DNA of 64,000 nucleotides. It comes from Lingula anatina (Eukaryota; Animalia; Brachiopoda). Under the pieces are notes generated by a model, which worked only from the letters and a program-made list of their open reading frames with translations, was not told where the DNA came from and did no database searches. Positions 1-64,000 of this stretch are shown piece by piece. The translations under genes and the position numbers were made by a program. Position 1 is the stretch's first letter. Each line of letters opens with the position of its first letter. The DNA lies in contig CM120640.1 in the NCBI GenBank assembly GCA_051362555.1, positions 42,696,788-42,760,787 of the forward strand, given 5' to 3'.

Positions 1-2289
1 CTCTGCAGTTGCCCTCCCACCTGTGATCAATGACGGGATAAGCTGGTGCTTGCCCCGCCCCCTCTGGGTGGTCCTCCTTGTTATAGGGTGTGAGTGATTG
101 TGACCATGATAACACTTCTCAAACCTTCCATGTTACACCTCTATGCTCCATTGGATATTTTGTTGAATAAACTTAACATATAGGGGTGTTTTTCCATTAA
201 TGTTCCTGCCTTGTGCAAAGCTTAATTGAAATTTTGAATTGGTTACAGAGCTGACGTGTCCTTACAACTATTGAATAGCTTTACACCATTTATTTTACTA
301 GAAGGACCTTTCAATAAAACTGTCCGTCAACGTCCAAATTTTGAACAACAAACTTGTTTGTCCTATACCTATGCTTTCATTTGTGTAAATAAGGAAACAT
401 AAATGTATTAATTTATAATGCTTAAGCATGGGAAAGGTTTAAAACATTTTTACCTGGATGTGAGATTATCTATATCACTTTAATTATTTAAAAATGTAAA
501 ATTTCCCCAATGTCACAATTCTTCATGTTTTGATTTTGGTATTTTGTGCCTCTTCGTCATTGCTCTTTCTCTGGCTGACATCTTTTTCATTTCAAATCAG
601 ATAACTAATAAAAGTACAGGTCTACTATGTTCAATCATAAAAACACTGAATTTTCAACATACCATCTGAAATGAATGACTTTAATGACATTTTTCTTTTT
701 AAGTTTACAGTGTTTTTTTTTTCATTGTTCAACAAGTCCCAGTTCATCCAAATTTCTGTACTTTCAGATCTGATCTTTCTCTTTGCTCCCATTTTCTCCT
801 TTAAAAGATGATATCTCAAAAGAATATGTGATGATCTCTCCCTTGAAACCTCTCCTAAGTGTTGGTTCTTTACAGCCACATCCCACTGTGCAATGGTTTC
901 ATCTTTTCTTCATTAAACCAGAAGTCAAACATACAGTAAATAAGCACCCACACGGCTTATACAATCTACTTTTTTCTGCCACTTACGTACAACCTTCACT
1001 TTTATAGGTCTAAACTTTGAAGTTTTTAAAAATAACAAAATACAGCATTAAGTAAGTGTACCTACTTTTTTTAAAGATACAATGTAAAACCTGATAACAA
1101 AAGGACCTCCAGTTGACTTTTCCATCACTTAAAGAGCCCATTTGCCCAGTAAGGGTGCAAAAGGAAAATGATTAACCCCCCCCCCCCCCAACAACCCCTG
1201 TCATTCCTTGTCATTCTCTCTGTCACCTGAGGTGATATCTTCCTGGGTTGGACAGCAGTCATCATCATTTAGCCATATTGTTCCACACTAACACAAAGTG
1301 TTTTTACATGGCTATAATTTTAGCAGTCTACCCCTCCCCTCACTTAATGTTCCTGGCTCTGCCCTCTTATTAAACCATCAACACCGCCAAGATTTGGACA
1401 ATAAGAGTCATTTTGAAATTCCGATGCCCACGGAAAAAAAGGAAATCCCCAGCTCTGCCCACTGTCTGCCCAGCCATAATCACATCTTTATCTCAAAGAT
1501 TGCCAGTTCTTTTTTTGGTCTAATACAACTAACTATTGTCATATGTGTACTATAATTTTTATTGTTTATCTTGGTCTTATTTTAAGCTTTAAATCTATAA
1601 ATAGACAGTAGTAAACTTACACATTATTTTTTGGTGCTATTAGACTTTGTGTGGGGGATCATTCTCTAGTTACCAAGTTTATCCAAAGATTCCTCATGGC
1701 TGAATCATATCTAAGGAGAGCAGCAACAAGATGATGAAAGATACTTTTAAAGGGACATATTAGAATATGATAACTGACACGAAGTAAACAATCCTACTAC
1801 CATATTTATATTGTGAGAGTCTTGTAGTATTTACCAAGTCAGCTTCATGTAATCTCTTCTTTAGTGAAGATAAACTGAATCAAATTAATATAAAAATGAA
1901 GAAACAATACAGATGTCCAACCTGAAAAAAGTTTTAAGGATACCAACAGATTCTGTTAGATTTGTGTACTTTATAGGAAGGTAACATAAAACAAAAAATC
2001 TCCTAATCCTAATCTAATGCAAACTTATACAAACAGACAAACAGGCCATGACCTCTGTCACGAAACAAATTCCACAGAGAATAATGGATCAAACAAGGCT
2101 ATAAAACTATACAGACTTCTGAGTCCAATATATTCTGACATTTATATCTTAAAATAAGAGACAAACTCAAGTTTGGACTAAACATTACAGTAATGCATGT
2201 ACATGCTATCAGACAACCAAATATTTGTCATGTGTATGAACATAGAAATAACACACAAAAAAAAGATTTAAGCGAATAGTTTCTTGAAA

Positions 2290-2331
2290 CTTGGACCCAT
2301 CATATACATATGCATGTATGATGGGTCCAAG
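2290..2331. mobile_element. 42-bp palindromic mini-element with a 7-bp target-site duplication
   Basis: 15-bp perfect inverted arms CTTGGACCCATCATA / TATGATGGGTCCAAG around a 12-nt spacer. CTTGAAA flanks both sides (2283-2289 and 2332-2338). Confidence 0.7.
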
Positions 2332-4674
2332 CTTGAAATAAAGATATTATACATTGGTTTCTTTCTTTTATTTATCATAATATTCTTTTAGTATGATGTA
2401 AACAATCCCAAACTGATGCAAGGGTCTCACTGGCATACATACATGATTGACGCAAGTAAGCTTATCAATCGTACCCATTTCAGGAAAAGTTAGCGGCAAT
2501 TTGTGTTATCAAGGGTGACCACTACTCTTTTGTGGTGTTACACAAACTGGCCACATTCATTAAGACCACAAATACTGACCACAATAATGTGGAGCCTTAA
2601 GGTTTTATTTTAAAGGCCCTCACAAGTGTAGGAGGGGAGGAGTGACACTGCAATTTCTTTTGAATATGATTAATTTTCAAGGAATTCGCTTTTCTAAGAC
2701 ATTGTACATGAAATTTGGACTGTTGGGGTCCTTTGATTCATCACAGTGAAGTCATCTTACCTCTCAGAGGTCAAAATATGTTTTTTGGAGAAGTGTTGAA
2801 CAAAGGTAGGGAATACCCCCCCCCCTTAATCACCAATCCCCATTTGCAATGATTAGCACCCGATTTTATAGTGATCCTTACAGTGATCCTCATAGTGATC
2901 CTTATTTCCACTGTATTTCAATGAATGCATTTAGCAAACAAAAATTAACAAAAAAAATTGTTCAATTTTTCTTTTTAATGCCCAGTTCCACACCTCATCT
3001 CTCTCTCTTTCTCAGTTAACCCCCTTTTGAAAACCTCAAGCTGAATTCAACAGTGTATGGAAATTGTTAGCTGCACTGTATCTCATTACTAGGAGAAGAG
3101 TCAAAAGTAACAAAATACAGCTGTCTATTGCAACAGGTGAGATCCTTATGAGACAACTAGGATCATCAGGGACCTGTCAGATCATCGTAATTGGTAGGAG
3201 CTTTCAAATGGAAACAATAGGATTTGTGTGAGAATAAAAAAAGGAACTGTATGTTTGCATAGGGTGAAAAGGTTATTTCTTATATCAACCAAAAAATAAT
3301 GCAACTGTTTGGAAAGAAATCAACGATTAAAGGCATCACTTTGTGTGGTATACATACAGAGATAGCACCTAGGCAAGTAACTCATGTACAGACACGAATG
3401 CCACCTGGGGATAAAATTAGAAGGACCTTTGAAAAGTTCGCCTAATTCATGTAAATAATTTTGTTTACAAAGATAACACAGAGTTAAAATAGTATCTAAT
3501 TTGTTTAGAGTATCAGTAGGTGGTTTGTCTTGTGCGAGGCACCAGGCCTCCTCAACCTTTTCATTAGACGATCTAAATACCTTCAAAGTTGCCGCCATAT
3601 TGAGCAACATGGTAAACTACTCAAGATACTTCCCCCCTGCTTTTACAGAGAATACTTTGCCACAAAATGTGTCTTCCTACTGTTATGACTGATTTGTTGA
3701 CTGAAAAATATTTACATTTTCCAAGATAATTTTTCTAAGAAAAGACTTGTGGTTTGTAGTATAAAGTGCACTAAAGCAGACGGAATGTTGTGGGGTTATT
3801 GGAGATTACTACATCAGCGATAAAAAGAACCAAAATAACACTTCTCTTCCATGTCTAAGTTTCTTTGATAAAGACAAGCATATTTGCTAAGAGAAGAAAC
3901 AGTGGGTAGGTACCAAGTGAAATATTTCAATATCACAGGGGCTTTTACCCAAGATGTACATTTTGTGATTTCTAAAAATGTCATTTACTTTTCTGCTTAG
4001 CCAAAACCTGGTCTATTACTCAATAACTATTGCTAGTCATATCAGTTAATGGCAAAGGGGGGAAATGATGAAAAACATGAAAATATTTTCATATTAAAGA
4101 AAATATCAATTTTATTCTTCAGTCTGTCATTTCTTCTGTCATTTCATTTGCATCTTTATGTAAAGCAGAAATAAATTTTGTTCTGTATTTCCTTTTTGTA
4201 ATCATTATGTTCTGCTATGTGATATGAGCAGGCATTTATTCTTTCATCAAACCAGCAATGTGCACTTCTCTGCTGCCAGATCCGTCTTTGGGTCTGCTTC
4301 AGTTCACCCACACATGAATGAACCCAGATGGTAGCTCAAGATCCAACTTCCCTTTCAGGAAAATGTTTACATAATAATTCCTTTGAAAATGTCTCCACAA
4401 CATTTCCTACAGAGCCACAAGTACAGCAGGTTTCACAATGCTTATCCAATGAGAAAAAAAGAAATCTACCAATGTTATGTCTTTCCCTGCCCTCAACAAG
4501 AATTCTGCTTAGCAGGTACTTGTTCATGTATAGCCATATCTACTGAAAAACATGAATGCATTTAAAGCAATGTTACAAAGAAGTCTTGCAAATTGATGCT
4601 GTTATAATCCCCAGACCTGCACTTATGTTCAATGTCTGTGTACAAATTATACAAGTTTTGATCTTGAAGCTATG

Positions 4675-4987
4675 GGGCCATTCAGAATGAGAAGATCCGA
4701 GTGCTAACTGGTCCACGGCCTAAATATGGCGGACCTACATGTAAAGAAGACCGCTTAATCCTGTAATGGCCTCTTCACCTCTTTCATGCCTCTCCATGCG
4801 TCATATCTGCAGTGGCACAGTTATTAAATCTTGTCTCAATTCGACCGGTCAAGGGAAGATGCGTGGGGAGGCATGTGAGAGGAGGAGAGAGACCACTACA
4901 GGATTAAGCAGTCTTCCTTTCATGAAGGTCCACCATATTTAAGCCGTGGACCAGTTAGCACTCGGATCTTCTCATTCTGAATGGCCC
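4675..4987. mobile_element. Fold-back MITE (about 313 bp)
   Basis: GGGCCATTCAGAATGAGAAGATCCGAGTGCTAACTGGTCCACGGC is mirrored perfectly at the right end. Imperfect symmetry extends about 130 bp. Confidence 0.85.
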
Positions 4988-5960
4988 GTATCATTACTCA
5001 GTGGTCCACTACTGCTAAGATCAGATTTCTCCTGCCACCAGTTTATCTGCATGTGCATCCCAGATATCACTCAAGTCTCTCCAAGAAACACCATGGCAAA
5101 CGCTCACCTGATTTGAGGTGAGGGGAGATTTCCTTTCACTCTGTCATACAAAATATATAGTTCCTTTCTCTAAAATACCAGCCTTTTTACAAGTCCACCT
5201 ACAAAAGACAAAAAAGACAAAAAATATTTATCAAAATCAAATATTCAACATCAATCTGAAATATTTCATTTTCCATTTTCTGTTGTAAAATGATATTTTA
5301 AAGCAACAGACACCTGTAATGTTAATTAGGAAAAAGTCAAGTGAGTGCTCATAATACACGCAATGATACAGATAGGGCAAAAGGTGTACAGCTACTTCAT
5401 CACAACAGAAAATAAATCTATAAAATCATACCTACATAGTCAAATATAGACTGTCCATCTGCTATTTAAACAAAAAGCCATATTTCTCATATTTGTGCTT
5501 GAACAATAATCTAGTATCAAAAGAAGTTTATAAAAAGATATTTTACATCCGATTCTACACAAAAGGCATGTTTGCCATGTCCACCCCTACAAAAGGGGAA
5601 ACAGTTCACTAGTGCCAGATCAGAGATGGACATCAAAGACACATCCTTATTCTCCTGTAGGATGTGTGCTAATACCTAGGATACACAGCCACCTACATGT
5701 ACATAAAACTTATTTCAAAATGCCGGTGCAACTCAACAAGAACAGGTGGACAGTCTATGACAACCTGAGTGTGATCTAAGGATTTAGTGTATATAATATT
5801 ATTTATCTTTTACTAGGTCCCAACATTAGATAGTAGTCAAGAACACAGGTAAATAAAAAAATTCTAATACAAAATTTTCGTGAAATATAACAGTAACACA
5901 TTTTCAGACTCATTCCTTCGTTTGGTCACTAAAAAAAGGGAAAAAAGCATTTGTGACTTA

Positions 5961-6184
5961 GGCTTCGTTCACATGAAAAATCTATTTTCTAAAAATCTAT
6001 TTTCTATTCGCGGTATCTTGTGATCACAGTCTGTACCCTGAATACCCCGCGGCGTAATTACTGGCAGCGCGAGCCAGTTACTTCCAAAGCTGTAATTAAT
6101 TCTCAGCTGCACTCAGAGTGATCACAAGATACCGCGAATAGAAAATATATTTTTAGAAAATAGATTTTTCATGTGAACGGAGTC
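5961..6184. mobile_element. PIF/Harbinger-type MITE
   Basis: About 65-bp near-perfect TIRs (GGCTTCGTTCACATGAAAAATCTATTTTCT..) with a 3-bp TTA TSD at 5958-5960 and 6185-6187. Confidence 0.85.
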
Positions 6185-7146
6185 TTATTTAATAACAACT
6201 AACTGGAACTGTTCCATATCTGCTTCCACAGAGAAATTCAGGTTCCCTCTAAAAATGTGCATTTTCTACAAAAAATTATTCAACAGTTCTCTTTACACAT
6301 TTCATGCCCCTACACATATTTTCTTTATTTTATCATTTTAGTCCATTATAAATTACAAAAAAAATAATAAAATCACATCTTGAAAACAAAACAGGTATGC
6401 ACCCTAATGTTTATTACCTAACCAAGTGACAGAATAAAAAATATATCCTGCACTGTTTCACCTCTGATGCTACTTTTTTGTAAGGACAAAAGGTCAATAA
6501 GTCTGATATCTGAGGTAGCCCACCAGTTTTTCTGTAATCTAAGAAGGAATGAAGACTATGTTAAAAGCATGGAGTCTGTTTTACACCAAACTTATGTTGT
6601 GCAGACCCAGTCAATGTCCAACCTGTTCTTACTAAAAACTAAAAAAAAATCCTATTCTTCCTCTGGGCCTACAGGCAAGTTGGAAAAGGTTTACCATGGA
6701 TATTTATAGTCAATTTTTAAACACAGCTAATCATGGCATTTAGAGGGTGAGAAATCGGACCTTTTCATGATTTAACTATCAACCAGTGTTTCTTCCTTCT
6801 GTCATATTGCTTAATGATACAGAGTGGTTTGTCTAAAGTCAATTAGTAAACACACACAGGTAAACAAACTTGTTTCCTTTGATCTCGAGACTAAGTGGGT
6901 GTCGGAGAAGCTGAATCATACCAGCTAATCTGGGTGAATTCAGTTAAAACGCAGGATTTCCAGATAACGGAGCAATCCCATTGGGTAATCGTAATCTCTG
7001 AGCTAACACAGGCTAAAATGTTTCAAGTAGTTGGGATTGATTCCGCACTTAAGAACTACTGTTAATAAGGGTGGTGGCTTTGATTGATGATATCACTTAC
7101 AATTAATTCCTACCCCTTAAGAGTCACAAATGTTACTACCAACTTG

Positions 7147-7244
7147 TAATATAATATAATATAATATAATATAATATAATATAATATAATATAATATAAT
7201 ATAATATAATATAATATAATATAATATAATATAATATAATATAA
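7147..7244. repeat. (ATAAT)n microsatellite
   Basis: About 19 perfect pentamer copies. Confidence 0.97.
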
Positions 7245-10200
7245 CAGGTTTGATATATATTTGTGATGCCTTTACACATCTAGCAGTAAAATGGGAAAAT
7301 AGGAAAGATGCAAGTGCTTTTCAAACTTCTAAACTTATCCAATGGGTTACATCAAAAACTATTTCATGAATTAAAAAATACATTGAAAGGCAAAAGACAA
7401 TTTTAATGGGTTACAATAGTAGATTGTTTTCATCAATTTTTTCTATAAATTTCCATAAAGCCTTTCCATTTTCTGTCTTCCAAGTTCATTTTTTGTTGTT
7501 GATACAAAGAAAATCTATAACTTATAAGATATTTTACTTTCCACTGATAACAAAAATCTGTTCAATAATGCAGTTTTAATTGACCAACAATTACTTCCTC
7601 AAAGAAAAATCACTGTCTATAATGTGAACTCAAACTTAGTCAAACAGAAAACACGTTCTTACATAAATAAACAACCCAAAAAAATTTAATCAACCGAACA
7701 CGTAAAAAAACATGTCCACCATAGCAACAGCCATCAATATGCCGACAATGAACTGTAATGTCAACAACATGGTTTTGAATAATTAATTCCTTAATTAATA
7801 TTCTTATGAAGAGGCTGTTCCACAACAAACTTTCTCCAGTGGGCCACCAATCACAAAGCAATCAATGCCAGTTCTGGAGAGCACCCAACCTCAGGCTGAT
7901 TTTGAAAACAATGTTTAACCCCTAGACTCCAATATTCCAAGCACTACAATCAATTTAGCACATTAGCGTGACTTCCAATCTGGCCTCTCTTGTTCCCTGT
8001 GTCTACAACTATGTCTTCTTATCAAGTATTACTAAATACCCATTTGATTAAGAAGCTTAATTTACAGTCATATTTATAAATTTTGAATCAGGTGACAGAC
8101 AGCTTTATATTATTCCAAAGGGAAACATTTTCACATTTCATCATTTTCAACTTTTAAAGCAATCATCTTTCCTCTTTGTTTATGTTTCTTAAGATGTTTA
8201 CAAAACAGAGTGCTCACAAAGCCCAGATGCTTACATCTATTATTCAATCTATATCGTGAGAAAACAAAAATATACCAATTAAAATAAGTCCAGATTATTG
8301 GACACACAGTCTAGTGATTTTCTCTATTGTTTTTACCACCAAAATACCCCCTATGTAGACTTCTTTTTAAGTCCACCTCCCTTTGTCTTTACCTCATGCA
8401 GGGATAGGGGGCTAAGAAATTAATACTTTCTTTGTGAATGAAATGTTCACACGCATTGATAGTGCATCAATTAATTTATCAATGCCTCTGATTTTTCAAT
8501 ACAAAATCTTCCAGATGCATGAGTCATTATTTGCTATGACATTACACACAAACATTGCACACCTATGGATACAGGTATTCAGGGCACAGAGACTATCAAA
8601 TGACCTCTCAAAAATTATCAAATTCAATAACTTTTTATTAAATTAACATAACAATGGTGCTTAAGCCTCCAGTTGTGGAAATTGTTATCAATCTACAGAA
8701 CATCTAAGGTAATAATATTTTCCCTATTCTTATCACTATGATACCATTGCAATTTTAGATCTAATATGTCTGTGGACATCAGGACTTCAATGAATTCTGA
8801 CTCTGGTATTTTTGGTATTTATACATCTTTTCGATCCTATTTTTTCTGCATTTCTGCCTGACAGTTGGCAGATGTCACCATCTGAGGGTTATTCGGTGCA
8901 TGTCTTGACCAAAAGTCTGTTATAAAGTTTTCAAAACATTAGGACATCACTTTGTTCATTGTACTAACTGCCCTTTTGAATCTCAACTTCAACACCTTTT
9001 TTTTTCCTTCAAGATCTCCAAGTTGTTCTTATGGCACATACTTTTCATTCTATAATCTTCATGAACCAAAAGCCTTTATAAGTTACCAGTTACCCTGACT
9101 GATGCTTCAAAATTGCAGTAAAGATTATCTCTCTGTCATTAATAAAATTTAAAGTTGTGATAAAGAGTTGAGAGAAATGTAGAGAGAAATTTTAAGGGTA
9201 GGCATATCACTTATGTATTATATCTTAGTCTTTAATAATAAATGGAAATCAATTCCTCTTTATTTTTGAGAGAACAGATTATTTCACAAGAACAGAAGCT
9301 TACTGACCCCTGGTCAAGATATTCATGATATAAAACTGACCACAGACAAAGTGAACGTGTCTGTAGTACTTTCCAATCTCCTTATTTCCACAGTTTAAAT
9401 GTGAATGGTTTGGCATATTGACCAAGCTTAAAGACCATGTTTTCACCTCATGCAGAAGATTTCACATATGACTGGGCACATTTTAATCCGTTTCGATTGA
9501 ACCATCCAAATTTAACAGCCAATTGCTCCATATAGATTTACTTTAGCCATGGTGGTAACAGGATTAATTAGGCACTTCACGCTGAGTCTGATACCTCAAT
9601 GGCATTCACTTCTATTGGTTTATGAAATTGATTGAAGAAAACTCTGAATGAGATTAAAGTCGTAAAATTTCTCCCAAGTTTCCGATTCCAATTCATGGTC
9701 ACTACAACACACTATAACAAAACAACCGAATTCTATGAGACAGGGAACTAAGGTCCAGTGACTTCCAATGGACATTGAGTTCAAAGGTATCAAAAAGTCA
9801 ATGATCTGAATACATCACATAAAGGCATCTGATCATGTCCATTCATTTCCTCATCACTCCTTTGGATTGGAAATCTTTCTGTTCCAATAATACACACACT
9901 TATCTATGGACATGAATGAAGAAAGGTGTTAATGATTACGAAGCATAAAATGGATGTTATAATGACTGCAATCTCAGCATGTGGGGAAGGTAGAGGGCAA
10001 ATGTTAAATTGAATGGTCTCTCCAATGTCCACCAAGGTAGAAAGAAAGGGCATAATCAATAGTATTTATAAGTGATTATTTGTTAGTGCTGTTTTAATGA
10101 CCGGTAAAACAAAGGTCAGTTTTTTTCCTGACCACTTTTTTTACTTCATTACACCTAGCTCATAACTTAAAATCCTGTCGTAAATACAACAACTAAGGTC

Positions 10201-13200
10201 AAGCCTGAACAAGCCTGGTCACTTTCTTTAGTAAACATTTCATTTTTTGTCTTTTAAATCGAAAAGTTATAGTAGCTTTTTTTCTATTTCAGGGTGATAC
10301 ATACATTTTCATATTTTTTAATCATTTGATATAGGTTCAACATCCTAAACATGAAATAATAATCTTAAACAAAAATATGTCATGGTACAAAAATAAAAGC
10401 TTGAAAAATAAAATAAGCTTGGATTCATGTATCGTACTTAATATTCTAACATGCTGTATTATTGCGTATATCAACCTCTAAATCCTCTCTTCAGAGTTTG
10501 CTTTATGAAAAACTTTTACAACTAAGAGGGGTAAAAAAGTTTAGCAAAATAAATGCCAATACCCCAGGAGTTTGTTGGCCCTTAAACCTTAACATTATCT
10601 GCAATGTTAACGGCCAAACAAGGTAAGCAGAAAAAAAAACCTAAATTATCAGCTATGAAATATGCAACTGCCAATGTTCCTGAAATAAGACCCACTTGAC
10701 TGGTGTTATCCCATTCAATATTATCTTTTGAGGAAGTGATTGTGATAAACACCGAAACAAATCAAGTCTTTCTTGATTAAAGGGAAATGATATCTGCTGG
10801 AAGTATTTTTTCTCAAACAATGGCTAGTATGTCAGTTCAACATTAATACAAACTTAAACACATTCAACACTACCAAATCTGGCTTTTCTATTAGAAAAAA
10901 TGGATATAGTTTGCCAAGAAGGTGGACCAAATGTTTACTCAAGTCCTGTTGAGGTGATCTTTTTACAATGGATATCTAAAAAGATTTAAGCTCAAATCCA
11001 GTTTGAATACTCGAACCACTTTTCATCCATTAACATGGACTTCTTGCACAAAGTAAGGATAAGCCATGGCCAGCAAAGGCAAGAATTTTAGCTATCCACA
11101 ATGATTTCAAGCTACTCGATACTGAAGCCTTAAAACCTGAATACTAAACACAAAAAACATTCCAGCTTATATCTCCATTCTGAAACTGTAGGTGTGGTCT
11201 TGTTACAAAGGCGGCGCAGTTCATGGGGAGTTACGGAGGAATTGATATCGTGGCATCATGGGGTTGAAAATATTGGCAAAGGATCTACATAGTATACAAC
11301 TTGACATTTTGAGTGAATTAATTATTTCCCTCACATCCAAAGAGCATGTTGATTGATATTTTCTTCTATTTTGTATGAAAATAGCCCCAAAACTAATCAG
11401 GATGGAGGAAGTGCAGATTTCTAAAATATATTTTGTAGCTTAGCATTGTAGATGGAGCAAAATATCTCAACTGAAACTGAAACTGAATATTGAAGACAAC
11501 AGAAGAAACCTATCAAAAATTCAAAAATGCCTGGCAAAGGAACAACATTTTGTCTTTAGCATGTGGATCAACAATGTCTGTCTGCAAAAAAAATTCAAAG
11601 ATTTTATTGAGCCAGATTCTGATCAAATGAAAAACAATTTCCCACCTCAATCAACAGCTCACAAGCCACACTGGGGCGTGGAGGAAGGAGGAGTGTGAAA
11701 TCAGAGAGGAAGAAAAAACATTTTAGCAACATTGTGAAAGAATGAAACCATTGTTCCCTTTGTGAAATGTTCCAAACCTGAAGGCAAAATTAAATTTAAC
11801 AGCAAGCTGCCACCTAAGCATAACTCAGTGTTGGAATATTTCCAAGCAATCAGTTCAATCTGGGTGGACTGCAGATACTGCTGGGATGGAATAAGCAAAT
11901 CACACCCTTGTTTTCAAGTCATTTAATACACAAGGGCTGCAGCCCACACAAATCATAAGACAAACGAGCTGTAAATGAGACATTTTATATGTTTCTTTGG
12001 AAAAAAAGCTCCCATAATTCTGTCTGAAAAATGTAATTTACTTCATTATGCTCTTCATCAAACATTTATAAGCCAAAGTGTTAAAAAAATTCTCCACAGT
12101 TCATTGACTCTACTCATGCCCAATTCATCTCACGACTTTTGCAACACAGCAAATTAGTTGAACCCTAATTGTTACACTAGATGATCGCATATAAATCCAT
12201 ACTAAATTATGGCTAGTTGAATTGTAATAAACAGTCTTGTCAAACCTGTGACTTCATAAAGTTGACACATCAACTCTATCAAAGGGAAAGAATTTTTATA
12301 AAGGACAGGGTCAGTCTCATAAAGGAGAGAATTACAATTGAGATTATTGAACACCAACTGCTTTATAAAGGCTGAATTACACAAGAGGGCAAGGTTGTAT
12401 TGGACTTAGAGCCGCTAATATTTAGAACAAAAGAGGTCCAATAATCCTCATCTCTCCCACGAAGTGACCAAACATGACTTCTTGATTTTTGTCCCATATT
12501 TCAAAAATAAATGAAAGTGATCTATCGTTAATCTTTGACAAGTCACATAATTCTGACTGTAATAAAGAATAGTAAATTAGCCGAAAAGTCATGATCCTTC
12601 TTTGACAACAAATTAATATCTTATTTACAGAAGAACTTTCGCGTCTTAATTAACATGATCAGACAGCATGTCGACTCAATTACACCATCCACAAATCAAA
12701 CAAATTTGCTGGATCGAAGAAGCAATCAGAAGAGCAAAATCAAAGTGACACCTCTGCAGACTTCTGGCTCTGCAACAACGCCCAGGTGTGCCGTCATCAT
12801 GCCTGGAATTGCGATCACCATATCCGGATGGTTACTACACTGGAACCCAACACTGGCATGCTATGATATATTTCTGCATCCCATATTGTAGTGACCCACA
12901 GTTCAAACACGCCAGAGCTGTAATATTTCTTTCAGAAGGCATACCTTACATTTTATGTAGGGACTTAAACAAGAGAAATATTTACAATTAAACAAGAATA
13001 ATTGTAAATCTAAAGTATGAAATTAACTGGTTTAAATATTAAAGCACTGAAGTCCCTTACCACTTGTCTTAACATACAGTACATGATGTCTTTTGTTCAA
13101 TACTCAAACTTACAAATATCACAATCTTTTATGGCTATAGATAAACATCATAATACTAATTTACCATCATATAACTGGAATCCCAATTAATCATAATGAA

Positions 13201-15019
13201 GTATTAGGCATACATATATTCTTGAAGCTCTTTACTTTCTTCTTTTTTTCATAATGCAATAATATTTTTCTGTTCTTTATAATTAGACTCTCATGTTTAT
13301 GTAACTGTTAAACTACTCTATTCACATTATTCCAAAACAATAAAACTACGTTCAAATAGGCTATTATGTTCAGCTCCATTGTGTTCGTTGGCTTTGCCTC
13401 ATTACTGAATTGTCGCAAAAGGCGTCAATAGAGTTGATAACACTTCATAATCCCCAAATCTAATTACAACCCAATCATAAAGTGATAAAATATTCATCTC
13501 ATTTTACATGAAACAAAATAAAATGTAAGAGAGTGTAACTTGATAGGGTCAAACTTGACAAACAGTCAGGACAACATATCACGGCTTATTGATCTTCCAA
13601 TTTCATGTCTGCTTGACTGCATTGTAAACCATCTTAACTTTGACTTTTGAAAACAACCTTGTAAGTTAGTAATCTTTCATTTTTTTTTTACTTTTTAGCT
13701 CATATCCCATCCTTGTCTAGGAAATTCTATTTTTTTTATTTGAAAGTATTTTGTTGTTGTTTTTTTCATTTTTAGGACTTCCATATATGTGTCAGCTGTT
13801 GTAGTGACAATTAAAATCAATCCTAAAATACAGCTTAAAGTTACTACGTATAATATGACAAAATATCAGCACATTTCTTATTTGTTTACAAAATTGATTG
13901 CACTAAACCGCAGTAATTAGATATATTCATCGCTTTAAATCTAAGTAACTAAAAGTTATATCATCACGTAAGTTGCAAATTCAGGAGGTTTACAAACTTG
14001 TGCAACTCAGATCAATTCATCTATAAATGACAATCAATCAAGTTTTTATTATCACACTTTGTCATACGTCCTACTTGATTGATTATTGAACAGTGCCAGA
14101 GGGCAGTATCAAGAGTTGCCGCCTATTTTTTCCATCCTCTCTCAAGTGCCCTGGTCACCAAATGAGAAAGATTGACAGTAACATACCCTTTCAGCTTCTT
14201 AAACGTATATTAGGAACTTACAGCCAGCCAAATGTGAAAACTCCACAGGAAAGAAAACAGAGCCTGGTTGAAATTATCCACATAGCATCTTTTCTACTCT
14301 TGCTTGATAAATGTGTTAAACCATGGATCGTATCAGTAGTGTCTATACTATCCATGTTACTGGTTGTTATTGCTAATCTACAAGTCCAAATAACATGGAC
14401 ATCCAAACAATGGGCAGACATATATTGTGTAAAAATTGATACAATATCTACTATGGGTGTCTATGCCTTTCATTCAATGGCCTCTATCGATTGGCAAAGG
14501 GCAAAATTAGACAAGTAATAGAGAGTGGGAAAAACAATTTCACTATGTGTAAAACAAACATCTGCTCTTTCTCACCAGTTGTATTAAGGTATTAATAAAA
14601 TGTTGACTTGACAAAGATTTTTATTACTTTTCAAGTCTTCATTTGCTATCGGTTTTAAATACTCAATCAAACAACTTCATTATCGAATGTATGCTGTTCA
14701 TTAGGTTTTAAGACTGTCCATTAGATTTTCATGCTTGAAGACTATATCTAGTAATTAGAAATGCAAATAGGTAAGTGATTCCTATAATTCTTTGTTTGAT
14801 TTCAATTTGTTTGTTGACTCATTATTACAGTGTTGCTTCCTGTAGCAATTATCGCTGCGGCATTTTTTGTTTTAATGGCTTCTGTAGAAATAATGGAGAC
14901 ATATAATTGATTAGACCAGTTTGAAATAAAAACAAAGATGTCAACAAGTTCGGAAGAAACTCGAAGCTAAGTATTTTTTAAACAACTGCCTTCAAACTTT
15001 GCAACAGGTCAGGTATATT

Positions 15020-15038
15020 TGGCCACTAGGTGGCAGCA
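15020..15038 (+). promoter_or_regulatory. CTCF-like binding motif
   Basis: TGGCCACTAGGTGGCAGCA matches the CTCF core consensus. A second same-orientation site, CACCTAGATGGCAGCA, lies at 15414-15429. Confidence 0.5.
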
Positions 15039-15855
15039 TCTTACAACTGCAACATCTGTAAAATGGTGAGTCAATAAAGTGATTCTTATAATCTGCTAAA
15101 CAGTCTTCATTTCTAATATTCATTAAAGTCATGTTTGTCCAGTTGTGCTCATTACTTGTTTTAAAGGCTTCTTTCCCCTCAGACGGCCCTGCTGCTTGTC
15201 AACAGATTATATAATGTAAGAGAACTGCTGACACCACAGCAGGTGACAAGGCAGGTGTGACTGACAAGAAAGGGTGTCGCTAAGTCAGATTTAAAATTCT
15301 AATGAGTTCGATACAAATTATCTAACAAGAAAAAATTGACAGCTTCTTGCAACAGGATCTGTATAGTAATGGTCTACAACAGAAATAGCTTTTGACAACT
15401 ATTATGTGAACATCACCTAGATGGCAGCACATCCTAGTGCACTTCTGTAATCATATACTTTTGAAATAAATCCCAAGAGTTAACAATTCTCCTCTAACAC
15501 TATGGTTTTTTTCTTTTAAACTCCACAATACAGTGTTATATATGTAAAATGCAAGATAATGGTTAAAACAAAAGTTTGGGCTCTCTTACATCTCTGCCAA
15601 AATGCCCAAAATAAAACACAGAACTCATTTATTCCAGTCTATTTCACCTGAAGGACCCCCACCTCCTAACAAAATAAGCAAATGGTGTTACACTTATTAT
15701 TATTTTATTATATTCAAACTATACCATTTAAATTATATTTAAATGGTATAACTTAACATTATCTTATATATTTATAATCATTGTAAAAATATTACTGCAT
15801 GACATCACAAGATGTGGTAGTTGTGACTGGGTGTGACATGGAGAGCAATCCTTAC

Positions 15856-23869
<8,014 letters not shown>

Positions 23870-24026
23870 GCTCGGCTCTCTCGTATTTGGAGGAGCGAAA
23901 GTTAGCACATGCGTAAAATGCGCTCCGCCATGTTTGTTGTCATAAACAATTTCACCAGCAAAAAATGTAAGTCTATCTGAGCGCACCTTGTCTTTCAGTA
24001 GTTTTATAAAAGAGATATCCCCAAAT
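23870..24026. promoter_or_regulatory. Compact bidirectional promoter shared by CDK7 and the Ubl-domain gene
   Basis: Only 157 bp separate the two divergent ATGs. The region is locally CpG-rich and has a YY1-like CGCCATGTT motif at about 23925-23934. Confidence 0.7.
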
Positions 24027-24224
24027 ATGGGGGCTGGTGCGAGCAAAGGACCGGCAGTTGGTGTGCCCGTGAACCCCAGGGTCCAGTACACGGATGAACT
24101 CGCCCAAAAAGAAGGGAAGGTGAGATGGAAATTCCATGCAAATACCAGTCAGTACATGTACTGTGCATGTAGAACATAACTTACTGGTACTCTCTTAAGC
24201 TGTTACTTAATTTAATTAATTAAT

Positions 24225-24255
<31 letters not shown>

Positions 24256-27200
24256 TTTTATTTATTATTATTATTATTATTTTTTTTTTTTTTGTTGTTG
24301 TTGTTGTTGTTGTTGTTGTTGAATGCTCACCCTATTTTCATTCATGAAACATTTCGTAGCTCTTTTATCAAAGAAAGCCATGTAAAAAGAGTTGAGGAAA
24401 AGATAATACTACATGTAGTATTTTTATTAGTAGTTGCATCAAAATGTACTGGTAATGCACAACATGTTGTTGGTTGGTACCTTCCCATACTACACAGGCT
24501 TCACACAAGCCTCATGCATTCACTATTAGATTCTGGCATTAAGGTTCTTTTGTATGGTTTCATGGGAGAAGGTGAATCACTTTCTACATTTTCTGTAACT
24601 TCACTAGCTGGAATTCTATCAATTAATTCCCTCAAAGCAGAGTCCCACCTGTTTCTAGTACAGATCACAGCAACACAGTCTTTCTCATTTAGCACTTTTC
24701 AGTTTAAGAGCCCTGATTACAAACCTACCACAGTTTGAGTCATGAGGAAGAATCTCCATGTTCACTTTGAAAAAGTAGGGTTATTTCAAGAGAAAGGCCT
24801 TTTGCATCATGCAAAATACACAGTGTACAAACATGATTTTCATTTCATTTGCCCAGACCCTAGTCATAGATGCACCCAATTTAATGGACCTGAATCATGG
24901 CACTGTGAGATACCGATATGTGGAGGATGAGACTGCCCCCAAGAAGAAGCAGAAAAGGACAGAAAAACCACATGAAGTAGACAAAAAACAGATGAAGCAT
25001 GGGTATTTTTATCATGCCAAACTGAATGATTATAGTGAAGGTATCTAGTATGTTTGTGAACTACATTAAAACTATGATATTCATGCTACCAGTGTTTGCT
25101 CTCACATACTAAAGGTTATTAACAGTTATCAATGAATCATTATCAAGATTTAGTTTTTGTAGCACTGCAAAATAAGTACAAAATGTATACAGTTGCACTA
25201 GATGTAGATCGCATTGACGTCCCAATACAGTTACACACTACAGCATAATGCAGAACAATATACTATACTATCTAATATTTCTTTCAGATTTTTTTTATTT
25301 TAAATACATTTTTGTAAGTTCAATCTACTTCACTATTTTTAACTCCATGAATGTGTTATTGTTAATATTAAAAATTTGTTGTGGTAGTACAGGTTGTGTT
25401 AGTTGTACACTCAGTTACAGCTGTAGGAATCACAATGTTTATCAACTTAATTTTTTGCCTTTTCACATCAAGTGGTACAGATTTTTCTTTCTTCAAAAAT
25501 ATTTTTTTGATTTTTTTTTTATATTGTGCCAGTTTGAGAGATTGACAATTTATGCCTGGCTATTATGTAAGCGAATCCTCACACTTGACACAGCTAGTCA
25601 ACCACATCTTTTTACATAGGGGCTTGTGAAAGGCAATAACCTTCAGGCCCCATTTATAATGTAATTTAATGCAAGGATCAATCAAACTGGTACAATACAG
25701 AAAAAATATACAGCCGGATGTGAAAAAGCCCTAGATCCCATTCCCATGGATACCATCAGTCTACCTAGTAGATCAGTGCAACTGCGCAGGGACTCTTGCT
25801 GAGTACAACGCCTCCTCTTGTTTCCAATGTACCCTTATAATCACCAGCTTTTCTATATTCTACTCAATGCCATGGGGAGGCATGTCATCCAGTCAGAGCT
25901 GATTGCACTCAACGAAAGTCCCCAAAGAAATTGATCAATTTATATAGACCAATGGTGTCTATGGGAATGTGGTCTTAGTGTGCCTGTCTGATTACAGATG
26001 CTGGTTATCAAAAGGAAGATTCTTTCAAGTTTCGTTATGTCAACAAAGGCCCAGAAAGTGCAAAAAAGAAGAAATTATATTATGTATATGGAAAGGGTCT
26101 AAATGCCAGAGATACAAGATTTGACAAGCACACAAAAGAAGATAAACCCCAGGGAATTGGTTATGCCTGGCCTAAGTCATTCCGACAACCTCATCACGTC
26201 TATTATCAACTAATCTTTGTGAAACAAGGTAGATATCCACTTGTTGATCATTTCTCTGAAATCTGTCATTTAAAAGGCTTGACTAAATCTAGTCTAAGGA
26301 TGCCTTTTACTGTGTATATACTGTAATAGAGCTAGCTGTACTAAGTCTGAGGAAATCTGATTTACTTTGGATGTGCACATGATCAATCTTTTCCTTCTGT
26401 AGTTATTTCACTTCCTTTCACAAAAGCACCAATTTGACAAATCATTTCACAATTTATGTGTCTGGAGAGCATTCTTCTGGCTGGATTATTCTATGAATTA
26501 TTTGAGTTCTCAAATTTTTATTTGTTATTATAATTTTTTTTTAAGGGGTGGGGTGGGGTGGTGTATGGTGGCCTTTTGGTCTGTGATTCGAACATGTAGA
26601 TACAATGTACTGTGAACAAAATTAAAATTGAACATTACTATAGTCTATACTGTCATTTGGGGCTAGTGCCAAGATTCATTTAAAAATAAACATATTAGAC
26701 TGGTCTTCTGGGGACATGATGCCATTTATCTAAACATCAATACCACAGATGGATTGCTTGTACCAATAAGGATATAATTAAAAACTTATTCCAGCAAAGT
26801 CATTATTAAAAACTTAATCTAGGACAATCCTTTCTGTCCATTTAATCAATCAATAGAATTATTGGCAGTCATTAGGTGGGTTACTATTTTGGTATAGGAG
26901 GAAGTTAAAGGAGGTTAAACATGTTTTTATCCCTTATTGTTAAATTACACATACATTGTACATGTATGTTCTGTAGATGCAGAATTGCCTGTGATTGAAG
27001 GAGAAGATGAGGAGGAAGAGGATGTCGAACCAGAAGCTGAAATTTCAGAGAAGGAAAAAGTTGTAGGGTGAGTTCTTTTGTATTTAATGACTAATGTAGA
27101 AATAAGGGCAACTCTAAGTTTTGGTACACACAGGGTTCTGTTTCCTATTGACCTAATTGACATTTGCATAACCCTTTTCTTTATTCATCAGAGTGGTACT

Positions 27201-29583
27201 GGTTTATATTAATAAATCCAGCCTCAACATAATTTTGTACCACATAAAAAGTTAAAAGTTAAATTGTTTAACTAACACGATCAGAACTCATGGCACCCTC
27301 TTTCATTTTTGAGTTGACTTTAAGAATGGTCTTGTGCAGCATAAGTCAATTACATTTTGCCCTTTTTGAGATTACTTTGAAGTACATGGAAATGTTTTCA
27401 CTTGCTGAGGTTCTTATCTCATAGACATAATATGCCGAACTCATTTTAGTCCAAAACCTTCCAACACAATCCAATTTCAATGCGTGCACATTCAGCTGCC
27501 AACCAGAAACAATTAAACAAACATTAGTTTGTGAAATAAAACAGATTTTTCTGCTTTCATTATGAGACCCAAGACAATTTGCCTTGTTACTTTGATAAGA
27601 AAGGTACATTTCGTATTATTGAAAATTACATTAATTAAGATTTTTTTCTTATTTTGTCAAACATAGATATTTGGAAATGTATTACCATGCCACCATAATT
27701 AATGTCTTGATGTTTAAAAGTAGATTTCTTGACAAAACAGTTATTAACATCTTATCACAGAGTTAATTAGGTTTCAAATTAATTTGATGTTTATTCTTGA
27801 ATCAACCTACTTGCTTTTAAAAAGCAACCAGAATACAATAATTAAGTTTTTTTTTTTTTTTTGAATTGCAAACTTTCAGTGTACTGGCTGAGCTCTAATC
27901 AGTTTAGTATATATATGCTTAATATATTTTAAATATATACAATTTTAATATATACTATACAACTGAATTCATGACGCGATGTAATTAACCAAGTGCAATT
28001 GTGTGAAGATAAAAGATTTATACATATACCATGTACATGTACTGGGAGACTGCATATTCTTATAAATAGAAACTCAACCTATCATAAAAGTTTCGTTAAA
28101 CTTTATACATATTTTCAAACTAGATAAATAGATAAAAAACAATTAATTAATTAACTAATTAATGTAAGATCAATAAAACAAAATACTGAAGTCTACAAGA
28201 AGTCCAATTTATCAGCAATATTCATATCATGAAATAAAAACAATTTGCAGAATAGTTGTAAAAATAATCACCACCTGGACTTATTAGTACAACACAACAT
28301 TATAGGACTATTTAGATATGTTCTTTTTTCATTAAAAGCAGACTTGGTGTCTTAGTGGTAGAAGGGACATAATCTTTCCATTTACTCTCAGAATTGATTT
28401 ATTTTGCCAGATTGCTTTCTATTCCACTTTGGTGATTGTAATACAGTATTCTTGGGTTACACGTCAAATGACAAATATGTCATGCATAAAACCACTATTA
28501 AATTACATTCCTGCATGAAATAGTATTGATTGGAATTACTACACTGGTGTCAGTTAATTTACTTATTTCACATATTTTCAATTTGCTGATCACAAAAAAT
28601 GAATACAACTAGTGACATTGATTTTACTGTCAAAACAAGAGAAAGAAAAGGGAATGTCTGCATGCTTTATGACCTTGTAATTTGAGTCTGTCACATTGGA
28701 TTATAATGCCATGGGTTGTTTGTGAAAATGAGGGGGAAAATCACATGGACAACTGTAGATTTCAACTGAAACTGTTGACCTGTAATTATTTTGTCAGCTT
28801 GTGCTCATATTCAGATCAGAAAATGTGTGTACATGAGTTCTTTTTTTTTTTTGTGAAATCTTGGAGGTATATACATTTCAATTAACATTTAGTGGAACAT
28901 CATATTTGGACTCTTAGTTTGTTACTCCTGACCCCAGCAGGCATATAGATGCACAAACATTACAGGTTTAATTGGTTTTGAGAACATATGCCTGTTATAT
29001 TTAGAACCGCCGATACTAAATGATAAAAATCCTGTATATGTCTTATCTTATATTTCAAGGATGAAAGTGAAAAGCTCTGACTCTGTAAAGGATGTAAAGA
29101 GCCGTCTTGCTATACGCTTGTTAAAGTCAGTTGACCACATCCACATAAGTGTAGGCAGTGAGGAAGCAAGGTAAAAAAATCTCTTTTAATTTTTTCCTCT
29201 TTTATTTCTTTGTTTAAGAAATTGATCTATACACTCTTAATTTCTTTCTAACTTCTTGGTTTTAAGTGTTTATGGGAAAAGTGTTGCCTTTCATTTACCA
29301 CCCCTGTTGCTGGTTAAAAAGATAGCCACAACATTAGCTCCTGGCAGGGTAATACCTTCCTGATAGCCATCTCTTGACCAGCAAAGCCACAACACACATT
29401 ACCAACAGGGCAGCTCCAGATTTCTGAAATTTCACACCGGTCAGAAGTGACATTGATCTATCCTTATGTTAAATGGATTTTTTTCTTTTTTTTTTTTTCA
29501 GGGATGAAGATCAACTACAGACATTACGTAAAGAATCTGATGGTGAATGGGAAAGATTCCGTATTCAGCTGATGGCTGTGTGA
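24027..29583 (+). CDS. Uncharacterised 263-aa protein with an N-myristoylation motif, an acidic linker and a C-terminal ubiquitin-like domain
   Basis: Six phase-compatible GT-AG exons: 24027-24119, 24857-25040, 25998-26228, 26977-27067, 29060-29170, 29502-29583. They total 792 nt with no internal stop. The protein starts MGAGASK. The C-terminus (KVVGMKVKSSDSVKDVKSRLAIRLLKSVDHIHISVGSEEARDEDQLQTL) follows the ubiquitin-fold pattern. Confidence 0.85.
24210..24321. repeat. Compound microsatellite (TTAA)n-(TTTA)n-(TTA)n-Tn-(TTG)n
   Basis: Directly visible in intron 1 of the Ubl-domain gene. Confidence 0.9.
25732..25977. mobile_element. Old fold-back MITE
   Basis: Left arm CATTCCCATGGATACCATCAGTCTA matches the reverse complement of the right arm, CATTCCCATAGACACCATTGGTCTA. 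An inner symmetric pair reads GGGACTCTTGCTGAGTACAA / GGGACTTTCGTTGAGTGCAA. Confidence 0.65.
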
Positions 29584-30903
29584 AACTACTGGGATTTTAA
29601 GTTCCAGTATAGAAAAATACTGTGTCAGATATTTAATGATGCATTATATTTGATCATTGTTATGCCTGATGCTGTGTGATATTTCTTAGTAAATACACAT
29701 ATCTGCAGTAAAACATCAGTTGATTATAATCTGTTTGCAAGAAATTGTTGTTGGCATATATATAAATGTACAAGTATTTTAATCGGAGAAAAAAAACATA
29801 TACATAAAAAAATTAACCAAGCTGGTCTTGTTTGGCTTGAATAGGTTCAGGAAATGGGTGATATATTTTTCATGCATATCTGTCATGTAACAGATGTAGC
29901 TATGTGTTTCCTTTCTCAGTACTTGTATCAGCATTTGTTAGGTAGTGTGCAATTATATTTACAACCAACTTAAGTATAATGTAATGTTGATTATGGCCAA
30001 GTCACACTAAGGACACATTATCTTATACATCATACAAAGCCATGTAACTTCAGCAATGAATTGTTTTAACTGAAAGCCACTGAAAAAAAATCAAGCAACA
30101 ACTTAATGCAGCTTATAAGTTGAAGTTCACATGCAATGAGGTTTACAGTTGAAGTGGCTGCAATATAAATTGTGTTGGAACACTGAAATATCTCAGAATC
30201 AAAGACTTGTGTAACAGCAGGGAAGATTTACCTGCAAATATGCAGCAGTCTCAGACACTATTTCCAGTGAGGTAAATTCCTATCTGTGGGCTAGAGGGTG
30301 GGTTACTGGGGTATAATTGATGAGTTAATTATTACTGATTACTGAAGAGTAGTGCTGATGCAGAGTATAAACTTTTAAGTGGGCTGGTCCTCTTGGTTTA
30401 TACTGTAATGGAAAGGGTGTACGTTTTATTTATCTTAAATGTTTAAGATCGCTTTACTTACCCAAAGGTTACTTTTTGATTGAATGAATGATTGCCAAAT
30501 TGAAAACTATGAAAAGGTGGTATGGTCTTAATAATGTTAATGTAGATGATTGGTATTTTAAAAACACTATTAAGACATAAGTACAGTAGCAAGTCAGGGC
30601 AAGTTAGGTTATGGACACGAAGTAAAAAAAAGTGTAAAAAGATATTTGGTGTGAGTGAATGTGTGTATGAGAGAGAGAGAGAGAGGGAAAGAAAGAGAGA
30701 GAAATACAATGCCGCCTGCACCAACTACCGCCAAGCCAATGCTAGTGCCTGTATTAATGGCGACTTTACGGTACAGCAGTTTGCAGTGTGCATATATTCA
30801 GATTTGATAGATGACTAAATTCATGAGTTTTCCCTGGGAGAATTGTGCTGATTAAAGTCAAATCTCTTGGCCAGGGTTACAACGCCACACATCACCAGTA
30901 ATT

Positions 30904-33661
30904 GTTTTCTACAGTTCCCTCGTGGGGACGCAGTGAATTATTACGCAAAGCTTACATATAGGGATTTATTTTAACATTATGTAAACTATACGTTTAGTTC
31001 GTTAATTCTTCTTCTGTCATGGATGTCTGATTCATAGATTTTTTGCAGTGTTCAGCCGATGTAGGATTTCTTACTAAAGCTATGATGTCTTAAATGGCTT
31101 CTTGTATAAAATCAATTATTTGGTACATCAAAATGTTACAATATTTCCTGGCGAAAACACACGGTCGGGGGGTTATATTTAGTAGCCAGCCAGTCCTTGG
31201 GGTTCGATATTTCTGACTTCGTTTGCTCTACTAGTCATTCCCGTGGTCAAAATGGGAAGTTGAAATTGTATTTTTGCAGCCTTCAGATGTGATATTTTTA
31301 GTAAACCAATTTTGTGAATATTAATAAGAAAGACCTTAAGATATTTTTTCTATTGTATTTTTTTCTATTTAATCGTTGAAAACTTTTCGTCAGGGTTGAT
31401 GCAACATCTTCTTTGCCCGTCTTCCATGGACCGTTTGATAAGATTTTCAATTTAGTCCTCTCTAATGCCTGTTGTCACAACTTGACGAAGATAATTTACA
31501 CGGCTAAGTGCATGGAAATTGAAGATTATCCCAGTAAGATGTGGCATATGCTGTACAATTGGATGCGCCTGATGTCTGATTTTGTACTGGAGGATGGTTC
31601 TTATGGTCAATAAACTACATTATTAAAGAAAAAATTACTGAGTTTCTTTATTGATAGGGTTGAGACCCAACATCGAAAATGAAAGAGAGAAAGAGAGAGA
31701 GAGAAGAAACCATAATTGCATCTTACTGAAGAAATGCAGTGTTTCAACTTGATGGCCCTGAGTAAAATATAGTGACATTGACATGTTTAGAAGAAACGGT
31801 GTTATTTTGGAGCGCTGCCATGTAATTTTCATAAGGACAAGTGCCTCTATGATCGTAAAAGCTCTGGTAATTGAAATGATGTGAGAATACGAGTGACTCG
31901 AAAAAAATCGAAAGTCACTGAATATGTTCACTAATTCTTGGACTTTGAATTGTTTTTTAAAGTTTGTCTATGTAATGGCAAATTCGGTAAATTTGTTGAG
32001 CTGTCTTGGGTAGGAGCGGTCTTGGGAAGGTCAGAAAAGAAGTGTTTTTCTCGTTTAAACCACAAATGTTTGTTCTCCAAAACAAGTCAATCAAATCCAG
32101 ACTTCTTGACTCTCCCAAATATTGTTTTCTGTGACGCGTTTGATATGTTGTACAGATTACCCCCAGTTACAGTTTAACTAAATGTCCTCTGAAGGCATCA
32201 CTACTTTATAAAATCGGCCGGGACTTGTTGACGTGCATTTATCAAGAGCAAACCGACAGTAGGCGAAATGCTACTCCTAAACGCTATCGGTAGACGTATT
32301 AATTCTGATATGTTCCTACTTTCATTTTAGGAAGACAATTGCTTCAAAATACCCCCTTTTAATTGCCCTCTACCAGCGTCACAGATTTGTATTGTGGGCC
32401 CCTTTTCTAACGCAGAAAAGTGCCATCATAGAGACACATACACCTGTCAATATCTAGTGAAAAATCAATCTGTGGTCCTAATAGAGGGTACCTTTTATCG
32501 CGTTTTTTCCACTGTGGACTTGAGCTTCCCAAGGTCGGTCCTTACTGTACCGAGTCTCAGAAGTAGCCCTTCTCTGTTCAGCAGTTTTGCTGACTTTTGC
32601 AAAACAACAGGCAGACCAGTGGCAGATGATATAAAAAGGTTTTAAAATGACTTGAAACTCATTTTTTAAAAAATATAACACTTATTAACCTTTGACAAAA
32701 CTTTTTAAAATCATCTAAATGCGTCGCCCAAGCAGGTCGCCTCAAACGTTTGACAGAGGAACTTGAATTCTTTAATTCTGTCCACATTGATGTCAGTGGA
32801 TTTCTGGCTTCTTCATCCGTCACTACCACTAAAATATATGGGGATACTGGTAGACAAGTAGGAAAGCCTGATTGCACTTTTCGTTTGAAGTGAAGCATCC
32901 TGTGGTATTTTACAAAATGTATTCCTGCCCACAGAGACGCCTTCAGCATTATCATTATTAAACAACTATTTTTTCCGCTTTCTCGTCCTTTTTTAGTTAA
33001 CTAACTACATTTTTATTAGTACTTTTTATTTTTGCAATATTGCATGCAGTGGTGGTTGCCATGGACGTTTGACTGTGATGCATATTGATTCTGTTTCCGT
33101 TCAGGGATGCCTTTTCGTGCGAACTGATTGAAGATAGGAGTCCTTATTTCTATCCTTGCTTGAATATCACTGCTAAAATCTTTGAATTCTGTTGAAGCCA
33201 CAAGCCGGCAACGTGCAGCTGTAACGAAAAATTGATTAAGGAGGCTTTTGTTGTGTTACATATGCTATAACTACCCAACTTTGTTTCATTGTAGATGGTC
33301 TGTTTTCATGTTTCCAGTAACGAGCAAGTCACCAGGAAATTGTGTCTTTTTAAGGACAGTGGTTTTAATAAGGATTTTCGAAACTTTGTTGTGGTTTTCT
33401 CTCTGCGTGAGGGCCCATTTCTGACTGAAAAAATACGCGGCTTAGTTTTTTGTCTATCATTTTTTCCCTTTTATTCCACTTTTTTTCTGTCAGTTTACTG
33501 TATTTCATTCCCATTTAATTTGTTTTGATTGACCGTTTCAACTAAATTCTGTAATCCAAAAACGCTAAAAAGCAATAACAAGAAAGAAAACAACGAAGAA
33601 TAGCGGACCAAGGATGTGAATTGAATTCAATTCACCACGTCCTCGAGGGGACCCAAAGAAG
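30904..33661 (-). mobile_element. Heavily decayed DNA transposon, possibly Sola1-like
   Basis: Imperfect ~35-bp TIRs (..TTCCCTCGTGGGGACGCAGTGAATT vs ..TCCCCTCGAGGACGTGGTGAATT) with AATT on both flanks. Interrupted minus-strand protein-like segments (TRHRKQYL, ISNPKDW..IIDF) resemble Sola1 transposase motifs as I recall them. Confidence 0.45.
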
Positions 33662-34359
33662 AATTCTACATTTATTCGCCAATATGCCTGAGTATGTCTG
33701 AGAAGATAGTGGCCTAATAAGCGAGGTATCATACCAATGAGTATTTCACAAACCGAGATTCTGTGACGAGATTGTCAAAATAAGTGGTTTATAAGACAAG
33801 TTGTCTTCACCTTTTGCAACTTTTCAGTATAACCCAATAATAAAACACTGTATATAGTGTATGTATGTGGTTTATTCTTTCCTGTGCCAGATGGCCATTT
33901 CGTAGCGGGAGGAAACACCACATGGCCAATATAAATGTATCTTTTATCAGATGTGTAAACATTTAGTACTTAACACAGTTGTAGATACACAAGCAATCGC
34001 CGCTATGTCTTGATACGTCCATAATAATCACCAAAAACGTAATCAGTGTCGGAATCGGATAAGACATGTCGGTGTATATGTTTGTTTTCAACGATGTGAA
34101 GATTGTGTACACTATAATTTTGTAGCCCAACTTTCATTTCTTTGCCACTGCCAATCGGAATAGATTCATATAAATAACAAAATAATAATAATAAATTCCT
34201 TAGGGGCACAGTCACGTAAAAGCGTGAAACTACAGGCCTAATTTTTGATTTGTGATTGCAATGGATCGATCAGTTAACATAGATATCAGTCATGACAGCT
34301 CAGCCTAAAGAGTTTGGCATATTGCCACTTTCATTTAAGTTCCGTTTGATCACCGGCAA

Positions 34360-34519
34360 CAGGGGCGGATCCAGGATTTTTTGAGGGGGGAGGGGTCTGG
34401 TTTTTAGGGATTGACAATCTTGGCGATAGGTTCAACTAGACGTTATTTGGTGCAATTTTTTATCAGAAATCGAAGGAGGGTCAGGACCCCCCCTGATACT
34501 CCCTCTAAATCCGCCCATG
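34360..34519. mobile_element. hAT-like MITE with a 5-bp TSD
   Basis: Termini CAGGGGCGGATCCAG..CTAAATCCGCCCATG. GGCAA is duplicated at 34355-34359 and 34520-34524. Confidence 0.8.
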
Positions 34520-37409
34520 GGCAACATCCCTAACATCTTGACCTTGTCAAACAGTTAACTTGGCGTCTTACTGTAACTAAGACGGATTCCGCACTGTGTA
34601 TAAAAAGGTTTCTTTTGTAACAACGTTTGTGAATTTGAACGTGTGTTCAGAGATTTTGTTACTTTTCATTTTTTGTACGACGGATGAGTATGTGAGATAT
34701 GTAATGAAGATCCCATAGTATCTCCATTAAAACCATACAAAAATAAAGAACTATGGCTTCGAATTCAGTCGTGTTCTTTCAGATTTTAGTTGCAATTATT
34801 TTCAATAAGACTTTCGATATAGTGATTCAATTGAAAATAAATAGAGTAGAATATTGCATCCATTTGGATATGTTGTTCAAATGATATTCTTATGTCATGC
34901 AACAGAAAAATCTGAACCACCTGACAAAAATCGCTTAGCACTGCTTTCACAAATGGCCTGTGTCGAAGTAGATTTTATTAGGTGTTAAACTTGTCAGAAA
35001 TTAACCACATTTCTCGTTTCAAATATTCAGGTATCCTTACCAAGGTCAGTCTTAGGAACGAAGGAGGTAATGTTAATATCGACACTGATTCGTCTTTCTT
35101 TGTGTATGTCTGTTTGTATGACATCAGAAACTTTTGAAGCATACACAGATACTCAGAAAGAAAAGAAGTTATTACAATTTCAGCCGAATCTCGGTCGAAT
35201 ATTTTTTAACAATTATTGTTTCTGTTTTTCCTAATTGCTTTTTTCATGAAATGATCTCAAATTTTGACCTAAAGTCTTTACAGCGTTCAACGTCATAATC
35301 ATTCAGTCCAGAAGAGACATAACGCCCCCGTGTTCTTCTTATTAAATGTTCCTATAATACCAGACATACAAGGTTTTCAAAAATTATTGCCAAGAAGAGA
35401 CATTTAACGTTCGAATAAAGTCTGATATACCGAGCTTCTGAAAATGATGGGCGCGGGAGTGAGAGATGTTCTCACCTGTCTTGCAAGGTTAATAATTTCT
35501 CACAAGTAGAAAGAGAAACTATCATCCCAGTTCGAACATTTGTGATAGACATTACTAGAGTAATCGCCAGTTTACTTAATACTTAAAATAGCGGTTATTA
35601 CAGTCGGTACTCGATTAAGAAATATTTCTTGTAATTTTAATAGAATCATGCTACTCCCTGAATTATCGTATGTACATATACTTTATACGTGTAGCTTGTA
35701 AAAAGTGAAAATGAGGAGCGGCGTCTATCAGGCGGTATATCACGCAGAACTTAATCTTCATATCAAGAATGTACTATTTGGTATTGATTCATTCAGGATT
35801 TGTCCGTCATTCGATAAACTACTAATTAACGATGTTTCGTAAACGTTCATCTCTCATCGCGGTAAATCGGTAAATCTATTCTGATTCCAAACCCCATTTA
35901 AAGAACAAGGTGTCTACAATAAAACTCTCTGACAACAATTTTGAATAAAATTCGGTCAAAATCAGTGTAATCTTTGGTAGATTGATAACTAGTTGCCATT
36001 TGAAGATAACTCAAGATCAAACGTAAAGTACCAAAAACTATTGTCTCTGTGCAGTTTTAGCCACGCATAAAACTGGTTAATTAATGTATTGCAAAGATAT
36101 GTCAGTCAAATTTGGCGAAAAGAATCCTTGCATTTGTACGTAATCTAAGTGAATTAGATCATTATTGAGGACGGCATCTGCTACACGGGGAAGTAGAGAT
36201 TGAGGCTAGATAAGGATTAAACCAAGAATAAATACAGCAACCAATGTTTTATTGGTGGCGGAAAATGATATCTTGCAGGCAACATTTATGTTTACTCCGT
36301 TTCGTGTCCTGTTTAAAAAAATGCGTTATCTGGGTGGGGACTAGGGCAGCCTTAAGACTCTGCTCATCTTAGTTCCATAACAACAGAGTTTGAACTTTCT
36401 TTAACAGTAACTTTAAATGTGACACTTTTACGTGCACTAGTTTAAGAAAAGGTGAAGCCTGAACATGGCAAAAAATACGATATTCACGGAGAGTCGTTTT
36501 GTTCTCCTGGGACCTCTACTGAATTAGATAAAATGTCATATCCCCCAATCTGCAAGTTGTTCTCTATGTTTTCCCATAGCAAATCTAATGATGCAGTTGA
36601 AGTAGCTTTACTTTGGATTGATCAGATGGCTGCTCGTTGGCATTTCGTTTCCATTCCGCGGAATGTGGGTTCCTAATCCCTAGAAAATGAAGAATGACAT
36701 CCAACCCCATTGCCTGATCACGCTGCTGACTTAGGCGGATCAAGTTCATCTGAAATTATCATTGGAGGTATGCTAATGAAGCCGACGCGTGCTCCCTACG
36801 TCAAACAATCATCGATCAAAGCGCACAAGAGGGGTTGGACAGGAAGATTTGCACCTCTTATCTTGTCTATCAGACATGGTCGTTCCGCAGATCGGCCGCG
36901 TTTCTAACACGCGATAGAATCTGGACTGCTAGGGTTCCTCCTGTTCCTCAGCTTGCTCATCCCACATGTTTGAAATCATACACATGAGAACAACTCGGCT
37001 GATTTCTGCGTTTACTTGCAGGTTAGTCGACTCCTGCGCAGCAGTATAGTTCTTTGAACCAAACAAGCACCGCCCAATTGCAAGCCAATTAATATTCAAG
37101 ACGACCAGGGCAAACGCTGAGTTTCCCCACTTACGTTTTGGTTAGAGCACGCGTGAGAGAATCTGGTGGCGGCATTGCGTCACGGCAATCGAGTGACAAA
37201 ATCACCACTGAAAGAGCGAAGGAGCAGTTCATCAAGGGTCGCCGGCCAGAGACAGGTGTCGGCGTCTATCTCTCACGTCACGTTTCGCAACTCTTTCAAC
37301 GGAAGAAACACTCAGCAACAATGTGAAAAAACATTTTTTACAAAAAGCAAGGAGGTGTTAAGAGCCTTTTTATATACCATTTTAAAGTTATTTCGGAAAG
37401 AGATTCTAG

Positions 37410-40400
37410 ATGATGGCAATGGCTGAGGAGATGGTTTTTGATTACTTTAAAAACAATAATCTTTCAGTGGAAATCGAAAATGTCACGAGGAATGGGACAG
37501 ACAATGGTACGTCACTTTCTGACTACGCATTTTCCTTTCCTACTGAACTGATTCCTGTAGTTGTTATTTACGGGTTAACGTTCATATTGGGAGTTATTGG
37601 TAATGTTCTGGTGATCTTTTCCATTGCCTGGTACAAACGTATGCGGAATATCACCAACTTGTTTCTACTGAGTTTGGCGGGTGCAGATTTACTGCTGGTG
37701 ATACTGTGCGTTCCTATAAAGGTAAGTGTACGGAATACCTGTTAACCCTTACGGATTAGACCTGGTTGGCCTTTACGATCATAAATCTATCCTTCTTTTA
37801 GATTATATGAACTTTTTCGATACAAAAAGAGAAAAATCACACAGTGGATTACTGGAGTGTTAAAAAAAATCCTATTTTTTTATTCTAGTCTTATAAGTAA
37901 TGCGTACTTTTAATATGGAATCACGATTTTAAAGAACACTATGCTACTAGTTGTTTATTTTTCTATTTATTTATTTAATTACTCAAGGTCTGTCTGAAAT
38001 AACATTGCTTCGTTGTCTTTTGGTATGGTGAAAGTTGATGAAAAGGAAGTTATAAAAACATTTACCATTTAAATCACTTTCTCTCAAATACACACATATA
38101 TACATATACCCATCTCTAACTTTCTCTCTATCTTTCTCTCGTAAACACGCACACAAACACACATACACGTCAATGCACATCTTCCAAACAAATTAAAAGA
38201 TCAAGGGAATGGTTAATTTGCGCGAACATTTAGCCATCAAAATGCCTTCCAGGGAATCTTTATATTGAACTTTGTTTATAAAGAGCATGAATTCATCAGC
38301 ACTTGGCCTTGTTGTCGAGATTATTTACTATTTTGCTTATAACGTGTATAAGAACGTCGTTACCAGCATATCTTCATATAAATAGCCTTGATTTCCATTT
38401 TTTCCATTTTCTCGTTGCCCACGATAAGCACACTTTTAGAAAGCACTTATGAGGGAGTTTCTTTAAAAAATTAGACAGCCACCCTTTGATTTTCCGAAGC
38501 GAAATAACTTTCTCTGCACGGCTCCGCTTAATGACATGATTATTGGGGACTGCTACCGAACGGTTCTGCTGTTGCGATTTCCAATGTTTTCAGGATGAAC
38601 TCACCTGATTTCCTGTGACTAGTGAAGACTAAATGCATTTGAATCGTCAAGTACTTCAATGGGAATATCAAAACAATGTCAAAGCTCTGTTAAGGTTTAA
38701 TCCTGATATAAGGGACACGCCCTCCCGCTTCAGCACAGTACTAACGGTCTGTCATTTGAAACGTTAATCTCTATAGCCACCAAAACTTTAAAATTTAAAA
38801 AGTTCGCATTCCAAAAATTGCTAACCCTTAAATTGTATAAAAAATGACTACGCACACATTTCATTGAGGTAAACACCTCCCAAATCGAGCAAACCAAGAA
38901 CTGGCTGAAGTATTCTACTTGATGCATTAATTGTCACATCTTTTTCTTTTTTACTTTGAAGTTATGTCGCAAGTTGCCTATGATCACTTTAATTGATTTT
39001 CACTCCCAGTCTGGTAGTGCAGAAGTGCACTAAGATTCGTATAGGTTTGACGTTCATTAAATAAATGTCCTCAAATGCTTAATCATGTACAGAATAACGA
39101 TTACAAGAACTAGCCAGTTTCGAGGACGATCAAACTAACGTAGGGGGTCAACAGTTATTTGCTATGTTTCAGTTATCGTAAGTATAATGCTACGGGGTGT
39201 TTTTCTTACTGAGTGTAAAATGTGAGCATATTCCTAATTTTGGAGATGATCAGCTCTTCACGCAGCTGGTTTGGTACTCGGTACTTCGCGCTAGAAGGGA
39301 TAATGAGTCTAAATTGCTGCAAGAACGTAAAAGGTACATCAAAATTGCTAAAAGAATGTCAGAAGTGTCAAGGGGGTATCGGTCATCAAATGCCCGATTA
39401 AGTATTTCTTTGGGTAAAAAAAGGGTAAGTTAACCTTAGGAATTTCTTATCTGATTGTGGTACAAATGTTGAGTTATAGAAAATATTATGCATATAAGAT
39501 TCACTTAAATTGGAAACTGGGCGCACTTTATGGACATTAAAAATGTGATAACTATTGTCGAATAAACAAACCTTTCCGAAGAGCTTGTGAAACCATGTAA
39601 ATGGAAATGAAACCCATTTCCTTTTCAACCGTGAAACCAGTTGCATGCTGAAGACGCACGAGGTACAAACACCAAAACGGATGATAGGTCACCTATTTAA
39701 ATCGATCGAACGCGTTCGGAGGTGTGTGATTGCGAACGAGCACATTCATTTTAGCATGTGTTCTGTACGCAAGAGAATAGGTTCGTGCTTTTGTCAGAAT
39801 GCCACTAAGTGAAGTGAAGTGCATAAACGACACACGGATGAACTTAAATATTTCAATCAGAATGTAAAAAAATTAGATCAATTCATTTTTATGATTCTGA
39901 CACTGAAGTGTACTTTTATTAATAGCAACTGCTCTCTCTCTGTCAGGCAAGTTGCCAAAATCAACATTAACCATGGCGATTATCAATGAAAGCAGCGCTC
40001 CTAATAATGCAATTAATACCCACGTATACTATATCATTCCAACGATAGTTTATGTTTCATCTTTTCGACCAACCCATTGGTTTCCAATATACCTGTCAAG
40101 CATCAGAAATAAGAACAAAAATCTTGCCATCAATTGCACCAATTACCCCATGGTCTTGGTAATCATTCGGGCCACTATAATTTCATTACTTGGACCGGTT
40201 CGTTGTTAGGCGTACGCGTCTGCCAGTAGTTTTTAAAACAATAGCCAGAAATAACATTTTGTTGTTTTTTCATAAAGTATTACCTTGCTGTGTCTATAAT
40301 AATCAAACCTAAGCATCTTGTCAGAGAATTTTGCATACATATTATTCTTAGGCAAGGAAAGTTCGTGTTCATGACCTTTTGTTTCGAAATAAGTAATATC

Positions 40401-43400
40401 CGCAAGCCAAAAGCCAATTCTTCGCTGTCATTATACATAGTCTCAGCACAGGTCCTTTGTATGGACAACGGCAACTTTTTCGATTACAGTGTGGAAATAA
40501 GGAAGTGTCATTTAGGAACCGCCTCTTCCTTTGATTAAGAAATCGTTTCGATGCGTTTCCTTCTTGGTGATTCTTTTGACACAAAGTCGCTCCTTGTATT
40601 GATTGCTTCTTCGTTTAACTCCAATGATCTTGGCATCCCTACATTTGTAATACGGAAAGCGCAATAAGTTAACGTCTTATCTTGATACCCATAAGGGCGA
40701 TCGTTTTTCCATCCCGTGGCGGTGTTTGAGCCCAATCCACTTTTGTCTCTGGAGGACAAATTGTATAATTTATGTCACAATTTATGTAGATCGTATTTTA
40801 TGTGTGTTCTGTGCAGTCGGTTCTGTGTCATATCAATATCAAATTTATACTCTCGGTAGGCATGGCCAATGGGAGACAATAAAACTAATTGGCCGCAACG
40901 TGTATTCGAGTAGATGGAACGATACAAAACATGTCCAATTAATAGGGTGGAAAACAATACTTTTCGAATTGGTGTTAAGTATGACTGCTTTATCTGTCTT
41001 GTAAAATACGAATAAGATCAAAAGATGCAATCTCCACGGATCTTCATTTCTTGACTCCAATGCACAAGAGTGGTCACTTATTGAAATGGCTGTATTTGTG
41101 AGAAAATCACTCGGTGCAATTAATCAAAACCACCTCTAGTTGTCTCGTTTATCTTTTTAATGTTAAAGAGGAACCGTGATTATAGTTAACCACACTCTTA
41201 GAGCGGTCTTTCCAGCACTAATCAGACTGACAGAACACGCAATTTAGAGGATTATTTTTCCGATCTGCACTCGACCACATGTTTGTTATGTTATTGTGTG
41301 GATAAAAGTTTTCAGGCAAAAATTAATCTTAAACATTTCTGTGCTTTCTGAACCTAAAACAATAACAAAAACTTTTTGTGACAGTGATCCGTTGTTTTCC
41401 TTTTGAAGGGACTTTTTTGGGTGTTAGTTTATTGACTTTAATGTTTTGAAATAGTGCACTTAGTATCTTCTGTTTTATCGGTGACTTTGCAAATTAAAAG
41501 AGAAAATATTACAAACGCTTCATTCACCTTGCATTATTTGTTCTTTTTACGTTATTTTTGCAGCTTGCAGTAAATTTTTCGTTCACCTGGGAATTTGGTG
41601 AGGCCGTCTGCAAACTGGTCCATTACATGCAGAATGTCTCCATGATCTGCTCCGTTTTGACGCTGACCGCCATGAGCCTAGAGAGGTATTTTTTACAGGG
41701 AAGACGCACGCATTCGCTTAAATTCATCGTCGATCACGCACACTCACAATCGATTACTTATGTTTTGTATTAATCGTGATAAAAATATTATAGATGTGAG
41801 CGTACAAATATTTATGAAATAGACTAGTCAGGCGAGCGATGTAGATTATCTCCGAGTGTACCATAAAAAACATATCATTTACTCTTGGCAAATGCCATAT
41901 GCGACTTTAAAAAAAAATCTTGATTCTTTGTATCAACAAATTTAGTTCCCTATTCCCTACAGAGACAAGCGTTGATGCTAAACCTATTTTTCTATTTTTC
42001 CCCATTTATTCAACAGATACTACGCAATTCTACATCCAATAGAGGCCCGGCATGTTTGCACCAAACGTCACGCCAAGCTGGTGTGCATTGCCGTATGGGT
42101 GGCATCGTTCGTGATGGCAACCCCCATTCTCATAGGACAGGTGGGTCGGAATGTACAATGATCTAAAGAGGTAAAGAACGCGCCAAGAGCTCAGACCTCT
42201 GCTAAGGAAAAAGTCAGTGATAAGACCCGGATTCAGTTGAAATTGTAATTGAATCTTTCTCTCCTAAAAACGCCTTTCTTGACAAATATCATCAAAATTT
42301 GTATAGAATTTTAAGTATCTTGACAGGCGAAAATATAAAGATCTTTGTTGGTCTTGTACTCGTGTATAACCGTTACTTTATTCCTCTTTTTTCTTTCGTT
42401 TTGCTTTAAGACTCACCTACAAGTTGGAAAACCCCCAGTTGTTGGTTATTGGTGCCTTAAGGATTGGTCTGCGCAGCACTGGGATATCCTCTATGAAGTC
42501 TACATGCTGTTGGTCATCTTCTGCATCCCGGTGGGAGTTATGGTGTTTGCCTATTGTAACATCATATCAGAAGTGTGGGTGGTCACTGGTCGGAGGGCTT
42601 CCATGAGGTCTGGGGAGTAAGTATGCTTTTTTATTTTTATTTTAGCCACATCGCGTTAAATTTCAATGTGGAATAACAATGGTTGTGCTAAGGTTCACCG
42701 CCGTTGCGAGAAAAAGAATACTTCGACGAGAACTTTATTCAGACTGTGGTGATAGTAATACAACAACAGTACGTGCAGCATTTTTCTTATAAAAATACCC
42801 TCTATAGTACGCCTTATTTTTAATAAAACCGACGATACCGTTTCAGTGTAACGGTATTTGTTTCTCAACTTATGAATTAAGAAAGCGCCTAAGGTATACG
42901 AGATCCGACGCTTCTTTGACAACCTAATATTGACTGATATTTCAAGCTCGAGACAATCTAAGCAATGATTCAGAGCTATCCTGCAATTATGTGAGCGTTT
43001 GCAGGACACTGATGGCAATATAGCACCCTGTTTTGCACACATAAAATAGACTGTGGGGAAATAAATTGTTGACGGATGTGTCTTGGCAGCGTATTTATCA
43101 GGAATGAGATTTAGAGGTCGTGCCCTAGTTCTTTGAATATGCATACTGGTCAAATAAAATTTTGTTATGGACGTTTTCGTTTTGAACATTACTAACATCC
43201 TCAGTCTCAAAGACCAGCCATGTTGTATTGTACTTAAAAAAGGGTTTCAAAATAGAATATATATATTTTTTCGCTTAGAGCAAACGGAATCTCACTGCCC
43301 TGTAAGAAGGAATCGATTCCAATGACAGACATGAAAAAGAACAAGAGGCAAAAAAATTCCGCAGTGGGACACAGACAGCCAAACGCTGAAGATGTTTCTA

Positions 43401-44375
43401 CGCGAAAGCAGGTATGTTTCCCGCTTAGGAGACTTGTGTGTAACTCAAGAGCACGATGCATATTTATTTCCCCTTTTTGGTAGCATGTTTATGTGGTTTA
43501 CCATGGCTTTGAGTTCTTATTTGCTCAATTTATCGGTGTTCTTCGCCACAAACTAGGTGGAAATACTTATAACTTACACCTACTTATACGTATTCTTAAA
43601 CAATGTCCCGTTGATCTTTAAATCAAGTACCTCTCGTAAGATAAATGAACGTACTTCAATACACGTAAATTAAAGAGGCTCTCTTCAACATCAAGAGCCC
43701 ATGATTGAAATTAATCTTTACACGGAAAGCATTTCCAAGATCTAAGTATTAAAATGTTTTTGAGTTTGATGTTTCAATTTCTTAAACAACAGGAAGCAGA
43801 TCTCAGGTAGATCGGTAGCAAAACTATTCCTCCTGTGGGTCATACCTGCCGAGAAACTTGTTAAGATGTAACTTCAATGTTCTCAAGTTACCTGACAAGG
43901 TGCAAACAACTTCCGTTCTTTACATCAGAACAGGTTGTCCTGATCCATCCATACTATGCACCTAGCTCTAACGGTTGTTTTCACTTTTTTGTTTCAGGTC
44001 ATCAAAATCTTAGTTGCTGTCATAGTATTGTACATCATCTGTTGGGGACCTGTTCTTTTCAACAACCTCTTGACCGCAGTGGGTGTTCTAAGGCGTCTAA
44101 ATTATGGCTACCTCAAGCCAATGCGCCAGGCGTTCTATATTATGAGTTACTTCAACAGTTGCGTCAACCCAATCGTTTACGGTTTCATGTCGAAAAACTT
44201 CAGGAAGAGTTTCAAGCAAACTCTATGTATGTGTTGGTGCGACCGTCAGTCAAAAAACACCCTAAAACGGACCTGTGTTGAGCAGACGACATATAGTTCC
44301 ACTGTGACCAGATGGGACAGCACAGCTGCGGCAGCCTACCATAAGCCGGAATCGCCAATACCGTCGGATGTGTGA
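37410..44375 (+). CDS. Rhodopsin-family (class A) neuropeptide-type GPCR, about 424 aa, 6 exons
   Basis: Exons: 37410-37721 (N-glycosylation sites, TM1 GNVLV, TM2 LAGADLL..CVP), 41564-41685 (WEFGEAVCK..SLER), 42017-42140 (YYAILHP, TM4), 42411-42616 (ECL2 Cys, TM5 IPVGVM..Y), 43279-43411 (ICL3), 43998-44375 (TM6 CWGP, TM7 NSCVNPIVYGF, helix 8 FRKSF). Phases are consistent. Confidence 0.95.
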
Positions 44376-45702
44376 CAATCTTAAAGATAAAATCCAATCA
44401 AGCTGTCTCACATTATCATGAAGTTGAATTGGGGATTTGTGCCCATTTTTGTCGAATTCGGGCAGAATGGTCTGAGGTAGACGGGTGTAGTAAATGCGAC
44501 GCAGTTAAGCACTTAAAGCCCTAAAGTCGATATGCTGAGGAGAGCTAAACTTGTTTCGTATGGTGAGATTGAGGATAAAACCAAATTACGTTCCTCTGCA
44601 GGTTTCGGAAAGTAATCATCTCTAGCGATTATGTCTAATTGTGTCCCTGGAGTTTGGAAGTCTGTGCTGTAACGCATAGCCCGTTTGAACTTACAGTGCA
44701 TTCTATACAAACTGAAAATATTTATAGAAATATAAAACAGTGGTGTAACGGGAAACGATCCTTATCAAGGTTCGAAAGGATTCATTTATTCAAGTAGCTA
44801 TGCAAGGTGTGTTTAATATCTAAGTGTACAGATGTGAAATAAGGCTAAAATACAAAACATAAAGTCGAATGATTTTAAGGTTGGGTTATTTAACCTATCC
44901 TGAAAATGTTGAGAGGCTCAGTTTTGCATAAATGCCGATATGGATTCTTGATTATTTTTGGAATAAACTTTTGAGCGGCGTTCTACATGTGTACATCTAC
45001 ATAAATTGCGATGAGTGGGCAATGTTAAATGACGTTTGTTTGAATGAATTTATATATGAGCATCAAAGCAACAAAAACATGTATATACACTGGAGTAAGA
45101 TAGAAATGGATATAACATTTCCAATCTAATACTCTATTAGACTATGTACGAAGAAAAAAAGTAAACATATTCACAATGGATAAAGATATAGAGGTCAAAA
45201 ATCGTATTACTAATCACATGTTATCAAACTATGTGTTCACTTTATGTGTATGATTTTGTTTGTACATAACACTAGATTGCTTTTTACGTCCGACATCTTA
45301 GCAAAACCTGATTGCGTAATGTGTCCATAAAACAATGAACTTCGAATTCTCCACCAATGTGCGACACTGGCGTTTGATATATAGCAGACATGGGTGCACC
45401 TTCACTTTCTCACAGTTGTCACAAATGTGATTACAAAAATGTACAATTTAACAGGTGCCATCGTCTGTATTTTTAAGCAAAGACAAAACAACTCTTACCA
45501 GATTAATACTTAATAATTGTAATATTCTGAACCTGGTTTACATATGTAAAGCATACTTTTTTAGATGCTGTTATATGAACTGAACGTGCACCACTATATT
45601 CTCAATAATGTACAAAAGTGTTTCAATAAATCTGTATGTTGTACCTTGTAAATAAATGCTATCGTGATCAACATCCCGCTTTAAATCGACTTCTGTAATT
45701 CT

Positions 45703-48700
45703 TCAAAATTTGGTCTCGCTGTGGGTCTGGTATGCTACTCGGTACATCTCTCTTTTTTCCTCTGAGGAAGGTCCCCATTCAGGACTTGGCCTTATTAAAC
45801 CTCGAATTCGCTGTAAATAATACAAAAAAAATTATCAATGCGATTATTAAGAACCCCGGTGTTTTTATCAATATCAGATTTTGAATATATCACACCCAGC
45901 GAGTGGTACGATGAAACGCTGAACACATATTGCTTATCGGTTTTCTTGCAAACGACCTTTAATGTTAAGTACCTGCAAAAGTGATCCCTTAGTTCTGGCT
46001 ACTTGAATTACCATCAGCAAAGGTATAGGCAGAATGGAGCATAACGCAATGACCCACCCAATGCCGTACGTCCATTCTGGATATACATAGTCTCCGTATG
46101 ACACCGGACTATGCATTATCAGGCTGAATATCAACACAAACTGAAAAAGTGAAATGTCTGTATAAATAAGTTGTCGCGGTTGCAGAATTTATCTTATTGC
46201 AACCCAGTTAAAGCAGAGAAGTTACCCAAAAAGAGTATTGACTATGTCTTAGAACTGCTCATATCAAACAACAGGTATGGGTCACACTTATGAAGCTATA
46301 ATGGCGTAACTTCTCTGAGTGGTAAACGTACTTCAAAATTTGTTTCAGCCTTCAAAAACTTGTCAATGTACGATGACGATTCTTAAATACCTGTCGCCTT
46401 TCCATAGCATACACCTATATTGAGAAGTATAACACTACGTGATTTTTGAAATGCGATTTTTGGGTCATTTATAGAGTTACTGTACATGTAATATACTATT
46501 TGACTTCAATTAAAGCAAAACTTACTAAAATGGAAAGCGGTGTCACAACAAGCCAGCACACTTTAAAGAACAATGGCGGCGGTCTTCCAACCATCAGAGT
46601 GATATCTTTGCAGAAACGATTTAAACCTGAAATATGCACCAGAAAAAAAAAAAACAATATTCGCATAACGTAAATAATATAACAGAGAAAATACAACAGT
46701 TACAAAAATACAATCTTATAATATTTATTACTCTTACTAGTGGCCATCTTTGGCAAATACACGACGCATTTAAATAAATGAAAGCGTTCAAGAGATTATA
46801 AATAAAACTCTCAGTTTTCACAGCAAAGTAGAGAATGCCATAATTTATGGTTATTTACCATACACCCAGGCAATGACCACACATTCAGACATACTGATCA
46901 CCAGGAGGGACAGCGTAGCACAGTACCAGTCCATCACCTGCAGGATATAAACGCCGCCCTGGAATAACGGGGGAGCTCGTAAAATAATTTGCCATGTAGG
47001 TCAAATTTAGAAACGTCCAACAAAAACCTTTCCATTTACTTATGGCAAAAACCCAAGAGTCCACAGAGTTTTGAGAGCATCGCACAAAGATAAGTTATTG
47101 ATACTTTTCCACAAAATCTGAATGGATACCATTTGGAACAGCCAGAAGATGAATACTAAAATAGTAACAAATTCCACTCTGCACAGTCATACGTTTTGAT
47201 GCATATGATATGTATAACCAGCACGGTCTGGGGTTGCTGGAGTGCCTTTAATATTTTTTTTATTTTAAACTTTTTCAGATTATACATAAAACCGGACTCC
47301 GATGTAAACAGTAGTTGGTCTATATGCGGTATTAATAATCAATAAGTTAAAGGGAAAACAACTGTTCGTAAGATATCCATATTTTACAACATATGCATTG
47401 TAAACAACTCACAGAAATATAAAAAATTGTATTTTATTGCCAAAACGGCAGTTAACGCAATCATTCTGGAATTTGTGTTTGCCATCACATCATGTGACCT
47501 CCATAGATTGCTACACTCTGTAATAGTCTCTTAAGAGAATATTACAAAAAAAAAAAAAAACTTTTTAGAAAAAAACAGGGACTAACTTTGAATGTATGAA
47601 TGTATTCAATAACCATTGGTAATTATGGGAAAATTGTCCTTTACTTAAGGAAAATCCATTTTTGGCCGAAATGAACAGTTGTTATCCCTTTAAGCATTAG
47701 CAGACTTACCTGAGTAATAAGCATGAGGGACACGAGAAACTGTATTAAGCACACCATGCCTGTCAGTATAGTTTTTTTAGGTCTCAAAATACGTGGGAAT
47801 TCGTCAGTAAGGCTGCTAACCAATGTTTCAACTTGACCAAACTGGTGAATAAAAATTAAGAAAATGAAAATTGACCAGATTTTATGTCACACTTGATTGA
47901 ATTTGCCGCATAAATATTTCTTTACATACTCGGTATCATCCACGAGGGAGGGCCTATCTATTTATTGCTTTATAAAAAGCCTGTCTTTCGCGTTTATGAC
48001 GCCTTTGGAGATGATTGTGGATGAGACGCTTATGGCACCGGGGGGGGGGAGGGGGGGGGGGCAGGAGTAATCATATCTTACTTTGAAATCCGTAAACGCC
48101 GCCTGTGGTTGGGACTACCGCCGTTTAAAAAACCGCTAGAGAATTTACTTCAAAACATCCACTTTAGTCTCGACGTACCTGACTGCCAAGACCAATCATT
48201 ATCAGCATGCCAAAGAACAGCACAGACCACAGGGGCGAGAGTGGCAACTTTGCTGCAGCTTCTGGGTATACTACAAATGCTAAACCAGGACCTACAAAAG
48301 ACAAATAAATCTTAATAGATAAACAAACGGTGGTAAATTTTCCAGACAAACATACTGTAGAAATCAAATAAGATTATGATATAACGCTTTTCAGACACGG
48401 GAATGTGGATGACACTTAAATGTTTTAATGTAATACACACTGCGAACCAAACCTTAGTTTAACTAAGTTTTCTTAGTCACGTAGTCTGTTTCCGGGTCTG
48501 ATAGTCATACTGACTTATGATTTGGCCAGTTTCACAAGCATGATTATCAACTTCCGTATCTTTGGCTTAAGTTAGCTCTCAGTAGTCTTGTCTGCTAAAA
48601 ACACTGATAAAAATTTACTGGAAAAAGGTTGTTTCGAGCTAGAAGTCAGTCTATAACATACAGGTACGAACCTTGTCTAACCACCTTGCTGATATCCTCT

Positions 48701-48996
48701 CCTGTTTCATATGCCATAAATCCTATCACCGTAAACACTACTAAGCCTGCAAAAAGACATGTTATAGTGTCCACCACAGAGATCAGAATGGAATCCCTGA
48801 AAAAATACATGACATTGTATATGATTTTCTACTGCTGTTATCTGATATTAACACTTTAACCGTGACTTACAGAGAAAAAAGACGAATAAATGCCATCTGT
48901 TCAGGTAAATCGGAGAACTGCAAGCGAAGGTGTGCCATTTTGCGTATTGCAGATCCACTCTCACTCGAGAAGACATATATATATATGGACAGGGTT

Positions 48997-49066
<70 letters not shown>

Positions 49067-51219
49067 AACTACTGTCGACTAAGATTACAACATGGCATTT
49101 TAAAAGAAAAAAAATCAGAACCTACCGCAAACAGTTATGATGAAATGGGTTGTAACTAGCGTAAGTCAAGAGTCCTCCCCAGCCAACACCAGTTGAGTAG
49201 AAAATCTGTGCCGCGGCTTCTCCCCACACCTAAACGTTTGAACACATTCAGAAAATATATATCTGAGGTAAAACATTAAAAGCATTTTTCATTAGAGGTC
49301 CAAATGTTTGTGGATTGTGGCACCAATTACGCGGCAAATCTTTGGATCGAAATAAAAAGAGTTCGGTGACTGGTTAACCATAGATAAATTGCCAGTACAT
49401 GTAGATACAACACGTTTGGAAAAAAATTATTCTCTTAGTTGTTAAAAACATCATACTGGATATTACGCAGAGAGGTCATAAATACGTAAGATTGCAATTT
49501 AAGTGCGAGATTGAATTTAGATTTTGATATAGGGCATGCGTTTTGAAACATTACATCCTTCTCATAGAATGGAAGAGATGAATTGAACCCTGGACATCGA
49601 AGGAGTCTATTCTTAATTAGAACAAAGGGATATATTTCTCTCGCGCATTCAAATTAAAATATGACTTCAAGATCCAAGCTTTTAACTATAAGGGGGTGCA
49701 CGGTCAACACAGGGTGATAATAAATTGAACACACTTCATCCGGCACACATACAATCGAAAGACGATAGTGAATGGGTCCAGAAGGAAGGGTTCGGACACA
49801 AGGCCTGTGTGATCCCCCTTCCCCCTCCCCCTCACCTTGAAATTTAATAATTTTTCCCACTCTGGTATGAGATAGAAGATGACACCGCCTAGAGACCCGG
49901 GCAAAGTCAACCCTCGCACCAAAAGAACGGCCAAAATCACGTATGGCACCGTAGCTGTCACGTATACGGCCTAAGCAAAAGAAATACATTAATATTTATT
50001 TCGGCACAAGAACACAGATTATGATTAGGACTTAAGCATATATTTTATACATGTAACTACAGCACTAAAACTACAACAACAATGTAAAAATCGATTTACA
50101 CAAAGTCAAGTGTGACTATATGTAACGGCCGATTTGGAATACTCTTTCATTCATTGCCTGATGCATATTTGTAACATAACATACTTGGCGTTAATTAATA
50201 GTAGGCATTGTTCAAGTCCCTTAGGCTGGGAAGAAAATACAGGACGCAGCACTTGCGTAATCGAGAATAATACATACATGTAGGCCTACTGTAGGGACTA
50301 TGACGACAAATGTGAACTGGTGGCATTTTCGACAATTTGTGATAATTCAATCTGCTGGAGGGTTCATCCATCTTCATCTCATGGTAATCAGTTTTATTTA
50401 CAAACCAATAACACTTACCTTCCCCGATGTTTTAATCCCCTTTACCATGCAGATAAACGTAAGTAACCATGCTCCAATCGAGCACAGAAACAGCTCCCAG
50501 CGAAGCACTCCAATTTCTTCAATTCCACTTGTAATTTGTAAAACATTGTTCCTACATGAAAAGCAATAAGTGTCTCAATGTCAGTCCTCTGTGCAAAATT
50601 AAGTGAGAGACACAAGTAGTTTGCTCAGTAGATTTCACATTTCTAACAAGACGTATTGATTAAAGGAGAAAAGGTTGTCAAATGATTATATACCTCGTTT
50701 ATCAGTTTATCTATATTTATTATTGAAGCAAGAGACAAGGCCCCGCAAACTTGGGAAAAACATACCCGGTATACGCACATCATCTTAAATGAATACAACT
50801 AAAAAAGTGCCATATTTTCTTACTGCCAAAACTGTTCACTTGACGTCTCGTATCGAACGGTAGTATTCACTTGCCAAAGAGTTACGTTGACTGTATCATT
50901 TAGAAGGGCCTCGCCGGAACTGGAGTAATTGAAGGCCATTTCAAAACCTTTTGTCGTGTTGGAAAAATTTCCCGTTTTTTCCCCGTTGCTGGCCACACAA
51001 AACTCGTCATTCCAACTATTCTGACAGCTTGCCCATGGAACTTCGGCGCGAAAGGAAGAAATAAAATAGAAAATGGCCCAAGCTACGATGACATTGTAGT
51101 AACAACCGACGATTCCCGAGATAATTACCATTCCATAACCTATGCCTAAAATAAAAAAAAACAAAAGTAACACTCACTGAGTTTTATTTATATTTTCTAA
51201 ATTAACTAATTTTATATTT

Positions 51220-51259
<40 letters not shown>

Positions 51260-53282
51260 TTTGGGGGGAGTATCTCGTTCTCGACATTATTCATATAAGA
51301 GTTTTACTTTCAGTACCACTTGAAATAAAAAGAAAGAGGGGAAGAATGTTGTGGCATAATACATTATAAGACCTGCGACAGAAATGGGCTCAGTTTACAA
51401 AGTGTTAATAAGAAAAGACCTATTTGGCTGTTCCGCAGGTAAAAACAAAAAACCCTCTTACCTTTGAAAAGAGGACTTAGTCTCCAAACGGTAATTGGAC
51501 TCAGTCCAGAAAACTGGGCATAGGAAAATTCCATTAGTAATAAAGGGATAACACATATGGTCATAAAGAACACGTATGGAATCAGAAAGACACCTGCAAC
51601 GAAAAAATAATTCACATTTAATGCTATTCACTTTCCATAACATGCATTAACTTTACATAACATGCCTCAACTTAAACATAAGGTATAATTTACTCTTTCA
51701 GCAGCTTTTATTTAGAATCCATATTGCAAACATAAATTGTCATGTGATCAACTGATGATCTTTCTTGACGAATGTTTTTGAAATTATTTTTTTCTGGCAG
51801 ACACGCTCCTTTGAATCGATCTTTTAAGAATCGAACTGCGGTACATCTTGCCATGAAAACAATCAAATACATTAAACATGCAGAAGGGAAATAAGAACTT
51901 GGAGAAACCTTTCAATACCGGAGTATTTTTCAGTTTTCATGCGATCAAAGCGTGACACTCTAACGTATGCCAAGCAGACGAACCGATTGTATATTTCTAA
52001 ATAAATAGGTCATCAGGTGGGGTCAAGCATAGTACAACGTTTTGGATGAAAAGTTATCAATGCCCGATCGCAAGCCTTCAAGTTTCTTTATAATAATCAA
52101 GATTTATCAAACGTAATGTATGAAGACAGATGTAAAAGACAATCGTTATAGTGGTTACGAATGCATTATTCTTTCGTTCTTCCAAAACTTGGTACGGTTT
52201 AAAAAATTGACAAAATGCAAATTCCGTTCAGCAGTGTCCATGCATAACCGAGGCTCTAATTAGTCATATTATTCGATTTTGTCTTAAATTTTGGTAGGTT
52301 GCTTTTAAGAATGTAATAATGGAACCGTTTTCTTAAAAAAAAAAGGGTCAGTTGAATGCTTCTGAATTTGACCTTTCCTCAGCAGACGGCACAACGACAA
52401 CCTCAGCCGATCGACATGATACAGGTATTGTTATATATGTTTGCTAACAGATAGCTACATGCAAGTGTCAGATTCCATAACAATGTGGGAGTATTGGGCA
52501 TAAGGCATAACAAATATAAACACATGTATTTTTGTGAAACTGCCCACTTTAGGTTGGGTCTTACTAAAGAAATTCCACAGACAAGAAAATTTCAATTCTT
52601 CAAAAGAAACATATGACAGTCTTTTTGTCGAATGCTTAGTGGAAGATATCATTTTACCTATGTCAACAGACTAAAAGAAAAACAAGAAAAATGGTCGCCA
52701 CATAGTATAAAACACAATATGGGGCCATGCCAGCCACAAAAAAAGTCACAGCAGTGACGAACATAATTTGTGCAATATTTCCATTATTCTGACTTGCCCC
52801 ACAATTCCATAATTTTCTTTGCCTTATACAGTGTACTATAGAACCCTCCCGTATGGAAGGAAATCAACGGTAATCAAAGAGAGATACAGAAGAGTTAAGC
52901 AAATATTACACTTAATGTGTACGTCACTGATGAGACTCAAATGTCATTTTTTTGTGGAATAACCCCATTTCAGGTCATTGCTCCCTCTTCCGCTGCAAAG
53001 AGGAGCTTACGATTTCAAGAGCTTTTAACGTGCACCGACTAATTTTTCTTCCTTTTTGAACGTTTTGAGAGAGATATACAATGCCATACCTCCTCCGTTT
53101 CTATAACAAAGATATGGAAACCTCCACACATTTCCGAATCCTACTGCCAACCCAATACAAGAGAGCAAAAACTCCGCCTTGTTATTCCAGTTTCCACGTG
53201 CAACATCATTCTTTGGTTTCTCTGATTTCTTTTCTAAAGGAACTGCAACTTCGTTAGCAAAGTCACTACCCTTGTCTTCCAT
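45703..53282 (-). CDS. SLC6 (neurotransmitter:sodium symporter) amino-acid transporter, glycine-transporter-like, about 621 aa, 13 coding exons
   Basis: Exons: 53090-53282 ([37 protein letters not shown]), 51462-51593, 50824-51145, 50419-50551, 49836-49970, 49126-49229 ([11 protein letters not shown]), 48672-48796, 48179-48291 ([12 protein letters not shown]), 47710-47841, 46859-46958, 46526-46626, 45973-46140, 45703-45810 (..ETKF*). The 1866 nt are in frame. TM1 has Gly rather than Asp, indicating an amino-acid and not a monoamine substrate. Confidence 0.96.
48999..49064. repeat. (TA)n microsatellite
   Basis: Directly visible. Confidence 0.97.
51216..51262. repeat. (TTTA)n microsatellite
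   Basis: Directly visible. Confidence 0.9.
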
Positions 53283-53815
53283 CCTCAAATCTACGCAAAA
53301 TAACGATAATTTTCAGCAACAAGATTCAATTTCAGGTCGTTGAAAGGTTTCGCTGCGGTTGGGTGGTTGCTTTTAGGATGCTGGTATCTTTTAAACAGAA
53401 CACATTATTTCGTAAAGTTTTGTATTTTTTTCCAATTTATTATTGCCATCGGCTTCTCCCCTTCTTGAACTTTGTTGTGGGTTTCTCATATTACGTTAAC
53501 TCGTGCCTTACCTGTCTTTTTTAGTAGATAGGTGCAATGTCACTCTGTAGAGATACAAACACGCTAATGGACACTCATATGTACAGGTATCTTTTTAAGT
53601 GCACATTCTTATTCTTATGGTGTACCGGTATGAAAATGGTGACATTTGTTGATTTTTTTTCAATTAATAGCAGTGTTGTTACCCCTATGGATACCAATGC
53701 GATGTTGTTGGTGGTGGTTGTATTTCACTTTGTGCATAACTTAAAAAATATATAAATAAGCCTACTGCACTAAAGAGTAGTGGGGACAAGATGTCGCTTA
53801 GATCAACGAACAATA

Positions 53816-53818
<3 letters not shown>

Positions 53819-53875
<57 letters not shown>
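53819..53875. repeat. (TA)n microsatellite
   Basis: Directly visible. Confidence 0.97.
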
Positions 53876-53877
<2 letters not shown>

Positions 53878-54041
53878 CCCGTTGCCAGGGGGGTTTCGGG
53901 AGGTTCGAAAGAACCGCCCGTTTTGTCAGGAAAAGGTCCATTTTGGGTAAAATTTGATCTAGGTACACTTCAGTTTCATTGTAAAAGGTCCACTTTTTCA
54001 GAAAAAGAACCCCCTTTTTGAATTTGCTGGCTACGGGCCTG
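53874..54041. mobile_element. hAT-like MITE inserted in a (TA)n tract
   Basis: TIRs TAGGCCCGTTGCCAG..CTGGCTACGGGCCTG, with TA repeats on both sides. Confidence 0.75.
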
Positions 54042-54102
54042 ATATATATATAACTGGGGGTTGTAAGAACTGTAAAACACAGGTGCAATACGATTGACTT
54101 GT

Positions 54103-54730
54103 GAGGAAGACAGGAACCCTGAGATTATGTCACTGGATGACGCTCTCACTGTGTGTGGTTATACATGTACCCATCTTGGGCTTTGAAACTGGAACCTCAT
54201 CAGGACAGGGTTGAAGCGACCAACTGTGAGCCAACAGATATAGTCAGCAAGAGACAGCTAGTTATTCTCCCCGTGTGTAAAGGAATTTCAGAAAAGGTGT
54301 GCAGGATCTACAAAAAGCACAGTAGGCAAGGCTTTCAGACCCCAGTGAAGTTGAAACAACACCTAGTCGCACCAAAGGACGGAATCCCTCAAGGACATCG
54401 TTGAGGGGCTGTATATCAGATTAATTGACACAAACGTTATTCTTTTTTTACATAGGTGAGACAGGCTGACAGTTAAAGTTCAGGATTAATGAACACAAGA
54501 AGTCAATGACTGGCATTTCTGAACACGTAATACACACCGGCCACAGTATTAACTGGAGTTCTACCAAGATCTTTGAATCCGAGTGATCCGACACCCCGCG
54601 GAAGATACGAGAGGTTATCAACATCAGTTGTTACCAGCCACCCATGAATAAGGACGGGAGGGGGGATCGTCGATGTACCTGATATTTACAATGCAATGAC
54701 AATAAGGTCCTTGCCGCAAGCTGAAGTATG
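54103..54730 (+). mobile_element. Penelope-like retroelement relic (RT C-terminus plus GIY-YIG endonuclease), pseudogenised
   Basis: Translates with stops and frameshifts to VILPVCKGISEKVCRIYKKH..LKQHLVAPKD..GAVYQI..YIGETG*QLKFRINEHKK..ISEHVIHTGHSINW..RKIRE..PMNKDG, the typical PLE GIY-YIG signature. Confidence 0.85.
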
Positions 54731-55636
54731 GTGAGGAAAATTCCCCATCTCTTGTCGAATAATTATTTGGAAAAGAAAAACTAGAAAAGAAGCAAAGAAT
54801 CTGGGTTTGTGGAAAGAACTTTTGGTGCCACGCAGCAACAAGTTTGCACCCTTTTAGTGCAACCATGATTCAAGTGTCATATCTGACATGGGCCCTATAT
54901 AGTTTTTGAGCTGTACAAATAGAGTAGAGATAAAGATATCAATCCAGTTTAAGTAAAATAATTTAAATTACAGACAAAAATATACTCGGCTTCCAGGATC
55001 TTCAGCCAGTGCCATATAACATGAATGGCTTGACACTGTTACGAGAACGTACCTATATGAATATTTATAATAGCTTACAAGCAGGCCTATTAAGTTTTCA
55101 ATTGCTCATTACAGTAAACGAGTGGTTAATCTAATAACCCAAGGGCAAAATTTTCAATGACCTTATTGTTTGTGACAACAATACGATACTCCTTTATAAC
55201 GATTCTTTATTGAAACAAGGTATCAATTCATAAAGAGAACTAGACAATGCACATTTCAGAACAAGAGGAATGTGTAGCATTAGAAAATCAGCTAACAAAT
55301 ACCACCTGAAAAGAACTTTGCTGTTTTGTTGAAATAAATTTGCATTCTTTATCTTCACTACAGGCTTGGACATAAACTTTTTATTAGTTAAATTGAGAAA
55401 ACACTGATCAGAATTGGAAAATATACAATCTTTTTACATAATTAGCTTAAGACAATGAAATGAAAGAAATGAAAGAAATTCAGACATTAATACAAGACTA
55501 GCTTAACCGCCCGCCCCCCCATAAAAAAATATAATAAAGAGAATTAACACCTGAATAAACTGTAGATGCTAGCAGCAATGCAAAATTTTTATCCAGAAGA
55601 AAAACTTCTATAAAACTTCTATTCTTGTCAGAATTG

Positions 55637-58600
55637 CTATAGTTCATCATGTATGTCTTCAGACTGTTTAGCAGGTGCAGTACAGGCAGCAGGAGTCTCA
55701 AAGTCAAATGTGTATTCACAACGATTTGGTTCAGCCACATTTCTTAACTCATTTTTCATTCCACAATGTAAGGTGATCTGCAAGATACAAAGAATATAAT
55801 TACACGGATAATAAAAGTAAAAAAAAAATCATTCCAGGTTTTATTCAAACTCAGGGGTGGATTTAGGCCGTCTTCTGGGTCTTCTGGAAGACGGTCAGAT
55901 TTTCAAGTTTACATTGTCAGCCATCTAATGTTTTCTGTCGGAAGACGGTCAAAAATGGAAGATGGATCAACAAAGATAATTTGGAAGACTGTCAGAAAAT
56001 ATCTCTGGATCCGCCCCTGAAACTAGTACTTGACTTTTAATCTAAGGACCAACTTATGTAATTTTTTTTTTGCATGGCTACCAAATGTGTGTAAGTTCAA
56101 CCACCTGCTTAGACTAAAGAAATCGAAACCTACTGTTGCAGATCTGTCAGGACCATTCCAGCAGCCCTGTCCTCTCTCATATTTCATTTTCAAATATATA
56201 TTTTCTTCTGGTCCTGTCCACTTGCCCCATGTTCTAAAAGTGAAGAAAATATTTTGTCACATCAATGAAGAGTTTTGTCTTCATTGTGAACCAAAGAAGA
56301 ACTCTACATCTTTAGTTACAAAGAAAAATAATTACGTATAGTAATTAAATAAATAATAATAATGCACGGAAAATATCAAACTTCTTACCCAAGACTAGTT
56401 TCGGAGCCTCCATTCTTTGGCCTCTGTGATGCTTTATCAAACGGGCAAAGCTTATATACATATTCTCTGTCAGTGTACTCAAAGCACTGGCCTTTCAGTG
56501 GGTAGAAAGCATCATCTGGTCCCAAGTCTAGGGTCAGGAAGTGATTCAAATCACTGAAAAAGAATTGCAGAAAGAACCATGCTAAACATTTTATTTCAGT
56601 TGAATGTCATTTATTGAAAATCATTTGAACTTTTGGAAATATATTTATAAAACTTGGTAACAAACTGATCATGCTAAAGAGTTCTCATTTCGCAACATTT
56701 TCAGAAAATTCTTAGCTGTACAACAGAGCATATATATATATCATCTACTTCCATATAAATAACTTACTTCATCTCATTTTCTAAATCTTTGAATTTCTGT
56801 TCAGCAACTGTGAATTCATGCCTTGCATTATCAGCAGCTAAAAAGAAAGGAAAGTTATTAGTTTGCTTCCCTTTGTTCTGTAAAAGATGCAAATAATAAT
56901 TCGGTCCCTAAAAAAAAAAAAAAAAATGCCAATTCCTCATCAAGTTTTAAAAAATTCAATTATCCTCGATGCTACATTAATGAATCCAATTGCCGTTGCT
57001 GTTCATCAGTTAAATCAAAGTTACACCATCATCAACAAAGTCTCAATGTGAAGTGTACCCCGAGACATTACCTTGTATCAAAACCTTTGTTTCTTCATCA
57101 TAATCTGGCATTTTTTCCTCTTCTTCCTCCTCTTTCTTTTCATCAGTCTGTAAAAATATCATCCATTTTAAAGACCCAAAAGTCAATGAGATTGAATAAT
57201 CTGTTATAGCAAAAACTATTGTTGACCTTGGCTGACTAATGTGCATGTCACATCTGATCTACTGAGTAAAAGGCTGCTCAACTCATCTTAGTCATCTTTT
57301 AACTCTGCCACTAGAGCAAACTGTTATTGTGTTGACAATGATTTTTACTTCCAATGATGACACATCCCCATTTAAGTATCTCAAATACATTCATTGTGGG
57401 GTCATCATCAGAGTCAACCATGTACTTAATCTGATAGCAGTGGTCTTCGCTCATCTCAAAATATACATAGGCCCATGCGCAGTGTGAAACATTGAAGAAA
57501 CACACCATTTCAGATATTAAAATGCTACATGTATATTCCAACCAATCAATAGAAGAAATACTACTGATCATAGCCAAACAAAGTTCTAATTGTGACCACG
57601 TGTCCACATTGCATAAATCCATGAAGTTCTAAGCCTGTGCCATACATTTAAGCACATGCCACAGCCATACAACATTCAAATGTTGATATTATTATCACAA
57701 TCAGCTCTTAAGCGCACTGTGAACATCTTAAGACCAAAAATATTTTGGTCAAAGTATGACAAGTACGTCCATGTCATAAGAACTTCACAAAGCCTTCATA
57801 AACATTAAATGCTATGTGAAACAAAAAAAAAAAAACTTTTTTGAAGCTATGTTTCCAAAACATGTTTCAAATGTCACTGAGAGCATTTTTTATGGATGTT
57901 TGACATGAACATTTTCAGTAATGGATGATTTCAATACTTTCATGTTCTCTGTTGAACTTACTGGTAGCACATTTCTATACACCAGACCCAAAGCTATTTG
58001 GGCTTGTCAATGATTTAAACAGGATTCAAGATTATACCAGTCTTAACAGAGTTTATCTGATATAAAGAAACACCCCTTTTCAATAGTCATTTCTTGAGAC
58101 AGAGACTATGTTAGTTTAACCCACTACGGAAGTTTCGAGAGTGGTGTTAGTGCATGCAGTGACTATTTTTTCAGGATACTGAATAGGACTTGGGAGTGTC
58201 AAAAGCAAGAAAGAAGTACCCCATATTCATGGTCTTCATCATCTTTCTCATAATCCTCATCATCTTTGTCATAATCCTCCTCCTCCTCATCATCATCACC
58301 GAGGTCTTCATCCTCCCCTCCCTGGGATTTAGTTTCCTAGAATTTTGGACGAAGCCAGGGTCAATTGTCACAGCCTGATTACTGTAGAAGCTGCCACCAC
58401 CACCACCAATATTTCAAGGCACTTCATGCCTAAAATCACCCAAACTTTTTTATCCCACAGTTATCATCTCATATTACACTAACACCATTGTCAGCTTATA
58501 CCACTTCCCAGTCTACAGTAACCCTGCATGCAATCCTGAGAGTTCTGTGCACCACACAAAATTTAAGACCTGCAGGGACAGATCAGTGAACACTGCTGAT

Positions 58601-60426
58601 TTAATATGATCATGTTTTGTACCAGATGTATTTGTGTATGACCATTTATTTGTGACTGTTTTTCATGGACAGACAGTTGATAATATTTCAGCTACTGTTT
58701 AACTCTTCAAACTTTGTTGTGAAGTGTCCAGTTTTTATACGGGTCTGAACCAGCTTGTTACATACATGTGGCACACAGTCTTTGTAATACTATGACACTT
58801 ACAACCAACAGACCTCTCATTACCTGCACCAAGTTGGTTCAAATATTTATGTAGTACCCATTCTGTTACCCTCACCAAAAACCATCCATCTACATTAAAA
58901 CCTTCGGTCTCAAAACAATTACTTCAACACATTCACAATACCATCTTATCCTAATATTCTCTGTTGTAAAATAAAACATCTCCGTTCATATTCTGAAATA
59001 CTAAGTGATCCTTACTGGTGATGGAGCGACCTCAGCCTCTTCAGGAAACTCTGCTCCCTCCTCCATCTCCTCACCAGGGGGCGTTGCCTCCCCCTTGGCT
59101 GACTCCTCTTTTTCAGGTTCTGGGAACTTTATGATATCCTTGATATTGGGCCAAACTTTCTCCTGGAATGTTTTGATGTCCACGGAATTGTGGTCTTCCA
59201 AATATTCCTGCAAAGCAGAACAAATGATTAACCATAACAGAACAATGCCTTATAATCTATGCGCTGATTGCTGTACATCTGTCACAGGATGCAAATATGA
59301 GACTGGCTTTTACAAGTAATGGTGTGCTTTTCAAAAGCATATGGCTAGCTGGCATTCATTCAAAGACAAAGCAAACCATAAAAAAAAATAAAATATTCTA
59401 CAATATATGCACACAACTTAACGTTAGATCGTGTCTAAAATAACAGAAAGTAAAAACACCACTATTTTAATAATACACAACATTAGTTTTGCACTCACTT
59501 GGGTGACCAAATGAACAAAAAATCAAGAAAGGGAAGATACATAAAATAAAAAATTATTTTCACTATTTTATTGGTCTGTTTCAGAAGATGAAAACTTTTC
59601 ACACTAAAAGCACGTGTGGCATCAAGGCAATAGAGATGACCTTCCTCAAGAAGAATCTGCTTTATATTTGGGCTCATCACTGGGATCAATATTTCCTATG
59701 ACCCCCTCCCCCACCTTTCCAGATGGTAACGTCTATGGAAGGTAAAACCATTCTAATATACTTTGGTAACAATATGTGTGCTAGTGTTTAAGGTAGATCG
59801 GTCGTTACATGTTCCAACGTTCGGATTTTTTTAAAATTTTTTTTGTTTGAAGAGACACCCAAGTACATTAAAAATTTGCAAAAAAAATTGGGAGTCACCG
59901 ACCAAATAAGAGAACTAGCCCCAAATATGATACACCCTGCATATCGCACTAGTCCCCATTCAAATCAATGGGAAAATGGGTGTTTTCTCACTAAAGCATT
60001 ATTTTTTATGACTTTCTGACGTTCGAATTTTTTTAAAAATTTTTTTGTGTAAAGAGGCCTCCAAGTACATTTAAATTTTACCAAAAAAATTGGGGGTCAC
60101 CGACCAAATAAGAGAACTACGCCAAGTTGAAGTGCATTACACCCTGCATGACGCACTATTCCCCATTCCAATCAATGGGGAAATGGGTGTTTTTCACCAC
60201 ATTATTTTTTATGATTTTTCTAACGTTTGAATTTTTTTTAAAAACTTTTTGTGTAAAGAGGCATCCAAGTAGATTTTAATTTTGCCAAAAAAGTTGGGGG
60301 TCACCGACCAAATAAGAGAACTACGCCAAGTTGAAGTGCGTTACACCCTGCGTGACGCACTTGTCGGAAGTCCCCATTCAAATCAATGGGAAATGGGTGT
60401 TTTTCACTAAATTGTTATTTTTTATG

Positions 60427-60464
<38 letters not shown>

Positions 60465-63400
60465 AAAGACATCTAAGTACATTTAAAACTTTCATTATGT
60501 TTAACAGTTGAAGTGAGTATACTCAGCTATTTTCAGATTTGTCAAACTGATGAGAAGGTGTAAGCCATTAACTTTACAACAAAATTCTTGAAGAGAATAA
60601 TAAGGGAAACACTCATGCATATGAAAATAGTTTATTGCCATTGTTATTTTTTAATGAATATAACATGAACGTGACATCGTAAACACTGTGTTGTCAAGTA
60701 AAATGAAGCGTCTGATACAAAGTATCAAATGCGGTATTCACGTGCATGCTTGCTTGCGGTGCGTTCAGTACACTTTGTTTACACTGACTAGTCAAGGTCA
60801 GAAGTGCACAATTTTTCTGTATAATATAAAGCAGTTTCAATTTTGATTAGTGAATTATCTTCAAGCTGTATGGCCATTTTCTGAACATTTGTATAAGCTA
60901 CGAAATATTTCTCAGTCCAAATTTCTCTAAGTCCAAATGAGTGGCGGTACGACGCACTTCCGGTTTTCGTCGAAATCTAAGCTGCGGTTTGCAGCACATT
61001 CAGGGCGTTCTACCTCAACATGTACGCAGCCGCTTTGATTGGAATTTACAACACTTATTCTTTACATGATATAGCATCTACGTGCATAATTTGAGAGCTT
61101 TAGCTGTCATACATCTCTAGTGCCAATTCAAATTGTAAAAGGAGCTATTCCGACGATTTCTTGAAGGGCAAGTCTATGAACGTGCTACAGTTGTCGTATG
61201 GATTCATAGTCGACAAACAATGTCGAAAATCTGTATCGATCATACAGAGTTACAGACAAGTTGATAATGTGTGTTTATCTTATAGATAATTGTTTTATTT
61301 CCTCAAATTGATAAAACAGACTGAAGTGTCGTTAGAGACGATTGACGATGCGCTGAAATTGCGCAAATCGTCAAATTACGTAACGACCGATCTACCTTAA
61401 GCAGAACATAAGTGTTAGACTTAAGGTAATGCAGGTTAGTCCCCATCATGACAAAATACTCTTGGTTTATTGGGAAGCTGTCAAACTGAGGACAAAGACT
61501 ATGGCAAACCATTCATCTTATATATCTAAATGTACTGACATCATGGCAACTTCTCGTTAATGACACAATTTGCAACTAATCCAATCATAATATCTAAATA
61601 ATAATCTCAGAAATTGGAAAACAAATGGCTTTAAAAAATCCATAGTGGTACAAGGTCCCTCCACCCCTCCCTGTGTTTACTCTGACCTTTGCCTCATCCT
61701 CCTCCACTGTCCCATTTACATCAATATCAAATTCTGAATGCGTCTGGACTTCCTCCCAGGTCACCCTGCAATCATGGACGGCAGAAAGAGCAGATCAAAC
61801 ACATCAGAGAAGAAAAACAACTCATAAAAAGGTGGAATATGAGAGTGACCATGACTGTCATAACGGGATCCTCTGATGTACACGAGGTAGCCCAATTATA
61901 TGTAGTCATCTCAAGTCCCTCCTTCGAAATAAAAGTGCACAAATCACATCAAAATACCTGTTGCTCTTGTTCTGACACCTGACCATCTGAATTTTTATCA
62001 AATTCTGGGTGTGTTGCTAGTTCTGATGTTGTTATACTGAAATAGGCATTATCATCTTTCTAAGTGCACTCAAACATTTAAGACAAATATATACAAAATC
62101 AATTCATTTTGAAATTACTGTTAATTTGAAAACCAACATAAAGGCTACCATTTAATATACATCAAACACCAATTAACAGATTATTTTGGTTTCACAGCAA
62201 ACATTTTCTTTTAACAACTCACATCCCATCTGCATTGCTGTCCAATTCTGCAAAAGCCTCTTCAACTTTCTTGGCTTCTTTTTCTGCTTCACGTAGTGAT
62301 TTTTCCTCTGAAAGATATAATTTCAGTGTATTTTTCTCATAATGGGGCACATTAAGTGTTAAAGAAACAACAGCAAATATCATTACGCCAGCAATTTAGA
62401 ATAAAGATTGTTGTAAAAATGTAATATCTAGCTATTTCAAACTAACAAAAATGTCTCTAACGAGTTTAATTAGAAATATTGACAATTTACCTTCCCAAGC
62501 TTTCTGGTGTGCATCTTTTGCTTCTTTTTCAGGCTTTTCTGCCTCATTTTTAATATCTAAAAAATAAATAAATAATAATAAATAAATAATTTAAATGGTA
62601 CAAAAAAGCAAACGGATGATATTTTTTAATACAGTGTAACTGCAAAAACTCAGTTTCAGGATTTTTTTTATATGATTACTGTCAGTTGTTAGATTTTAAA
62701 AAATATTATTTCTCTTTTATTTCTACCTCCATAAAATATCCTTTACATTTATAACTGCAATCCTTTTATTCCAAGTCAGTAGTACATCTATTAATCTGAT
62801 GAGTGGATCTGCTTAACTCATGATTAACATACTTTCTAATTCATTTTTCTTTGCCTCAGCTTCATCTTTTTCTTTTTCTAATGCTTCCAGTCTTGCCTTA
62901 AAACAAAAATAAATTTATTTAAAAGACAGAATACACAAGAAAATACCATCTTATAATCTATGTTACTCTGCCAAATTATTAAACAATAACAGATTTTATG
63001 AAGATGAACATTAAAAGGAAATTCAATTTAGTATAGATACATACGTTTGTATATATCCAGTCTACACTATTTTATAGATCTATAGAGAATTAAAATTTCT
63101 TTTTAGTGTTACAACATCAGGGATGCAACTGCCATTTAGTAAAAAAGTCAGAAATTATGGCATGGGGTCCAGGGGGCCACATAGGCTAATTATATTTTTG
63201 GCTCTCACAAAGTCTGAAATTCTGCTGGAAGTCGGAAATTTCTCATCCCTCCTACATATGATCCAATGAAGTTATTAACTTATTTGGATTTATTTTAAAG
63301 AATATCATAATGACTTACAAGTGGGACAGATATAAAAACTCACCCTTTTTTCTGTCTTTGCATCCTTGCCTTGTTTAATATAATCATCCCTGATTTTCAC

Positions 63401-63868
63401 CCCTTCCTGCAATAGCTGTTTCATCCTTTCCTGTTCCTCTCTCATTGCCCTCCCCATTTCTCTGAAGTAATACATAAATTACATACATAACAATGACATT
63501 AAGTCACACCACAATGTTGAAATACTTAACTGCACTGTACTGCACAATTTGCCCATATTAAAATATTAAAATGGAACAACTGTATATCTAATGGCTACTA
63601 ATAGCTACGCCTCAATATAATTGCGCTCCTGTATGTCACATAGTACAGTGGACTACTCGCCGTGTAACAAGTACACACAACATTCACTAAATCCATTTGA
63701 TACAGCATAATAAAAACCTTATTGAAATTTTAATGACATCTGAATAATAAACAGCACATAAAAATGGTTTCTGCATTAACACGTTTGATCAATTCACTAA
63801 AGTTCTTCACCTGCATGTATTAACACAAGTAGTTTCTCCTGAGTATTCATCTGTTCCATCACAGCAAT
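55637..63868 (-). CDS. PRKCSH: Glucosidase II beta subunit; 5' end lies beyond the window
   Basis: Exons: 63811-63868 (CCDGTDEY), 63344-63461, 62833-62896, 62491-62556, 62223-62307 ([11 protein letters not shown]), either 61958-62036 or 61687-61765, 59016-59207, 58220-58336 (acidic), 57072-57147 (MPDYDEET), 56768-56837, 56389-56553 ([16 protein letters not shown]), 56134-56233 ([11 protein letters not shown]), 55637-55777 ([16 protein letters not shown]). The MRH domain and ER-retention signal are diagnostic. Confidence 0.96.
55852..56019. mobile_element. hAT-like MITE with a 5-bp TSD in the last PRKCSH intron
   Basis: Termini CAGGGGTGGATTTAG..CTGGATCCGCCCCTG. AAACT is duplicated at 55847-55851 and 56020-56024. 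Confidence 0.8.
59792..61396. mobile_element. Kolobok-type non-autonomous DNA transposon (about 1.6 kb)
   Basis: Perfect 17-bp TIR GGTAGATCGGTCGTTAC with a TTAA TSD at 59788-59791 and 61397-61400. GG..CC termini fit Kolobok rather than piggyBac. Confidence 0.85.
59817..60490 (+). repeat. Tandem array of ~200-bp units (3 full plus a partial) inside the Kolobok-type element
   Basis: GTCACCGACCAAATAAGAGAACTA, TACACCCTGC and CCCCATTC..ATCAATGGG recur about every 200 bp. Units start near 59817, 60020 and 60222. Confidence 0.9.
61687..61765 (-). CDS. PRKCSH: PRKCSH alternative EF-hand exon B (79 nt)
   Basis: Boundaries ttgcag|..|gtcaga, phase 2 to 0. Encodes [26 protein letters not shown]. Confidence 0.8.
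61958..62036 (-). CDS. PRKCSH: PRKCSH alternative EF-hand exon A (79 nt)
   Basis: Boundaries tttcag|..|gtattt, phase 2 to 0. Encodes [26 protein letters not shown]. Confidence 0.8.
63118..63251. mobile_element. Degenerate hAT-like MITE
   Basis: CAGGGATG..CATCCCT termini and an internal GGCATGGGGTCCAGGGGGCC motif. The TSD is unclear. Confidence 0.4.
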
Positions 63869-64000
63869 CTGTAATAGTATTGAATCATCATTATCAAGTA
63901 TTAACTCTTAAAATTCATCAAATCTAGATAATTACACAAAGTGCTCGATTATTGTTATCATCTAATTTTGGTTAATACTCAGTCAACAATTTGACTTCCA

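What the first reader, a model, noticed from the sequence alone, without database searches (positions are those of the whole stretch)
61687..62036. Tandem mutually exclusive EF-hand exons in glucosidase II beta (PRKCSH)
Seen: two homologous 79-nt exons (61958-62036 and 61687-61765) with identical phases (2 to 0) and intact splice sites. Including both or neither shifts the frame, so exactly one must be used. Each completes EF-hand 1 and carries a canonical EF-hand 2 loop: [12 protein letters not shown] versus [12 protein letters not shown]. The two are highly diverged, yet both keep the Ca-liganding positions, which suggests both are under selection. Only exon B places an N-G-T glycosylation sequon inside the loop of this ER-luminal protein. 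Known: vertebrate PRKCSH has one such segment, and I know of no mutually exclusive splicing described here. Inference: a splice switch tuning Ca2+ sensing or glycosylation of ER glycoprotein quality control.
Basis: partly seen in the sequence, partly recalled or inferred. Interest (0 to 1): 0.78.

Follow-up and report, generated by a model that had tools for sequence, protein, structure and literature searches.

The report
Swappable calcium loop in glucosidase II
A lamp-shell (Lingula) gene for the helper subunit of the ER sugar-trimming enzyme glucosidase II splices in one or the other of two duplicated exons, in roughly equal shares; database isoforms of a ribbon worm, abalones and a freshwater mussel swap the same stretch, so the pair is likely ancient and likely gives two versions of a predicted calcium-binding tip.

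Summary
Confirmed. The two 79-nt exons are real, and RNA reads from 4 runs (3 studies) show all four predicted joints, with no A-to-B or skip joint listed. Exon A makes up 47-60% of joints. The protein matches Lingula anatina glucosidase II beta, and RefSeq already holds both forms as automatic isoforms X1 and X2. The same 26 residues are swapped in records of 4 of 42 lophotrochozoan genera (Lingula, Lineus, Haliotis, Sinanodonta). All four A forms have Lys at loop-2 position 2, like arthropods; all four B forms have Ile, like most mollusc and annelid records. One old duplication is favoured but not proven. The N-G-T sequon is absent from the other three B forms, and usage barely shifts between runs of unknown tissue. 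In the AlphaFold model loop 2 lacks its entering helix, and the module sits at the far tip of a coiled coil. Most likely the swap tunes calcium binding or a partner surface there (untested). An intronic RNA helix around exon A is a candidate for exclusivity. New member of a known kind; such exon pairs are common in this genome.

The parts
62223..62307 (-). Constitutive upstream exon (E7 in my numbering), 85 nt; encodes the end of the long helix and the first half of EF loop 1; ends in phase 2
   Evidence: matches the RefSeq-labelled proteins from residue 224
61958..62036 (-). Alternative exon A, 79 nt, residues 252-277; second half of EF loop 1 and all of loop 2 (Lys at loop position 2); RefSeq isoforms X1 and X3
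   Evidence: 61 and 65 joint reads; both read SNPs listed in it are synonymous
61687..61765 (-). Alternative exon B, 79 nt, same residues (Ile at loop position 2, N-G-T sequon); RefSeq isoform X2
   Evidence: (54 and 57 joint reads)
59016..59207 (-). Constitutive downstream exon (E9), 192 nt; encodes a degenerate EF-hand-like helix-strand-helix, predicted partner of EF loop 1, and the start of the acidic region
58220..58336 (-). In-frame cassette exon of the acidic stretch (E10), 117 nt; skipped in RefSeq X3 and in some reads
62141..62170 (-). Upstream arm of predicted RNA helix H1 (intron before exon A); pairing would loop out exon A
   Evidence: prediction only
61864..61895 (-). Downstream arm of predicted helix H1 (intron between A and B)
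   Evidence: prediction only
61840..61868 (-). Upstream arm of weaker predicted helix H2 (intron between A and B); pairing would loop out exon B
   Evidence: prediction only; 1 of 40 shuffles as good
61531..61556 (-). Downstream arm of predicted helix H2 (intron after exon B)
   Evidence: prediction only
56389..56552 (-). Coding stretch at the start of the MRH lectin domain, used to identify the gene
   Evidence: (100% to Lingula anatina GII-beta)

Best explanation
The glucosidase II beta gene carries two duplicated exons that are spliced in one at a time, and the swap likely yields two enzyme versions whose predicted calcium-binding tip differs in calcium binding, from a duplication that likely predates the split of brachiopods, ribbon worms and molluscs. 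Shown: either-or splicing at about 50:50 in four runs, a stop codon if both or neither exon is used, and the same 26-residue swap in records of three other genera. Inferred: A keeps the older, arthropod-like loop (Lys at loop-2 position 2, Thr at EF1 position 9, usually less acidic). B is a lophotrochozoan version (Ile at position 2, usually more acidic) that is the only form in most mollusc and annelid records seen. The module is predicted to sit at the far end of a long coiled coil, away from the alpha-binding and mannose-binding domains, so it would act on calcium binding or partner contacts rather than on catalysis. Exclusivity likely comes from intronic RNA pairing that loops out one exon, with nonsense-mediated decay removing frameshifted errors.
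For: Joints in 4 of 4 runs laid. Frameshift stops for both or neither. Identical swap boundaries with unchanged flanks in Lineus, Sinanodonta and two Haliotis species. Loop-2 position 2: Lys in 4 of 4 A forms, Ile in 4 of 4 B forms, Ile/Val in 32 and Lys in 0 of 34 other lophotrochozoan rows, Lys/Arg/Gln in 12 of 12 arthropod-type rows. Glu256 (EF1 position 12) and Asp264 (loop 2 position 1), both inside the swapped exon, are among 20 invariant columns in 95 rows. EF1 position 9 is Thr in 4 of 4 A forms and Asp in 23 of 34 other rows. Segment charge A/B: -5/-8, -6/-6, -4/-6, -3/-8. Three of four A forms group at 89/72 support, and a Haliotis-only duplication is rejected, p 0.006. Model: long helix 139-244, EF module 245-299, return helix 399-437 matched to two-helix hairpins. 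Helix H1 about -28 kcal/mol, matched by 0 of 40 shuffles and 0 of 218 real intron pairs. Mammalian PRKCSH is reported to bind calcium through its EF-hand (Gkika 2004, seen only as cited in PMC9104337).
Against: No calcium measurement exists for either form. Both loops keep the core ligand positions, and the one diagnostic residue (position 2) is not a calcium ligand in standard EF-hand numbering (recalled). Mean identity among A forms (10.7 of 26) is barely above A-versus-B across species (10.3), and Lingula A is closest to Haliotis B (15 of 26). A Lingula-only duplication is not rejected, p 0.12. The A form shows in only 4 of 21 genera with two or more records, which fits a dispensable copy. 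The two predicted RNA helices coexist in 428 of 500 sampled structures instead of competing, and the whole region folds no better than shuffles, z 0.75. Coral sequences lack most of loop 2.
Confidence: 0.42

Rival explanations
1. The swap changes a partner-binding or packing surface at the tip of the subunit (Lys versus Ile at loop-2 position 2), not calcium affinity as such.
For: The most diagnostic residue is a non-ligand position, Ile/Val in 32 of 34 other lophotrochozoan rows. B forms are more alike (14.3 of 26) than A forms (10.7). The module is predicted to be distal and exposed. Mammalian PRKCSH has reported partners such as IP3 receptors and TRPV5 (PMC10987803, passages).
Against: No partner for this module was found in the papers read. 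Ligand position 9 of EF1 and net charge also differ between A and B.
Confidence: 0.25
2. The two exons are functionally near-equivalent. Each is kept only because it must encode a working module when it is used, and A is a relic being lost lineage by lineage.
For: Usage is near 50:50 with no clear shift in four runs. Both forms get the same predicted secondary structure (the alignments held both types). A is missing from the records of 38 of 42 genera. Earlier notes of this scan list many such pairs in this genome (72 fit the look-up; unchecked).
Against: A forms in three phyla keep their own signature (Lys at position 2, Thr at EF1 position 9) instead of drifting towards B. A redundant copy should be lost or converted quickly. 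Missing records are not missing exons.
Confidence: 0.22
3. One reading: exon B adds an N-glycan inside loop 2, and the splice choice controls glycosylation of the subunit.
For: N-G-T is present in Lingula B only, and the annelid Owenia has N-G-T at the same place.
Against: The sequon is absent from the B forms of Lineus, Sinanodonta and Haliotis, and present in only 3 of 95 rows in this region. The Asn is loop position 5, which alternates between Asp and Asn (20 and 13 of 34 rows), as expected of a calcium ligand.
Confidence: 0.05
4. Origin rival (independent of function): the pairs arose by separate duplications in brachiopods, nemerteans and molluscs, and the A copies converged on Lys.
For: Species-specific A+B clades are not rejected for Lingula (p 0.12), Lineus (0.27) or Sinanodonta (0.17); the free tree leaves Lingula A unresolved. 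Independent origins are reported for mrp-1 exons (as stated in PMC7434440, passage). Sea-star records show a separate swap in the next segment.
Against: Within-species A/B pairs are the least similar class (9.25 of 26). Lys occurs in 0 of 34 other lophotrochozoan rows yet in 4 of 4 A forms. The two mollusc A forms group at 100/89, and a single A clade is not rejected (p 0.24).
Confidence: 0.2

Closest known systems
Glucosidase II beta / PRKCSH (human 8D43, mouse 7JTY; Lingula RefSeq XP_013413455-457)
   Same: Same domain order (G2B, coiled coil, EF-hand region, acidic stretch, MRH, HDEL); E 8e-149 to the human chain. RefSeq X1 and X2 differ by exactly this swap.
   Different: The human and mouse chains show one such segment. 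The mammalian splicing seen in the papers concerns seven residues in the 273-400 region (PMC12732852, passage) or non-coding and short transcripts (PMC7218327, passages). The listed solved structures model only the N-terminal or MRH domains, not this module.
coq-2 exons 6a/6e (PMC7434440, passages read)
   Same: Equal-length homologous mutually exclusive exons shared across invertebrate phyla, one resembling the outgroup sequence and one lineage-specific, told apart by one or two diagnostic residues.
   Different: coq-2 has a proven biochemical effect and life-stage regulation. Here no function is tested, usage looks constant, and the derived form is the common one.
Drosophila serpent exon 4.1/4.2 bidirectional RNA pairing (PMC4691838, abstract and sections 5 and 8 read); human ATE1 7a/7b (PMC7797038, abstract only)
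   Same: A two-exon cluster with four intronic elements: one before, two between and one after the exons, each pairing enclosing one exon.
   Different: In serpent and ATE1 the pairings are conserved, compete and were proven by mutation. Here they are predicted from one genome, the second helix is weak, and the two can coexist in the sampled folds.

Membership tests
Glucosidase II beta (PRKCSH) | N-terminal G2B domain and C-terminal MRH domain | tested here: met
   PF12999 E 1.9e-43 and PF13015 E 3.6e-26, both above cut-off; fold matches to GII-beta and MRH structures
Glucosidase II beta (PRKCSH) | EF-hand region, acidic stretch and C-terminal HDEL | tested here: met
   PF00036 above cut-off for both Lingula isoforms (28.1 and 26.3 bits versus 25.4); the matching record ends in HDEL
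Homologous tandem mutually exclusive exons | Adjacent homologous exons of equal length and phase with intact splice sites | tested here: met
Homologous tandem mutually exclusive exons | Each exon is spliced to both constitutive flanks in RNA | tested here: met
   four joints in 4 of 4 runs
Homologous tandem mutually exclusive exons | Never together and never both skipped in steady-state RNA | tested here: met
   No such row. The listing floor allows at most 8 hidden reads per class: at most 11% of A-donor joints and 6.5% of E7-donor joints. Decay of such forms is not excluded.
Canonical EF-hand (loop 2) | 12-residue loop with D-x-D/N-x-D/N-G at 1-6 and Glu at 12 | tested here: met
   both exons
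Canonical EF-hand (loop 2) | Entering helix and strand pairing with a partner EF-hand | tested here: not met
   Seven residues between the loops. The model gives a 3-residue turn (261-263) and no strand in loop 2; its strands are at 252-253 and 285-286 (prediction).
Canonical EF-hand (loop 2) | Binds calcium | not testable with these tools
   needs a binding assay
RNA-pairing-controlled exon pair (serpent/ATE1 type) | Intronic helices enclosing each alternative exon | tested here: inconclusive
   H1 beats 40 of 40 shuffles and 218 of 218 intron pairs; H2 beats 39 of 40 shuffles; both were picked after a scan
RNA-pairing-controlled exon pair (serpent/ATE1 type) | The helices compete | tested here: not met
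   both form in 428 of 500 sampled equilibrium structures; co-transcriptional folding not modelled
RNA-pairing-controlled exon pair (serpent/ATE1 type) | Conserved or compensatory pairing in relatives | not testable with these tools
   no animal genomes are held
Regulated splice switch (coq-2 type) | Exon ratio shifts with tissue, stage or condition | tested here: inconclusive
   A share 0.47-0.60 in four runs of unknown tissue, p 0.43 summed and 0.045 on downstream joints alone; 4 of 9 listed runs were laid
Glycosylation switch | Sequon confined to one exon and conserved in its orthologues | tested here: not met
   0 of 3 other B forms; 3 of 95 rows

The most novel reading that the evidence does not exclude
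An exon replacement caught half-way. An early lophotrochozoan duplication created a new calcium loop (B) that displaced the ancestral one in most molluscs and annelids, while Lingula, Lineus, abalones and unionid mussels still make both, giving two glucosidase II enzymes with different ER-calcium set points. Sea stars independently swap the next exon of the same module, which would mark this structurally unsolved tip as a tunable calcium-sensing part of glycoprotein quality control.
Probability: 0.2. Interest if true: 0.66.

Novelty: new member of a known kind. Interest (0 to 1): 0.42.

Why it matters
The EF-hand region of glucosidase II beta is not modelled in the solved structures listed, and I found no mechanistic account of it. 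A natural pair of variants, apparently kept across three phyla, gives a ready comparison for asking what this module does, including whether ER calcium feeds back on glycoprotein trimming. It is also a possible marker of gene-structure history in lophotrochozoans. Against this: duplicated either-or exons are a familiar kind, both isoforms are already in automatic annotations, many similar pairs were noted in this genome, and no functional difference or regulation is shown.

Tried and rejected
Pseudo-exon or assembly artefact: rejected; both exons are joined to both flanks in every run laid. Third copy or a duplicate of the next exon in Lingula: none found. Glycosylation as the conserved purpose: rejected. 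Steric block by a branch point near the A donor: not indicated; the A-B intron is 192 nt and has branch-like motifs 33-78 nt from its 3' end, and two weak matches lie 6 and 25 nt from the donor. U2/U12 incompatibility: the donors are ordinary GT types (U12 consensus recalled). Long exact inverted repeats around the exons: none among the 25 longest of 131 pairs. Pairing between the intron before A and the intron after B: not above shuffles, 10 of 40. No RNA holder was listed in the run index; the runs laid came by species label. No whole genome is held, so exon order in relatives is untested. The HMMER search of 50% representatives was dominated by multi-EF-hand proteins; its 14 single-stretch hits added no lophotrochozoan A form. 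The Atlas search gave no usable hit. The fold searches on full-length models returned no EF-hand match; the module was not folded alone, so this is uninformative. The tree on 26 columns is mostly unresolved. In one search the printed ends of two introns were one base off; the corrected values (2479 and 679 nt) agree. A passage search in PMC6639383 did not run, so that paper was seen only as a listing. No supplementary files were searched; MetazExp (PMC8728262, listing only) may tabulate this event.

Full report
Observation. The minus strand holds two 79-nt exons, A (62036-61958) and B (61765-61687), between a constitutive upstream exon (62307-62223) and a downstream exon (59207-59016). Both have AG/GT ends and share 42 of 79 nt and 11 of 26 residues. 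Identity is highest at second codon positions (18 of 26, against 12 and 12), as expected of old coding copies. Either exon alone keeps the frame. Both together give a stop inside B, and neither gives a stop in the next exon; such transcripts are standard substrates for nonsense-mediated decay (established knowledge). A profile built without Lingula scores the two exons equally and finds no third copy in the window.

Expression. Nine RNA runs were offered by species label. Four, from three studies, were laid on 58150-62400, with about 6-30% of each run read. All four predicted joints appear in every run: E7>A 18/11/20/12, A>E9 16/4/25/20, E7>B 17/6/17/14, B>E9 21/10/13/13. No A>B or skip joint is listed. 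The floor of 3 reads per run could hide at most 11% and 6.5% respectively. Exon A's share is 0.47, 0.48, 0.60 and 0.54. Heterogeneity p is 0.43 on summed joints (a read can span both joints, so the sums are not independent), 0.69 upstream and 0.045 downstream. Tissues are unknown, so a regulated switch is neither shown nor excluded. The two read variants listed in exon A are synonymous; 102 variant rows were not shown.

Identity. An MRH-domain exon matches Lingula anatina glucosidase 2 subunit beta at 100%. Pfam and PDB sequence searches confirm the family. RefSeq's automatic isoforms X1 and X2 differ by exactly this swap, and X3 carries A without the acidic cassette exon. The event is therefore in the databases already.

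Relatives. Three homologue searches and three cluster look-ups (30 clusters, at most 15 members listed each) gave 114 named lophotrochozoan records from 42 genera that cover the segment. One fragment was dropped, and Crassostrea and Magallana were counted as one. The same 26 residues are swapped, with unchanged flanks, in the nemertean Lineus longissimus, the mussel Sinanodonta woodiana and the abalones Haliotis rufescens and H. cracherodii. That is 4 of 42 genera with Lingula, or 4 of the 21 with two or more records. Well-sampled genera such as Mytilus (16 records), oysters (14), Mya (6), Mizuhopecten (6) and Octopus (6) show only the B type. These are gene models; their exons and reads were not visible to me, and a missing record is not a missing exon.

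Two types. At position 2 of loop 2, all 4 A forms have Lys and all 4 B forms Ile. Of 34 other lophotrochozoan rows (33 named, 1 unnamed), 32 have Ile or Val, 2 Ser and none Lys. Twelve of 12 arthropod-type rows (3 named, 9 unnamed and grouped by me) have Lys, Arg or Gln, and deuterostomes mostly Ser. So A looks like the older state and B like a lophotrochozoan novelty (inference). EF1 position 9 is Thr in all A forms and Asp in 23 of the 34 rows. B is more acidic than A in 3 of 4 genera. B forms are more alike (mean 14.3 of 26) than A forms (10.7); cross-type pairs average 10.3 and within-species pairs 9.25. On a 37-row, 26-column tree three A forms group at 89/72 and Lingula A is unresolved. 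A single A clade is not rejected (p 0.24), a Haliotis-only duplication is rejected (p 0.006), and Lingula-, Lineus- and Sinanodonta-only duplications are not (0.12, 0.27, 0.17). One duplication before these phyla split (over 500 million years, recalled) is the simplest reading, but it is not proven.

Sequon. N-G-T occurs in Lingula B and in Owenia, but in none of the other three B forms; 3 of 95 rows have any sequon in this region. The Asn is loop position 5, which alternates between Asp and Asn. Glycosylation is not the conserved purpose.

Structure. AlphaFold models of both isoforms (95-row alignments holding both types; mean pLDDT 82, block means 88-92 over residues 241-300) give the same secondary structure. 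EF loop 1 (245-256) follows a 105-residue helix, and its strand most likely pairs with a degenerate EF-like unit in the next exon (strand 285-286). Loop 2 (264-275) is preceded only by a short turn, so it is an inserted calcium-type loop rather than a full EF-hand. Glu256 and Asp264, both in the swapped exon, are invariant in 95 rows, corals excluded; corals lack most of loop 2. Structural matches to two-helix hairpins spanning residues 177-437 indicate that helices 139-244 and 399-437 pack together. This would put the module at the distal tip, far from the alpha-binding and MRH domains (inference; coordinates not seen). The solved glucosidase II entries listed cover only the N-terminal or MRH domains.

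How exclusivity may arise. A scan found a helix between the intron before A (62170-62141) and the A-B intron (61895-61864), about -28 kcal/mol. None of 40 shuffles and none of 218 pairs drawn from 10 and 31 overlapping real intron segments reached it. A weaker helix encloses B (-25.5; 1 of 40 shuffles). The layout matches Drosophila serpent (PMC4691838, abstract and sections 5 and 8 read). Against it: the helices coexist in 428 of 500 sampled folds, the region as a whole is not unusually structured (z 0.75), and conservation could not be tested. Decay of frameshifted forms may supply part or all of the apparent exclusivity.

Literature. Ten full-text searches were run, and none listed a paper describing this exon pair. 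I read passages of PMC12732852, PMC9266668, PMC9104337, PMC10987803, PMC7218327, PMC7434440 and bioRxiv 10.1101/2024.04.20.590316, the abstract of PMC7797038, and the abstract and two sections of PMC4691838. All other hits, including the single hit, were seen as listings only. Arendt 1999 and Gkika 2004 were seen only as citations. No supplements were searched, and the library lacks most subscription journals. Earlier notes of this scan hold nothing on this gene, but 72 notes in this genome fit 'mutually exclusive exon' (unchecked), which lowers the surprise.

Verdict. A real, expressed and probably ancient mutually exclusive exon pair in a core ER quality-control protein. Most likely it gives two versions of a distal calcium-binding module (0.42). 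A partner-surface change (0.25) or near-equivalence (0.22) are live rivals, and a glycosylation switch is unlikely (0.05). New member of a known kind; interest 0.42.

Noticed in passing
window 58220-58336 (-): The acidic-stretch exon is an in-frame cassette. Loose read ends at 59016 match the start of the following exon in X1 (7 reads) and X4 (8 reads), while the inclusion joint has 41 and 2 reads there, so its use may differ between samples. RefSeq X3 skips it. Lineus, Pomacea, Hetaerina and Pocillopora records also drop acidic-region segments.
   Followed up: partly
window 58220-58336 (-) versus P0003: The window encodes 39 residues in this exon and the RefSeq-labelled X1 has 40, so the window is a different haplotype or assembly from that record.
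   Followed up: partly
proteins P0204, P0280, P0279 (Patiria miniata): Sea-star records swap the segment right after loop 2 (32 versus 31 residues), and X3 skips it in frame. Acanthaster X2 resembles the second version. This looks like an independent exon duplication in the same EF module. Lingula has one copy of that segment.
   Followed up: partly
proteins P0006-P0011, P0018, P0024, P0027 (coral records and similar unnamed ones): These glucosidase II beta sequences have a 3-4 residue deletion that removes most of loop 2.
   Followed up: no
proteins P0211 (Tubulanus), P0208 (second Nucella record), P0186 (unnamed): These have Ser at loop-2 position 2, like deuterostomes, fitting neither the A nor the B signature.
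   Followed up: no
window 53091-53282 (-) and downstream: The next gene on the same strand begins here and matches the sodium:neurotransmitter symporter family (PF00209, E 1.8e-16).
   Followed up: partly
window 59785-61403: The intron after exon B holds a stretch bounded by 24-nt inverted repeats, 96% complementary (59785-59808 and 61380-61403). It has internal repeats and read cover on both strands from elsewhere, and is probably a non-autonomous DNA transposon insertion.
   Followed up: no
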